A program made the translations under genes and the position numbers. From Candidatus Poribacteria bacterium (lineage in GTDB: Bacteria; Poribacteria; WGA-4E; JAJDTR01): DNA of 64,000 nucleotides. This document shows, in pieces, positions 1-64,000 of the stretch. Numbering within the stretch: the stretch's first letter is position 1; each line of letters starts with the position of its first letter. The stretch spans positions 3,616,001 through 3,680,000 of the forward strand of contig CBDCTK010000002.1 of the NCBI GenBank assembly GCA_965222225.1, in the 5' to 3' direction. The notes below the pieces were generated by a model. That model searched no databases. It was given only the letters and a program-made list of their open reading frames with translations, and was not told the origin of the DNA.

Positions 1-75
1 GTATTTGGTGCATATTGAGTCTCCAGAAGACAGAGGTGTGTCTCGTGTAGTTTTGTGTATCATGATTTGTGTCAT

Positions 76-617
76 CTAGGTCTGGCTGCGGCGTGCGCGT
101 GCCAATATCTCTTGGACTAACTCAGACTTGGCGTCCGCGTAGTTCTGCCTGTACTTCCAAGTTCGGGCTGCCAATTCGCGCTTTGTTTCTTCGTAAAGCA
201 ATCTATTGTCGGTATTGTTCCGCAGCCGGTCGCGGAACAACAGCATTTGCCCGATCTCCTCACACCCAGCGGAGAAAACATGCAGTTTGCCCTCTACATC
301 CGGTGTTCATGCCAATCCGGTTCCCGATTCCTCAGTGTATATCCCTTTTTCTCCAGCGGTTTGACATATGACGACTCATCGCTAGAATCCGCTACCGCGG
401 TTGATCCCACATGCCCCAACAGCAGTACATTACTTCCGAGTGCTTCACGTATTTGTCTCTTTAGCCGATTGAATAACGACGGCCACGCCGGATCGTACGG
501 AGCCAAGTAAACCGTGCTGTTGAAGGGTTTTCGCTCGCCGACGGTGGCAGCGACGATCTGGTCTTCGGTCAGCGGTGTGGTTGTCCCTGGTGAAGATGTC
601 AATTTATCTTCTTGCAT
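76..617 (-). pseudogene. GrpB/UPF0157-family nucleotidyltransferase-like pseudogene
   Basis: ORF 294..617 has YDPAWP..F and HVGSTAV, but the usual PGLxAKPIIDI segment is deleted. The C-terminus (LHVFSAGCEEIGQMLLFRDRLR...YADAKSELVQEIL*) continues in another frame to a stop at 76-78. Confidence 0.8.
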
Positions 618-644
618 CGACTCGCTCCTTCGCGATCTCGCTGC

Positions 645-1586
645 CTAATAACCCTCTCTTGGAATGCCGGCATCGGGCACAGGGGATGACCGCGGATCGA
701 AGATTTCGTCTACGCCGTAAAATTGCAACCCATCTCGTCCCGTTCCCCGCTCTACCACATCCACTCCGGCCGCCTTATTGCCGCGAATAAAATTGTCGCG
801 CAGCCGCCCGCCATCATACACAGCCCACCCGCCATTCATGATGATATTGTTTGCGATAATCTCAGGCGAAGCGGAGGAATAGCATAGGATTGCGTCACGG
901 TAATTGGCGATAATCTCATTTCGCTGAATCTTTGGCCTCGAATCGTCATCGCAACTGATCCCGTATTCGTTCGCCCTGATTTCGTTATGTGTGATTTCCG
1001 GAGCGGCATTGCCGAGGCACCTGATGGCGGTGCCGTTCGCATCAAGTTGATTCCTGCTGGCAATTGGCGAGGCGTTGTCACAAATGATGGCAGCTTCATT
1101 ATTGCTCAATAGGCAGTCTTCAATCTGTGTGGCGTCGGATTGGCAGATGATGCCATTTATAGCGTCTCGGATACGGCAGTAACCGAGACGCGCATTTTGA
1201 CTTGCGGCGTCGATAAAGATGCCCGCCCAATCCCCCGGTTTCGAATCTTCATCAACGGTACCGAGTGAGCCAAACGTGATAAAGTTGTCAGGCTTTCCCT
1301 CGGCATATAACGCGCCTTGCACAATCAACTGATAGGGCGGATCAGCGGGTTCAAAACCGATAACCGCGCCGGATTGGATAGTTAATGTCACGCCCTCGGC
1401 TACAAGAATATCCCCGGAAACCAGGACTTTGCCCGCCCAAACTTCGTCTGTTACCAATTCACCTGATTTTTCAAGCGGACTCGCGCTCGTGCCGACATCT
1501 GCGATATTGAGTGTGGTTGTTTGGCAACCAAGCCAGAGCACAAGGAGGGGGAGCAAAAGGATTACGTTAACATTCTGAATTTTCAC
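645..1586 (-). CDS. Lipoprotein with right-handed parallel beta-helix (NosD/PbH1) repeats
   Basis: Lipobox-like LWLGC after a hydrophobic stretch. GDWAGI motif followed by repeated I.C..ASP.I..N.I..N units. Confidence 0.8.
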   Translation of the reverse strand: MKIQNVNVILLLPLLVLWLGCQTTTLNIADVGTSASPLEKSGELVTDEVWAGKVLVSGDILVAEGVTLTIQSGAVIGFEPADPPYQLIVQGALYAEGKPDNFITFGSLGTVDEDSKPGDWAGIFIDAASQNARLGYCRIRDAINGIICQSDATQIEDCLLSNNEAAIICDNASPIASRNQLDANGTAIRCLGNAAPEITHNEIRANEYGISCDDDSRPKIQRNEIIANYRDAILCYSSASPEIIANNIIMNGGWAVYDGGRLRDNFIRGNKAAGVDVVERGTGRDGLQFYGVDEIFDPRSSPVPDAGIPREGY

Positions 1587-1587
1587 G

Positions 1588-1815
1588 TTAGGAAGTCCCC
1601 TGTTTCAAATCCTTGAGAATGGCGTGTGCCCCTTTGTGCCCCGGAACACCCATAACTTCGCCCATTGGATGCGTTCCGGCGCCGCACATGTAATAGTTCG
1701 TGACCGATGTCCGGTACGGTTGGCGTTGGGCTAACAACTGATTCGGAATCATGTCCAGATGTCGAATATTGCCGTCGGTCATGCTCACTCTCCTCTGGAT
1801 GTCTAGCGGCGTCAA
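1588..1815 (-). pseudogene. C-terminal remnant of a phytoene dehydrogenase-like FAD oxidoreductase
   Basis: TPLD...GNIRH...YRTSVTNYYMCGAGTHPMGEVMGVPG is the characteristic C-terminal motif. The remaining ~450 aa are absent. Confidence 0.75.
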
Positions 1816-1896
1816 ATTGATTTTTCGACATGTGTTTCCCCTATTTGGTTAATTTCTGCGATGGTCTACGGCATGCATGCGAGCGTGTGAAGTCAG

Positions 1897-2589
1897 CTAT
1901 GACAGAATTAAATACTGTTTGGCAAGATGGTTAAGCGCATCCTTGTAGACTTCAAACATAATCGAGAGCCGGAAAAAGACTTCGTCCAGCTCATATTCGC
2001 GAGCGATTGTATGCCCGGAGGCATGTTCATAGTATTCGCGTCCAAAATCTATGTAGAATTGCGCCCCAACCGGACGATTCGTGTAGCGTTGCCGATATTC
2101 GATTGACTCGGGGAAAAGTCCCGTTACATAGAGGGAATAATTGCCGATATGGGAATAGATCAGGAATTGGCGACGGGGATCGGAATTTTGCGCTTCCTCA
2201 ATCATGTCGGTCAGATAGTTTACCGTCTGTTGATCGTGTTGATAAATCCGGTACAGCCGATTAGTCTGAACAAAAATGCTTAGCAGATTGGAGATATAGT
2301 TGACTACCCGTCGGTCGCCCAGGATACGGCAATCGGTGAGGCTCCGCCGCAACAGCACGCTGAAAAAGAGGAATGGCGAAATCTGCAGTATGCGTTCACT
2401 CGGGTCGCAAATCCTGTCGTATAGGGATTCGCTATTCAATCTTGATTCCAATGCCGCCGGGAGCTCGTGAATCAACGAGGCGATTTCCTCATAGCTATGT
2501 CCCGGCTTGGGAAAATTCTCAATGAGGAACTGTACGTCTCGGTCTGTCAAACCGTTGAAATCCGTGCGGGCAAAATCGGGTGCTGGCAT
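1897..2589 (-). CDS. Conserved hypothetical protein
   Basis: 230-aa ORF with an SD (aaggagg) upstream. Contains a HIGNYSLYVTGLFPE...YIDFGREYY motif of an uncharacterised helical family. Confidence 0.8.
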   Translation of the reverse strand: MPAPDFARTDFNGLTDRDVQFLIENFPKPGHSYEEIASLIHELPAALESRLNSESLYDRICDPSERILQISPFLFFSVLLRRSLTDCRILGDRRVVNYISNLLSIFVQTNRLYRIYQHDQQTVNYLTDMIEEAQNSDPRRQFLIYSHIGNYSLYVTGLFPESIEYRQRYTNRPVGAQFYIDFGREYYEHASGHTIAREYELDEVFFRLSIMFEVYKDALNHLAKQYLILS

Positions 2590-2719
2590 TGTGGGTTCCT
2601 CCTTGGATTGGGTAAATCATAGCACATCGCAAAAAAGTGTGTCAACGGGATTTCCCAGTGCGGTTTGCGGGAATCCCATCCGAACGGGCATTTCGCTCCG
2701 ACGGAACAACGTAGCAATG

Positions 2720-2741
2720 GGGAACGCAGATCTGCGTTCCC
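2720..2741. repeat. REP-like palindrome, family A (GGGAACGCAGATCTGCGTTCCC)
   Basis: Perfect 22-bp palindrome. Related copies at 31251-31278 and 58207-58248. Confidence 0.8.
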
Positions 2742-2879
2742 TACAAATGACGAAATGGCAATTACTAGGTAGATTCGGTGGCAACACGGGTAGTTTTTTC
2801 GATGTTCGCCACACTGTGCTAGGACTAAATTCCGCTTGCATTCGGACCGGAATCGTGATAAGATGCAATCACACCCGCA

Positions 2880-3133
2880 TCGTTACAACGTCTGTGCTCA
2901 TCCCTCACGCCGTACATTCCGAACCTGAAAATCTCGCCAATTGGTGCCGTGGATACACCGTTGGCTGTCAAGGTTCGGTCTTTGTTTATTGTAGCCTGTT
3001 TGCTTTTGGCAAACTGTCGTTGGAGTTTTGCGGTTCAGAGGTACTCTTTCTCCTGATTGCGCTGCTGACGGGAGCCCAAACCTATCAAGGATTGCCGTTC
3101 AATGGGGCTAGGGGTGAAGAAGAAGAGGTGTAA
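2880..3133 (+). pseudogene. Possible C-terminal remnant of a membrane transporter (sodium:solute symporter-like)
   Basis: Translation ...GSVFVYCSLFAFGKLSL...LFLLIALLTG...EEEEV* ends just before kdsB and resembles the last helices of SSS proteins. Weak match. Confidence 0.3.
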
Positions 3134-3137
3134 CAGC

Positions 3138-3863
3138 ATGAAAACCGTAGGGGTAATTCCCGCGCGGTACGCGTCAAGTCGATTTGAAGGCAAGCCGCTG
3201 GTGGACATTCGCGGTAAACCGATGATTCAGCATGTCTATGAGCGGGCCTCACGCGCCAAGAGGCTAGACGAGATTGTGGTTGCCACCGATGATTCGCGTA
3301 TCCACGACGCGGTTAGGGGCTTTGGTGGGAAAGTGGTCATGACGCCGGAGTTCCCCACAGGGACGGATCGGGTGGCATATGTGGCGGAACATTTGAGGTG
3401 CGATGTTGTCGCCAACCTACAAGGCGACGAGCCGCTGCTCGAACCGATGATGCTCGACCAGATGATTCAGCCGTTTCAGGACAATCCGGAGGTACAGGTC
3501 AGCACGCTAAAACAGCGTGTCGATAACGAAGCGGAATATCGGGATGTCAATGTTGTGAAGGTTGTCACCGATCTGGACGGATTCGCCCTGTACTTCTCCA
3601 GAGCGTCCATCCCCGGAAACCTCTCGAACGATTGGATAGAAACCAATCCAATTTATCGTCACGTCGGGCTTTACGCCTATCGGAAAGAGTGCCTGCTGAC
3701 TTTCACGAAGTGGGCGCGCGCGCCGTATGAGAGTTCGGAAGGCTTGGAACAGTTGCGTTTCATGGAACACGGTGTCGGGATTCGCGTCGTTGAGACGGAG
3801 CATCGGTTGATCGGTGTAGATGTGCCCGCAGATTTGGAGCGCGTTCTTTCGATCATGGAGTGA
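3138..3863 (+). CDS. kdsB: 3-deoxy-manno-octulosonate cytidylyltransferase
   Basis: IPARYASSRFEGKPL, TGTDRV, NLQGDEP, ALYFSR, HVGLYAYR and EGLEQLR motifs. SD gaggtg before ATG at 3138. Confidence 0.97.
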   Translation: MKTVGVIPARYASSRFEGKPLVDIRGKPMIQHVYERASRAKRLDEIVVATDDSRIHDAVRGFGGKVVMTPEFPTGTDRVAYVAEHLRCDVVANLQGDEPLLEPMMLDQMIQPFQDNPEVQVSTLKQRVDNEAEYRDVNVVKVVTDLDGFALYFSRASIPGNLSNDWIETNPIYRHVGLYAYRKECLLTFTKWARAPYESSEGLEQLRFMEHGVGIRVVETEHRLIGVDVPADLERVLSIME

Positions 3864-3894
3864 CGTTGGCTCAATGTGAACCGTCTAAAATTTT

Positions 3895-3995
3895 GTAGGT
3901 TGGGTTGAAACGAAGAATCAGATGTTCCAAGAACAAGACTTCCCTTACAGGGCTCCTACTTCATTCAGTTTTCACATGTCCGAGTGAAACCCAAC
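3895..3995. repeat. REP/MITE-like element, family B (GTAGGTTGGGTTGA...CGAGTGAAACCCAAC)
   Basis: A copy with the same ends and the same ~101-bp length lies at 59597-59697. Partial or reverse copies at 17712-17762 and 31158-31172. Confidence 0.75.
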
Positions 3996-4022
3996 TTAAA
4001 AGAGGCTCTCACGATTTTTCTC

Positions 4023-4051
4023 TTGCACTCCATCAGATGATGGAGTACAAT
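4023..4051 (+). promoter_or_regulatory. Sigma70-type promoter of tRNA-Ala with a palindromic spacer
   Basis: TTGCAC-N17-TACAAT lies 11 nt upstream of the tRNA. The span is a 13-bp inverted repeat with 1 mismatch. Confidence 0.75.
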
Positions 4052-4062
4052 ATCAATAAGGT

Positions 4063-4138
<76 letters not shown>

Positions 4139-4188
4139 TTTTTTTTGCCCGCAGCTTCGGATTGTCTCCCGCGTCAAGGAAAAATTCA

Positions 4189-4677
4189 CTACTTCTCGCT
4201 ACTCTCCCGAACCTCGCCATCCTTCGTCTTTGAGTTCTCGCCCCCATCTCGCGCCCGTCCCCGCCCGATTCGACGAGTCAAGCCGTTATCCAATACGCCC
4301 AAGATAGTGAGGTGAAGTTGGGCGCGCACGGGCAAGGTTTCAATCAGCGCCTCTTCAACGGACTGTATCTCCTGTTTCTTTGTTAGCCGCTGTTGACGGA
4401 GTTTTGTGAGTGTCTCTCCGATTTTGTCTTCGGAGGCAACTTTGTCTCGGGCTAATCGGTTCAGGATTTTCAGATTGTTGAGCGCCTGAATATGGGCTTG
4501 ACGTTTCAGTTCCCAAAGCGCTTTAGCCTGAGTTTTCTGGGCTTCCGTCACTCCGAGTTCGGCTAGAGTGACATTATCTTCAGCCGCCGCATCGTCTTTC
4601 TGCGCCTGCGCCATCAACCCGAACACGATGGCGAACACCGTCAGGGAACACACCACACCAATACTAAGTTTTCGCAT
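4189..4677 (-). CDS. Secreted helical protein, Spy/CpxP (LTxxQ)-like
   Basis: Signal peptide, LGVTEAQK motif, coiled-coil body. Confidence 0.65.
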   Translation of the reverse strand: MRKLSIGVVCSLTVFAIVFGLMAQAQKDDAAAEDNVTLAELGVTEAQKTQAKALWELKRQAHIQALNNLKILNRLARDKVASEDKIGETLTKLRQQRLTKKQEIQSVEEALIETLPVRAQLHLTILGVLDNGLTRRIGRGRARDGGENSKTKDGEVRESSEK

Positions 4678-4889
4678 ATCTTATCCTTTTGCAACGGTAA
4701 AGGGGTTGCATGGCTTCATCAGGCACCATTTTGCCCGCAGCCACCGTGACGAATCCGAGCCGCGATTCGGAAGAGGCTCTCTATCAATCAACCGACCGAC
4801 CGAATAGGGAGCAGGAAATTCTATCGCAGTCACTATCGTTCCTTTGATCGATAGGAAATCCTGATCGTTATCCACTCGTTTAATCGCTC

Positions 4890-6509
4890 CTACGGTGCTC
4901 CTTCTATTTCCTCAGCTTCGCCAGCTTTCGTCTTGTAGGATTCCCGGATCCAACTTTCGAGTACGTCATCAGGATTCTCTACCACCTCTTTGGTGAAAGC
5001 GAACTCTCTCCGCCCCGTATTCTGCCTAATCAGATTGAGTCCGTGCTGGCAACTCTGAAGTATCTCTTCGCAGATCTCGTCAGGGGGACACTCCCGATCT
5101 TCCGCTTTTTTGCAGATGAGATCTGTCGCTTCATCGTCAAAGGACACTTGCATCTTATGTTCGTCCTTGAACCGCACTCCGTATTGACGAATTTGTTCGT
5201 GCATCACGATTTGACGGTTATAAGCAGTGTCTCCCACAATGAGTTCCAACTCTCCCGCCGGATCGCCAACCACCCGTTCAGTGACGACAAACTCTTTAAG
5301 CGAGGTGGAAGGGAGTTCGAATTTGTAATCGCGGAGCACCTTCTCACACACGGTCATCAGTGCACGCGCTCCCGTTTTCTGGACATACGCCTTTTCGGCA
5401 ATTTGACGCAGCCCCTTGTCCGAGAACGTCACGTTGATTCCGTACGCACGGAAAGCCTGCTCGTATTGGCGGATGATTGACCCTTCGGAATGATTCAAAA
5501 TGTAATGCAGATCGTCTACCGATAGATTCTGACAGATGACGTGGACCGGTAGGCGTCCAATGAATTCGGGTTCAAACCCGTACTCGATAAAATCCTGCGG
5601 TGTCACAAATTGGTGGTAGTCCTCTTCCTCCCCTTCGCTTTGCACCGATGCGTTGAATCCCAGTTTTCTCTGGTTCATTCGTTTCTTGATAATATCAGCC
5701 AGCCCGGTGAACGCACCGCTGATGATGAAAAGAATGTGGCGAGTGTTGACAATCTGTTTGTCGACTTTGCCTTTCTGTTGGAATTCCATCATGGCTTGCA
5801 TCTGAGAGGCAACATCGTGCCCGCTCCGAAGATCGACCTCGGTTTCCTCCATCAGCTTGAGCAGCCCTATCTGAACGCCGCGCCCGCTGACATCGCGTCC
5901 GATGATATTCGGAGGTGTAGCGATTTTGTCGGCTTCGTCAAGGTAGATGATACCGTATTGCGCGAGTTCGACATCGTCATCCGCTTGAGTGACCAGATCG
6001 CGTATCATGTCATCGACGTTGGCTCCCACATATCCGGTTTCGCTGAAACGGGTCGCATCCGCTTTGACAAACGGCACGCCAATCAGTTTCGCAATATTAC
6101 GGATGAGGTATGTCTTGCCTACGCCGGTGGGACCAAGCATGACGATATTTTGCTTCGAGTAATCGGCATCCGCGAGTTTCGGGTCCTCGTGGCATGCGCG
6201 CACATGGTTGTAGTGATCGCAGACTGCGATCGCCAGCGCCTTCTTTGCCTCGTCCTGTTGAATTACATATCGATCGAGATGCTGCTTAATCTCTCTAGGT
6301 TTGAGATCGAATTTCGGATCGAAGGCGCGCTTGGGTTCAGGCGGCTCTTCATCGGTCGTCTTCGCTGGAGCCGGTTGTGCGCCCGCCATAACGAGGCGCA
6401 CGTTTCCGCCGTATTTTTGCTTGACCAAATCTTCAAACTCCTTCTGAAGTTCTTCCGGAGTTGGAATCTTTTTGTTGTCCGTTTGATTTGACATATTCTT
6501 AATCACCAT
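4890..6509 (-). CDS. clpX: ClpX-like AAA+ ATPase lacking the N-terminal Zn-binding domain
   Basis: GPTGVGKT, DATRFSETGYVG, YLDEADK, RDVSGRGVQ, LGF loop, PEFIGRLP, TGARAL. No C4 zinc finger. C-terminal extension present. Confidence 0.85.
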   Translation of the reverse strand: MVIKNMSNQTDNKKIPTPEELQKEFEDLVKQKYGGNVRLVMAGAQPAPAKTTDEEPPEPKRAFDPKFDLKPREIKQHLDRYVIQQDEAKKALAIAVCDHYNHVRACHEDPKLADADYSKQNIVMLGPTGVGKTYLIRNIAKLIGVPFVKADATRFSETGYVGANVDDMIRDLVTQADDDVELAQYGIIYLDEADKIATPPNIIGRDVSGRGVQIGLLKLMEETEVDLRSGHDVASQMQAMMEFQQKGKVDKQIVNTRHILFIISGAFTGLADIIKKRMNQRKLGFNASVQSEGEEEDYHQFVTPQDFIEYGFEPEFIGRLPVHVICQNLSVDDLHYILNHSEGSIIRQYEQAFRAYGINVTFSDKGLRQIAEKAYVQKTGARALMTVCEKVLRDYKFELPSTSLKEFVVTERVVGDPAGELELIVGDTAYNRQIVMHEQIRQYGVRFKDEHKMQVSFDDEATDLICKKAEDRECPPDEICEEILQSCQHGLNLIRQNTGRREFAFTKEVVENPDDVLESWIRESYKTKAGEAEEIEGAP

Positions 6510-6609
6510 TCGTTATTTCCATAAATCCCTAAAAGGAGCTTAACGTTGTGTGCTTATAGCCTAACAGAAACCTAGTTTTCAAGAGGGACTCTGAAATTTG
6601 CATCGTCAT

Positions 6610-6876
6610 TTAATCTTTTTTTTCAACGACCGACGGATTTGCTTTGTACAACTTGAAATCATCCATTTGAATGACAACCGTCCTCAAATCCGCTTTGATT
6701 TGGTCGAGATTCGTTTGCATGTTTGAGATTAGATTACGACACTTAGTTACTTCGTCTGCACTTACAGTGTTCGACTTGGTGCGGTTCTTGACCACAAACT
6801 TCACAAGTTCCGCGATAATCCCAACAATCGCGATTATCGTAATAAACGGCATCGCTGCCCATAATCCCGTCCTCAA
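6610..6876 (-). CDS. Small membrane-anchored coiled-coil protein
   Basis: One TM helix followed by a heptad-like segment. Start codon uncertain. Confidence 0.55.
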   Translation of the reverse strand: MRTGLWAAMPFITIIAIVGIIAELVKFVVKNRTKSNTVSADEVTKCRNLISNMQTNLDQIKADLRTVVIQMDDFKLYKANPSVVEKKD

Positions 6877-6950
6877 TCCTCCTTATTCTGATATCGGCAT
6901 CGTAATCGTCTATCAAGATTGAGAACTACGAGTCGACTGTTGTTGCACCT

Positions 6951-8498
6951 TTATTGGACGTTTACATACATAAATGGCGGCATTGTCAACGCCACAACAT
7001 CATCTTCACTGGAGACTTCTCGCGCCATACCGAGGGCGTCGTTCAAATTCCTTGCCCAATCCACGCCCAGTCGCTTGGCAACGCGGCCATCCTTCGGTCC
7101 AACGAGGATAACCTTGGAGAGATATTTCAATGCGTAGGTCGCCCAATACCAAACCGTAAATGGATGAAACCCGTGATACGCAAATTTGTTGCGATAACAG
7201 TCGATTAGGAAGGGGTCATGGGCGAATTTCTCTTGGAAGTTATTCTGCATTTCAAACGGTTCGGTAGTTTCGCTGAGCACTTCTTCGAAGAATTGCCGGT
7301 AGGGCACATGATACTCCTCATGAAAGATTTCGAATGTCGGATTCATGATAATCACGACGCCCCCTTCCTTAATCAACGGCTTGTTATAAAACCAGTTGAA
7401 TATATACCCTAGGATGTCGCTGACGACCAGGATGGGGTTGATTCGTGCGCCGATGGCATACGGTGTCAAGTCGGGAAGACCAAAGACCAATGTGCTGTAT
7501 TGGCGCGGGACATCAATCATCAACTGGTCTTTCATGACTTGAAGGGTTTTCGGGTGTACGCCATCAATCGTTCCGACGTTGATTTCGACAGGTTCATAGT
7601 CGGTGCGAATGCTTTTGAATATATTAGACCTCAATCCCTCCGGCAACATTGACATCGTCCCCGGTGTGCAGGCTTTTATGACCCGCTCGAAGAGGTTGCA
7701 TCGGTTGTTTGGCTTGCCCAGATAGCGCAGGTGCAGCGGATAGATAGCGTCATTCATGGCTGCTTCCAGCACCATGATTTTGCTATTCTTCTCAACGACA
7801 CGGCTCATCCGCTCAATGCAGTCATGCATGTTTGAATGCTCAGGTTGCATAACGTGCGGGTTTTCCGCGGTCATGTGCGGCGAGTGGTGCGGCGCAATCG
7901 AATTGTACGTGCCCATCCCGACGGCAACGGACTTGTGCCCACCGTTAAGCGGGATCTGGATGGTATCCACATAGATGACTATATCGCTCGCTACAACCGC
8001 GCGGTCGGTTTCAACGATTTCATCCTGCTCCGTTTTGCCCAGACTGACGATATTGTCGGGATCCTCCGCGTCGAAGTTTCTCACCTGATGAGGGAAAAAC
8101 TCACGCATGATTTCCTTGCCCAGCATGTAGGCTAGCTCGGGCGTTTTCATCTTGCGGTGGAGCCCGCCAGCACACACCAGTTGTATGTTAGCCTTTTCGG
8201 CGCCGTAGGAGTAGAGCATTGAAATCAACGTTTCAATCATGACTTGGCGCAGGTCGGGCTTTTTCGTCATTGGAAACGGTTGGCAATTGTTGTCGAAAGC
8301 GATCAAAATCTTGGTGTTTCCATCAACGAGTTCGCGCAACGGCGGCATCCCTAACGGATTTTCAAAAGCATTTTTAACGCGGGCTGGAATGTCGGCGCGT
8401 TTGATGCCGGCGATTGGCGGTTTCGCATAGTAAATCTGTGAGTTATCAGGCAATTCTGCGTTGATAAGGTGATTGCCGAAATAGGTCAAGTATTTCAT
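6951..8498 (-). CDS. Lactate racemase (LarA/DUF2088) domain protein
   Basis: AFENPLGMPPLRELV, GLHRKM, NFDAED and GGHKSVAVG motifs. ATG at 8498 preferred as start. Confidence 0.85.
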   Translation of the reverse strand: MKYLTYFGNHLINAELPDNSQIYYAKPPIAGIKRADIPARVKNAFENPLGMPPLRELVDGNTKILIAFDNNCQPFPMTKKPDLRQVMIETLISMLYSYGAEKANIQLVCAGGLHRKMKTPELAYMLGKEIMREFFPHQVRNFDAEDPDNIVSLGKTEQDEIVETDRAVVASDIVIYVDTIQIPLNGGHKSVAVGMGTYNSIAPHHSPHMTAENPHVMQPEHSNMHDCIERMSRVVEKNSKIMVLEAAMNDAIYPLHLRYLGKPNNRCNLFERVIKACTPGTMSMLPEGLRSNIFKSIRTDYEPVEINVGTIDGVHPKTLQVMKDQLMIDVPRQYSTLVFGLPDLTPYAIGARINPILVVSDILGYIFNWFYNKPLIKEGGVVIIMNPTFEIFHEEYHVPYRQFFEEVLSETTEPFEMQNNFQEKFAHDPFLIDCYRNKFAYHGFHPFTVWYWATYALKYLSKVILVGPKDGRVAKRLGVDWARNLNDALGMAREVSSEDDVVALTMPPFMYVNVQ

Positions 8499-8561
8499 AG
8501 GTTGTTTTCCTTCGCAGGCACACCAATATTGCGAGCAACGGCAAGTTACTCCGTCCAATGC

Positions 8562-9785
8562 TCATCTCTGGAGGTCAAAGATTGTTTTCACCGTTCCTGA
8601 ACGTCCCGTGTGCAGCGCTGTCTCAATCGCGTCTCGGTAATCTTGCAGCGGAAATCGATCTCCGATTAAGGGCAGTAGCTGCTTCCCCATCTGTCCCAAA
8701 AGCAGAATCCCAAGCTCAAAAGTCCGAATCCGACTATCGTTATAGTTTTCCACGCCGTAGGTGTAAGCCCCGCTGACCTTCAATTCCTTGTACCAGATGG
8801 ATGTCCAATCAATATTCTTGGGAATAGCCGGCATTCCGACGACGAGGACGCGTCCTTGTGCCCGAGTAAAGCGCAGCGCATCGTCAATCGTGGTGGACGA
8901 GGCGACACAGTCAAACGTAACATCGGCGCCACCAAGCAAAACGGGTTTGCCCAACTCCGGTTGATGGGCTTCCGCCCCCGTCAAGCGGCAAAAATTGGCG
9001 TATAGATGCTTATCGTGTGAAATAACCTCGTCGGCGCCAAGTTCGCGCGCCAGTTTCTGTTGATGCGGGTATTTGGCGACAATAAGGATCCGGTTCGTTT
9101 TTTCGAGGGCGCGGATGACTGCCACTGTGAGTAAGCCCATGGTCCCCGCGCCGATAATCAGGATTTCATCTCTTTCATCCAAATCCGATTTGAGAACGCC
9201 GTGCAGCGCACAAGCAAACGGCTCGGCGAGTACGGCAATCTCATCGGAAAGCTCTTCGGGAACATGATGAAGTTGATTCTGATGGGCGATCAAGTATTCG
9301 CTCCAACCGCCGCCAGTGTCTCGGCAGTAACCGGTCTGGATTCCCGAGGAGATATTTCCCTTCGTAATGTTTTCGCAATTGGCAAACTGTCCACGCTGAC
9401 ACTGATGGCAAAACGGCTGAATTCCTCGGATAGCGCAGGATAACACAGGCTCAATGACGATTCGATCGCCGACAGCGTACCCTTCAACCTCGTCGCCGAC
9501 TTCCGCGATTTCCCCAACGACTTCGTGTCCCAACACAAATGGGGTAGAGGTGAAGGGGGAAAAATATGGGCTCCCCTTCGCGGTAATCGTCGCGAGATCG
9601 GAGCCACAAATCCCGCTCAAGCGCGTTTTGATTTTTACCCACTGTGCGCCAATCACTTGTGGCTCACTGATTTCAGCGAGATGTATGCACGAAACTCCAG
9701 AGGTGTACAATCCGCCGATGTGCTTGCCCAGCAGTCGAACAGCCAAATACCGCGGGATGCTTTTGACGTATTGAATTGCCTGCAT
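8562..9785 (-). CDS. Zinc-binding (MDR) alcohol dehydrogenase
   Basis: GICGSD, LGHEVVG, structural-Zn cysteines, GAGTMG. Confidence 0.92.
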   Translation of the reverse strand: MQAIQYVKSIPRYLAVRLLGKHIGGLYTSGVSCIHLAEISEPQVIGAQWVKIKTRLSGICGSDLATITAKGSPYFSPFTSTPFVLGHEVVGEIAEVGDEVEGYAVGDRIVIEPVLSCAIRGIQPFCHQCQRGQFANCENITKGNISSGIQTGYCRDTGGGWSEYLIAHQNQLHHVPEELSDEIAVLAEPFACALHGVLKSDLDERDEILIIGAGTMGLLTVAVIRALEKTNRILIVAKYPHQQKLARELGADEVISHDKHLYANFCRLTGAEAHQPELGKPVLLGGADVTFDCVASSTTIDDALRFTRAQGRVLVVGMPAIPKNIDWTSIWYKELKVSGAYTYGVENYNDSRIRTFELGILLLGQMGKQLLPLIGDRFPLQDYRDAIETALHTGRSGTVKTIFDLQR

Positions 9786-10167
9786 GATATTTGCCAAACT
9801 TGGTGCGTGGGATCGACCAAGCGATTAGCGAGGGCGATAGAAATCATTCATCAAATCGAAGATAGAATCTTCAATAAGTACGTGGTGTCTCGGAGGCATC
9901 GTCCAAATTAAGGACGAATTTCGGATTATGGGCGGAACTGGACGCCTTGGAATTCAGCCAAGAGTGCTACAACAACCCCCCGCTATGGCCTTCTGATATT
10001 TTTAACATTTTTTAGATCTGGTCGCTATCCAAGTGTCGCACCGCTGGGGCTTTTGATGTGTGATGGATTGGTGTTGCTATACGCCTTGGAGATCTCATCT
10101 GCGATTTGACGAGTGCAAATCTCTACAATCACTTGATTTACGGGAACTGGTGATTGACTGTTGTGTT

Positions 10168-11364
10168 CTAGGCGCGCTCTTCATCTTGGTAATACCGCAT
10201 CAGAATTTCGGCGACTTCGGAACGCGAAAATTCTTCGGGCAACATCTCGCCAGCTGCCAACATCTCTCTAACCTTTGTGCCTGACAGGAAGAGATAGTCC
10301 TCGGGCGCGTGTGGACAATCGCGCATCATGACAATTTCATCACACTTGTTGCACCAGACAGTATGGTCGCCGCGAAAGATTTTGATTTCAAGGGCATTTT
10401 CGGGTATCTCGTCAAAGATAGTCTGAGCATCAAATGGACCGTAGTAATCGCCAACACCGGCGTGATCTCGCCCGACGATCAGATCCGAGCAGCCGCAGTT
10501 CTGGCGGAATACGGCGTGTAGGAGCGCCTCGCATGGCCCGGCGTAGAGCATGTCGAAGCCGTACCCGGTTACAGAAACGGTGTTTTCGGGAAAATATAGC
10601 TCTACCATCTTCCGAATTGATGCATCGCGCACGTGAGCCGGAATGTCCCCCGGTTTTAATTTGCCGAGCAGCATGTGAATCAGGATTCCGTCTGCGCCGA
10701 CCGCTTTCTGGGCAATGCGGCATAATTCTTCGTGGGCGCGGTGCATGGGGTTTCGCGTTTGAAAAGCGACAACCTTGTTCCAGCCCCGATTTGCGATATC
10801 CTCGCGAATCTCGGGGGCGGTACGGAATGTATCGGCGAAATCGGATCTGAAATAGGAGAAGTTGAGCACTTGGATCTGCCCCGAGATTACCCGATCTCCC
10901 ATGGCGCTGAAAGCGGCGACTCCCGGATGCTCCGGATCAGTCGTACAAAAAGTGTGCTCAATGAGTGCCCCCTTTTGCGCCGCGGTGAGGACTTCAATCC
11001 CTGAAACATCCATGATTGCAAGAACCGGATTGTCATCCACATTCGGATCCCGCAACGCAATCCGGCTGGCATCCCTTGCCTCAGTTGCAAGTTGATCCGC
11101 CTTAACGATGTTCATTATCGGCACGGGCCAGAACAGCCCGTCCGGAGTGACCATGTTTTCGGCTACGCTAATGGCTTCGGGGATGTTCATGTACCCGGTA
11201 AGCGGATTAAAATAGCCTGAACCGAGCATTACCGCGGATGATGCCGCTCCCGAAGATATGATGATACTCGGTAAGTTTTGTGCCTCCTCTATCAATTCCG
11301 CACGCTGGGCATCATCCGCAACATAGAGTGGATTTAGTTTCTCGGATCCATGTGGTGCAATCAT
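10168..11364 (-). CDS. sat: Sulfate adenylyltransferase
   Basis: FQTRNPMHRAHE, GRDHAGVGDYY and LSGTKVREML motifs. Confidence 0.96.
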   Translation of the reverse strand: MIAPHGSEKLNPLYVADDAQRAELIEEAQNLPSIIISSGAASSAVMLGSGYFNPLTGYMNIPEAISVAENMVTPDGLFWPVPIMNIVKADQLATEARDASRIALRDPNVDDNPVLAIMDVSGIEVLTAAQKGALIEHTFCTTDPEHPGVAAFSAMGDRVISGQIQVLNFSYFRSDFADTFRTAPEIREDIANRGWNKVVAFQTRNPMHRAHEELCRIAQKAVGADGILIHMLLGKLKPGDIPAHVRDASIRKMVELYFPENTVSVTGYGFDMLYAGPCEALLHAVFRQNCGCSDLIVGRDHAGVGDYYGPFDAQTIFDEIPENALEIKIFRGDHTVWCNKCDEIVMMRDCPHAPEDYLFLSGTKVREMLAAGEMLPEEFSRSEVAEILMRYYQDEERA

Positions 11365-11622
11365 TCAATTCTCCTTAAGGTTCGTCAAAATGATTTTTTG
11401 GCGAAGGTACCGGGGGAAACAACGAGGGAGCTCTATCGCACGGGATTTGCTATCGCAGTCGCTGTTCGCTCCCTTGATCGTTATTCCTTTCAAGCGACCT
11501 ACATCATGAAAGTATCGTCTAAACTCTTTAGCTCTGCTTTTTGCGCAAATCCTCGTAATCTAAACAGAAGAACGGCACGTGATGAGACCATCATCAAAGG
11601 TATGCAATTCACGTCCCCTTCT

Positions 11623-12285
11623 CTATAGCTTGCCTTTGAAATACAGACAGTGCTTTGTCAAGGCGCATTCATCGCACTTCGGTTTTCGGGCATTGCAAAT
11701 CTGCCGTCCAAACTGAATCAGGTTCATGTGGAAAGGAAATGCCCTTCCCTTGGGAATAATTTCTCCCATTAACTGATGCGCTTTGTCCGCAGTACAGTTT
11801 GGCGGAATGAACCCGAGTCGTTTGCTAATGCGCAGCACGTGGGTATCCACGGGGAACACGTCATGACCGCAAACAAAGGCGAGGGTGACGGAAGCCGTCT
11901 TGATGCCAATCCCCTTGTGTTGACAGAGGTATTGTCGGGCTGCCTCGGTCTCCATCTCGCAGACGAATTCCAAATCCAACACTCCACGTTCCGTATTTAG
12001 CCACGTCAGAAAGTCCTTAATGGTGCGGCTTTTTTGCGTGTGCAGCCCCGCAATCTTGATTGTCTTGCCGATCTCTTCGACTTCGGCTTTGCATACATCT
12101 TCCCACGTGGGGAACCTGTCCCTAAGAGCTGCATACCCTTTGTCACGGTTGACATCGTTCGTGTTTTGGGAGAGAACGGTGCGCATCAAACAGTCCAAGA
12201 CGTTGTCTTCGGCTTGCCCCTCATAGGCGCCAAGCGTCTCTTCCAATGTGTCGGCGACGAACTTTGCCTTCCGCTTAAGATTCAA
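11623..12285 (-). CDS. nth: Endonuclease III (HhH-GPD glycosylase)
   Basis: LSQNT, GIGIKTA, FPVDTHV, and the C-x6-C-x2-C-x5-C FeS motif. Confidence 0.9.
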   Translation of the reverse strand: MNLKRKAKFVADTLEETLGAYEGQAEDNVLDCLMRTVLSQNTNDVNRDKGYAALRDRFPTWEDVCKAEVEEIGKTIKIAGLHTQKSRTIKDFLTWLNTERGVLDLEFVCEMETEAARQYLCQHKGIGIKTASVTLAFVCGHDVFPVDTHVLRISKRLGFIPPNCTADKAHQLMGEIIPKGRAFPFHMNLIQFGRQICNARKPKCDECALTKHCLYFKGKL

Positions 12286-12344
12286 CGGTACCTCCGGGCA
12301 GAATTGTAGGGGTGTTTACACTCTAGATCTTTGCTATCTCTCTG

Positions 12345-13418
12345 TCAATTAACGTAGAATTTCCGGTCGTTTTCTTCGGTAGCGTCGTCGTCCATTGAGA
12401 CGTTTAGTTTCTCCGCACACTGACATATCTGCCGGTATATAGTGTCCGGCAGGTCAATTCCGTGAACGAGACGATGGGTTCGGGCGCGGTATTCAAAGTC
12501 GCCCGGCACTAACACTTCGTCGAATCCCGGCGCCGGGGGAGTCCGCTTCATTCCATCGAGGAAGGCTCGCACCCCCTGTTGGTACTCTTTCAAAGGGGTA
12601 TAAGCCTCTATATTGATTGCCTGCATAAAGAAGCCGTGCATTGATCCGCTTTCAATATTGAAGTTCCCGGACAAACCTCCGAGCATGCAGACTAGCAATG
12701 ACAGCGCGTATCCTTTGTGACCGCCGAAGGGCAACATGGAACCGCCGTCAAAGTAATCCGCCGTTTTGATCGACGGGTTGCCGTGTTTATCCAAAATAGA
12801 GCCTTCCGGCAAATCAATCCCTTTGCTCTGCGCCACCTGAATTTTGCCCTGCGCAATCATGCTCGTCGCGTAATCAATGATGAACGGCGAGTCATCACCC
12901 GTCGGGACGCCAACGGCGATGGGATTCGTTCCAAGACCGCCCTTCAAACCGCCAAACGGCACGACAGCGCCCGCCTGTCCACATCCACTGCCGATCGTAA
13001 CAACCCCGATACATCCCTCACGAGTTGCAGCCTCTACATATTCCCCCAATCGACCGATATGACCCGTACTAGCTAGGCTTAGACCGCAGAAATTCGCCTT
13101 CTTCGCTTTGGCGATTGTCCACTTCATCGCTTGCCGCGCAGCGAAGTGACCGAGACAGTTTCCTCCATCCACAATCAACGTCGTGTCGGTTTCTTTGATA
13201 ATCACAGGCTCAGACGTAGGGTTTAAGCCGCCGTTTTCAATGCCGTGCAAATAGACGGGAATCCGGAGCACGCCGTGCGAGTCGTGTCCGGCGAGGTTGG
13301 CATTGACCAGAATCTGAGCTACGTCCTGAGCGATATGGAGCGGCGTGCCGGCTGCGACAAACAACCGGCGGGCAATCGAATGAAGGTGACTGGCTTGGAA
13401 GTTATGGCTTTCTGCCAT
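12345..13418 (-). CDS. Ldh_2 family (type-2 malate/L-lactate dehydrogenase-like) oxidoreductase
   Basis: GHDSHG, HIGRLG, GTNPIA, DYATS, PFGGHKGYAL motifs. Confidence 0.92.
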   Translation of the reverse strand: MAESHNFQASHLHSIARRLFVAAGTPLHIAQDVAQILVNANLAGHDSHGVLRIPVYLHGIENGGLNPTSEPVIIKETDTTLIVDGGNCLGHFAARQAMKWTIAKAKKANFCGLSLASTGHIGRLGEYVEAATREGCIGVVTIGSGCGQAGAVVPFGGLKGGLGTNPIAVGVPTGDDSPFIIDYATSMIAQGKIQVAQSKGIDLPEGSILDKHGNPSIKTADYFDGGSMLPFGGHKGYALSLLVCMLGGLSGNFNIESGSMHGFFMQAINIEAYTPLKEYQQGVRAFLDGMKRTPPAPGFDEVLVPGDFEYRARTHRLVHGIDLPDTIYRQICQCAEKLNVSMDDDATEENDRKFYVN

Positions 13419-14037
13419 GTATTTTACTCCTCAAAGGTGCCGGTGGATTCGACGAACCGAAGAATTCTTCCAATTCAAAGCGAATGTTGGTATTAAAGCC
13501 TATCTTGCGAAACGACTCGGAAGATAGGATTGGAAGGATGGAAGAGCGGAAGGTTGGGGAACTCCGCCCCCGCGCATCGGTTAAAATGTAAATAATCTCC
13601 ACCATTGACGGAGACCGGGGAAAAGCGATGGTACTAAAAGCATTGAGTATAACACAGGATAGCGTGAAACGGAAAGGATTTGTGATTTCACGTGAAGGTA
13701 ATTACACCTGATTTTTGGTTGTAGGGGCGTTCTTTTCGTCGCTCCAAACCGGGCATGCAACGAACCGGGCATGCAACGAAAAGAAATCAATGATTTAATG
13801 ATTACAGATTCTCTAGAATTGGGTGCGGTTGTTCCGTTGTACGACGGCTTTGGGCTTGACGGATTTCTAGAGGGAACGTATAATGCGATTGATTTCGAGA
13901 GGAATGCAGCACACCCACAGAAAGCAAAAATCATCCTTAATCCGCCATTGAAAGATTGCAACTACAATCTCGCGTTATCCCTGCTGATTGTTTAGTTTCA
14001 TACCGGGCAGACATCCTAAAACGACACTGGAGGAAAT

Positions 14038-14856
14038 GTGGTGGATTCAGAATACACGGAGCCTGTGGCGCTACTGTTAACCTATGGAGATCCCCGCGAC
14101 GAAACAGAATGGCCAGATTATCTGTCGCTTGGGTTCACGGAGGAACATGTCCCTGAACTCATAAAAATGGCAACTGACGAAGACCTTAACTGGACTAGCT
14201 CTGAGAGTCTGGAAGTCTAGGCTCCGGTGCACGCCTGGCGCACATTCGCGCAACTCCAAGCAGAAGAAGCAATCGAGCCGTTGTTGGCTCTGTTTGATTT
14301 CTCTGAAGATTTCGATGATGATTGGGTGCTATCGGAGTTTCTGACCGTTTATGGCATGATAGGGTCAAAAGCTATTCCGGCACTGGCAGGGAATTTGTCC
14401 GAGAATTCTGCCGAGGTAATGTCTGGCATTTCGGTAGTAGACTGTATTAAAGAGATAGGTAAGACGCATCCGGATGCCAAATCGGAATGCGTTCAGGTAT
14501 TGAACTCACAACTGGAATAATTTCAATACAATTCTTCGACATTGAACGGTTTCTTGATTAGCGGTCTCGTCGGGTTGCAGGCGGTAGACCGTTTGCCTTT
14601 GATACGACAAGCGTTCGAAAACGGGCGGGTTGATTTGTCGATAGTGGGAGATATTGAAGATGTAGAGATCGACTTGAACGTGAGAAAAGAGCGGTCAACT
14701 TCCCGCCCGCTGTTATTCGAGGAGGTCCGGCAGGTTTTATCTGGGTTGAATAGCGACAATTTAAACCAAGAGCCGCGAGAATTGAAGATTGGCAGAAATG
14801 ATCCTTGCCCTTGCGGCAGTGGACGGAAGTACAAGAAATGTTGTCTTAACAAATGA
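14038..14856 (+). pseudogene. DUF1186-like protein with a C-terminal SEC-C motif, pseudogene
   Basis: Three ORF pieces in a single frame separated by TAG (14218) and TAA (14518). Ends with [18 protein letters not shown]. Confidence 0.85.
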
Positions 14857-15047
14857 ATGGACGCACAGGGGAAAAGCAGCGATCTGTGAGGGGAAGAAAT
14901 AGAAAGACACGAGGAGCGAAGGAATACGGATTGTCATGAATGGCGAAAGAGAAGCGGGGAAATCGAATCGCGGATTAAGAAAATCCCATGTTCAATATGT
15001 GAGGTTAATTCTTGGCACTTCCGTAACGAATCCTTGGAGGATTACCT

Positions 15048-16403
15048 ATGAGGGCTAACCCAATTGGGGATAACAATGCGATGGAAGTGGGCGTCGCCAG
15101 TACAATTATAACACCGCCGGTTGGCGGATGGCTGCTTGGCCCTGTGGCTCGTAGTACCGGCGTTCACGACGACCTTTACGCGAAAGTGCTGGTGTTGAAT
15201 GATGGCAACCAAGCAGTGGCGATTCAGTGTCTGAATCTCGTCGGATTGTCCCACGCCTTCAACGATGAACTCATTGCATTGATTCGAGGGCGAACTCACG
15301 TCGAGACGGTGCTTATCAACTGTAGTCACACCCATTCGTCGCCATTCTCGATGCCGTGGAGTTTCAACGGCTGGAAAGCGCATTGTGAGGAGGAAACCGA
15401 ATGGTGTGACGAACTGCGTGCGGCGATACCGGGCATTGTCGAGGAGGCGACAGCGCGGATGACGCCCGTGAGTTTACACGCGGCGCGGAATCCGGTAAAG
15501 ATTGGCGCGAATCGGCGCCTCATGACCGAAAATGGCATCGTTATGGCTCCGAATCCGGATGGGCAGGAAACGCCTTGGGTGGATGTTCTTCAGGTTGTAG
15601 AAAAGGGGGGCGATAACCTTGCAGTGCTTTTCACCTATGCCGCACATCCGGTTATCGTGCACGCCGCAAGTAGGCTTATCAGCACCGATTATTGTGGTGT
15701 AACGGTGGATGTCATTCGAGAACAGCTCGGAGAAGGTGTGCTGCCTCTCTTTGCACAAGGGTGTTCCGGCAACATCAACGGTCATCCTCTCCGCAGTGGA
15801 CATGCCAAAGCGGAGGATGCCGGCGTAAAGCTGGGCAATGCCGTCTTGGAGGCAATTTACGTCGAAGAGTGTGTTCCGATAGAAGCGGACACGTTTAGGG
15901 TTACCTCCGAGACGCTTCGGTTGCCGTGCGAAGAACTACCGAGCGCCCAATCGTGCACCGAAGTTATTAGCGAATTGGAGGAGGAGATTCAAAAAGAGGG
16001 AGGTGGATGGGGGGTAGAAAACAAACTCAACTGTCTGAAGTCGCTCCGGAGCAAGATAGAAAAGAACCAACAACCTGAAGTGCGATTCGGTATCACGGCG
16101 GTGATGCTAGGCGACGAGTGGTGTCTGGTAGCCATGCCGCACGAGGTATTCTGTGATTACGCACTCTGGATGGAGGAGGTATCTCCATTTGTGCGCACCG
16201 TGGCTTGGGGCTACACCAACGGCTGCGAGTCTTACATTCCGACGGACAAAGACTTGGAACTAGGCGTGCGAGGTGGTTATGAGGCGGCGCGTTTTCCCCG
16301 TTTGGCGGCAGCATTGGGGTACGCGAGTCGTCTAGCTTGCCGACCGGGTATTGAAGGACAGATTAAGGATGGCATCCGCCGAATCTGGAGCCAGAAGGAA
16401 TAA
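15048..16403 (+). CDS. Neutral/alkaline ceramidase N-terminal-domain family hydrolase
   Basis: ITPP, HDDLYAK, CSHTHSSP, YAAHP, QGCSGNIN, GYTNG and GGYE motifs. Confidence 0.85.
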   Translation: MRANPIGDNNAMEVGVASTIITPPVGGWLLGPVARSTGVHDDLYAKVLVLNDGNQAVAIQCLNLVGLSHAFNDELIALIRGRTHVETVLINCSHTHSSPFSMPWSFNGWKAHCEEETEWCDELRAAIPGIVEEATARMTPVSLHAARNPVKIGANRRLMTENGIVMAPNPDGQETPWVDVLQVVEKGGDNLAVLFTYAAHPVIVHAASRLISTDYCGVTVDVIREQLGEGVLPLFAQGCSGNINGHPLRSGHAKAEDAGVKLGNAVLEAIYVEECVPIEADTFRVTSETLRLPCEELPSAQSCTEVISELEEEIQKEGGGWGVENKLNCLKSLRSKIEKNQQPEVRFGITAVMLGDEWCLVAMPHEVFCDYALWMEEVSPFVRTVAWGYTNGCESYIPTDKDLELGVRGGYEAARFPRLAAALGYASRLACRPGIEGQIKDGIRRIWSQKE

Positions 16404-16623
16404 GCAGTAAGTCTTAATCGCAACATTCACGGCAGTAGTTGGGTTAGTAACGGCTGCTTTTCTTACGTTTGAAGGATTGATTTTCTAGCCACTGAATTTT
16501 CACTTGACTTCTGAGTAGAATAATGTGTACCATTAAGCCTACTTTCTGTTCTAGAGTGTGATGGCTGGTAACGTCGTTTACGGTTCCAAATAGAAATATT
16601 CAAGAAAGGCGGGAGTATACCGA

Positions 16624-16974
16624 ATGTCGATGATTTACCTTGAGGACGTACTAAAAATCGTTGATAACAAATACTTGGCGGTGAACATGGCTGCTCAACG
16701 TGCGCGCCAATTGAATGAAAGGGAGTTTGCGCTTCTTAGCTCAGCGACGCAGAAACCTGCGACAGTTGCCTCGGAAGAACTCATCAAAGGAAAAATCGGG
16801 TACAGAATTGCGGATCCGGCTGCACAGGATTCCGACGAACTGGTAATCTTCAGTACCGACCCCAATGAGGCTGCGGCGGATGGAGACGCCTTGGATGAGG
16901 CTGTTCAAACCGAATACTACGCTGAAGGGACAAATGTTGTAGTGGATTCAGAGGAGCGTGAAGAGGGACTGTAA
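16624..16974 (+). CDS. rpoZ: RNA polymerase omega subunit with an acidic C-terminal tail
   Basis: NKYLAVNMAAQRARQL...KPATVASEEL..GKI. Confidence 0.9.
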   Translation: MSMIYLEDVLKIVDNKYLAVNMAAQRARQLNEREFALLSSATQKPATVASEELIKGKIGYRIADPAAQDSDELVIFSTDPNEAAADGDALDEAVQTEYYAEGTNVVVDSEEREEGL

Positions 16975-16998
16975 CCAAGTGACTTGAATTCCCGATTG

Positions 16999-17033
16999 AA
17001 AAAGCCCTGTGTATTTATACACAGGGCTTTTTT
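16999..17033 (+). terminator. Rho-independent terminator, probably bidirectional
   Basis: AAAAAGCCCTGTGTA-TTTA-TACACAGGGCTTTTTT lies between convergent rpoZ and VOC genes. Confidence 0.9.
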
Positions 17034-17217
17034 GTTTCTTCAAAATTCAACAGATTTCCACAAACCATGGAACTCGTCACTAATGCGGAATCCGCCAATT
17101 GGGTAAGAGATTGGAAGGATAGAAGAGTAAAAGGTTGGAAAATTCTCTTCCATACTACCTTCGAGATATAAAGTCTATTCTCCAAACTTGCTCATGTCAC
17201 GCTAAGAAATCCAGATT

Positions 17218-17604
17218 CTATCTTTCCAGTAGTTCAACTTCATAACCATCCGGATCGGTGATAAACGCCATCTTCATTCCATCCGAAGTAAATTGTTCAC
17301 GCCAGCCATCGGGCCAAATTTCAAGCCCCGCTTTTTCCAGCTTATCGCAGAACGACACGAGATCCGGGACACCGATGGCAAAGTGCATCAAATCCTCCGG
17401 AACATTGAGGTCGTAATCGGAGGAATAGGTAAACTCAAGCGTGTGCAGGTTGCCGGGTAATTCCATGTGCACAATCTGGTTACCTGCCGGTGACTTGTCG
17501 CTCCGGCTTTTCATCACGAAGCCAAGGTGGTCGGCGTACCATTTAATAGACCGATCCAAATCGCTCACGCGGACGCGAGTGTGTAGAAATTCTGCCATTT
17601 TCAT
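17218..17604 (-). CDS. VOC/glyoxalase family protein
   Basis: FLHTRVRVSDLDRSI...HFAI...DPDGYEVEL. Confidence 0.9.
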   Translation of the reverse strand: MKMAEFLHTRVRVSDLDRSIKWYADHLGFVMKSRSDKSPAGNQIVHMELPGNLHTLEFTYSSDYDLNVPEDLMHFAIGVPDLVSFCDKLEKAGLEIWPDGWREQFTSDGMKMAFITDPDGYEVELLER

Positions 17605-17781
17605 CTCCTTGTGTTAATTGGTTTGTACCAAAATCAGTTTATCAAGTTAGCGCATTGAAGTCAATCTTCCAAATCAGGAAGAATCTAGGATAGGAAAGGG
17701 AAGCTTCCCTAGTTGGGTTGACTATGAGCTGTTGGTTTTCACTTCTTGCAACCCAACCTACGGATTGAAGATTGGTATTAC

Positions 17782-19837
17782 TCAAAAACGCCGTACCAAT
17801 TCGAGGCTCCAATACCGGGGTTCATTGACATAGCCGGTCAGATTGTTAAAGTCAATGCCCCCGGCGGGAAGCGCGACAATATAGCGCGCAGTCACATCTG
17901 CAATCCAGCCCGGAGCCTGCGGCAGACCGTTCCCGTCAATGGAAAAAGTCCCGGAAGCAGCGGAAGCGGGCGGGTCCAGAACCGTACACGGTGCACCGCA
18001 GCCCTGCACCGCCAAATGCGGATCGTCAATACGCGTATGGTTGTAACTAAGCCCGGCTGAAACCTCCAATGATGTAATCGGTAGAATGGTCAACTCGGTC
18101 TCGAAGCCGCGTCCAATGGCGCTCTCGGCGTTCACCAACCGATTAAAATTGGTCTCGCCGCCCACTGCGGTGAGCTGTTGATCTTGCATGAAGTAGTGGA
18201 ACGCAGCCATATTCAGGTGCAACCGTTGTCCCCAAAGGCGTAATTTCGTGCCGCCTTCAAAGGAAAGAATCGTCTCCGTATCCGCCAGCGTGACGGCGTC
18301 GCCAAACAGCAAGCGTCCCTGAATGCTTGGCGTCCGAAACCCTCGCGCCGCACGCAAATACGTCTGCACGCCCGCCCGGCGCCGCGCGATAGCGCAGGTT
18401 CAGGTCTCCGCTCCATACCGTGTCCTGAGGGTTCTGGTGAATGGGACCCAGCGGGCCCGCGCCCGTAACAGCAGGCGCTTCGTCTCGCCATGCCGTATAG
18501 TCCTTTGCGTCATCGGACAATCGTAGCCCGGCGCTCAATTCCAACTCTTCGAGCCATTGGAAAGTCATCGCCGCAAATGCCGCCCGCGCGGTAGCCTCCT
18601 GCTCTTGGCGTACCATCCCATCCAAGGTACCTCCAGCCAAGGTATTGTAGTTGATATCCTCCATCTCCACGAACTCGCGGAAATAATACAATCCGAACTG
18701 ATAGGCGAGGCGGCGCGCTCCCGCACTCATCAGGCGGACTTCTTGGCTAAACTGGCGCAGCGTGGGAATGCCGGACGCGGTTTCAGACGGAAAAGGAATC
18801 TCGCCGGGGCCACTGAGCTGACTAAACGCAGCACCGTACCCTCCATCAATGTCTCCGCGCGAAAAATTGGTGAGCCGCTCAAGTCCCGTCAACGAAACCA
18901 GTTGGAAGGAAGTTCCCGATGTCGTAACGCACTTCAACTGCCAAGCCGTGCGTTCTCAGGGTTTGCTCATTGCGCCCGTCGTGCGCAATGCGGTCACGGG
19001 CAAAGTCCTGCACCAAATCTCCTTCTCCTTGCATCAAGGTATTGGCACGAAACAGGCGAGCGGTGCCATCAAGATCGCGAGCATGGAGTTTGAACCATGC
19101 CTCCAGCTCCGGTATAGGTGTCCACAGCAACTGTAGGCGTCCAGCCAAGTCCCGATGTCCTCCTAGCGCATTTTCTTCGTCCGTGTACTCGTTATCCACC
19201 CAGCCTCCCGCCGCTGGGTGAGCAGCGAAAGCCGCGCGGAAAGCACAGATGGCACGAGCGGGCCCGATACGGCACCTTCAAAATTAACGCTGTTGAACCG
19301 CCCGTAACTCAACCGTCCGTATCCCTCTAGGCTCTGGGTGGGACGCGCCGACTCAAACTTTACGGTGCCCGCAGGCGTGTTGCGTCCAAAAAGCGTGCCT
19401 TGCGGTCCTCGCAGCACCTCAATCCGATCCAGATCGAAGGCGGGAAATCCTTTCAACAAAGCATTTTCGAGCACAACCCCGTCGTGGAGAACCGAAACCG
19501 GCTGCGAAGCGTTAAGGTCAAAGTCCGTATTGCCAAGCCCGCGGATATAAAAGCGCGGAAAGACTCGTCCAAACGACGACTCCATCTGGAAACTTGGCGT
19601 GCGGTTTGACAAAAAACGGACATCCATGCCCGACGATCGCAAGGCGTCGAATTTCTCGCCCCGGACAGTCGAAACGGAGAGCGGCACCTCAAAAGACCGC
19701 TGCTCCCGCTTGCGAGCGGTAACCACGACCTCTTCCATCACAATACTCTCTTCGGCTTTCTCGTCAGCAACGACTGTTAAAGATACCGACAGCGTTATCG
19801 AGCAAGCAAGGACACAAAACTGTTTGGCAATGTTCAT
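17782..19837 (-). pseudogene. TonB-dependent receptor, fragmented
   Basis: Signal peptide, TonB box EEVVVTARKRE, plug motif RIEVLRGPQGTLFGRN, C-terminal ...RRF. Split over four frames (19163-19837, 18879-19199, 18257-18937, 17782-18369). Confidence 0.9.
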
Positions 19838-20160
19838 ATTTTCTGTCCAAAAGATTCTAAAGAGATTTTGCGTAAAATGATACTATTGTGGAGGAAAACC
19901 CCAGATCCAAGACTTAATATACGTCAATATTATACCATATTCTGGCAACTCGATTCCGAAAAATCAGATGGGTTTCCGCTGCAATTGTTTGTGATTTTGC
20001 CACCCTAGGATTTTTTGTCGTGACACGTAGATTGCCCGCTCTAGTTTCGCGTCTAACCACTCACCCCTAGCTACTGTTTTTGGCCTTGACATTAACCCTA
20101 GTTCATGATATTTTTTGAGGTGTTGACAACCGAGGAATAACAACATAGATTAGGTACACA

Positions 20161-21243
20161 ATGAACCCCAAACCCGGCATTGAAACCATCCACCCCTACC
20201 AAGGCGGAAAGCCGATTGAAGAGGTTCAACGCGAGTTTGGCATTGACGACATCATCAAACTAGCCTCCAATGAGAACCCGCTCGGTCCCTCACCCTTGGC
20301 GAAGGAGGCAATCAAGCGGGCAGCCGCAGAGGTCAATCTATACCCGGATGGAAACGCATACTACTTCAAAAACGAACTAGCCGAACATTTGGGGGTTTCT
20401 CCAGATTATCTCATCTTCGGTAACGGTTCCAACGATGTACTCCAGATTGTCGGTGAGACGTACATTTCGCCCGGTGATGAAGTCATCTATTCCGAGAGCG
20501 CCTTCGTCGTCTATATGCTAGTCTCCAAAATCTGCGGCGCGAAATCAATCGTGACACCGAGGCGTGATTACGCCCACGATTTGGATGCCATGGCGGATGC
20601 AATCACAGACTCCACGAAGGTGATTTTCATCGCCAATCCGAACAACCCTACCGGCACGATGGTCACGAAGGATGAGACCGAGCGTTTCATGCGACGCGTT
20701 CCGGACGACGTCCTTGTAGTCTTTGATGAGGCCTACTATGAATACGTTGAGCGTCTTGACTACCCGCAGACGCTCCCGTACGTGGAGGAGGGACGCAACG
20801 TGATTATCACCCGGACGTTCTCGAAAATCTACGGGCTTGCGGGACTGCGAATAGGCTACGGCATCGCGAAGTCGGCGACCATCGAAATGATGAATCGGGT
20901 GCGCCAGCCATTCAACTGCAATCTAATTGCCCAAGTCGCGGGGCGTGCCGCGCTCAACGATGCGAATCATGTTCGCCGCAGTTTGAAGTTGAATGCCGTA
21001 GGGAAGATTTACCTGTATGAGGCATTAGAACAACTCGGGCTGGAGTATGTCGAAACAGAAGGAAACTTCATCTTGGTTCAACTCGGAAGGTCGGGACAAG
21101 AGGTGGCTGACGCACTCATGCAAAAAGGCGTCATTGTGCGACCTATGGAAGCGTACGGTTTCCCCAACGCCGTACGAATAACGATTGGCAAACCCGATGA
21201 AAATAAGCGGTTCATAGAAACATTACAGGAAGTATTGAACTAA
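20161..21243 (+). CDS. hisC: Histidinol-phosphate aminotransferase
   Basis: KLASNENP, GNGS, NPNNPTG, DEAY, RTFSKIYGLAGLRIGY. Confidence 0.95.
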   Translation: MNPKPGIETIHPYQGGKPIEEVQREFGIDDIIKLASNENPLGPSPLAKEAIKRAAAEVNLYPDGNAYYFKNELAEHLGVSPDYLIFGNGSNDVLQIVGETYISPGDEVIYSESAFVVYMLVSKICGAKSIVTPRRDYAHDLDAMADAITDSTKVIFIANPNNPTGTMVTKDETERFMRRVPDDVLVVFDEAYYEYVERLDYPQTLPYVEEGRNVIITRTFSKIYGLAGLRIGYGIAKSATIEMMNRVRQPFNCNLIAQVAGRAALNDANHVRRSLKLNAVGKIYLYEALEQLGLEYVETEGNFILVQLGRSGQEVADALMQKGVIVRPMEAYGFPNAVRITIGKPDENKRFIETLQEVLN

Positions 21244-21395
21244 AGAAACTTGAAACCGTGTTTTCAAGAAAAACTCGGTTTCTAAAGAAGTCTTGTATAC
21301 GGCATTCACTTCCCTACACGCCAAAATCCAGCGGCGCGGCAGGTGCTTAACAACATTTGAAAACTCTGATTCTTGACAGTGACAGGTAGTCATCT

Positions 21396-22523
21396 ATGAA
21401 TGAGCTACTCCAACTCGACAATCGAAAATTGACCCGGAAAATCAATGTTGGCGGCGTGCCGATCGGTGGAAGGAGTCCGATTTCGATTCAGACGATGACC
21501 ACCACCCTCACGCACGACACGGACGCGACCATGCGCCAGATTGACCGCTGTGTGGAGGCGGGCGCTCAAATCGTCCGCGTCGCCGTGCCCGAAGAACGGG
21601 ACTCGAAGGCGCTTTCCACGCTTGTCAAGCGTGCGCCCGTTCCGATTGTCTCCGACATTCATTTCAACTACCGCTACGCACTTGACGCGATTGACTCCGA
21701 TATCGCCAAGGTGCGCATCAACCCCGGCAACATCGGGAGTGAGGAACGAATAGCGCAAGTGCTGAGCACGGCAAAAGCGGCGAATATCCCCATCCGCATC
21801 GGTGTTAACGAAGGCTCCTTGGAAAAAGATTTGCTTGAGAAATATCCCTCTCCAACGGCGGCAGCCCTAGTTGAAAGCGCTATGCGCCATGTCAAAATCT
21901 GCGAAGACCACGATTTCACCGACATCGCCATATCCGTCAAATCAAGCGATCCATTGCGCATGATCGAAGCCAACCGCATGCTCTCTGCGAAGGTGCGCTA
22001 TCCATTGCATTTGGGAGTTACGGAAGCGGGCACGCCACGCAGATCCCATGTGAAATCGACGCTCGGCATCGGCACGCTGCTGATGGAGGGCATCGGAGAC
22101 ACCATCCGCATCTCAATTACCGGCGATCCGGTCGAGGAGGTGCTCACGGCAAAAGAATTGCTGCGCACGTTGGGGTTGACTGAGAATATCCTTGACGTTG
22201 TCTCCTGTCCATTTTGCGGCAGAGGAGATCCCGCAGCCGATTACGAAGGCATTGTTGCCGCTGCCGAAGAGTTGTTGGAGAAGCATGGGATAAAGATTCC
22301 GGTTGCTGTCATGGGATGCGAGGTTAATGGCCCCGGCGAAACCCGAAATGCGGAAGTGGGCATCCATCTCGGCGGCAAAGAGCTTGCTGTCTTGAAGATT
22401 CGCGGCGAGAAAGTTAAGACATTTCGTGGCATAGATGAGGTTAACCCGCAGTTCCTTGCAAACGCGCTGTTGGAAGCAGCCGTGCAAGTCCAGAGCGAAT
22501 CGGGAATTACAGAAGCGCACTGA
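21396..22523 (+). CDS. ispG: (E)-4-hydroxy-3-methylbut-2-enyl-diphosphate synthase
   Basis: DIHF, RINPGN, HLGVTEAG, GDTIRIS, SCPFCGR, MGCEVNGPGE. Confidence 0.97.
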   Translation: MNELLQLDNRKLTRKINVGGVPIGGRSPISIQTMTTTLTHDTDATMRQIDRCVEAGAQIVRVAVPEERDSKALSTLVKRAPVPIVSDIHFNYRYALDAIDSDIAKVRINPGNIGSEERIAQVLSTAKAANIPIRIGVNEGSLEKDLLEKYPSPTAAALVESAMRHVKICEDHDFTDIAISVKSSDPLRMIEANRMLSAKVRYPLHLGVTEAGTPRRSHVKSTLGIGTLLMEGIGDTIRISITGDPVEEVLTAKELLRTLGLTENILDVVSCPFCGRGDPAADYEGIVAAAEELLEKHGIKIPVAVMGCEVNGPGETRNAEVGIHLGGKELAVLKIRGEKVKTFRGIDEVNPQFLANALLEAAVQVQSESGITEAH

Positions 22524-22747
22524 GACGATATTTACGCGGATCGTCTTCACTCCTAACAAACAATAAACCCTTCGTCAAATTTCCGCTTCTTCACGTCACG
22601 TCGAGTCTCAATCGTAAGGAGTTTCCCGTATTTAATTCCTCCCTTGTGAAGCCTGTACGAATCCAAAATCCCGGTGATACTGGCTGAAGGTACGTCGCAC
22701 ATTTATTCGAAACTAACAATCTACTCTTGTAAGAGGCAGTATAACGT

Positions 22748-23923
22748 ATGAAGATTACCAACATTGAAACATTTATTGTGGACGCAGGGTGGCGCCCCTG
22801 GACATTCGTAAAGATTGAGACGGATGAAGGGGTGACCGGGTACGGCGAGTGCAGCGATGGTTCGGCGCCTCACGGGGTCGTGGGAACAATCGAGGACTTG
22901 AAACCGAGGTTAATCGGTGCAGATCCGAGGGCTTTCGAGATGCGTTTCTGGGACATGATTCGAGCCACACGACAGAGTCCCGGCGGGATTGCCGCCAAGG
23001 CTATCGCCGGAATCGACTGTGCGCTCATTGATATCAAGGCAAAGGCGCTCGGGGTTTCTGTCGTCGAACTTTTCGGCGGCCCAACCCGGGATAGCGTGCG
23101 CGTGTATTGGTCTCACTGTGGCACATCTCGTGCGCGGAATTATGAACTCATCGGCGTGCCGCCGCTCAGAACAATGGAGGATATCGCTGATCTCGGGCGC
23201 GAAGTCGTTAATCGAGGTTTCACGGCGCTCAAAACCAACATCGTGTTTCCGGGAGAACCCGCTTCCTTACATTGGGGTGGGTTTGGGAGCGGTGCAGGAA
23301 CAACCGACCAAGTCGCTAGTCCCGAACTCTTGCGACACATCGAAACACTTCTCGGCACATATCGGGATGCCATAGGTCCGGATATTGGTTTGTGTTTAGA
23401 CCTCAACTTTAACTTCAAGACGGAAAGCTGCCTGCGAATCGCCAAAGTGGTGGAACAGTTTGACCTCCAATGGCTCGAAATTGACATGTACGATCCCGAA
23501 GCTATTCTGCAAATCAAGGAGTCAACGACGACACGCATCTGTACAGGAGAAAATCTGTTCTACATGCGGGAATTTATCCCATATTTGGAGTTGCACGCCG
23601 CGGATGTACTGATGATTGATGTTCCGTGGAACGGATTCTCACAGTCCAAGAAGATGGGCGATCTCGCCGAAGTGTATCAAACGAACATTGCCCCTCACAA
23701 TTATTATAGCCATCTCGCTTCATACATTAGCGCGAGCCTATGCGCGGTCTTGCCGAATGTCCGCATCATGGAAATTGACATTGACGATGTCCCATGGAAG
23801 GATGACCTTGTGACCGACCCTCCCGAGATTATTGAGGGTTACATGACAGTGCCGACAAAGCCCGGCTGGGGAACAGACTTGGACGAAGATGAGGTCATAA
23901 AGCACCTATGGCAAAACCGATAA
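22748..23923 (+). CDS. Mandelate racemase/muconate lactonizing enzyme family dehydratase
   Basis: VKIETDEGVTGYGE, metal ligands D(LN)/E(ID)/GE(N), APHN, PGWG. Confidence 0.9.
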   Translation: MKITNIETFIVDAGWRPWTFVKIETDEGVTGYGECSDGSAPHGVVGTIEDLKPRLIGADPRAFEMRFWDMIRATRQSPGGIAAKAIAGIDCALIDIKAKALGVSVVELFGGPTRDSVRVYWSHCGTSRARNYELIGVPPLRTMEDIADLGREVVNRGFTALKTNIVFPGEPASLHWGGFGSGAGTTDQVASPELLRHIETLLGTYRDAIGPDIGLCLDLNFNFKTESCLRIAKVVEQFDLQWLEIDMYDPEAILQIKESTTTRICTGENLFYMREFIPYLELHAADVLMIDVPWNGFSQSKKMGDLAEVYQTNIAPHNYYSHLASYISASLCAVLPNVRIMEIDIDDVPWKDDLVTDPPEIIEGYMTVPTKPGWGTDLDEDEVIKHLWQNR

Positions 23924-24060
23924 ATGACGTCGCGGAAATCAAGGTTCGTGGCTAGTCAAAGAAACAATTTAGGCATAATCCTAATCGCGTTAAGTTCAAG
24001 ATTACGTAGATCGCAATCAGAATCGAATCCAAAACCGAAACACATTATGGAGTGGCACGA

Positions 24061-24375
24061 ATGAAAGCACCAGATGAATGCGCGAATATGGCGGACATAC
24101 GTGCGGAAATTGACCGTATCGATCGAGAGGTCATCGCGATAATAGGCAAACGCCTTCAATATGTGAAAGCGGCGGCACGATTCAAAACCAGCGCGGAGGG
24201 CGCGAAAGATACGAGCGTACGAGATATGCACCGGGTAAAATCCATGCTGAGACAGCGCAGGCATTGGGCAGAAGAGGAAGGGCTTTCTCCGGACGCAATT
24301 GAGAAAATTTACAGCGACCTCGTGGAATACTTCATCAATGAAGAGATGACGAAGTGGAAAGCGGAAAAAGGTTAG
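24061..24375 (+). CDS. Chorismate mutase type II / isochorismate-pyruvate lyase (PchB-like)
   Basis: MKAPDEC..MADIRAEIDRID...R..YV..AARFK...R...ML..RR.WA. Confidence 0.85.
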   Translation: MKAPDECANMADIRAEIDRIDREVIAIIGKRLQYVKAAARFKTSAEGAKDTSVRDMHRVKSMLRQRRHWAEEEGLSPDAIEKIYSDLVEYFINEEMTKWKAEKG

Positions 24376-24486
24376 GCGACGGTATTCCCCTAAAACTCAC
24401 TTTCCTCGGAGGCATCACGTCGGTCAGGTGATGTGTCCTTTAGTCTCTCTTCCCGTAAATCTCTGCCGTGTTGTGAAAGGAACAAG

Positions 24487-25767
24487 ATGGACGTTTTAGT
24501 TGTTGGCGGAAACGGACGAGAACATGCGCTGGTATGGAAGATTGTTCAGAGCCACCTTGTCGACAAAGTCTACTGTGTTCCGGGAAACGCCGGAATCTCC
24601 GAACTTGCCGAATGTCGATCGATGCCGTGGGAAGATAACTTTGGCGAACTGGCGGATTTTGCGGAATCCGTGAAAATCGGCTTGACCGTTGTTGGTCCCG
24701 AGGCACCGCTGGCGAATGGCATAGTCGATGCCTTCCACGAGCGCGGACTTCGCGTTTTTGGTCCAAACCGGAAGGCGGCAATACTTGAAGCCAGCAAAGA
24801 TTTCGCCAAGAATCTGATGGTCGAAAACGGAATCCCAACAGCCGTCCACCGCACGTTCGAGAATCCGGACGAAGCAATCGCTTATATCAAAGAGGTTCGT
24901 TCCCCCGTTTTCGTCAAAGCAGACGGACTTGCCGCAGGCAAAGGCGCAATTCCCGGCAGAACAGTGGAGAAGGCAATTCAGGCGGTAAAGACAATCATGG
25001 TTGACCGCGAGTTCGATGATGCCGGGGACCAAGTCATTATCGAAGAGGAATTAATCGGTGAGGAAGCCTCATTCTTTGTATTCACTGACGGGAGCGACTG
25101 CCTCCCTTTGGCGAGTTCACAAGACCACAAGATGTCGTTAGACGGCGATCAGGGCAAGAACACGGGAGGAATGGGTGCGTATTCTCCGGCGCCCGTTATA
25201 ACCCCCGAGCTTCAAGATTATGTAATGGACCGAATTGTTTACCCGACAATTAACGGCATGCGTTCGCAGGAACGAGTTTTCAAAGGCGTGTTGTATATCG
25301 GCTTGATGATAACAAGCGGCGGACCGAAGGTCGTCGAATATAATTGCCGATTTGGAGATCCGGAAGCACAAGTCCTTTTGCCGCGGATGGAGACAGATCT
25401 TGTACCTATACTGGAAGCGTGTATTGATGGGACTCTAGCCGATGTTGAAGTGGCATGGAAACCGGGTTCGGCGGCTTGCGTTGTGATGGCGTCGGGCGGA
25501 TATCCGGACGCCTACGAAAAAGGAAAGGTCATCACGGGGTTGAATGTCGCCAATGCGCTGGAGGACATCGCAGTCTTTCACGCGGCTACCAAAGCGCAAA
25601 ACGGCCAGGTTGTGACTGATGGCGGGCGCATCCTTGGAGTTACGGCGCTTGCGAGTGACCTAAAATCGGCGGTAGATCGTGCATATCAAGGGGTCGGCGA
25701 AATTGACTTCGATCAAGCCCACTTTCGAACGGATATCGGTTATCGGGCGCTCGACCGAGCAAACTAG
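24487..25767 (+). CDS. purD: Phosphoribosylamine-glycine ligase
   Basis: GGNGREHA, PGNAG, GPEAPL, KADGLAAGKG, NTGGMGAYSP, EYNCRFGDPE. Confidence 0.97.
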   Translation: MDVLVVGGNGREHALVWKIVQSHLVDKVYCVPGNAGISELAECRSMPWEDNFGELADFAESVKIGLTVVGPEAPLANGIVDAFHERGLRVFGPNRKAAILEASKDFAKNLMVENGIPTAVHRTFENPDEAIAYIKEVRSPVFVKADGLAAGKGAIPGRTVEKAIQAVKTIMVDREFDDAGDQVIIEEELIGEEASFFVFTDGSDCLPLASSQDHKMSLDGDQGKNTGGMGAYSPAPVITPELQDYVMDRIVYPTINGMRSQERVFKGVLYIGLMITSGGPKVVEYNCRFGDPEAQVLLPRMETDLVPILEACIDGTLADVEVAWKPGSAACVVMASGGYPDAYEKGKVITGLNVANALEDIAVFHAATKAQNGQVVTDGGRILGVTALASDLKSAVDRAYQGVGEIDFDQAHFRTDIGYRALDRAN

Positions 25768-25851
25768 GGTGGCAGTGCACCAACTCCCGTCGGCACATCT
25801 CTCCCAGCTCATGTCTAGATTTCAAAACTCAATTCAATATGTGGAGGCAGA

Positions 25852-26874
25852 AGGCACGTATTGATGATTGGCGGCACACGGTTCATGGGCCGCTTCGCCG
25901 TATGAAAACTGCTTGATGCCGGTGACAAAGTCACCATCTTCTCGCGCGGGAACACCAAGCCCGACTGGTGGAATGAGGTTGAGCATATCCGAGGCGATCG
26001 AGACGAGATTGAAGAATTCAAAGCAAAATTGAAGGGAAGAGCCTTTGATGCCGTCATTGATACACAAGCTTTTGTGAGAGTGCATGTCGAATCAGCGGTG
26101 ACGGCGCTTGAGGGCAACCTTGGTCGCTATCTCTTCGTAAATACCGGCTCGGTATATTTCGACATAGGTTTCGATTTCATTAAGCACTGCCCCTTCAAAG
26201 AGACGGATGTGGACTGGAGTATTATTGACTATTCCTATCCCGATGGGATAAATCCCTACGGTGTGGGCAAGCGCCACTCCGAGAAGTGGCTGCAGGAAAG
26301 TAACCCGATTCCATACACTATTGTCAGAATTCCCTCAATGCTGGGCGAAGATGACAATGAAGAACGATCGTGATGGCCGCAACGCGCGTTGGATGGATGC
26401 TCGATCGTCGTGCCCGCAGAAAATCGTGGCGTGCTCCGCTGCCTGTATGCGGCTGATGCTGCAGAGGCGTGGATTCGCGCAATCAAGTCGCCTAACGCTG
26501 TAAACCAGACATACCACATCGCCTCTCAGGAGATTATCACGATAGAGTAGTGGGCGAAGCTTGTGATTGACGCGGCCGGCACTGAATCCGTACTCACGCC
26601 CATTCCTCTGGAATTCATACATAGACAGAATGGGCTTGAGAATTATGCCGGACGTCTGAGTCGCGACTACCCGTGTATCCATTACCTCACCAAAACCGAG
26701 CAGGACTTAGGATTTACCACCCCTCCTGTCGGGCAATGGGTTCGGAACATGGCACGTTGGTATCGAGATTGTTATGACGGAGAGGACGCGGCGGGATATG
26801 TACACCGCAATGCCGAGATAGCCGTGGCGGCTAAGTGGAACGAGGCGCACAGCAAATTAGTATCGGGAGGTTGA
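25852..26874 (+). pseudogene. NAD-dependent epimerase/dehydratase (extended SDR) pseudogene
   Basis: One frame runs from GGTRFMG through YGVGK, with in-frame stops at about 25902, 26371 and 26548. The start codon appears mutated (AGG after a GGAGG SD). Confidence 0.85.
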
Positions 26875-27260
26875 TTTGCTATTTGAACGGTGTAAAGGGA
26901 CGAGACACGTTAATTAGGATTTATGAATGGTATTGTTTTCATCGCAGGTTTGGAGCCTGATTGAAAGTCTATTTGTAGTAGTCCTGTTCCCCGTATTAAG
27001 CCCCAGCGGGGATCAAGCGAACGGATAGTGAGTGCGATCGAGACCCCACAGGTTTATATCAGGTGACAGCAATAACATGAAAACGCTCTTCCTCAGATTG
27101 CCATAAAAGACTTTTCCACCTATTATTCAAGCCGGCTCCTAGCTTGGAATCTTTCGCTCCAGAAGATTGAGGGTGGCGTGAAAGGAAACCTTCCATCCTT
27201 CCAATCCCATCCTATCCTTCCTAGTCGATGCGGAAGATAAACTCTTACCTTGAAACTTGC

Positions 27261-28937
27261 TCAATATTCATCCTCATATCGAATCGTATAGCGATACCCT
27301 TGCTCAGTGAGGAACAGTTGCCGGTTGATAGCAAATTCCTGATCTCGCGAATCTCGGGTGACAATCGAGTAAAAGTGCGCGATTGAGCCATCCGATTTGG
27401 GACGCAAGATTCGTCCAAGCCGCTGCGCTTCCTCTTGGCGCGATCCAAAGGTGCCAGATATTTGTATCGCAACGTTGGCGTCCGGAAGGTCAATGGCGAA
27501 ATTCGCGACTTTCGACACAACAAGAAGTCCGATTTCGCCCTGTCGAAACTGTCCGTACAGTTTAGCACGATTGGTGTTGGATGTTTGCCCTGTAATCAAC
27601 GGCGCATTCAGACGCGTCGAGATTTCATTGAGCTGATTTATGTATTGACCGATGACGAGCACCTGATCGTCTCGATGTTGTTCAATAAGTGCGTGCACAA
27701 TCTCGAATTTTCGCGGATTCTCGGAAGCGACGCGAAATTTCTGTCGGGAACTCGCAATCGCGTACTCCATGCGTAAGCCGTCCGGCAAATCCACACGAAT
27801 CTCCGTGCATTCCGCGGTAGCAATCCATCCTTGCGCTTCCAGCTCCTTCCAAGGCACATCATATTTTTTCGGGCCTATCAGACTAAACACCTCATCCTCC
27901 TGCCCATCTTCACGCACAAGCGTCGCTGTCAACCCAAGCCGTCGCCGCGCCTGAATCTCGGCGGTCATGCGGAACACGGGGGCCGGCAAGAGATGTACCT
28001 CATCGTAGATAATCAGCCCCCAATCCATCTCCGAAAACAGGCCAAGGTGCACAAAGTTGTCAGATTTCTTTTTGCGATACGTGAGGATTTGGTACGTGGT
28101 CACAGTGATTGGTCGAATTTCCTTGCGTTCACCGCTATATTCACCGACATCTTCCGGAGGGATGGTCGTCTTGTCGAGAAGTTCCTCAATCCATTGGCGC
28201 ACAGCGATCGTGGTGGTTGAAAGAATCAGCGTATAGCACTTCGTCTTGAATATGCTGCCAAGCCCAACAATCGTTTTGCCGGCGCCGCACGGCAGGACGA
28301 TAACACCGCTCCCTCCGCGACTATCGCCGCCCGCGTAGAAAACCGTTGCGGCCTCGCGCTGGTAGTCCCGAAGACTGAAATCGAGACCGGCTAGAGTAAC
28401 CTCTCGTGGCGAAATCTCGAGAAATTTGCCCTGAACATAACCGGCAAGATCTTCGACTGGAAATCCAATCTTAATCAGCGCCTGTTTGAGATGCCCCCGA
28501 AGATGACCCGGAACCCTGACGGTATGAGAATCCACTTGCTCGCCCAAGAGATTCTTTACTGGTTGACTATGCGTTATTTCAGTAATAAGCGCCGGTTCAT
28601 CTGCAGACAAGACTAGACCGCCATCTTGCTCGGTCAATTTAACGCGCCCATACCGAGAGACATAATCCTTAATCTCCGCAATGATGTTCTGTGGCACATC
28701 ATATTTTGTGTACCGTTCAAGCGTATCCAAGATGTAATCCGCCTGAACTCCTGAAGCGGCGCCATTCCATAGCGAAAGTGCCGTAATCCGATAGGTGTGG
28801 ATATGTTCAGGACTCTTTTCAAGCTCGGCGAAACGTGCCAATTCATCACGAGCGGACTCGTAAGCCGAATTATCGACTTCTAGGAGAACAGTCCGATCGC
28901 TTTGGACAATCATGGGATTCTGAGGATTGTATCGCAT
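27261..28937 (-). CDS. XPB/Ssl2-like DNA repair helicase
   Basis: ELEKSPEHIHTY, LPCGAGKT, DEVH, GLTATLVREDG (RED), QRLGRILR. Confidence 0.93.
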   Translation of the reverse strand: MRYNPQNPMIVQSDRTVLLEVDNSAYESARDELARFAELEKSPEHIHTYRITALSLWNGAASGVQADYILDTLERYTKYDVPQNIIAEIKDYVSRYGRVKLTEQDGGLVLSADEPALITEITHSQPVKNLLGEQVDSHTVRVPGHLRGHLKQALIKIGFPVEDLAGYVQGKFLEISPREVTLAGLDFSLRDYQREAATVFYAGGDSRGGSGVIVLPCGAGKTIVGLGSIFKTKCYTLILSTTTIAVRQWIEELLDKTTIPPEDVGEYSGERKEIRPITVTTYQILTYRKKKSDNFVHLGLFSEMDWGLIIYDEVHLLPAPVFRMTAEIQARRRLGLTATLVREDGQEDEVFSLIGPKKYDVPWKELEAQGWIATAECTEIRVDLPDGLRMEYAIASSRQKFRVASENPRKFEIVHALIEQHRDDQVLVIGQYINQLNEISTRLNAPLITGQTSNTNRAKLYGQFRQGEIGLLVVSKVANFAIDLPDANVAIQISGTFGSRQEEAQRLGRILRPKSDGSIAHFYSIVTRDSRDQEFAINRQLFLTEQGYRYTIRYEDEY

Positions 28938-29117
28938 CTGTTTTTTGTAAGTGTTGAATGGCTAGTGATTAGTAACAACCCTGAAGGCATAGACCGGCAA
29001 TGATTGGGAGCCTATCTAAGGGAAGAAATCGGCGATTTCACGATTGCCAATCGAGTTGTTGATTGGAGAAAGTGAAGCAATCGTCAGGTTTTAGGGATGC
29101 GCTACTAGCAGGAGAAA

Positions 29118-29630
29118 TTAACATTCAGTGCCGATTGTCGGAGGAGGAGAGAACACGCGCACAATTGCCCAAGTAGTCGCCCGACGGAGTAAGGCATCAA
29201 TTCGTTCCTGTAAGATTGGGTGGATTACATCCGGCGCAATCTCCGCAAAGGGCTCAAGCACGAATCGGCGCTGATGCATTTCCGGGTGGGGAATGGCTAG
29301 CCTAGGCGAGTTGACACAAAACCCATCGTAAATGAGGATGTCAAGATCTATCTCCCTTGGTCCCCAGCGAATGCGCCGCTGCCGCCCAACCTTCCTCTCG
29401 ATTTCTTGCAATGTCGCCAGCAATCTTTGCGGCAGCAAATCCGTTTCCACCCGCACGACACCGTTTAGGAACCAGTCTTGTTCATCATTGCCTACAGGCT
29501 CAGTCTCGTAGATGGACGAAACTTGCACCACTGAAGTGCATTGTTCACCAGATAGGTAGTCCAAGGCTTGGCGGATATACGATTGACGATCCCCAACATT
29601 AGATCCGAATCCGATGTATGCGTATGACAT
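29118..29630 (-). CDS. folK: 2-amino-4-hydroxy-6-hydroxymethyldihydropteridine diphosphokinase
   Basis: GSNVGD, SSIYETEP, FLN, RWGPREIDLDIL, PHP, RRFVL. Confidence 0.96.
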   Translation of the reverse strand: MSYAYIGFGSNVGDRQSYIRQALDYLSGEQCTSVVQVSSIYETEPVGNDEQDWFLNGVVRVETDLLPQRLLATLQEIERKVGRQRRIRWGPREIDLDILIYDGFCVNSPRLAIPHPEMHQRRFVLEPFAEIAPDVIHPILQERIDALLRRATTWAIVRVFSPPPTIGTEC

Positions 29631-29711
29631 GATGTTAGTTTGAGACGTGATAAATACTCCTGTCTCAAACGTGGACAGTCAAAAACCTGGATTCTGTGGC
29701 AGGAGATCACA

Positions 29712-30728
29712 CTATGAACCCGTAGCACTATGTTCGGTTGACACTTGAAAATCAGTTAACAAGCTCATTTGGATGTATGATGTATCCCTAGCATTAATAG
29801 AAGAACCGCTTGGTTCTTCGGGCGGCGTTTTTTTCAGATAACGAAGGATATCCAGCACACCATTTCGCGGATTTAGTTTGCGGCCACCCAACCGAATCAG
29901 ATCGGTGTTTCCTTCTGGCGGCTTTACGAAGTATTCTGGATCAACGATAAAGAGCGGGAGATTCATCTTAAGCGCTGCCTTCCCAGTATCAAAGGAGCCG
30001 CTCATTTTGCCATTCGCATTTCGCTCGGGCCCCGATTCAATCACGACAACCGCTTTAGAAAGCGCACAAATTAATGTGTTCCGCATCATCGCGTGGCGGG
30101 CTAACCACTTGGCATCAGGTGCAAATGGCGAGACAGCAAGCACATCACGTCCCCAGTTGAAATTCCTAAATGCTTTTTTCTGCCGCAATCCGGTGATGCC
30201 GTGCGGAAGCACAAGTGTCGTTGTTCCGCCTGACGCCAACGCGGCTGAGTGGGCTTCGGAATCCACACCTTTGGCGTATCCGGATACGACATTTATTCCT
30301 TCTCTCGCAAGCCCGGTGGCAATCGTTCGTGCGGCACGGATTCCTTCATTCGAAACGTCCCTTGCTCCAACAATTGCAACTCCATCCGATGTCAGGAGTT
30401 TGTGTTGTCCTTTGATAAACAGAATCGGCGAAATTTCAAGCAGGTGTTGCGGGAAATTCGGATGCGACGGATACAGCATAGTGATTCCCGCATCCTTAAG
30501 TCTCAGATATTCGTTATAGATTTCTTGGCAATCCTCTACGCGAATCCTGCCATTGAGGATATTGGCTAATTGTGGAAATTGAGACAACAACTCGGTTGGA
30601 TTCAGTGGAAGAGTTTCAGGTTGGCGCTGATGCTTATGCAAGATCTTCGCGATGGAAGCGAGTTTTTTGGGCCCAATTCCGTGCGTTTTGCATAACCATA
30701 TCCAAAAGTAAGGGGCTTTTACTCTCAT
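29712..30728 (-). CDS. DprA/Smf-like protein, atypical, without a winged-helix C-terminal domain
   Basis: VAIVGAR, VVSGYAKGVD..AH, RN..I..LS..V.VIES. Confidence 0.88.
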   Translation of the reverse strand: MRVKAPYFWIWLCKTHGIGPKKLASIAKILHKHQRQPETLPLNPTELLSQFPQLANILNGRIRVEDCQEIYNEYLRLKDAGITMLYPSHPNFPQHLLEISPILFIKGQHKLLTSDGVAIVGARDVSNEGIRAARTIATGLAREGINVVSGYAKGVDSEAHSAALASGGTTTLVLPHGITGLRQKKAFRNFNWGRDVLAVSPFAPDAKWLARHAMMRNTLICALSKAVVVIESGPERNANGKMSGSFDTGKAALKMNLPLFIVDPEYFVKPPEGNTDLIRLGGRKLNPRNGVLDILRYLKKTPPEEPSGSSINARDTSYIQMSLLTDFQVSTEHSATGS

Positions 30729-30925
30729 TGTTGCGTCCCCGTTTGCGTGAGTGTTAAGAGGAGCATCCGGGATATACTACCCATACCACGGAGACCGCGG
30801 GTGGCTTGGAATAGGGTTTTCCAAAGTCGGATAGACGGTCAGCGATCAGCACGCAGGTTCGGTTCCCGTGCGAGGTTGGATGTCAAGTGTTCGCTGGAGG
30901 TATTCCCGTTTACTCTTGTAACTCA
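30725..30925 (-). pseudogene. C-terminal remnant of a ComF-like phosphoribosyltransferase, coupled to the DprA-like gene
   Basis: Joining across two frameshifts gives SYKSKREYLQRTLDIQ..VLIADRLSDFGK/TLFQATRGLRGMG...LLLTLTQT..*. The TGA overlaps the DprA ATG (ATGA). Confidence 0.55.
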
Positions 30926-31299
30926 CAAATTTACTACTATATGGTGAACTTGCCCTCACCCCAGTGAAATGCTGGCGGAGGACATTCACTACTAAACAAA
31001 ACGATGGATTTTATTCATCGTTTCATTTGCGCCATGCCGAAATGCAAGCAAACGCGCAAAATCTTGACGCCTAGAGGGACGGGGCACGAGTTTGGACGGA
31101 AAGAAATTTTTTACCAGAAACACGGAAAGACTTGCCCCAATCGCAAAAAAACATCCTGTAGGTTGGGTTGGACGATCGTGCGACCGAATTTTGTTGAGGA
31201 AGGAATTATTTTGCACGTTTGGTGACACCACGCCTAGCGATCTCAGCCAATTAGGGAACGCAAACCTGCGTTCCCTAAGGTCAGGAAGTGTCTCCCAAA

Positions 31300-32541
31300 T
31301 CACGCATCGACATATTTGCGAATGGCGATCGACGTGTTGTGACCGCCAAAACCAAAAGCGTTAGACAGTGCAACTCGAATATCGGCACGTCGTCCCTCAT
31401 TGGGGACATAATCCAGATCGCAGTCGGGATCAGGAGTTACGTAGTTTATGGTGGGAGGGACATAACCTTTCTCAAGCGCACACGCGGTAGCGATAAGTTC
31501 TACTGCACCCGCGGCTCCCAGCAGGTGTCCCATCATCGATTTGGTGGAACTCACGGCAATCCGTTTTGCGTGAGAACCAAATAGGTTCTTTATTGCCAAC
31601 GTTTCAGCAATATCTCCCGGCGGCGTTGAAGTTCCGTGGGCATTGATGTAGTCAACCTCCTCCAGCTCGACGCCGGCATCCTTCAAGGCGAATTCCATCG
31701 CCTTTGAGGCACCCTCGCCATCTTCGCCCGGATGCACCATATCATAGGCGTCAGAACTCATGCCATACCCCACTATCTCCGCGTAGATACGTGCGTTACG
31801 ATTCAGCGCGTGGGTCAAAGATTCCAGTACCAATACTCCTGCGCCTTCGCCCATGACGAATCCGTCCCGATCTTTATCGAACGGACGGCTTGCATGCTCG
31901 GGTTCATCGTTGCGCACTGACATCGCACGCATGCTGCAAAAGCCAGCATAGCTCAATGGAGTAATCGCGGCTTCCGTACCCCCGGCAAACATCACATCGG
32001 CATCACCTCGCTGGACGATCCGATACGCCTCGCCAATCGAATTGTTCGACGTCGCGCAGGCGGTGACCGATGCGAAGTTGGGTCCCTTGAGCTTCAGGTG
32101 GATAGAAATTTGACCTGCAGCCATGTTGATGATTTCATACGGCACGAAGAACGGGCTGACACGGCTAGGTCCCTTTTCCATCAGTAGTCGTGCATTGTCT
32201 TCAAGGACGCTTATGCCTCCGATGCCGGACCCCACACCAACACCCGCACGGTAAGGATCAGAATCGGACAGGTCAAGTGCTGCATCCTGTTGTGCCATTA
32301 TTGCCGAAACAAGTGCATACTGGATGACCAAGGGAAAACGCTTCGCGGCTTTCGGCGATAGGTACCTCCCCGGCTCAAACCCTTTGACCTCGCCGCCTAT
32401 TTGTGTCCGAAAGTCCGTCGGATCGAAATGCGTTAGGCGATCTATGCCGTTCTTGCCCGCTGCGAGTGACGCCCAGAACTCCTCCTTGGAGTTGCCAATC
32501 GGGCTAATGACACCAAATCCAGTAATAACTACGCGCTCCAC
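31300..32541 (-). CDS. fabF: Beta-ketoacyl-ACP synthase II
   Basis: [29 protein letters not shown]. Confidence 0.97.
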
Positions 32542-32630
32542 AGGCTATACCCCTTCTACAATCGACAGATGCCAATTCAAAGTTTCGCGTTTTCGAGGGT
32601 GCCCACAAGGGGCAAAATCAACGCACTTCG

Positions 32631-32867
32631 CTATTCAGCGTGTGATTTCATGTAATTGAGTGCATCTTGAACGGTTCGAATCTTCTCAGCTTCGCTGTCG
32701 GGGATTTCCAGGTCAAATTCCTCTTCAAGCGCCATGATTAATTCGACCGTGTCCAAAGAATCAGCTCCCAGGTCATCCATGAACGATGCATCAGGAGTGA
32801 CCTGATCTTCGTCAATCTGCAACTGTTCCGCAATAATTGTGACAATTCTATCCGTTTCTAATGCCAT
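32631..32867 (-). CDS. acpP: Acyl carrier protein
   Basis: [12 protein letters not shown]. Confidence 0.97.
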
Positions 32868-32948
32868 CAGTCCGGTTTAACCTCCTAAGGGTGTTGAGAA
32901 TTACGGCTTCAAGAACCGATTTTAATTTCCGATTGTTTGACAACCGGT

Positions 32949-33689
32949 TTACATAACCATTCCGCCATCAACCTGGATGACTTGACCTGTGATATATCGA
33001 GATGCATCAGAAGCCAAGAACAGGGCTAATTCCGCCACATCTTCCGGTGTGCCGAATGTGGCTAACGGAATCATGGCTCGGATTCGCTCCAGTTCCGTCT
33101 CGGATAAATTGGCAGTCATGTCCGTGGTAATAAAACCGGGGGCAATCGCGTTCACAGTGATGCCCCTGCTGCCAATCTCCTTTGCCATTGATTTTGTCAG
33201 ACCGATAATGCCGGCTTTAGAAGCCGCATAATTGGCTTGACCTGCATTGCCCATCAGTCCAATGACCGAGGATACGTTGATGATTCTGCCACTTTTCTGC
33301 CGCATCATCGTCCGAAGTACGGCACGAGCGCAGTACATCGTGCCCGTCAGGTTGGCATGGAGGACGGTTTCCCAGTCCTCATCCTTCATGCGCATCAGAA
33401 GAGTATCCCGGGTAATGCCCGCATTATTTACCAAGATATCTATGCGCGAAAACTCTTTGAGTGTCAGATCCACTAATGCTTCGACATTGCTTTTCTGCGA
33501 CACATCTGCTTGCGTAAGTTTCGCGCTATAACCTTTTTCCACCAATGCCTCGGCAACCGCGCCAACTGACGCTTCGGAACGCGAGCAAAGCATTACGCTC
33601 GCTCCTTCCTCACAAAATTTTTGGGCAATTGCCGCGCCAATGCCACGTGAGGCACCTGTAACTATTGCGACTTTGTCGTGAAGTTGCAT
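32949..33689 (-). CDS. fabG: 3-oxoacyl-ACP reductase
   Basis: TGASRGIG, NNAGITRD, YAASK, and position in the fab operon. Confidence 0.96.
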   Translation of the reverse strand: MQLHDKVAIVTGASRGIGAAIAQKFCEEGASVMLCSRSEASVGAVAEALVEKGYSAKLTQADVSQKSNVEALVDLTLKEFSRIDILVNNAGITRDTLLMRMKDEDWETVLHANLTGTMYCARAVLRTMMRQKSGRIINVSSVIGLMGNAGQANYAASKAGIIGLTKSMAKEIGSRGITVNAIAPGFITTDMTANLSETELERIRAMIPLATFGTPEDVAELALFLASDASRYITGQVIQVDGGMVM

Positions 33690-33694
33690 TTGAA

Positions 33695-34636
33695 TTAGTT
33701 GGAATTGATTGATTCTAAGGTTTTCTCAAGACTCTTAACATCCTCGACATTTGAACAAATTGCATTGTCAAGGATTCGGCGAACCAATCCACAAAGGACT
33801 TTGCCAGGCCCCAGTTCCACAAAGTGTGAAACACCGGAGTCACCTATCAATCGAATCGACTTTTCCCACTGCACGGGGCTGATAACTTGGTCGACCAGCA
33901 GTTGGCGAATCTCACCGGGTGAGGGCACATAATAGCCCGTGACATTTGCGACAAACTCTGTCTGAGGGGGTTGAAAATCGAAATCGCCAATCACCGACTG
34001 GAGCTGCATAGCCGCCGGTTTCATCAATGCCGAATGAAACGCACCGCTAACGGGGAGCAAACGGCAGCGCTTGGCACCAACCGTTTCCGATCCTCTTTCG
34101 ACAACGTTCTGTACAGCCGCCGCGTCGCCCGAAATGATTAACTGTCCCGGGCAATTGTAATTTGCAACTTGGACCACCCCGATTGATTGTGCTTCCGCGC
34201 AGTAATCATTGAGGGTATCCTCATTCAGTCCCAGAATCGCTGCCATGGCGCATGCTTGGCGCCTAGAGGCTTCCGCCATGAAACGTGAGCGGCATTGCAC
34301 AAGTTCCAATGCCTCCCGGAAGCTGAGCGCGTTCGCCGAAACCAGCGCGGAATATTCCCCTAGGCTGTGGCCCGCCACAACGCGCGGTGAAATTCCTATT
34401 TCCTGTACGACACGCAACGCTGCGATGCTGCATGTTAAAACGGCAAGCTGCGTGTTTTCGGTTTGCCGAAGTGCTTCCTCAGGTCCCTCAAAGCACAATT
34501 GACTTAATTTCCGGTTTAGAACCGAGTCCGCTTCATCAAACGTAGCGCGCGCTGCAGGATAGGCTCGTGCGAGTTCCAATCCCATCCCTACCTGCTGCGA
34601 CCCTTGACCTGGAAAAATGAAGGCAAATTTCGGCAT
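33695..34636 (-). CDS. fabD: Malonyl-CoA:ACP transacylase
   Basis: FPGQGSQ, GHSLGEY, VSGAFHS. Confidence 0.97.
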   Translation of the reverse strand: MPKFAFIFPGQGSQQVGMGLELARAYPAARATFDEADSVLNRKLSQLCFEGPEEALRQTENTQLAVLTCSIAALRVVQEIGISPRVVAGHSLGEYSALVSANALSFREALELVQCRSRFMAEASRRQACAMAAILGLNEDTLNDYCAEAQSIGVVQVANYNCPGQLIISGDAAAVQNVVERGSETVGAKRCRLLPVSGAFHSALMKPAAMQLQSVIGDFDFQPPQTEFVANVTGYYVPSPGEIRQLLVDQVISPVQWEKSIRLIGDSGVSHFVELGPGKVLCGLVRRILDNAICSNVEDVKSLEKTLESINSN

Positions 34637-34712
34637 ATCACCAATAGGCGTGGGCGAGAAGTGAATCGTTCCAGAACAACAGCTTTACAATCAGGGGCTG
34701 CGACATAGCCGC

Positions 34713-35702
34713 CTAGAGCTTTAGCAGCGTACTTCCCCACGTAAGCCCTGCTCCAAATGTCACTAGAAGGATGTTATCTCCCGGTTTTGCCCGTCCCTCG
34801 CGGATGGCTTCGTCAAGCGCGATAATCACCGTTGCTGCGGAGGTATTCCCGTATTTGTCAACATTTACGTACACCTTCTCGCGAGGAATACCGAGTCGCT
34901 CCCCTACTGCTTCAATAATGCGTAGGTTTGCCTGATGTGGAATCAACAGATCGATATCGTCAATCGTAAGCCCCGACTGCTCCAAGACGCGTTGAGCGGA
35001 TTCGGGCATGATGCGAACGCCTAGCTTGAAAACTTCGCGCCCGCGCATCTTTATCGCGTGCAGGTTTTGATCGATTGTTTCATGCGATGGAGGCAAACGA
35101 GACCCGCCGGCTGGTATGCCGAGCAAATCAATATCAGCATTATCGCCGTCCGACCCAATATACGATGCCATTATTCCCTTCGGCTCGTCCGTTGCGCGCA
35201 ACACCGCGGCACCGGCGCCATCGCCAAAGAGTACACAAGTGCTTCGATCTGTCCAGTCAAGAATTTTGCTGAAGACCTCGCCACCGATGACTAGGATGGT
35301 TTCGTAACGCCCCGACTTAATCATACCATCCGCGAGGTCAAGTCCATAAACAAAACCGGCGCACGCTGCCGAAAGGTCAAAAGCACACGCATTCTTCGCG
35401 CCGATCCCTTGCTGCACATAGCAACCCGTTGCCGGGAAAAAGGTATCGGGCGTCACCGTCCCAACAATAATCATATCAATGTCGAGAGGATCCACTTCCG
35501 CCGTTTTGATGGCTTGCCGGGCAGCGCGAACCGCCAGATCCGACGTAGCCATGTCGTTATCGGCAATTCGTCGCTCCACTATCCCCGTCCGTTTCCGAAT
35601 CCATTCATCGCTCGTATCGATCATCTTCTCAAGATCGAAGTTCGTTAAAACTGTCTCCGGGACATACGAACCGGTCCCGGCAATCGCAGCATATCGAGCC
35701 AT
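34713..35702 (-). CDS. fabH: Beta-ketoacyl-ACP synthase III
   Basis: AACAGF, FGDGAGA, PHQAN, GNTSAA, FGAG. Confidence 0.97.
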   Translation of the reverse strand: MARYAAIAGTGSYVPETVLTNFDLEKMIDTSDEWIRKRTGIVERRIADNDMATSDLAVRAARQAIKTAEVDPLDIDMIIVGTVTPDTFFPATGCYVQQGIGAKNACAFDLSAACAGFVYGLDLADGMIKSGRYETILVIGGEVFSKILDWTDRSTCVLFGDGAGAAVLRATDEPKGIMASYIGSDGDNADIDLLGIPAGGSRLPPSHETIDQNLHAIKMRGREVFKLGVRIMPESAQRVLEQSGLTIDDIDLLIPHQANLRIIEAVGERLGIPREKVYVNVDKYGNTSAATVIIALDEAIREGRAKPGDNILLVTFGAGLTWGSTLLKL

Positions 35703-35827
35703 TCTGATGATTCCTCAACCTGTATTTGTAATCTGTTATCCGTAGATGGTTGCAATACGGGGTTAGTGTTTTGCGTTACTGCCTGACCTTTACTCTCTCC
35801 ATGAGCAATCAACTGCCCTTCCGCTAC

Positions 35828-36028
35828 CTATGCTGACTCCTCAACGGTTTCCTTAACGATTGGTCTGCCTTTGTAATAGCCGCAACTAGGGCACACACGA
35901 TGGGACATAATCGTTTCTGCGCAGTTTGGGCATGTCGGAAAACTGAAGAATGGGAACCCTCGCAAGGCGTGATGGCTCCTTCGCATCTTTTTCTTTGACT
36001 TTGAAGTTCGGCGTTTTGGATGTGCCAT
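35828..36028 (-). CDS. rpmF: 50S ribosomal protein L32
   Basis: MAHPKRRTSK...CPNC...HRVCPSCGYY. Confidence 0.96.
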   Translation of the reverse strand: MAHPKRRTSKSKKKMRRSHHALRGFPFFSFPTCPNCAETIMSHRVCPSCGYYKGRPIVKETVEESA

Positions 36029-36308
36029 TTTTTATACGGTTCAAGGATGAACCAATTTACCTCCTTATCATAACACTCATAATGAAAACATACTGAATCT
36101 CATTTCAAAACAACGTTAAATGAGAAAACGAAAAAAATAACGAGCAGGATTTCCTATCGCCATCGCTATCAAAGATCCCTATCGTACTAGGATTTCTATC
36201 GTGGTCGCTGGGGAATCGCTATCGCCCTCGTTGTTCACTCGGTTAATCTTAGTTGATTCTTATTCAGTCGCTTAATCTTCATAGAATCCTATCGCGTTCG
36301 CTATTCGC

Positions 36309-36857
36309 TCACTTGATCTGTTCACCCTCCATTATCTCGGACCACAATTCCGATAACGCGGAAAATGGCGACGACGACTCTGCGGGTTCACGGCAGTTGC
36401 ATTCACCAATGTTGAGATTGGTGCCGCAACTAGCGCACAAACCTTTACATGACTCCGAGCAGAGCGGCCACTCCGGAATTTCAAGTATGAGCCCCTGGCG
36501 AGCATCTTCCGACAAATCTATCACATCGCCCGAATAGTGTCGCTCCCCAGCATCAATCAACCTCGGATCCATCTTCTCCGGGTCATCGACTTGGCAAAAT
36601 TGCAACTCCACCGCCGCTACAATTTCGGTTTGAAGCGATTCTATGCACCGGCGGCACTCAACCACAAGCGATGTCGAAAACTCCGCTTTTGTGTAGACAC
36701 TTTGGTTATGCCGTGAGAACTGAATATAACTATCAATCGGCGCAACAATCTTGAAATCCTCGCCTTCCAAAGCAAACTCTGAGGGCGACACTTGGAGTTC
36801 GCGGATGTCAAGATCGCCATCGGGAATCTCGTTGACAGGGAACTCTAACCCTTTCAT
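36309..36857 (-). CDS. yceD: YceD/DUF177 family protein
   Basis: C-R-R-C, LCSESCKGLCASCG.NLN, PFSAL. Lies upstream of rpmF. Confidence 0.9.
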   Translation of the reverse strand: MKGLEFPVNEIPDGDLDIRELQVSPSEFALEGEDFKIVAPIDSYIQFSRHNQSVYTKAEFSTSLVVECRRCIESLQTEIVAAVELQFCQVDDPEKMDPRLIDAGERHYSGDVIDLSEDARQGLILEIPEWPLCSESCKGLCASCGTNLNIGECNCREPAESSSPFSALSELWSEIMEGEQIK

Positions 36858-38077
36858 GGTACGACAATTCCTAGTTCAAATTCGTCGTGCACTGCACGCA
36901 CTGCTTGTTCCGTGTGTTGCTCATCAATCGCGCAGGATATCTTAATCTCTGAAGTGCTAATCATCTGAATATTGACGCCTTCCTTGCCAAGTGCGCTGAA
37001 CATCCGCGCGGCAATGCCAACATGGCTCTGCATCCCGATTCCGATTGCCGATATCTTCGCAATAGTCTTGTCGGTGCTGATACTCCGAAAATCTATGTCC
37101 GCTTTCAACTTTTCTACAATTCTAAGTGTTGGGGCTAAATCTTTTTCGGTGACTGTGAATGAAATATCCGCCGTCTCGTCTTGGCCCGCGTTTTGAATGA
37201 TCATATCAATGTTGGTGTTGGCACCTGCAACTTCTTGGAAAATCCGCGCGGCGATTCCTGGCGTATCCGGCAAACCAAGCAGCGAGATTTTTGCCTGATT
37301 CCTATCTGATGTCACACCACTAATAACAACTTCCTCTATCATGTCACTGTCGTTTATAACCATCGTACCTTCATCTTCATTGAAACTGGATCGAACATGG
37401 AGGGGAACATCGAATTTCTTTGCAATTTCCACCGATCGAGAATGTAGCACTTTCGCCCCGAGTTGCGCCATCTCGAACATCTCATCATACGTAATCCGGT
37501 TCAACTTCCGTGCGTTCGGGACGACACGAGGGTCCGCGGTGTAGACGCCGTCGACGTCCGTGTAGATTTCGCAACGATCTGCGCCCAACGTGGCTGCAAC
37601 TGCGGTAGCCGTGGTGTCCGAGGCGCCACGTCCAAGCGTCGTGATTTCGTTGTCAATACTCACGCCCTGAAACCCCGCCAAGATGACGATTTTTCCCTGA
37701 TCCAGTTCTGAAAGGATTCGCGTGTCGTTGATATGCTGAATTCTCGCCTCGCTGTAGAAACCGCCGGTAATTATGCCGACCTGCGTCCCCGTTAGCGAAA
37801 TGGCTTGGCACCCAAGCTCCGATACCGCCATGGCAAGTAGCGCGATGGAGACCTGTTCGCCCGTGGATAGGAGCATGGCGAGTTCACGGTCAGGGGGATT
37901 GGCGGATATTTCATGAGCCAGAAAAGTCAGTCGATCGGTTGTGTCCCCCATTGCTGAGACTACAACGGCGACTCGATGTCCCTCCTCATGTGTCCGCACA
38001 ATGCGTTTGGCGACGTTTTTGATTTTTGTTGCATCGGCAACGGACGTGCCACCAAATTTCTGAACGATAATCCCCAC
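36854..38077 (-). CDS. lysC: Aspartate kinase
   Basis: QKFGGTSV, TTLGRG.SD, YTDVDG, and two ACT domains. Confidence 0.95.
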   Translation of the reverse strand: MGIIVQKFGGTSVADATKIKNVAKRIVRTHEEGHRVAVVVSAMGDTTDRLTFLAHEISANPPDRELAMLLSTGEQVSIALLAMAVSELGCQAISLTGTQVGIITGGFYSEARIQHINDTRILSELDQGKIVILAGFQGVSIDNEITTLGRGASDTTATAVAATLGADRCEIYTDVDGVYTADPRVVPNARKLNRITYDEMFEMAQLGAKVLHSRSVEIAKKFDVPLHVRSSFNEDEGTMVINDSDMIEEVVISGVTSDRNQAKISLLGLPDTPGIAARIFQEVAGANTNIDMIIQNAGQDETADISFTVTEKDLAPTLRIVEKLKADIDFRSISTDKTIAKISAIGIGMQSHVGIAARMFSALGKEGVNIQMISTSEIKISCAIDEQHTEQAVRAVHDEFELGIVVP

Positions 38078-38146
38078 GCCTAGTATTCTCTTCTCCAGTT
38101 GGATTCCGACGTGAATCCGTTGTTCAATGCTACAACGGCGAATACC

Positions 38147-39472
38147 TCAGAACGCGACCTCTTCCTCAATCCTGATGAGCTGACTCGCCCCTTTAACGAC
38201 ATTGAGTGCGTCAATCTCCTTCATCGCAAACTGCATATTCTTCTCAGATGCCATATGAGTAACAATGACGAGGGACGCCGTCTGATCGGATTCATAGCGT
38301 TCTTTTTGGATAACCGATGCGATGCTGATACGATGTTCTCCCAGAATACTACTGATTTGTGCCAAAACTCCCGGTTTATCTTGCACAACCAAGCGAACGT
38401 AGTAACGTGTCTCAATGTCGTCAATAGGACATAGCGAGACTTCCGGTTTAGCGTCAGTTTGCCAAGCACGTGAAACCCGTGAATCCCTCTCGCCCAAAAT
38501 CGACTTCCCGGCATCAATGATGTCTGCTACGACCGCGCTTGCTGTTGGCATTTCTCCCGCGCCCTGACCGTAGAACAGCGTAGGACCAACAGCGTCGCCG
38601 ATAACGCATACGGCGTTGAAAGCGCCGCCGACGTTTGCCAGCAAACTTTGCATCGGCAGCAGCGTCGGGTGAACGCGAACCTCAACCCTTTTTGCCGAAC
38701 TCAACTTGCCAATGGCGAGGAGTTTAATGACATATCCGAGTTCCCGGGCATATTGAATATCCTGCTGGGCAATTTTCGTAATTCCCTCCACGTGAATATG
38801 TTCCGAGGGAGTATTCATGCCGTAAGCAAGAGCGGTAAGAAGTAGAAGTTTCTGAGCGGCGTCATGTCCCTCTATATCAAGCGTTGGGTCGGCTTCCGCG
38901 TACCCTTTGGCTTGAGCCTCCTTCAGAATGACCTCGAAATCCACGCCACCTTCGTGCATCTGGCTCAGGATATAATTACACGTACCGTTAATAATGCCGT
39001 AGAGCGATTGAATACGATTCGCGGCAAAACTCTCTCGCAATATCTTAATAATTGGGATCCCCCCCGCCGTGCTCGCCTCAAAGTTGAGACTGACGCGGTG
39101 TTCGTCGGCAAGCCGAAACAACTCTCCCCCGTGCTCCGCCAGCAAAGCTTTGTTTGCGGTGACGACGTGTTTGCCGTTTCGAATCGCTTTGCTAATAAGA
39201 TCCCGTGAGTCGGTCACACCCCCAATGAGTTCAACAACAATATCAATTCCCGGGTTGTCAACCACCTCGCTAGGGTCCGTGGTTAAACAGTCGTCAGGTA
39301 AGTCAATTCCATCACGCAGGGCGGGGAGTGTGCGCTTTGCAATTTTCTTCAATCGCAGTTCAACGCCCGCATTTTGTGAAATTAGACCACTTTGACCCAA
39401 TAAAATCTTGGAAACTCCTGTACCGACAGTTCCCCAACCAAGCAGCCCAACATTGACACTGGATTTGTCCAC
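38147..39472 (-). CDS. hom: Homoserine dehydrogenase
   Basis: GWGTVG, TANKAL, EAS.AGGIP, NGTCNY, GYAEADP, ACT domain. Confidence 0.96.
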   Translation of the reverse strand: MDKSSVNVGLLGWGTVGTGVSKILLGQSGLISQNAGVELRLKKIAKRTLPALRDGIDLPDDCLTTDPSEVVDNPGIDIVVELIGGVTDSRDLISKAIRNGKHVVTANKALLAEHGGELFRLADEHRVSLNFEASTAGGIPIIKILRESFAANRIQSLYGIINGTCNYILSQMHEGGVDFEVILKEAQAKGYAEADPTLDIEGHDAAQKLLLLTALAYGMNTPSEHIHVEGITKIAQQDIQYARELGYVIKLLAIGKLSSAKRVEVRVHPTLLPMQSLLANVGGAFNAVCVIGDAVGPTLFYGQGAGEMPTASAVVADIIDAGKSILGERDSRVSRAWQTDAKPEVSLCPIDDIETRYYVRLVVQDKPGVLAQISSILGEHRISIASVIQKERYESDQTASLVIVTHMASEKNMQFAMKEIDALNVVKGASQLIRIEEEVAF

Positions 39473-39798
39473 TAATGTACGATTCCTATTTCAATCAAGT
39501 GTCGCCAGTCCCTCCCGTAAAACGAATTTGCCGATTAGCATCGTTTTCGCAAGATCAGCGTCAATTACCAATTAGTCCATTAACAGCGTAGCTGGCCCAT
39601 AGATTCCGATGGATAAATGGAGGTGGGGTTGGCATCGGAGATTGCGGTGCCCTTGATGGCAATCACTCTTCTTCAGGAAAGCGAGCAGTCAACGCCATAG
39701 GACTGAATTGTTAGGAAAGAGACCTATAATCACTATCAGATGCTAGAGTAATCCAAAATTACTGTGGTTTCGGGTTGGCGCCCCATTCGTTTCGAAAG

Positions 39799-39872
39799 TC
39801 GGGGCGACTGGATTCGAACCAGCGACCTCTTGAACCCCATTCAAGCGCGCTTCCGGACTGCGCCACGCCCCG
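39799..39872 (-). tRNA. tRNA-Pro(GGG), CCA not encoded
   Basis: Reverse complement reads CGGGGCG-TGGCGCAG...CTTGA-ATGGGGT-TCAAG...GGTTCGAATCC...CGCCCCG-A. Confidence 0.97.
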
Positions 39873-39902
39873 TCCAACCTTCAACTCAAAAAACCCCCGT
39901 GA

Positions 39903-39931
39903 ATATTAACATTCACATAGGCGCATGTCAA
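39903..39931 (-). promoter_or_regulatory. Sigma70-type promoter of tRNA-Pro
   Basis: TTGACA-N17-TAATAT on the minus strand. Confidence 0.75.
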
Positions 39932-40059
39932 GAGAAAATAACTGCGCAGTCAGGGCAGTTGTATCTGATTTTGGGATGTAAGGACGTCCTCTACAACATT
40001 CTAGAGCAGAGAAAGTCAGAATTTGAAGCGGCTAAAGCCTACCATGAGAAACCGACAGG

Positions 40060-41709
40060 CTACCGAGCGTCCGGTGTTAGCTGAATCGGCAGTTTTCCCG
40101 GCGCGTCGCTTTCGCCGACCATCACTTTAACCGCCGCCAACACGGATTCGTAGTGTGCATCATAGGCGGCGAGGGACACCGAAACGTTTGGACAACGTTG
40201 AAGAGAATACGGCGATCCGAACGCCGCAACAATGATAGGTGTCTCTGTTTTGGTGCCGAATTGGTAAATCAGTTCTGCCTGTCGGTGATTTGAAATCCCT
40301 GCTATGACAACATTCACCGTTTCGGCTTGACGAGCCAATATCGGCAAAACCGTTTCAATATTCGGTTCCACCGGAATCATCGCGCTGATGCTGTTCGCAT
40401 ATCGCACCCTGAGCAAGTTAAATAGTAAAGGCGATGAACTGATAACCAGCGGACACGTGTCTGTGTTTAGCGGCATGATTCCGGATTGGTTTTCGACAAC
40501 CGTTATCGCCTGATCGGCAATGGTTGCGGCAATCCTCCGGTGCGTTTCGCTTCCGACCAACTCAATCGCTTTCGAGGGGGTAGCATCTTCCCAATCAGAT
40601 ACCCCAAACGCTGTCTTGTACTTCAAAATGCGTTCAACCGATTGATTGATTCTGTCTTCGGAGATTCTTCCACTCTTTACGGCTGAAACGAGTGCATCGA
40701 AAACCTCAAGCTGATTTTGGTACGTCCAAAGCGTGAGCACCATGTCCGCTCCCGCCGCAATTGCCATCACCACCGCTTCACCCGTTCTATAGCGTCTATC
40801 AATGGCTTTCATCTCCATGTCGTCCGTGATGATTAATCCATCGAATCCGAGTTCCTCACGCAATAAATCCGTCAATATCGGTCGTGAAAGTGTAGCCGGA
40901 CAATCCGCATCCAACGTCGAAAAGACAATATGAGCGGTCATAATTGCTGCGACTTTCGCCTCAATCACTGCACGGAAAGGCTTCAGTTCAATGGCTCGAA
41001 TGCGTTCTACATCATGGCTAACTGTGGGCAAATCCGTGTGAGAGTCAACTGTCGTATCACCGTGTCCGGGGAAGTGTTTCGCGGTCGCAAGAACGCCATT
41101 TTGCTGTAAGCCTTTGATATATGCACTCCCCAAGCGCGAGACCAAGTCCGGACCTTCACCAAAGGAGCGGCGATCGATTACAGGGTTACGCGGGTTGTTG
41201 TTGACATCCATAACCGGCGCAAAATTCAGGTTGATGCCGACAGCGGCAAGCTCGATTGCGGTAATTTTCCCCGCCTGCTCTGCCAATTCCGCCGACCTAG
41301 CCGCGCCCAGTGCCATATTCCCCGGAAGAACCGTTGCCCCGGTTTTTAACCGGGCGACCCAACCCCCTTCCTGATCGGTCGCGATAAAAAGCGGGATCCG
41401 GTGTTCGGTTTCCTGTGTCAGTTTTTGAAGGTCGGTGGTCAACCTTGCTAACTGCCGAGGGGATTGGATATTCCGTGCGAAAAGCGTTACTCCACCGACG
41501 AAGTGTTGGCTGATGTTCGATTTGATGTCGGCGTTGATACGGGTACCTTCAAAGCCAACGACAATCAACTGTCCGACTTTTTGCTCAATGGACATGTGTG
41601 CAATGAGTTGGTGCATCTTTTCCTCGGTTAGGGCAAGGTTCCGGGTGGGCGCCAACGAGTCAACAATGCGGCGGGAACAAACGAACGAAACGGGATAGAT
41701 GAAAAGCAA
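40060..41709 (-). CDS. nagZ: Beta-N-acetylhexosaminidase (GH3)
   Basis: DQEGG.V.R, KHFPGHG....DSH, IMTAH, ITDDMEM. Start codon uncertain. Confidence 0.9.
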   Translation of the reverse strand: MLFIYPVSFVCSRRIVDSLAPTRNLALTEEKMHQLIAHMSIEQKVGQLIVVGFEGTRINADIKSNISQHFVGGVTLFARNIQSPRQLARLTTDLQKLTQETEHRIPLFIATDQEGGWVARLKTGATVLPGNMALGAARSAELAEQAGKITAIELAAVGINLNFAPVMDVNNNPRNPVIDRRSFGEGPDLVSRLGSAYIKGLQQNGVLATAKHFPGHGDTTVDSHTDLPTVSHDVERIRAIELKPFRAVIEAKVAAIMTAHIVFSTLDADCPATLSRPILTDLLREELGFDGLIITDDMEMKAIDRRYRTGEAVVMAIAAGADMVLTLWTYQNQLEVFDALVSAVKSGRISEDRINQSVERILKYKTAFGVSDWEDATPSKAIELVGSETHRRIAATIADQAITVVENQSGIMPLNTDTCPLVISSSPLLFNLLRVRYANSISAMIPVEPNIETVLPILARQAETVNVVIAGISNHRQAELIYQFGTKTETPIIVAAFGSPYSLQRCPNVSVSLAAYDAHYESVLAAVKVMVGESDAPGKLPIQLTPDAR

Positions 41710-41808
41710 AATGTAAGAGATAATACCTGTTGCGTGAAACGTAGGAGCATAGTTGCGTAATCCGGTTGGTGATGGGTATGTATCTCCGACAGTCTACCTG
41801 TTCAGGTT

Positions 41809-42228
41809 TTAGAGATCAAAAATGACCTGAGCCCTCCACCCTCCGTCAGAGGACTGATGGACATCCAGTTGGTGATAGGTTACACTCTTGATTTCCGTGT
41901 ATACAACATGCCTTGTAAAATCTATGGGCTCACCGTAGGCACATGCGGATAGACATGTCTCGGAAAGTTCCGATATTTCAACATACTTTAAGAACACTTC
42001 ATCGACCTCATGTCTGAAGATTAGCTCAGCCAACCAAGCGACCATCAACTCCGCAACGGATTCCGCCTCGACATGGATCTGAAACTGTGCAATGGGATCG
42101 ATGGTATCTAGTACCGCGACCGTGTCAAGCAAGGCGTGCGCCGCATTCGTAAAGAGTTCTTGCAGCGTTTCTCCTCGAACTCGAATGCCAATATCGCCGG
42201 TGTGATCTATGTACTCAAACGCTCTCAT
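41809..42228 (-). CDS. Archease
   Basis: FEYIDHTGDIG...EIKSVTYH...VIFDL. Confidence 0.93.
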   Translation of the reverse strand: MRAFEYIDHTGDIGIRVRGETLQELFTNAAHALLDTVAVLDTIDPIAQFQIHVEAESVAELMVAWLAELIFRHEVDEVFLKYVEISELSETCLSACAYGEPIDFTRHVVYTEIKSVTYHQLDVHQSSDGGWRAQVIFDL

Positions 42229-42572
42229 AAATGGATAGAACTCGGTTTGGTCAACGCTAAAACTGTGTTGAGTTTAACAAACAACAGCCTGCATAACAAA
42301 AAAATGGGATTAAACGAGTGGATAGTGAGTGGGATTTTCTATCTGGATTAGCTATCGCCTTGGGATCTCTATCGCACTCGCTATCCGTTCGTTTGATGCA
42401 TCCGCTCAGTTGATCGGTAGAGATCCCCATGAGGTGTTTGACCACTAATTCCAAGCTTAAACCTGACCAGAATTAGCCCGATTTTATTTCTTAAATCTTC
42501 TTCATTTCTGTCTAGAGGATGAGGGTAAGTTCAAACAACACGGGAACTTATTTTGGAAAGATGTCTATTTCC

Positions 42573-44171
42573 TCATTCGACTCTATTCGGTTGCTCTGCC
42601 CGGTGTCGATAGACTTGCAGGTTTTCTGTGGAATGAATCAGTTCGTAATCCGTATCCAGACTATCTATTATTTCCCGCACATGCACGCCGGAAGGGCCAC
42701 CACCTCTGTAAAATTTCGATTTGTCCATCTTCCATGCCACTATGTAATCGACCGCTCCTGAATGTTTGATTCTCCAATCCAGAGGAAAGTAATCAAACTG
42801 GGGTTCGTAATTGCTCAGACTGACACAGTTGTTACTCAAGCAGTAATAGCTGCTAGCCTGAACAAACGGGCGCACATGGTGATACGGCTGGTGAGTAAAC
42901 GGCGGCGGGTCCTTGACACCAGGACGGGCGTCTGACCAGAGTCCTAAGACGGTCTTGTTTCTTTCGATCAGCTCAACACCTGATGTATACTCTCTCGTAA
43001 TTTTGTCCAGAGAATAATAGTATCGGCAGCTTATGGAAAGACGGGCAACAGAAAGAATGACTATGATAATGATGATCCCGCGCTTGATGTATTTATGGTA
43101 ATCCTCACTGAGAAACGGCAACAGCACCGGAATAATAAACAGATTCACACGGTAATTGATAAAACCGCCGCTCGCCATCCCCCCGGGCATAATGAAGTAG
43201 AGAACTGTGAAAACGCCGAAAATCAGCAGGAACTGGTTGTCCTGGCTCATAATCCTTCTTTCGCGGATTCTTTTATATAAAGTGACTGCGAATAACAGCC
43301 CCAGCATAATTGCCAAAATGCGCGTGGGGATGAGGTGAGCGTCGGTGAAAAACATCAACGACTTGATGCTGAGAAAATAATCCCACGTTTTCCAGTCGCT
43401 GAAACGCTCCCATCTCAGGTGCAAATGACCGTTATCTGCAACGACGTTTGAGAGAAGATAATTAGCCATGATGAAGTATAGCGGCAGCATACTGACCAGA
43501 AGTGCCATAACCCGTTTTGGTCTGCGATAGAAAGATGTGATAGATAGAAGAGTTAGCGAAAGTATGAGAAGGAGATAAGAGAGGATGTGACTGAAGTAGA
43601 TCAGGATGCACAACAGGTTGAGGATGGCTATCTTATTCAGGCTCAGATCTTCTTTGTGCTTCATGAAATAGCCCAATGCGAAGAAAAACAGTGGCACAGA
43701 AAGGGAAAAACTGTAGAATCCCATGTGCAGCAGGTAGTGATAGCTGAACAGAAACCCCACAAAACCGTATAGATTCTTCCCCTTGTGTACCGCGCCAACA
43801 AAATAGAAAAGTGACAATGGTAACAAGCTGATGATAGCGCTCAGATGGATTTTTTCCGCTATTAAAGGAGGGAAAATCTTCATCAGCAGTGACATGAAGG
43901 CATGTGAGGACCAGTTGGGGAAAAGTCTGAGATTGAGTTTGTGATATTCCCTCAAGAGAGTTGATTCTTCATCATGGAATGCACTCAACACATACGAGTT
44001 ATAGACGTGGGCTGGCCCGTCCTGGGTTGGGAAATACTTAAAAACCCACAGCGGCAAGATATGCAAGACGATGAGCAAAGCGATAACAAGTCTTTTCCTT
44101 CGTACCGAGGGATCTGTCTCCTTCCAACGTCCAAGAAGGGAACGCAGGATTGAGATTGCATATTTCAACAT
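42573..44171 (-). CDS. Multi-pass membrane protein, putative GT-C fold glycosyltransferase
   Basis: About 11-12 hydrophobic segments, a first periplasmic-loop motif FPTQDGPAH, and a soluble C-terminal domain. Confidence 0.65.
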   Translation of the reverse strand: MLKYAISILRSLLGRWKETDPSVRRKRLVIALLIVLHILPLWVFKYFPTQDGPAHVYNSYVLSAFHDEESTLLREYHKLNLRLFPNWSSHAFMSLLMKIFPPLIAEKIHLSAIISLLPLSLFYFVGAVHKGKNLYGFVGFLFSYHYLLHMGFYSFSLSVPLFFFALGYFMKHKEDLSLNKIAILNLLCILIYFSHILSYLLLILSLTLLSITSFYRRPKRVMALLVSMLPLYFIMANYLLSNVVADNGHLHLRWERFSDWKTWDYFLSIKSLMFFTDAHLIPTRILAIMLGLLFAVTLYKRIRERRIMSQDNQFLLIFGVFTVLYFIMPGGMASGGFINYRVNLFIIPVLLPFLSEDYHKYIKRGIIIIIVILSVARLSISCRYYYSLDKITREYTSGVELIERNKTVLGLWSDARPGVKDPPPFTHQPYHHVRPFVQASSYYCLSNNCVSLSNYEPQFDYFPLDWRIKHSGAVDYIVAWKMDKSKFYRGGGPSGVHVREIIDSLDTDYELIHSTENLQVYRHRAEQPNRVE

Positions 44172-44206
44172 TTGCTCATGTCCTTAGTTGCTCAAGACAC
44201 CAGATT

Positions 44207-44317
44207 AACCAGAAACGACCTCACGCTGAATTAGGTTATTTGACACCGGTTGAATTTGAGCAACAATACTTGTCTTAACTTTGCTTAGTTGTGGTCTAAA
44301 TTCTCGTTGGCACTTCA
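44207..44317 (+). mobile_element. IS3-family 3' end remnant
   Basis: NQKRPHAELGYLTPVEFE* followed by a terminal-repeat-like ...GGTCTAAATTCTCGTTGGCACTTCA. Confidence 0.7.
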
Positions 44318-44480
44318 AACTCAGAATTCGCTCTTTCCTTGACAAGGTTAGACACATATAGGTCTCTATGTCAAATGGCAAGAGCAGAAGGACAAGAAAA
44401 TAATTGACTCTTTACTTGACAGTACCGTCAAGGAAAACTCAGCTTCAGATGGAGTGCAGGCGCTTCTCGAAATGGAGAAT

Positions 44481-46286
44481 TTACTGCATTGCATTCCTAC
44501 TACTTCTGCCGAAGCCCTCGAAATCAATATCCACCGCTGGCAAGAGGTCATACTGTATCTCGTATATCTTCAATCCCCTGTCATAAACCAGTTTGAATCC
44601 GGGCATTTCACCTTCTACCAATGGTTTCGTAGCGGGTCGCAGTACCCAGGACGGTATGGACTCTTCAAAGGGGCCCGGGATAGCATACGGTATGATGTGC
44701 GTAACTTTGTAGAATTTCATCACCATGATGATTCTGTCCAACTCTTCCAGCGGTATCTGTATTACTTTCCCCTCCGAATAGAAACACACGCCCCCCGGCT
44801 CACGGTACATCACAACGGAGCCAGGCACGTTCTCCTTGAGCCACTTCCCTGCTTCCATCCTTTCCTCATTAGCTTCTCCATATGGCCAGCCGCGGCGCTT
44901 ATGGTCGCCATATACCTCGGCCGCGGATAAACACAGCACAGGCATCATCAATGTCACAATCAAACATGAAGCTATTGTATGTGAGTGCTTTGTCTTTGCG
45001 AATATCTGTTTTGCTGCCACGTCGTAGGTTGTCCAGCCTATAGCCATATTTATCACCACAAACGGGAACGCTAGACGCGAGATGGGAGACCAGCAGACTG
45101 CGAGAAATGTCATTAGAAAGAAGTTCAACAACCACAAAATATGAAGGTCTCGATTGTGCCAGGGCACGAGGAACTTGCCTATCTCCCGCTCTTCATATTC
45201 CTTCTCTGTAGATGGGCGGCGCAGCAGCGAACATAGACAGGACAGGAAGAACAACAGCAGCCCCAAGATGGCAAGAATGCCTGCATAATAGGCGAGGAAA
45301 TCCTTCGCTTCGAAGTCCTTCCAGGAACCGCCCCTCATGTCCATATCCACAAAAGCCCACCGGAAATACCGTCCGTAGAATTCCCAGGTCTTTTCACAGA
45401 CTCTCTTGAATCCCGCTTCTCTGAACTTGTCAAACAGGAACGGCATCTCCTTGCCCCAGTGGAGGGAGTATGAACCTTCTTCCCAATCTTTGTAGCCGAT
45501 GTGGCCAGCCGCGTATTGTTGTGTGCTGAAAATAGGGTTGTGAAAATGGATGGTATTTCTGACAAACCACGGTAGCATAACTAAGAATACGATAGCAAAA
45601 CAGATCCACACCTTCCGGCTTCGCAGGATTTTGAAGCCGCCCGAAATAACACAGAATACAAAATAAGCGGGGATGATCCAGAGCCCAGTGCCCTTTGCAT
45701 AATATGCAAGCCCGATGAAGACCCCCGCAGGATAAAAGAACTTCGGCGAGTCCTGCGCCTTTATGATGAAAAAGCAACTTGTCAGGATCATGAAGGAGAA
45801 CAGCAAATCACTGTCAGCCCGCAGCGAAGATGAGAAGATAACCGGGAAAAACATCGCGCTCAATCCTGCGGCGAGCCCCGCTACTCGGCTGCGACTTAAT
45901 CGCTTTGTGAGCAGATAAAGGAAAACCGGCAGGAAGATGGAACCAATCAGTATGGCGGGCAATTTGGCTGCAAAGGCGGTCTTTCCCAGTATCAGGAAGA
46001 ACGGTACGATTAGAAGGGAATACAACGGAGGATAATGGGCTTCCGGATGTGTGATCTCAGGATATTTCAGCCGAGACATGAAATACGAATACTGCATGTG
46101 GTCGTTAGAGAACCCTTTGCCATTAACCAGATTAACCGCCATGCCGATGTACGCCGCTTCATCGGTACCCCCGATATACTCAATAGGGTATACTATACTG
46201 CACTTAAACGATAGCACGGCGATTCCAACGAGGACAATGACAACCAAAAAGGGGTCTATCTTCCATTTGGGTCTTTGTATGCGCAT
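44481..46286 (-). CDS. ArnT/PMT-like (GT39/GT83, GT-C) membrane glycosyltransferase
   Basis: DEAAY after TM1, HYPPLY, GLAYYAK, PWFVRN, multiple TM segments, periplasmic C-terminal domain. Confidence 0.85.
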   Translation of the reverse strand: MRIQRPKWKIDPFLVVIVLVGIAVLSFKCSIVYPIEYIGGTDEAAYIGMAVNLVNGKGFSNDHMQYSYFMSRLKYPEITHPEAHYPPLYSLLIVPFFLILGKTAFAAKLPAILIGSIFLPVFLYLLTKRLSRSRVAGLAAGLSAMFFPVIFSSSLRADSDLLFSFMILTSCFFIIKAQDSPKFFYPAGVFIGLAYYAKGTGLWIIPAYFVFCVISGGFKILRSRKVWICFAIVFLVMLPWFVRNTIHFHNPIFSTQQYAAGHIGYKDWEEGSYSLHWGKEMPFLFDKFREAGFKRVCEKTWEFYGRYFRWAFVDMDMRGGSWKDFEAKDFLAYYAGILAILGLLLFFLSCLCSLLRRPSTEKEYEEREIGKFLVPWHNRDLHILWLLNFFLMTFLAVCWSPISRLAFPFVVINMAIGWTTYDVAAKQIFAKTKHSHTIASCLIVTLMMPVLCLSAAEVYGDHKRRGWPYGEANEERMEAGKWLKENVPGSVVMYREPGGVCFYSEGKVIQIPLEELDRIIMVMKFYKVTHIIPYAIPGPFEESIPSWVLRPATKPLVEGEMPGFKLVYDRGLKIYEIQYDLLPAVDIDFEGFGRSSRNAMQ

Positions 46287-46484
46287 CGTGGGTCAGACCT
46301 TCTTTCTTGAAGGATAATATGTTCCGGGTTTAATTCTGGTAGCTCTATAGATGTAGTGCTCTTTGAAGATTACAGTGGCAAATGAAATACTTGATGGGGC
46401 CGATATGATTTGCAAGCTTCTTAGAGAACGAGAGAGACTTTCTGGCCAAACGAGATATCCGCTGTCTCAATGTTCGGCTTCTTG

Positions 46485-46919
46485 TCAACTACATTCCACA
46501 TGTAGTGCACTACCGCCTTCACTTTGCCCACCAGGTTGTCGCAAGTTTTGAAGCAGGCTCAACGGCAAAGGTGGTGTCGATGTTTCCCGAATCTCGTCCG
46601 CGCTTAGTGCCTTGTCAGGGAAAATATACATCAGCAGTGACATGAAGGGATATGAGGACCAGTTCGGGGAAAGTGTGAGATTGAGTTTGTAATATTCCCT
46701 CAAGAGAGTTGATTCTTCATCATGGAATGCACTCAACACATACGAATTGTAAACGTGGGCTCGCCCGTCCTGGGATGGGAAGTATTTGAAGATCCATAGC
46801 GGCAAGATATGCAAGACGATGAGCAATGAGATAAGAATTCTTTTCCTCCGTACTGAGGGATCTGTCTCCTTCCAACGTCCAGGAAGGGAACTCAGACTTG
46901 ATATTGCTGATTTCAACAT
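46485..46919 (-). pseudogene. Chimeric remnant: duplicated N-terminus of the 42573..44171 protein fused to a LamG-like C-terminal tail
   Basis: The first ~100 aa are near-identical to the 44171 gene. The sequence then switches to DKALSADEIRE, and a shifted frame gives FAVEPASKLATTW(GKVK). Confidence 0.75.
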
Positions 46920-47062
46920 TCGCCTATATCCTTAATTGCTCAAATATATGTGTAGCGGCATCAGTTAAGTGCTTGGACAAATCTAATTCAATCTTTAGAC
47001 TTCCGAAGTCTTATACCAATTCCCGATCTATAGACCACTAATTATTCATTGGAGACCCGCGA

Positions 47063-47111
47063 TTTCAACTTTCAACGTTCAACTTTCAACGTTCAACTTC
47101 CAACGTTCAAC
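47063..47111. repeat. Tandem heptamer array, 7 x (T/G)TTCAAC
   Basis: tttcaac tttcaac gttcaac tttcaac gttcaac ttccaac gttcaac. A complementary array gttgaaa gttgaga gttggag lies at 47605-47625. Confidence 0.9.
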
Positions 47112-47114
47112 TTC

Positions 47115-47494
47115 TTACTTCTGGCGCCTTGCTCTGTTGTTCTCTGATGTTTTTATACTTGCGAAGAATATCTTTATCAATTCCTCCGTTTCAGACAGCA
47201 GTGGGTCGACTTTCGAGGGCGGTTTAATCATCGGTATGGCTTTGATTAGTCTCTTAGGCAACGAAGTGACTCCCGAAGTTCTTTGAGGCAAATTCTCATC
47301 TTGTGTACAAAGTCATTGATGGATTCGGCCGCTTGAGCTTCACCGTGATTCAAGCATGGAGAAGTCCCGGATCGCAATAACTGACCACCCACATGGTTTG
47401 CGGCACGCGTATTTGGAAGGGATTCGACCCATCGAATGATTCGAGCAGAATAGTCGAGCAGTCGTTGTTCAAGGTCAAATTCTTGTCTCGCCAT
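47115..47494 (-). pseudogene. Four-helix-bundle protein (23S rRNA-IVS / TIGR02436 family), frameshifted
   Basis: MARQEFDLEQR...QLLRSGTS...GEAQAAES..DFVHK..ICLKELRES. An extra AG in AGAGA near 47250 breaks the frame. Once restored it continues LIKAIP...ETEELIKIFFASIKT...QK*. Confidence 0.85.
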
Positions 47495-47770
47495 TTTCTC
47501 TCCTGCATTTGATGGTCGCAAGCACGGCAATCGACAACAAAAAATGCAAAAACGCCCAATTTCAACATCACAGCTGAACACATGGAAAAAGTCCGAACTT
47601 GGCCGTTGAAAGTTGAGAGTTGGAGTATATCAATGCCCCTGAAAGTTGGAGATATTATATCTATTAGTAGCCAAGAGATCAAGAAATGGTATTAGTCAGT
47701 ATCTATTAAGCCAAGTGTAGGCAAGATTCTCAAAATCGGGGGAAATAATCCTTAGTATCACTGCATTCTG

Positions 47771-48636
47771 TCAATTCTTGCCGATGCTCTTCTGCTTAAG
47801 CCAGCCCCATGTTGCTCGGAGCTTGCCACCAGGGGAGACAGGATACCCAGCAGGATCAAACCAGGCACCATTCTCGTCAGCGCCCGGTTCCCGTGTTAAC
47901 TGGATCATATCTCCGGTACCGTTGTCATTCGTAATTCAGACCTCACCCTTGGTGGCGATCAAGATCCTACCGTCATGAGTCCAGTCGGTCGGCCAGCCAC
48001 CCCAGTCCGGCCCAATCTTCGCGCTCAGGTTTCGTTGATTGCGGCCATCGGCATCCATAACCCAGGTTTGCAGTATCCCCTTTCGATCGCTCCAGAAGGC
48101 GATCTTTTTACGGTCAGGAGACCAGACTGGATCCCGGTCATGGGCGAGTTTTCTTGTTAGCCTGGTTTGATTGCGTCCATCGGCATCCATAACGTAGATT
48201 TCACTGTTCGCATCCCGCTCGGAGGCGAAGGCGATACGACCGTCAGGACCCCAGTCTGGCTGCATGTTTCCGATCCCCTCTTTAGTGTCTGTTAGTTGAC
48301 GTCAATTGCGACCATCGACATCTACACGGACGACTTGACGGGCTTCTTCAGGCACAAAGGTCTCGAAGACGATGCTTTTGCCGTCAGGAGACACCGATGG
48401 GCTCAGGTCGCCCACACCCGGACTGTCCGTTACCTGGCGTAGATTGCTACCATCGGCGTCTATAGCCAGAAGTCAGCCAGCCAACCGTCGTGAACCCTAT
48501 CGCTGGAAAAGGCGATAGTTTTACCGTCAGGAAACCATGCTGGATAGCCGTCCATGGCCACATTGTCTGTTAGCCTTCGTTCATTTTTCCCATCGGCATC
48601 CGCAACGTAGATTTCGTAGTCCTTATCTGATACCGC
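47771..48636 (-). pseudogene. 3' part of a split PD40/TolB-like propeller gene
   Basis: Paralogous to 56008..57012. Has a -1 deletion near 48465 and in-frame TGAs near 48313 and at 47936. Ends YPVSPGGKLRATWGWLKQKSIGKN*. Confidence 0.85.
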
Positions 48637-48770
48637 TAAAGACCTGTGAAGTAGAAGAATTTACCACGACGGCTCGAATCCAATCAGTATTTGGGTTTGA
48701 GCCGTTTTTCTGTGTCTATAATACCAACGTTTGCTGGACGGTCAAAACCTCATAGCGAGCGAGATATGCT

Positions 48771-48795
48771 GAGACTGTCAAGAATTTTGTGTAAG
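48771..48795. mobile_element. Possible IS256-family terminal repeat remnant
   Basis: GAGACTGTCAAGAATTTTGTGTAAG resembles IS256-family ends. No partner end was seen. Confidence 0.4.
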
Positions 48796-48814
48796 ATTCA
48801 CCCAATTTCCCAGA

Positions 48815-49780
48815 CTACCGCACAAGTCGTTTGAGCCACCCCCACGTCGTGATTTTCTTGCCTGCAGGAGATACCACAAAAAAAGGGTTAAACCAGTCAG
48901 GGTCAGCATCTCTTAAGGGATTGTGTGTTAGCTTTCGAGGATTCCGACCATCAGCACCTATCACGTAGATTTCAAAGTTGTCGTCTCTATGGGACGAGAA
49001 GGCAATGTGTCTACCATCAGGAGACCATGAGGGAGTCCAGTCATGGTCGCGATGGTTTGTTAGCCTTCGAGGATTCTCACCATTGGCGTCCATTACGTAG
49101 ATTTCCCAGTTCTCGTCTCTATAGGACGCGAAGGCAATGCGTCTACCACCAGCAATGCGTCTTTCAGCAGGCGACCATGAGGGATTACGGTCAGACCTAG
49201 GATTGTTTGTGAGGTTTCGGGGATTCTCACCATCGGCATCCATTACGTAGATTTCATCATTTCCATCTCTGTCAGACACGAAGGCAATGCTTTCACCATC
49301 AGGCGACCATGAGGGATTACGGTCAGACTTAGGATTGTTTGTGAGGTTTCGGGGATTCCCACCATCGGCATCCATTACGTAGATTTCCGAGTTCCCATCT
49401 CTCTCGGAATCGAAGACAATGCTTTCACCGTCAGGCGACCATGAGGGACACCCGTCAGGCAAGGGATTGTCTGTAAGCCGTTGCGGATTTTGACCATCGG
49501 CATCCATCACGTAAATTTCAGGGTTCCCAGCTCTCTGGGATGCAAAGACAATGGTTCCGCCACCAGGCGACCATGAGGGAAACCAGTCAGACGCGGGATT
49601 GTTTGTGAGGTTTCGAGGATTCAGACCATCGGCATCCATCACGTAGATTTCAGGGTTACCATCTCTCTCAGACCTGAAGGCAATCTGTGCTTGTACGTCA
49701 ACGCCTGCCATCAGAGTTGTCAGACTCAAGGCTAGAACGCTAGCTAGAACGAAATATGCGAGATTGTATTTCCGTTGCAT
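48815..49780 (-). CDS. Secreted PD40/TolB-like beta-propeller protein with the conserved C-terminal motif
   Basis: Signal peptide, about six IAF.S.RDGN.EIYVMDADG...LT..P..D..PSWSPDG repeats, tail VSPAGKKITTWGWLK. Confidence 0.9.
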   Translation of the reverse strand: MQRKYNLAYFVLASVLALSLTTLMAGVDVQAQIAFRSERDGNPEIYVMDADGLNPRNLTNNPASDWFPSWSPGGGTIVFASQRAGNPEIYVMDADGQNPQRLTDNPLPDGCPSWSPDGESIVFDSERDGNSEIYVMDADGGNPRNLTNNPKSDRNPSWSPDGESIAFVSDRDGNDEIYVMDADGENPRNLTNNPRSDRNPSWSPAERRIAGGRRIAFASYRDENWEIYVMDANGENPRRLTNHRDHDWTPSWSPDGRHIAFSSHRDDNFEIYVIGADGRNPRKLTHNPLRDADPDWFNPFFVVSPAGKKITTWGWLKRLVR

Positions 49781-50092
49781 CTTCTTTTGCTCCCTCCCCT
49801 ATCGGACTGAACTGTCACCGCACCCCGACTGTCATCACCTTGTTTATTGGACGAAACAAGCTGACGTTGGGTCTATTGAAAACAGATACAAGCTCCACAG
49901 GTGGCATGCTTTACAGGTATAGAGTGACTTGGTCTTGAAAGTGAATTGCCAACCGAGTAAGAATCTGATTCAGCCGTCTAGCAAACCGTGGTTTGATAGA
50001 CGGCTGAAGGCGACGCGAAACCTACGCTTTCTGCGTCAATACGCGCTTTCTGATGAGGGCATTTCATTCCTCATCGCTTTCCTCACCTCATC

Positions 50093-50218
50093 GTCCTGAT
50101 GCCGTTGGGTCATCCAGGCAATCATTGGTTCTGTCAGTGCCTGTGCGTTTGTAAATAGCACAGCGACGCTGAACAGTAGCACGCAACTTAGCGTGATATA
50201 CCCAAGTTTCTTTTTCAT
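50093..50218 (-). pseudogene. 5' part (signal peptide) of the split PD40 gene
   Basis: MKKKLGYITLSCVLLFSVAVL...MIAWMTQRHQD matches the start of 56008..57012 up to QD, exactly where 47771..48636 resumes (AVSDKD). Confidence 0.8.
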
Positions 50219-50387
50219 GGTAAATCGCCTTTTCAAGTTGTGGAAGCCCTGTAAAATCTACGAACCTTTCAGTTGGCAAAGTAGAACATGCCGCTGGCTT
50301 GTTCAGAATATGCTACCAGCTTGTTTCGTGGCGATACAGTATTTGATTGAATTATCAAACCACTACCTTTGGTAGGCCGGTACTATA

Positions 50388-50505
50388 TACTCAGCGTCGC
50401 ATAAAACTGCGCTTTTTTTACAGCAGTTCGTCTGAAGCGCAACGTGAAAGTAGCAGTGGCAGTAGCAGGACAGCTCAAAAGCGGAATTTATGCCGTTGCC
50501 AAGTA
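50388..50505. mobile_element. 118-bp MITE with TA duplication
   Basis: Imperfect TIRs TACTCAGCGTCGCATAAA / TTTATGCCGTTGCCAAGTA. Removing the element and one TA restores the sequence seen intact at 52833-52880. Confidence 0.75.
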
Positions 50506-50535
50506 TAAGAAGGTTCAAGCGTTAGGGAGGAAAGC

Positions 50536-51945
50536 CTATCGATGCACCTCGAATATGCTGTAGCCGTATGGCGGGAGCGGCAACTCCAGTGTTTTCTCCA
50601 CCTTTTGATGTTTCCCGCTAAAGATATCGACCAACTCCGTCTCCCAATCGAGATAAACCTCTATCATCGCATCTTCGCTCTGGAAGTTGAGCACTACGAG
50701 CAGCATCTCATTATCTGTAGTTGATGCGCGAAGGAATGCGTAGTATCGACCATCGTTGTTCGTAGGCAGCCGGCGTCTGGAACCCGTGGCGCAAAGTGCC
50801 GGATACTTCTGCCTGGCCTTCATAATCTCTTTGAGCTGTGATAGAAACCTCGTGGACCATATAGGTTCAAAGATACGGTCGCTGGCTACGAACAACTCAC
50901 CGACTGTCGCCAGCGACACCACTTCCAACAGCATCTGTGCCGGAGAGAGGTTTCCCGTCGTTTCCCCCATCACCCGCAAAGCCGGCCCTGACATGCCCCC
51001 CATTACCCCAGCCCATGTTACTCCGCCGGCTTTGACAACGCGGTCCCGGTACAGCCGCAGTTTAACCTCAATTCCTGTGGGATTGCCGGTTTCCAAGGCT
51101 AACCTGATGGCCTGCGCCCAACGCCGACCAACCCGCGAATCGCGGATTCCGTAGTCCTGTACGCTGTCATAGTGCCCGTCGGTAATCCACGGGACCGGGT
51201 CGCAGCGTATTCCGGCTCCTTCAGGAAGCACAAACGTATTTGGATATTCGTGGACCACGTCAGTAATCGTGCTGTTGTTCACCTCCCAAGTACAGTTGGT
51301 GTATTCAGGTACGGCGTCAACCATTATGCCGTCGACCCCTCTCTCCATCCAAAAGCGAACAACCCGCCTGCATTCCTCCTGCCACGACTCCTCTCCATAA
51401 TTAAACTGAGGCAAATCCTCATCGCCGGTACGGCCGCGCCATCTGACCCAATGGTACTTCCCTGCTCTCTCGCTGAATTGCCAACTACTTGAGTTTACCT
51501 CGACATCATTTAGGAAAAAAGGCACTTGGCTTCGATCCAGTTCGGCAGACTTGGTGTCGCTCCACACGAACCAGCGAGACTCTGGGCTGTCCACGCCGGC
51601 TTTCACATCGTCACAGGCCCGTATAAAGGGAGGAAACTCCGTGGCGGCGTAACCGAGGTTGAGAAAAGCCATGACGGCAATGTCTCTGTCGTGACACGCC
51701 GTAACGAGTTCATCAAAGTCATCCATGGTTCCAAGGGCGGGATCGACGGCATAGTAGTCGAGGACATCCAGCCCTGAGTACTGGATGCCTCCATGGTACG
51801 GGATGCCCATGCAAATAGCGTTAAAGCCCCACTCTTTGACCTCGTCGACCATTCCGATGATCTTTTTGAGCGTTCGGCCCTTGTGTTTGGGACTGGTAAA
51901 ATGCATTAGTGTAGCGTTTTCCCACCAACGGGGTTTCAAACTCAT
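50536..51945 (-). CDS. Alpha-amylase family (GH13) protein
   Basis: DYYAVDPALGTMDDFDELV..CH, LPQFNY, FWMERGVDG...D, and a C-terminal beta-sandwich. Confidence 0.85.
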   Translation of the reverse strand: MSLKPRWWENATLMHFTSPKHKGRTLKKIIGMVDEVKEWGFNAICMGIPYHGGIQYSGLDVLDYYAVDPALGTMDDFDELVTACHDRDIAVMAFLNLGYAATEFPPFIRACDDVKAGVDSPESRWFVWSDTKSAELDRSQVPFFLNDVEVNSSSWQFSERAGKYHWVRWRGRTGDEDLPQFNYGEESWQEECRRVVRFWMERGVDGIMVDAVPEYTNCTWEVNNSTITDVVHEYPNTFVLPEGAGIRCDPVPWITDGHYDSVQDYGIRDSRVGRRWAQAIRLALETGNPTGIEVKLRLYRDRVVKAGGVTWAGVMGGMSGPALRVMGETTGNLSPAQMLLEVVSLATVGELFVASDRIFEPIWSTRFLSQLKEIMKARQKYPALCATGSRRRLPTNNDGRYYAFLRASTTDNEMLLVVLNFQSEDAMIEVYLDWETELVDIFSGKHQKVEKTLELPLPPYGYSIFEVHR

Positions 51946-52180
51946 ATGTGTACTCCCTCCCTAACGGGCGCCCAAATGGGCTCCGTCCGTGAATTTCCCA
52001 AAACGAATCTTCGTATCACGATTCATAACGTGGTCCTCAGTATACCTTGTTCTCTTCGCCGGTTAAATCAATGTGTGGTTTCTTGCACGGTATATCGCCA
52101 TAGGGCATCAAAGTGATGTACGGTAGCTTAGAAGAGCCGCCGACTCCTTCCCATTTCACCCACGGACTTCTGAGTCCCAC

Positions 52181-52776
52181 TGCTCGCTCTGGGATGAGTC
52201 GGTAGACACTCAGGCTATTTTGCAAAAGATAACGTTCGATGAATTGCCAAGCTTCTTCTTTTGCAAAGTAGCTAATACCATTTCGCTTGAATAATAGTGC
52301 ATATAATGTCAGAATTATACCGTTTACTTTCTCCGTAGGCGGGGCATCTTGCCCCGCCGACTTTGCGCGGAGACAAGGCGTCTTACTCCGCTCCTCGCAA
52401 GTTTCTTTACTTGATACTTGATCCACGTAATCAATGCACTTGCATTTTAGAGAAATGGTATTAGCACTTGAGAAAGTCGATCATCACTGAAATCGGTAGG
52501 GCGGAGCGGTGTGCCAAGCAATTCGGAAAGAATATCCTGATGCTCAACCGCCCAATCCTCAACAGCCACTTTTCGGCGATCTCCTTCTGAAAGGACGTAG
52601 GCGATCCAACCGATGACCAATTGCCCAATTGATAGTTCTTGATGCAACCAGTGACGATTTATCGCCTCGTCAATCACATTATCAAGACCTAGATGCTGTT
52701 GTCGCGATATCAATAACGGAATGTCCTCAAGTCATTCGATGACGACTTCTTGATTGCGTTGAAATCGAGTAGTCAT
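52181..52776 (-). mobile_element. IS1634-like transposase 5' remnant, interrupted by a MITE
   Basis: DIPLL...LGL..VID...HW.HQ.LS.G...W.AY.LSEGD...DFSDDRL..VL / SYFAKEEAW..IE..L....VY.L. Confidence 0.7.
52276..52460. mobile_element. 185-bp MITE with the same TACCA(A/T)TTC end type as 47014..47691
   Basis: TIRs TACCATTTC...AGTGCAT (21/27 match) flanked by TAA/TTA. Excision leaving 3 bp restores the transposase frame. Confidence 0.75.
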
Positions 52777-52900
52777 ACTCTATCTCAACGTCTTACTTCA
52801 ACTTTTCAACTTCGCATTATGCGAACCGTAAGCACTACCTTTGGTAGTCCGATACTATAAGAAGGTTCAACCGTTAGAGGTATTATAATGTACCTCCCTA

Positions 52901-53141
52901 ATACTACAACCGCATTCAGTGGCGAGGACCTCTGTAGGGGCGGGTTCACTCTATGACAGAAACCGATGTGAGGTCGGCATTGCGTTCTATAACAAGGGCG
53001 TCAGTACGCCCGCTATGGCGGAAACCCGCCCAGAACAAATTCGAGGTTTCTCCTTTGACAACGCGGAGTCAGTGCAATGGAGTGTGTATCTGCAATAAAC
53101 GCCGTGTTAGCAAGATCAAATCTGCACCCACAAACACACTA
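52901..53141. repeat. ~230-bp direct repeat, copy 1
   Basis: Aligns with 55034-55256 (AACCGCATT, AGGGGCGGGTT.ACTCTATGACAGAAACCGA, ATGGCGGAAACCCGCCCA, GTGTGTATCTGCAAT, ACAAACACACTA). Confidence 0.85.
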
Positions 53142-53329
53142 ATGTGTATAGATCCGGTTGTAGTACTAAGTTGTATCTTCCGGTCGCGGCTCAAGCGAAA
53201 CCGCGAGGTCTCAGAGGGTGTTTCAAAAGGTAAACTTGAAGCTAAGAAAGCACAGCGGCCTTGGGTATCGTAATCTGAAGCATTTCTCCCTGCGTGCGCA
53301 GAGAAATGCGGACGCGCAGACGCTGTTTA

Positions 53330-53489
53330 GAGCTTGTTTGAATAATGGGCGGCAAAGAATTTTTAGGCTATTGGAGGCTGGTGCGCAGTGCGCACCCTAC
53401 AGGATTTCGCAAGAAGAAGCCGAGTTTTCAAGAAGAAACGCCGTTTCAGGACAAATTGCTCTAACGGAAATGAATTTTCAAACAAGTTC
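53330..53489. mobile_element. 160-bp MITE with IS5-like GAGCTTGTTTGAA ends
   Basis: GAGCTTGTTTGAA / TTCAAACAAGTTC ends with TTA direct repeats. A further matching right end lies at 54907-54926. Confidence 0.7.
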
Positions 53490-53518
53490 TTAGCACAGTA
53501 AATGTCAAAGAGCCTTTT

Positions 53519-54514
53519 CTATTCGCTCTTCTGCTTAAGCCAGCCCCATATTGCTCGGAGCTTGCCACCAGGGGAGACAGGATACCGAGCACGATCAAAC
53601 CAGGCAGGATTCTTGTCAGAGCCAGGAACTGCCGCTAGTCTGCGTTGCTTTTTCCCATCGGCATCCATAACGTAGATTTCATAGTTCCCATCCCGCTTGG
53701 AGTGGAAGGCGATACTTTTACCGTCAGGAGACCAGGCAGGAGACTCGTCCTTCGCGGGATCGTCTGTTAGTCTACGTTGATTTTTCCCATCGGCATCCAT
53801 AACGTAGATTTCCTCGTTCCCGTCTCGCTTGGAGTGGAAGGCGATACTCTTACCGTTAGGAGACCAGTCTGGATCCCGGTCCTTCGCGGGATTGTTTGTT
53901 AGCCTGTATTGATTCTTTCCATCGGCATCCATAGCGTAGATTTCACTGTTTCCATCCCGCTCGGAGTAGAAGACGATACTTTTACCGTTAGGAGACCAGT
54001 CTGGAGAACTGTCAGTCGCGGGATTGTTCGTTAGCCTGGTTTGATTGTTCCCATCGGCACCCATAACGTAGATTTCCTTGTTACCGTCCCGATCGGACCA
54101 GAAGGCGATCCTTTGAGCGTAAGGATGCCAGGCTGGATTGCCGTCACTCGGGGCATTGTCGGTTATCTGGCGTTGATTTTTCCCATCGGCATCCATAACG
54201 TAGATTTCAAAGTCCCCACCCCGACTGGAGTAAAAGGCGATACTTTTACCGTCAGGAGACCAGTCTGGATTTTGGTCGAAGGGCTCGTTGACTTCAACTT
54301 CAAAAAAGTCACCTCCCGTTACGTCGCGTTGATTCTCCCCATCGACATCCATAACGTAGATCCTCATACCCCACAAGATATCAAGATTGCCCTTGTCCCG
54401 AGAGGTCTGGAAGGCGATCTTTGCTTCTTCGCGCGCTTGTGCGGGTATAGATAGCGCAACGCCACTCAACACTAGGACGCAACTTAGCGCGATACGCATA
54501 AGTTTCTTTTTCAT
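53519..54514 (-). CDS. Secreted PD40/TolB-like beta-propeller protein with the conserved C-terminal motif
   Basis: Signal peptide, about six WSPDGKSIAF.S.RDGN.EIYVMDADG repeats, tail VSPGGKLRAIWGWLK. Confidence 0.9.
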   Translation of the reverse strand: MKKKLMRIALSCVLVLSGVALSIPAQAREEAKIAFQTSRDKGNLDILWGMRIYVMDVDGENQRDVTGGDFFEVEVNEPFDQNPDWSPDGKSIAFYSSRGGDFEIYVMDADGKNQRQITDNAPSDGNPAWHPYAQRIAFWSDRDGNKEIYVMGADGNNQTRLTNNPATDSSPDWSPNGKSIVFYSERDGNSEIYAMDADGKNQYRLTNNPAKDRDPDWSPNGKSIAFHSKRDGNEEIYVMDADGKNQRRLTDDPAKDESPAWSPDGKSIAFHSKRDGNYEIYVMDADGKKQRRLAAVPGSDKNPAWFDRARYPVSPGGKLRAIWGWLKQKSE

Positions 54515-55033
54515 CGTAAACCTCCTTGGAGCTCTGATGCCTTACATGAAAACAGTGACGGTTCTTTTCGCTTGGTCTCAATACGTCGCTTCGTTCCTAC
54601 TCGACCAGCGTTCGCTAATTGACAAAGAATACTAGACGGTTAGGGTAACATTTTTTGTAACTGTTTAGTTCAGTTTATGGAACTGGAAAAAGAGCACCGC
54701 ATTATGGCAATCGCACCTGATTCTAGAGCTGGAGAGATCTTCTTTGCAATCACTAAATTACTGATTTTCCTCGTTCTCTTTACACGAGCATCAAAAGCCC
54801 CAGCGGGCGACACGTGTATAGAAACGTGGATTCACCACACACCCCAAGCCCCAGAGGGGCGACATGTGCATAGAAACTCAAATGGCCGAAAATGGCTCTC
54901 CCCCCTATTATTCAAACAAGCTCTAAGCAGTTACCATTTTTTAAAACCACAGAGGCACGAAGACACGGAGTTTTTTCTTTTCTCTGTGTTGCTTCTGTGC
55001 CTTCGCGGTAAAAATGAATTAACTCAATGATTC

Positions 55034-55256
55034 ATACTAGAACCGCATTTAGGGGCGGGTTTACTCTATGACAGAAACCGAATGTCAGGTGGGCATTGCG
55101 TGTCATAACAAGGGCGTCAATACACCCGATATGGCGGAAACCCGCCCAAGGCAGATTTGGGTTTCTCCTTTGAGAACGCCGAGTCAGTGCAATGAAGTGT
55201 GTATCTGCAATGAACGCCCGGTTGGCAAGACTAAATCTGTCCCTACAAACACACTA
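55034..55256. repeat. ~230-bp direct repeat, copy 2
   Basis: Partner of 52901-53141. Confidence 0.85.
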
Positions 55257-55416
55257 GTGGTCAACCAAATTAGTTTATTGGGTTATTTCCGCTTTCCTCG
55301 GGCCCGCCCACCAAGGCGCCTCATTCCCTCCCCCTGACGGTTCAGGGGGCAGACAATTCTGGGAAAGCATAGCATTCTGGGTATTTCAAGTTGCGACTCT
55401 TCAAGTCCCCCTTTTC

Positions 55417-55537
55417 ATGAAGATTAACAATTTAATTCGGTAATTTCTTGGTGAAGCCCGGTAGGTGCGGTTAGGAAACCGGACCTACCGGGCCTGGGGG
55501 AAATATAGAATTACCGAAATATTTATTTAAACTTCAT
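55417..55537. repeat. Nested palindromic MITE/REP element
   Basis: ATGAAG..TTCGGTAATT / AATTACCGAA..CTTCAT arms surround CCGGTAGGT..ACCTACCGG. The element sits between CCCCCTTT and AAAGGGGG. Confidence 0.65.
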
Positions 55538-56007
55538 CCAAAGGGGGATTTAGGGGAATTTTTGAAATGTGAATCTCCTCGTCAAATCCCCCTAACCGCC
55601 CTTTACGAAAGGGTGGAACAAAAGTGTCCACCCCATTCATCATGAGTCCGTAAAGGGGGTAACATCTTGCATCCTCCTGGTGACAGATTTCTAGTTCTGT
55701 TTAAGAATAAACTGGCGGGATGCAAGGTTTCAGAGCGCGATTAAATTTAAAAGATACAACTTCCTGATAGGGGACACAAAAAACGACTCAAATCCAGAGT
55801 TGGACTGAATTTGAGCCATTTGAAAAAACTATTGGTTTTCAGCTTATCGTGTATTGGTCAAGATGATGAGTTACACCCCCATTTGGATGCCCGACTTCAG
55901 TCGGGGGCGATGGCCGTCTCGACTGAAGTCAAGCATCCAGCGTCAAGAGACTGTGCGTATTTAACGGCGCACTGCCAATCATCTTGTTGACCAATACAGT
56001 TTCTAGC

Positions 56008-57012
56008 TTATCGACTGCTCTTGATTTCTCCCCATGAGGTTGTCAGCTTGCCAGCAGGGGAGACAGATGTGGGCGGCGGGGCAAAAGCAGGATCAAAGTA
56101 GACACCATTTAACTCCCCTGCGTCCACTATCAGCTCGCTCGCCTCGGAAGTACCGTCGGCATTCGCAATCCAGGTATGGCCCCCGCCGTTGATCAAGATC
56201 CTACCGTCAGGAGTCCAGTCGCTCGGCCAGCCACCTCCAGGTCCATCGGGGAAGGCTTCTTTGATCATCGCACTCAGGTTTCGTTCATTGCCGCCATCGG
56301 CATCCATAACCCAGGTTTGCAGCCCATCAGCTCGATTGCTCCAGAAGGCGATACTTTTACCGTCAGGAGACCAGACTGGATCCCGGTCAGTGCCGAGACT
56401 GCCTGTTAGCTTGATTTGATTGCTTCCATCGGCATCCATAACCCAGATATCATCGTTCCCGCCCTGCCCGGAGGAGAAGACGATACGACCGTCAGGCCCC
56501 CAGTCTGGCTGTACGTTTCCGATCCCTTCTTCACTGTCTGTTAGTTCACGTCGATTGCTACCATCAATATTTACACTGACGATTTGACGGAATTCATCAG
56601 GCGCATAGGTCTCGAAGCAGACACTTTTGCCGTCAGGAGAGAACGATGGGCCCAGGTCACCCACAGTCGGACTGTCCGTTACCTTGCGTAGATTGCTACC
56701 ATCGACGTTTATAAGCCAGATCTCAGCCAGCCAACCGTCGTGAATCCTATCGCTGGAAAAGGCGATAGTTTTACCGTCAGGAGACCATGCTGGATAGCCG
56801 TCCATGGCCACATTGTCTGTTAGCCTTCGTTCGTTACTCCCGTCAGCATTCGCAACGTAGATGTCGGAGTCCTTATCTGATACCGCAATGTCCTGATTCC
56901 GATTGGTCATCCAGGCAATCATTTGTGCGTCTATACATAGCACAGCGACGCTGAACAGTAGCACGCAACTTAGCGCGATACACGTAGCTTTCGTTCCCAT
57001 TTGCATTCTCAT
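56008..57012 (-). CDS. Secreted PD40/TolB-like beta-propeller protein with the conserved C-terminal motif
   Basis: SD GAAGGAG before ATG at 57012, signal peptide, WSPDG repeats, tail VSPAGKLTTSWGEIKSSR. Confidence 0.9.
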   Translation of the reverse strand: MRMQMGTKATCIALSCVLLFSVAVLCIDAQMIAWMTNRNQDIAVSDKDSDIYVANADGSNERRLTDNVAMDGYPAWSPDGKTIAFSSDRIHDGWLAEIWLINVDGSNLRKVTDSPTVGDLGPSFSPDGKSVCFETYAPDEFRQIVSVNIDGSNRRELTDSEEGIGNVQPDWGPDGRIVFSSGQGGNDDIWVMDADGSNQIKLTGSLGTDRDPVWSPDGKSIAFWSNRADGLQTWVMDADGGNERNLSAMIKEAFPDGPGGGWPSDWTPDGRILINGGGHTWIANADGTSEASELIVDAGELNGVYFDPAFAPPPTSVSPAGKLTTSWGEIKSSR

Positions 57013-57784
57013 GATAAACTCCTTCTTAAGTTTTGGATTCAAGTTTTGCAAGCCCTGTAAAATCTAAGCGTCAACATTGCAGGACTTCTGCACTAAAGAG
57101 GTCGATTCTACGACCTGCACAATGGTAACTATTCACCGCAGACACATTCTCACATAAATTATGCCGTACTCTTAGCCCAACTGTCAAGAAAATTCCAGCT
57201 TTAGATGGGAGCTGTCCATGTGTGACCGTTCCATAGACCTAATCTGCTAGTCTCACGGGGTTCAGGGGCAACAATCCAGTAAAATCAGGGGTTCAGTTCC
57301 AACTTGACATACCCCTCAAACCCGCAGCCGGGTTGACACGTTCAAACACCGTTTTATGGGAATTTGCCAAAACGGATGTTTTGGGGACGCAAAACAAGCG
57401 TCTTTTGGGCCAAGATCCGCCCCGGGTGTGGATTGATGCGGTTTGAGGGTGGAAGATCGTATGTCAACAAAATTGTGGATTTAACGGTCTCGTCCATGTC
57501 TCTCGTTATACCAGTTCCAGATCCAAATACCTCTAACCCTCCTTGGAGGATCAGTGATGGACGGAACTGCTTTCGTATTACTGCCGGCTGACGGCTCATC
57601 CTTGGCTCAGGAGTTCACCGGAGTAATTCATGTCAATGTAATTTAGGACGCGTCACTAAACCCGCCTTTGTACAAAAGTATAATACTGAGGTGCGTCAGG
57701 CCAAACGCACCTGATTAAGGTATAAGAAACTAAGGCCATCAAATCAAGATGGAACAACGCATCATTTCTTGTAGGACGGGCATT

Positions 57785-57975
57785 GCGATCAAATGAGCGA
57801 ATAGCGATGCGATAGAGATCCCACCAGCCTATGAAAGCGCCAGCGGCGATCAAGCGAGCGAATAGCGAGTGCGATAGAGTTCCTCAGGTGTATAGCGATA
57901 CCAAGTCACCCTAAACCAAAGCCTCAGCGCGGGATCAAACGAGTGAACAACGAGTGCGATAGAGATCCCGACAGG
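57785..57975. repeat. Three spaced copies of a ~39-bp dispersed repeat (family C)
   Basis: Consensus GGGATCAAGCGAGCGAATAGCGAGTGCGATAGAGATCCC. Other copies at about 4815-4887, 11441-11480, 27008-27047, 36211-36318 and 42305-42398. Confidence 0.75.
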
Positions 57976-58381
57976 CTACTTGATCTCAGAAACACTGGCG
58001 ACTTTCTCCGATGCACTGGGGTGGGTGAGACACCAGGTCCAGTTTGCGGAGACGACTTTTTCAATGGTCAACCAAAAGACCAGATGGTTAAAATCTCCCC
58101 CGCTTTTCTTCAACGCTTGATTGACGCTTTCTGTTTTCGCGCTTGATTGTACAAAGTCGAGCTAAGTACGTATTACCTCCTACGCCTTTGTCTCTTTCTA
58201 TGAATCATGGAGAGTAGGGAGCGCAGATCTGTGTTCCCTACTCTCCATTCACCAATGTTTTTCGGAATTAGTAGCTTGTAGCTTTTAGACTGACGACAAA
58301 CATAAAACTTGGTACCCTGTCGTAAATCTTTTCGTCACACGTAGATGTCCATAGTGACTATTCTTCTCGTAGGAGTTTGCT

Positions 58382-59236
58382 ATGGACATTTTGAATCTTA
58401 TGAAAGAGTTTCCAAATCAAGAATCTTGTCTCAGATTTATAGAGGAAAAACGTTGGAAGGACGGTGTTTGCTGTATCCACTGTGGCAGTGAAAAAGTTGG
58501 ACGCAAGAACAAAAACGACATTACTACTGGTTGGAATTGCTACGATTGTGAATCTAGCTTTTCGGCTACAGCAGGAACCATCTTCCATGGTACCAAGATA
58601 CCTCTCCAGAAATGGTTTTTGGCTATCTCAATTCTTTCCAATGCCAAGAAAAGCATATCGAGTTGTCAGCTTGCTCGTGACTTGGACATGAATCAAAAGT
58701 CCGCTTGGTATATGGCAATGCGCCTCCGTGAGAAAATGAGTGATAGTGATGAATTGCTGAAAGGGATAGTTGAAGCGGACGAAACCTATGTCGGCGGCAA
58801 ACCCAGAGCAAAATCTAAGAGAGGTAGAGGCACAAATAAATCTCCCGTCATCGGCGTAGTCGAGAGAGGCGGTCGGGTGGTTGCTAAATTCATGAAGGTT
58901 CTATCTGGTGAAAATATCAGAGAATTCATCCTTAGCAATGTCTCACCCGATGAGTCTATTCTTATGACTGATGAATTTCGCTCTTACAATAGTCTGGACG
59001 AAGATATCGAAAGACATGTTATCCATCACCAAGAGAGATATGTTTCTGAGGACGGCGTAACTCACACCAACACCATCGAGTCGTTTTGGGCTTGTGTCAA
59101 GAGGTCATTCTACGGAACGCATCATCACTACAGCAAGAAGTGGCTGCCACTGTATATCATGGAGTCTTGCTGGAAATATAATCGCAGAAAAGATGATGAG
59201 ATTTTCATAAGATTTTTTGATGAATGCTTCACCTGA
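58382..59236 (+). mobile_element. IS1595-family (ISXO2-like) transposase
   Basis: N-terminal Zn ribbon, GTIFHGTKIPLQKWF, VEADETYVGG, MTDE, HTNTIESFW. AT-rich. Element ends not resolved. Confidence 0.93.
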
Positions 59237-59887
59237 GCCACATGAATTGTTTGGCTATCGGTATATTCTGTCAACGACAACATCATGGTGTGCTGAAAAT
59301 CCCATAGTGTTGGAAATTAAAATCCCGCAGATAACCCGCAATGCTCCCGCGAGCATGTACAAACGCTTGGTCAACATGATATGCCTCCATTTCTCTCTTA
59401 TAGAGATGTATTTTAGTGTGAATCAAGATTCCGAACACTGTCTAAAGTTATTGTACATTAAGAAGAGAAAAGCAAGCAAATCGACCAAAAAGCAGTTAAC
59501 TACTAAGTCCCATGTTTTTTCTTGTCACAAGCCAATGTGTTTACCGATTTTGGTCTCTTCTCTTTTCATCGCACGTCAACTCCGGCGCGAAGCTCATAGG
59601 TTGGGTTGAACGGAAATCCATGGCATATCATACACAGAGAGAGGAGTTGCGAGGTTTCATTTCGCCCAAAAACTCCGAAATTCGAGTGAAACCCAACACA
59701 TCGTCGCAAACAATCGACAATCATCAAGTTCTCGATTGCTCCGCATGTCGATAATTCACTTCGCATAGTTCCACGTTTTTGATATAATCTGCGCGAAATT
59801 TCAGAATAGCCCGCCAATGCCAAAGGACGCTTCCCATCCCTTCGTCGACCAACAAACGTCTTGTTTACCTAAAGCGACGATAAAAGA

Positions 59888-60225
59888 ATGACGCCTGAAC
59901 AGCGATATCAGTTTGACACCATCGGATCCTTCACTTGGAGGACGTTCTCACACCTGAGGAGTTGCGGCGCGCTTAGGAAGCTGTCGACCGTTATATCAAC
60001 TCGCCACCCGAAAAACTGCCAGTCGGCTTTAGTTTCAGGAATCGGGCACAGCACAAACACTATCTGCGCGGGTTCGCATTCGACCAAGCGCTCGAACACT
60101 TGACGATTCATCCATCAGTTTGGCAAATTATAAAAGAGTTCACCGGAAATAAACCGTGTCTCGCCCGAGCGAACCTGATTTGCGATACACACGAGCATGC
60201 CCCGCTACATCTCCACAACGGTCCA
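59888..60225 (+). pseudogene. Phytanoyl-CoA dioxygenase (PhyH) family remnant
   Basis: MTPEQRYQFD..G, then a shifted frame LHLEDVLTPEEL...AFDQALEHLTIHP..W.IIKE.T..KP...LH with a stop. Truncated. Confidence 0.7.
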
Positions 60226-60263
60226 GGTAAAACCATGGGACTCGGCGTCAACAAGGGAGGTTA

Positions 60264-60734
60264 ATGATGAACTCATGCGATCCGACCATCGAAGCTGAGG
60301 TCATGAGAGTGCATGATGAGTGGCAGGGGACATTCCGCGGACGAGACATGCAGGCTTGGGAAAGGACATACCATTTCCCGCACTATCGATTGGGTCTGGC
60401 AAGCGGAGAGATGCGTGTGCTGCCTGAACCGGGCACTCAGGACCCCGAATCATTCACACGCCTTGCAGCGAGGGGCTGGCATTATAGCAAGTGGACACGA
60501 CGAAAAATCATCCATGCGTCCGACACAAAAGTGCACGTGAATGTTCAATTCACGAGATGCCGAAAAGATCGTACTCCCATAGAAAGTTTTGACGCGCTCT
60601 ACATTTTGACCAAAGTAGACGGAAGATGGGGTGTTAAGATGCGGTCGAGTTACGCAGGGAAAGAGATTCTAAACCGTCAACTCCCGCGGCGATACCTGTT
60701 CTTTCCCACAAGGTCGGCACCCATCTCAAAATAG
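60264..60734 (+). CDS. NTF2/SnoaL-like protein
   Basis: F..RD..AW...HFPHYR...KVHVNVQFTR...LYILTKVDGRWGVK.RSS. SD GGAGG. Confidence 0.7.
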   Translation: MMNSCDPTIEAEVMRVHDEWQGTFRGRDMQAWERTYHFPHYRLGLASGEMRVLPEPGTQDPESFTRLAARGWHYSKWTRRKIIHASDTKVHVNVQFTRCRKDRTPIESFDALYILTKVDGRWGVKMRSSYAGKEILNRQLPRRYLFFPTRSAPISK

Positions 60735-60970
60735 CCCGTACTTTCCGACTGGTGAACGCACGTTGGGAATTGCATTTACATTCTTCAAGATTCTAGTCTA
60801 TAATATCAATAATATCAATACAAAAACCGTGACATCTAGGTTGCGCCCTATGCCCAAGGCTACTTCAATTTGTGGCACAAAGTTGCGGTTAACAGTCAAG
60901 TTAATGGCTTACCCAAATCCGAATCTGTAGTTAATCATAACGAACCATCTTAACGTTCTATAAGGAGATT

Positions 60971-61351
60971 TTGCCAGTGGAATACGAATTTCATCATGTA
61001 CACCTTCGTTGCGAAGATCTGGATGCGGCTATCGATTTTTATGAAAATGTGCTCAATGGGAAGATTACCGAGCGTTTGGAACTTGGTGGTATGCTTATTG
61101 TTCGCATGGAGGTAGGCGGACAGAGACTCTTTCTTTCCCCAAAGTTTGGCGATATTGATGTCGAACCCACGAGCGGAAACGCGCGTTGGGGCGTTTACCA
61201 ACTTGCGTTTCTCGTGGATGACATTGATACCGCGGTCGAGGAACTCAAAGCAAGAGGGGCACAAGCTCAAAATATCAAACCGTCCGGAAATCCAATCGCC
61301 TTCTTTGCGGGACCCGACAATGTGCAGATCGAACTGATGCAGCGCTCCTAG
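60971..61351 (+). CDS. VOC/glyoxalase family protein
   Basis: FHHVHL...DLDAAIDFY...LAF.VDDID...GPDNVQIEL. Confidence 0.88.
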   Translation: MPVEYEFHHVHLRCEDLDAAIDFYENVLNGKITERLELGGMLIVRMEVGGQRLFLSPKFGDIDVEPTSGNARWGVYQLAFLVDDIDTAVEELKARGAQAQNIKPSGNPIAFFAGPDNVQIELMQRS

Positions 61352-61385
61352 TTTGCACAGATGTCAACACACCTTACGGCTCCAT

Positions 61386-62066
61386 ATGAAATTCAGTGAA
61401 CTCTTCTACACCATTCAGGGCGAAGGAAAATTCGTCGGCGTGCCATCTGTATTTTTCAGGACAAGCTATTGCAACCTTAGGTGTATTTGGTGTGATACTG
61501 CTTATACGAGTTGGACGCCGGAGAACAAAGACATAACTGTCGATGTAGCTGTCAAGGCTATCACTCAGTATGAGTGCAGGCACATCGTCATCACGGGTGG
61601 AGAACCGTTTATCCAAGTCAAGGAACTAACGCAACTGTGTCAAGAGCTGAATCGACGAGGGCATCACATTACCGTGGAGACGAATGCTACCGTCTTTGCG
61701 CCTGTTGCAGCCAACCTAATATCGATGAGCCCGAAACTCCGAAACTCCAACCCCACCCCCGACAACCGGTTCTTTACGCGTCATGAACGAGGACGCATCT
61801 GTTCCGATGTCATACGCGAATTTCTCGGTCAATACGAGTGCCAAGTCAAGTTCGTTGTTGATTGTCCCGAAGACCTTGAGGAAATTAAGACCTTGCAAGC
61901 CGAAATCCCCATTCCGGCGGAGACTATTTTACTCATGCCCCAGGGCATGACTCCCGAAGAATTACAGCCCAAACAGGAATGGCTGGTGGAGATTTGTAAG
62001 GAAGAGGGATACCGCTATTCGCCGCGGGTACACGTGGATATCTGGGGGAACAAGCGCGGCGTGTAA
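61386..62066 (+). CDS. queE: 7-carboxy-7-deazaguanine synthase (radical SAM)
   Basis: ELFYTIQGEG, CNLRCIWCDT, ITGGEP, ETN, SPK, R.HV.IWG. Confidence 0.92.
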   Translation: MKFSELFYTIQGEGKFVGVPSVFFRTSYCNLRCIWCDTAYTSWTPENKDITVDVAVKAITQYECRHIVITGGEPFIQVKELTQLCQELNRRGHHITVETNATVFAPVAANLISMSPKLRNSNPTPDNRFFTRHERGRICSDVIREFLGQYECQVKFVVDCPEDLEEIKTLQAEIPIPAETILLMPQGMTPEELQPKQEWLVEICKEEGYRYSPRVHVDIWGNKRGV

Positions 62067-62125
62067 TGCTAGAAGCGGAGATTTGCAGGTCGACTCGATT
62101 CGGCAATCGGGGGAAGTTGCGATAA

Positions 62126-62518
62126 ATGGCAGAGTTCAAAATGCTACAGGGATGTTATCGACGGATACTGCTTTTTCTGTTTGCAATCGCCGTCATCCTT
62201 CTAGCGGCGTGCTTTATCTTCTACCAGCAAGTTGGCGGTATTGAAGGATCGCGATTCTGGATGGCGGGACGGGCGCTAGGCGAAGTGGAAGAGCATCTGT
62301 TGAAAAATCGGCCCGACGGTATCTCAAAAACGGATGTTGAACGCCGGTTTGAAAAGGTTCAAAACGCAACCTCCGAGTGGCGTGTGGACTTAGTGGAACT
62401 CCACCGTGTGCTCAAGGATTATCAAGACCGATTTCAGAACACAAAGCCGTCAACTCCCGAGACTGTACAATTCCTCACGATTCTTGAGGCTACAGTTCCC
62501 CCTGAAGACAGTAACTAA
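62126..62518 (+). CDS. Hypothetical membrane-anchored protein
   Basis: N-terminal TM helix followed by a helical soluble part. Confidence 0.6.
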   Translation: MAEFKMLQGCYRRILLFLFAIAVILLAACFIFYQQVGGIEGSRFWMAGRALGEVEEHLLKNRPDGISKTDVERRFEKVQNATSEWRVDLVELHRVLKDYQDRFQNTKPSTPETVQFLTILEATVPPEDSN

Positions 62519-62593
62519 CCTCCAATTTTGCGTCTCTAGCTTTCTAGGTTGCGCTCCCTTGATCCTTCGAAAACGTGGTTTGGTTAAAGTTAC

Positions 62594-63310
62594 TTGATTG
62601 ACAAAATCCTACACACCGCATCGCGCTGTTTTGGCGAGGGACCGCTAACCCGACAGGATTTTCGGCTGATAACCCGCCTCTATTCCTCTCTACCCCTAGC
62701 CGCACAACTGCAAGTGTGGGCACGCCTGATTTGCTTGCAACCTGTACTGAGAGCGATTGAGCAACACGTTCCTCTTTCCACCGAGCGGCTGGTCGACTTA
62801 GGGAGTGGTTACGGACTAGTGAGCGCTCTCACCGCGCTGCGACGGGAAGGAATGATTTTGGGGGTTGAAGCCTCGCCCTCAAGACTCGCGATTGCGCGGC
62901 AAGCCACGGCCGGACACATCCCAAATGTCACCTTTCAGCACGAGGACATCGCACAAATCTCCCTTCCCCCAAGCGACGCCATCCTGTTAATCGATGTTTT
63001 ATGCCTTTTTGCCGATGACGCCCAAGCGCATGTTCTAGCGAATTGCGCGAATGCGCTGTGTCCGGGCGGCGTTCTCCTCATCAAGGACAATACGACGACC
63101 CCTCGGTGGAAGTACCGATACGCAAATCTGGAGGAAAGAGTTAAGCTTTGGTTGGGGACCTATGGAGTCAGAGCGCAGCTGCAACCTAACTATCGCGCTC
63201 CCGAGGCATGGCGGCAGCTTATCACGAACGCAAACCTAAAAATTGAAGAGGAACGTTACATCGGATCGATTGCCCCTTATCCTGGGGTAATCTATCTCTG
63301 CCGAAAATAG
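62594..63310 (+). CDS. Class I SAM-dependent methyltransferase
   Basis: LVDLGSGYG, DVL, L.PGGVLLIKD. Confidence 0.85.
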   Translation: MIDKILHTASRCFGEGPLTRQDFRLITRLYSSLPLAAQLQVWARLICLQPVLRAIEQHVPLSTERLVDLGSGYGLVSALTALRREGMILGVEASPSRLAIARQATAGHIPNVTFQHEDIAQISLPPSDAILLIDVLCLFADDAQAHVLANCANALCPGGVLLIKDNTTTPRWKYRYANLEERVKLWLGTYGVRAQLQPNYRAPEAWRQLITNANLKIEEERYIGSIAPYPGVIYLCRK

Positions 63311-63313
63311 CAT

Positions 63314-64000
63314 CTACCCTGTTGCGGCGCCATTTCGAAATCTCCGCACGAACTCCCGAATCTGTCGAGCGGTCAAATCATCACTCAAGTCGGAATCTAC
63401 GAGGCCTTCCAACGCACGAGCCAATCTAGCCTCCGCATCTCCCCACGCTTTGAGTAGCATTCTGTTTTTCTCCCTTCTCGGCTGAGCCGCCGCCGCCAAC
63501 AACCGATGGACAACTGAAAGGTAGAAGAGGATATTGTGGTAATCTAGCTGCGCGAAAACGTCTTCCTCAGAGATGCCTGACCGGTATGTGACAGCCCGGC
63601 TTGCGTAAGCGCCAATGACATCTCGATTCAGCAAGTTGATAAAGTTTCCACCCTCACGGTTTGCGCCCAGGCTATTGAAGAACTGAACGATTCGCCTTTC
63701 ACTCCAATCCCACCCCACACTCCCAAAATCCACGAAGGTGCTTTTTCCTGCGTCCATCACGATGTTGCGTGCATTATAGTCGAGCGTGCCCAGCGTCGCC
63801 GAGTTCCTATGGAGGGCTTGAGAGAATTTCGACCAAAACTTGTCAAGATCCGATGATTCCGTCTCGCCGATCGACTGAGCTAGATAGCCCATCGTTTTTC
63901 GACCTTGGTCTAGCATCTCCTGCATCCTCTGACGCAGATAGGTCGGATAGTCCAGCGGGTAAACATACGGCGCGAAATCCGTTTGGCGGTCGGCGAAACT
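63314..64000 (-). CDS. APH/kinase-like phosphotransferase, partial (5' end outside the window)
   Basis: The frame is open to the window edge. LDYNARNIV and FVDFG resemble the catalytic and Mg-binding loops. Confidence 0.6.
   Translation of the reverse strand, partial: SFADRQTDFAPYVYPLDYPTYLRQRMQEMLDQGRKTMGYLAQSIGETESSDLDKFWSKFSQALHRNSATLGTLDYNARNIVMDAGKSTFVDFGSVGWDWSERRIVQFFNSLGANREGGNFINLLNRDVIGAYASRAVTYRSGISEEDVFAQLDYHNILFYLSVVHRLLAAAAQPRREKNRMLLKAWGDAEARLARALEGLVDSDLSDDLTARQIREFVRRFRNGAATG

Follow-up and report, generated by a model that had tools for sequence, protein, structure and literature searches.

A short C-terminal tail on exported poribacterial proteins, probably an address label for the cell surface

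In Poribacteria, a group of sponge symbionts, many unrelated exported proteins share a short C-terminal tail, probably a miniature and so far undescribed label that addresses them to the cell surface. Its consensus, x-[AS]-V-x-P-x-[GD]-K-x-x-T-T-W-G-x-[ILV]-K plus a few residues (17 residues, then mostly 1-7 to the stop codon), ends 138 ORFs of the genome analysed. With little more than even confidence we take it to be the minimal, fold-less sorting signal of a divergent type IX-like system (T9SS) in Poribacteria and some other FCB-group phyla.

Tails in the window

The tail was noticed in a window of 64,000 nucleotides (assembly GCA_965222225.1, contig CBDCTK010000002.1, positions 3,616,001 to 3,680,000). 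The initial annotation had reported five tails within 10.5 kb, which is confirmed: four are intact, the fifth is a frameshifted remnant on a LamG-like end, and all lie on the minus strand (Table 1). It had also ascribed signal peptides to the complete genes, and the three complete genes in the window indeed encode PD40 propellers with signal-peptide-like N-termini. For the product of the 56008 gene, a 92% identical protein was found in Candidatus Poribacteria.

Table 1. Tails, their genes and related remnants (positions within the window)
Feature	Position	Strand	Details
Signal peptide, PD40 beta-propeller and tail gene	56008..57051	-	347 aa from TTG; ATG at 57012 is the likelier start
Tail 1	56020..56064	-	VSPAGKLTTSWGEIK, then 3 residues and stop
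Signal peptide, PD40 propeller and tail gene	53519..54514	-	331 aa
Tail 2	53534..53578	-	VSPGGKLRAIWGWLK, then 4 residues and stop
5' remnant (signal peptide region) of another paralog, without tail	50036..50236	-	70-76% identical in nucleotides to the 56008 and 53519 genes at their 5' ends
Signal peptide, PD40 propeller and tail gene	48815..49780	-	321 aa
Tail 3	48830..48874	-	VSPAGKKITTWGWLK, then 4 residues and stop
PD40 pseudogene	47771..48700	-	body 84% identical to the 56008 gene
Tail 4	47795..47839	-	VSPGGKLRATWGWLK, then 7 residues and stop
Tail 5, frameshifted remnant on LamG-like end	46517..46566	-

As for the pseudogene, its 3' end is recombined: the body resembles the 56008 gene and the tail-coding end matches the 53519 gene (61 of 62 bases identical). 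Its sequence is supported by a contig from an independent run, which covers 47458-48448 without a gap and differs by 5 substitutions. Tail 5 is broken between W and GKVK by a 2-base frame change, and ahead of the remnant, joined to it, stands a partial copy (46617-46943, 89%) of a membrane-protein gene's 5' end (gene at 42573-44171). Rfam reports two tRNAs only in the window. RNA-library contigs cover the region; they cannot show transcription, strand or level.

The tail in the genome and beyond

According to the 138-ORF consensus, the pattern first proposed, V-[SE]-P-x-[GS]-K-x4-W-G-x-[LIV]-K, was too narrow. Six-frame matches to W-G-x-[LIVM]-K, taken without any positional filter, sit 1-7 residues before a stop in 123 of 168 cases genome-wide, and this clustering argues that the tail is not due to chance. 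A 17-column matrix, built on 87 seeds that were themselves chosen as C-terminal, gives 147 matches of at least 15 bits, 133 of them no more than 12 residues from the stop, and a single match in reversed sequence. Thus, the extreme C-terminal placement described at the outset holds for most copies but not for all, as the motif also occurs internally, in every such case directly before a T9SS type A C-terminal domain (CTD). W and K are invariant in 80 aligned tails, and the tail region carries a net charge of about +2.3. No hydrophobic run or TM helix was found in the tails, and the Pfam and NCBIfam libraries contain no model for them (0 NCBIfam matches in the 80 tails). TIGR02595, searched without a positive control, has 0 matches in the genome; the Atlas search with the tail alone as query returned no usable match, and the best E value of a PDB search with the tail profile is 0.43.

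The suggestion of a C-terminal tag shared by exported proteins with unrelated folds is borne out. The tail ORFs form 13 sequence families with at least 6 Pfam types, and the passengers include LamG, PD40, BNR, Kelch, cohesin, Ig and DUF3108-like domains, among others. A crude signal-peptide heuristic marks 108 of the 115 full-length tail ORFs as secreted, versus 880 of 2324 background ORFs, and a lipobox was found in 0 of the 115. Homologs of an ECF-sigma/TM N-terminus carry tail-only cargo in 84 of 120 cases and cargo with motif plus CTD in 2; in these fusions the tail sits on proteins with an inner-membrane anchor. A size limit (tail proteins of 203-424 aa; CTD ORFs of at least 463 aa, save 8 short ones) was considered and dropped because, in other Poribacteria, tails are also found at the end of ORFs 723-1310 aa long. 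P0007 and P0088, tandem-tail candidates from a representative search, were rejected as repeat-protein false positives.

The tail is present in 121 of 121 Poribacteria genomes, which phylum-wide have dozens of copies or more apiece, and a sister tail, TWGxIKxLYR, was found in Eisenbacteria, Krumholzibacteriota and Ignavibacteriales; the narrow lineage-specificity initially supposed is therefore not retained. In 81 genomes of another phylum the tail pattern stays at control level. The terminal residues of the sister form are strongly conserved, with R last in 104 of 125. The A1 versus A3 match of 94.9% is partly circular, since the sister set was selected on TWG-x-IK.

Relation to T9SS C-terminal domains and machinery

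The initial annotation had set the tail apart from the T9SS, a separation that is not upheld. Judged by profile comparison, the tail is homologous to the junction that precedes the poribacterial T9SS CTD: tail and CTD-preceding motif match with E=3.9e-5, and the tail aligns solely upstream of the CTD Ig fold. In the genome, the motif stands directly before a type A CTD in 24 of 62 CTD ORFs, ending 96 residues from the stop. Phylum-wide, propeller-like and other passengers have the motif ahead of their CTD; from 30 loci, 11 complete C-termini reached at least 5 bits. Most motif-bearing CTD ORFs of the genome analysed come from a single paralog family (FG-GAP in all 3 tested), in which L or F replaces the W. 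The Trp decays where a CTD follows the motif; it is kept in L202, L206, L218, P0279 and P0291.

The second tie is an exchange on the LPVEL Ig domain, searched with a profile of that domain (A7) built without the tail. Its longer homologs have PF18962 in 37 of 44 cases, with the Ig domain 60-115 residues from the end in 40 of 44, and in 7 of the 10 Poribacteria LPVEL loci examined the tail and stop follow the domain directly. On this domain, the tail occupies the slot held by the CTD in Bacteroidota and Ignavibacteria. For L078, longer homologs were found by the profile search and none by a single-sequence search. L134, tried as a relative of a CTD protein beside PorU, is unrelated.

The third tie concerns the start of the tail. 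(GSA)(VLI) opens 114 of 138 tails, the dipeptide background being 4%, and X/(GSA)(VLI) is the site preference of PorU (PMC4560394). LPVEL-borne tails and many sister tails have no small residue in register at the start.

The tail is nevertheless not a CTD, as it has neither the Ig fold nor the PorV-binding strands. Type A CTDs (TIGR04183 / PF18962, FlgD-Ig-like PF13860) likewise combine a Sec signal with a C-terminal signal on diverse passengers, and resemble the tail in the X/(GSA)(VLI) start, the LPVEL slot and their presence in the same genomes, the motif being the poribacterial junction itself. In contrast to the tail of about 20 residues, they comprise 67-108, so that the tail is far shorter, as first noted, and they possess a seven-stranded Ig-like sandwich and motifs B, D and E (the PorV-binding strands), which it lacks. 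The conserved W-G-x-[ILV]-K was not seen before 38 of the 62 local CTDs, and the tail proteins scanned have no TIGR04183 or PF18962 match. Export in P. gingivalis requires an intact Ig sandwich (PMC11285876). In the deeper AlphaFold2 model, the motif is a low-confidence extension outside the Ig fold with no regular structure; known cleavage sites are likewise extensions outside the Ig fold (PMC11969387). The amphipathic helix proposed earlier is unproven, as a helix appears in one model, which was too shallow (20 sequences) and gave the motif and first CTD strand a pLDDT below 50. A complex prediction that paired the tail with the main PorV, one of 8 or more PorV paralogs, gave 'no answer' (score 0.01, mark 0.32) and speaks neither for nor against binding.

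Shortened T9SS signals are known from Prevotella intermedia, where CTDs of 40-55 residues are three-stranded, keep B, D and E for PorV binding, are still cleaved and glycosylated, and conserve an aliphatic residue at +2 (PMC11969387). These retain the PorV-binding end, whereas the tail retains the opposite, cleavage-site end alone. That distinct signals can each have a shuttle barrel dedicated to them has a precedent in type B CTDs with PorP-SprF shuttle pairs (PMC12618676). These CTDs are folded domains, unlike the tail, and PorP/SprF was not found in this genome. Tripartite sorting signals (LPXTG, PEP-CTERM, MYXO-CTERM, GlyGly-CTERM) consist of a motif, a TM helix and a basic cluster. Like the tail they are short, portable, C-terminal and basic-ended, but the tail has no transmembrane helix and no NCBIfam model match.

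As for the machinery, SprA-, PorV- and PorU-like (C25) genes occur in 20 of 20 Poribacteria genomes checked. The genome analysed has 17 PorV-family matches and at least two PorU-like C25 proteins, and both C25 domains retain the His and Cys motifs. SprA (161 versus 200 bits) and PorU (408 and 403 versus 420) score below the curated cut-offs. The motor, searched as GldM and GldN, gave 0 matches each in this 95%-complete genome, the GldN search having no positive control. A tail gene lies beside the main PorV in just 1 of 20 genomes, the flanks of 78 sister-tail loci contain no PorV, and the neighbourhoods of tail loci show no recurring dedicated partner. In G125 a C25 gene is present and the tail absent.

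Proposed mechanism and alternatives

As a T9SS sorting signal, the tail would be recognized after Sec export and folding of the passenger. A receptor associated with the T9SS, which may be a PorV paralog, an accessory domain of PorU or a carrier, would bind the basic K-x4-W-G-x-[ILV]-K. Cleavage by a PorU paralog would follow at the predicted site, just ahead of the small residue in x/[AS]-V, and the passenger would be released or joined to a surface glycolipid. The CTD-junction homology, the LPVEL slot swap, the shared ECF-sigma/TM N-terminus, the (GSA)(VLI) start, the modelled extension outside the Ig fold, the SprA, PorV and C25 genes in every Poribacteria genome checked and the control level in another phylum all point to this reading. 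Counted against it are the missing Ig sandwich and B/D/E motifs, the CTDs without the motif, the concentration of the others in one paralog family, the LPVEL-borne and sister tails whose start lacks a small residue in register, machinery unlinked to tail genes, the inner-membrane anchors of the ECF-sigma fusions, the sub-cut-off SprA and PorU scores, GldM, GldN and PorP/SprF not being found, and G125. A broader picture is offered tentatively, as one that may well be wrong: several uncultured FCB-group phyla would have a type IX-like system that works without a motor and handles a second class of cargo. A peptide of 10-20 residues without a folded domain would serve as the address of this class, to be read by a receptor and a PorU paralog of its own. 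In Poribacteria, lectin-like and propeller proteins, well over a hundred in each genome, would in this way be displayed or released where symbiont and sponge meet, and the outer domains of membrane-fused ECF sigma factors would be tagged as well.

Alternatively, the tail could be a peptide for docking or retention that acts independently of the T9SS: it would attach to a partner in the periplasm or membrane (scaffold protein, anionic lipid or glycan) and hold lectin-like modules in the envelope, CTDs being appended behind it in some genes. We consider this unlikely but worth serious attention: the positive charge, the invariant Trp and its decay once a CTD follows, the sigma-TM fusions and the absent PorV-binding strands would all suit such a peptide, but the fixed register before the CTD on many passengers, the tail in the CTD slot and the (GSA)(VLI) start are left unexplained. 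It is quite improbable that the tail serves another export or processing route (tail-specific protease, transferase or vesicle loading), with T9SS genes co-occurring by happenstance in FCB-group phyla. Such a route would fit the lack of a T9SS gene linked to tail loci, the lack of a library model and the conserved terminal residues of the sister form; however, the neighbourhoods gave no candidate gene and the CTD-junction homology is not accounted for. Finally, a structural element such as a propeller closing strand, or a functionless relic of CTD loss, is very improbable and largely refuted by the LamG, cohesin and Ig passengers (57 of the 115 full-length passengers fall in the LamG cluster), given also the spread of families and Pfam types and the conservation across all genomes and aligned tails, even though all four window tails lie on PD40 paralogs in a region with several pseudogenes and recombined ends.

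If the tail is indeed a T9SS sorting signal, it would be a very small secretion or display tag. T9SS signals in the cited literature are all folded domains, and a peptide-only signal would alter what the translocon or its shuttles can recognize. Kamke et al. 2014 (PMC3909097), who detected no structural genes of the Por system, did not settle how poribacterial CTD proteins are exported, a question on which the SprA-, PorV- and PorU-like genes bear. Given the predicted cut site, sponge metaproteomes could serve to test the idea, and the tail would annotate its ORFs here and in genomes across the phylum.

Distribution of the tail in the window, the genome, and the phylum

Four of the five tails claimed in the initial annotation (genome-wide consensus x-[AS]-V-x-P-x-[GD]-K-x-x-T-T-W-G-x-[ILV]-K plus a few residues) lie intact at their proposed sites on the minus strand, each with a stop 3–7 residues downstream. 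The fifth also exists, its reading frame, however, is frameshifted; its carrier is a chimera in which a duplicated 5' end of a membrane-protein gene is combined with a LamG-like end and an apparent IS fragment, presumably of IS1. As for the signal peptides claimed on the complete genes (56008, 53519, and 48815), signal-peptide-like starts are found in all three, each encoding a PD40 propeller. The closest genome records for the 56008 protein are titled Candidatus Poribacteria (best identity 92%). The pseudogene at 47771 combines a body resembling the 56008 gene (84% identity) with a 3' end that agrees with the 53519 gene at 61 of 62 bases, and therefore tail-coding ends recombine among paralogs. 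Two public runs carry a one-base insertion at window position 56019, directly after the conserved Lys codon of the 56008 tail, consistent with the following residues being free to vary. According to the public-run comparison, other strains lack several intergenic pieces of the window.

Further features of the window
Position	Feature	Remark
47050-47581	ORF, then a tandem array of short AAGTTGAACGTTG-type repeats	ORF assumed to be four-helix-bundle-like
52935-53144 and 55050-55259	Duplicated 210-base intergenic segment	Copies 86% identical
55403-55551	Palindromic repeat	Very high depth in public runs
58382-59236	Transposase ORF	Presumably IS1595-like

Genome-wide, W-G-x-[LIVM]-K without positional filter has a stop 1–7 residues downstream in 123 of 168 matches. 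The expectation of many matches, mostly C-terminal and on signal-peptide proteins with varied domains, is borne out: a one-indel matrix yields 146 matches versus 2 on reversed sequence, 138 of them within 25 residues of a stop, and of the 115 such tails on ORFs of at least 200 aa, 108 pass a crude heuristic signal-peptide rule, versus 880 of 2324 background ORFs. No lipobox is found in these 115 ORFs. Their tail-removed passengers form 13 BLAST clusters (57, 37, and 7 members, four pairs, and six singletons). Nor is the tail confined to PD40 propellers, since Pfam on 41 of the 115 also reports LamG, Kelch, BNR/sortilin, cohesin, DUF3108-like, and DUF5074 passengers, with no family for 6 and no match on the tail itself. 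Scanned alone, 80 tails gave no NCBIfam match and three single weak Pfam matches.

The tail profile matches all 121 Poribacteria genomes (19 genera; counts per genome are lower bounds, with at most 66 scored in each) and none of 5 genomes outside the phylum. At 50% clustering, 744 representatives match the profile, and the tail is C-terminal in nearly all of the best 150. A CBM9-like secreted protein (L073:2796-3515) ends in a degenerate form retaining only W-G-x-I-K and aromatic residues. In the largely open-access literature searched, we found no description of this tail or of the sister tail considered below.

The motif in front of the T9SS C-terminal domain

The peptide also occurs internally, an outcome the initial annotation had listed against a sorting signal: internal matches concentrate at exactly 96 residues ahead of the stop, with the start of a type A T9SS C-terminal domain (CTD) directly downstream. 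The genome has 61 TIGR04183 matches. The motif is present in 24 of its 62 CTD ORFs, and most of these belong to a single paralog family in which Trp is replaced by Leu or Phe. In other Poribacteria several unrelated passengers, named by eye, end in motif plus CTD, and Trp is kept in L202, L206, and L218. Profile comparison places the tail and the CTD junction in register (E = 3.9e-5, probability 70.6). In AlphaFold2 models of 50 sequences, the CTD Ig fold mostly exceeds pLDDT 90, and the motif (52–72) has no regular structure; as modelled, the motif is thus an extension of the CTD, not one of its strands. (GSA)(VLI), which one study reports as the preference of the cleavage enzyme PorU (PMC4560394), opens 114 of 138 tails versus 4% in background.

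Passengers, too, occur in both contexts. Among 120 homologs of an ECF-sigma/TM N-terminus, 84 have tail-ended cargo, 2 motif plus CTD, and 34 neither (some truncated). They represent a large family (P0031, P0188-P0306) joining ECF sigma factor, TM helix, conserved linker, and Kelch (or FG-GAP, WD40), in which every taxon given is Poribacteria and which possibly couples signalling to export or cleavage. A LamG domain 59% identical to tail-ended LamG heads a cohesin-like, dockerin-like gene, with a CTD in the next ORF.

A sister tail in other phyla

The pattern T-W-G-x-I-K-x-L-[YF]-x-stop matched at least 125 metagenome stretches. Positions this pattern leaves free show conservation as well: among the 125 matches listed, Arg is last in 104, [ST] precedes TWG in 71, and [TVS][PASG][VTAI] starts 79; passengers among them are diverse, mostly with signal-peptide-like starts. 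The two tails are likely homologous by sequence, the comparison being partly circular. Ten clusters looked up include two named Eisenbacteria and one Ignavibacteriales, and in the Atlas the neighbours of one protein belong to Eiseniibacteriota and Krumholzibacteriota. A looser tail pattern stayed at control level in 81 genomes from the phylum of a record titled Gemmatimonadetes. Flanks of 78 sister-tail loci contain FlgD-Ig CTD genes at 9 (two from one contig), PorU-like pieces at 2, and the shuttle barrel PorV at none.

Six small secreted sister-tail proteins consist of one Ig/FN3-like domain, here labelled LPVEL from its sequences, plus the tail (L078:3004-3396, L145, L152, L120, L076, and L180), and could be a component rather than cargo. 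Their neighbours in L078, L145, and L152 are housekeeping genes (purD-like, maf-like). A profile built from the domain without the tail finds 44 longer homologs, with PF18962 on 37 and the domain ending 60–115 residues from the C-terminus in 40; in Bacteroidota and Ignavibacteria, this domain stands ahead of the CTD. The profile matches 33 of 41 Poribacteria, where 7 of 10 fetched loci have the poribacterial tail and a stop directly after the domain, in the position that the CTD takes elsewhere; the remaining 3 are different FN3-like proteins that lack the tail. The sister tail also ends a second family of small secreted one-domain proteins (L134, L153, L165, and L169), where its start resembles the poribacterial form; a Rex-like regulator adjoins the gene in L134 and L153.

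T9SS-like machinery and competing readings

An earlier study of Poribacteria reported CTDs and none of the Por structural genes (PMC3909097). The present genome has a SprA-like protein (2139 aa), 17 PorV-family matches (9 above cut-off), and two C25 proteins with intact His and Cys motifs, scoring just below the PorU cut-off; GldM, PorP/SprF, and GldN were looked for there and not found. SprA-like, PorV-family, and C25 genes are each present in 20 of 20 Poribacteria drawn from different families, with 2–5 C25 matches per genome.

That the tail works with a T9SS-like system is the most likely reading, by our estimate slightly better than even. Unlike a T9SS CTD, the tail has no feature known to be read by PorV; an intact CTD fold has been shown to be needed in P. 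gingivalis (PMC11285876), and short CTDs to retain motifs B, D, and E (PMC11969387). Against this reading, moreover, most CTDs in the genome lack the motif, tail genes are not linked to machinery genes, and the ECF-sigma fusions imply an inner-membrane tether unless these fusions are cut. For these reasons the tail is not classed as a CTD. A docking peptide independent of T9SS, set against the in-register CTD junction, is a weaker candidate that we still take seriously; a signal for another route appears improbable, and a structural or relic origin very unlikely.

Regarding PorV paralogs, they often adjoin a large CTD-like gene (L058, L064, L068, L069, L071, L074, and L075), which suggests cognate cargo-shuttle pairs, and some are fused, e.g., PorV-OmpA (L072:5171-7693). 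At one of 20 main-PorV loci, in genome G002, a tail-ended gene (L248:502-1308) is the immediate upstream neighbour of that PorV gene.
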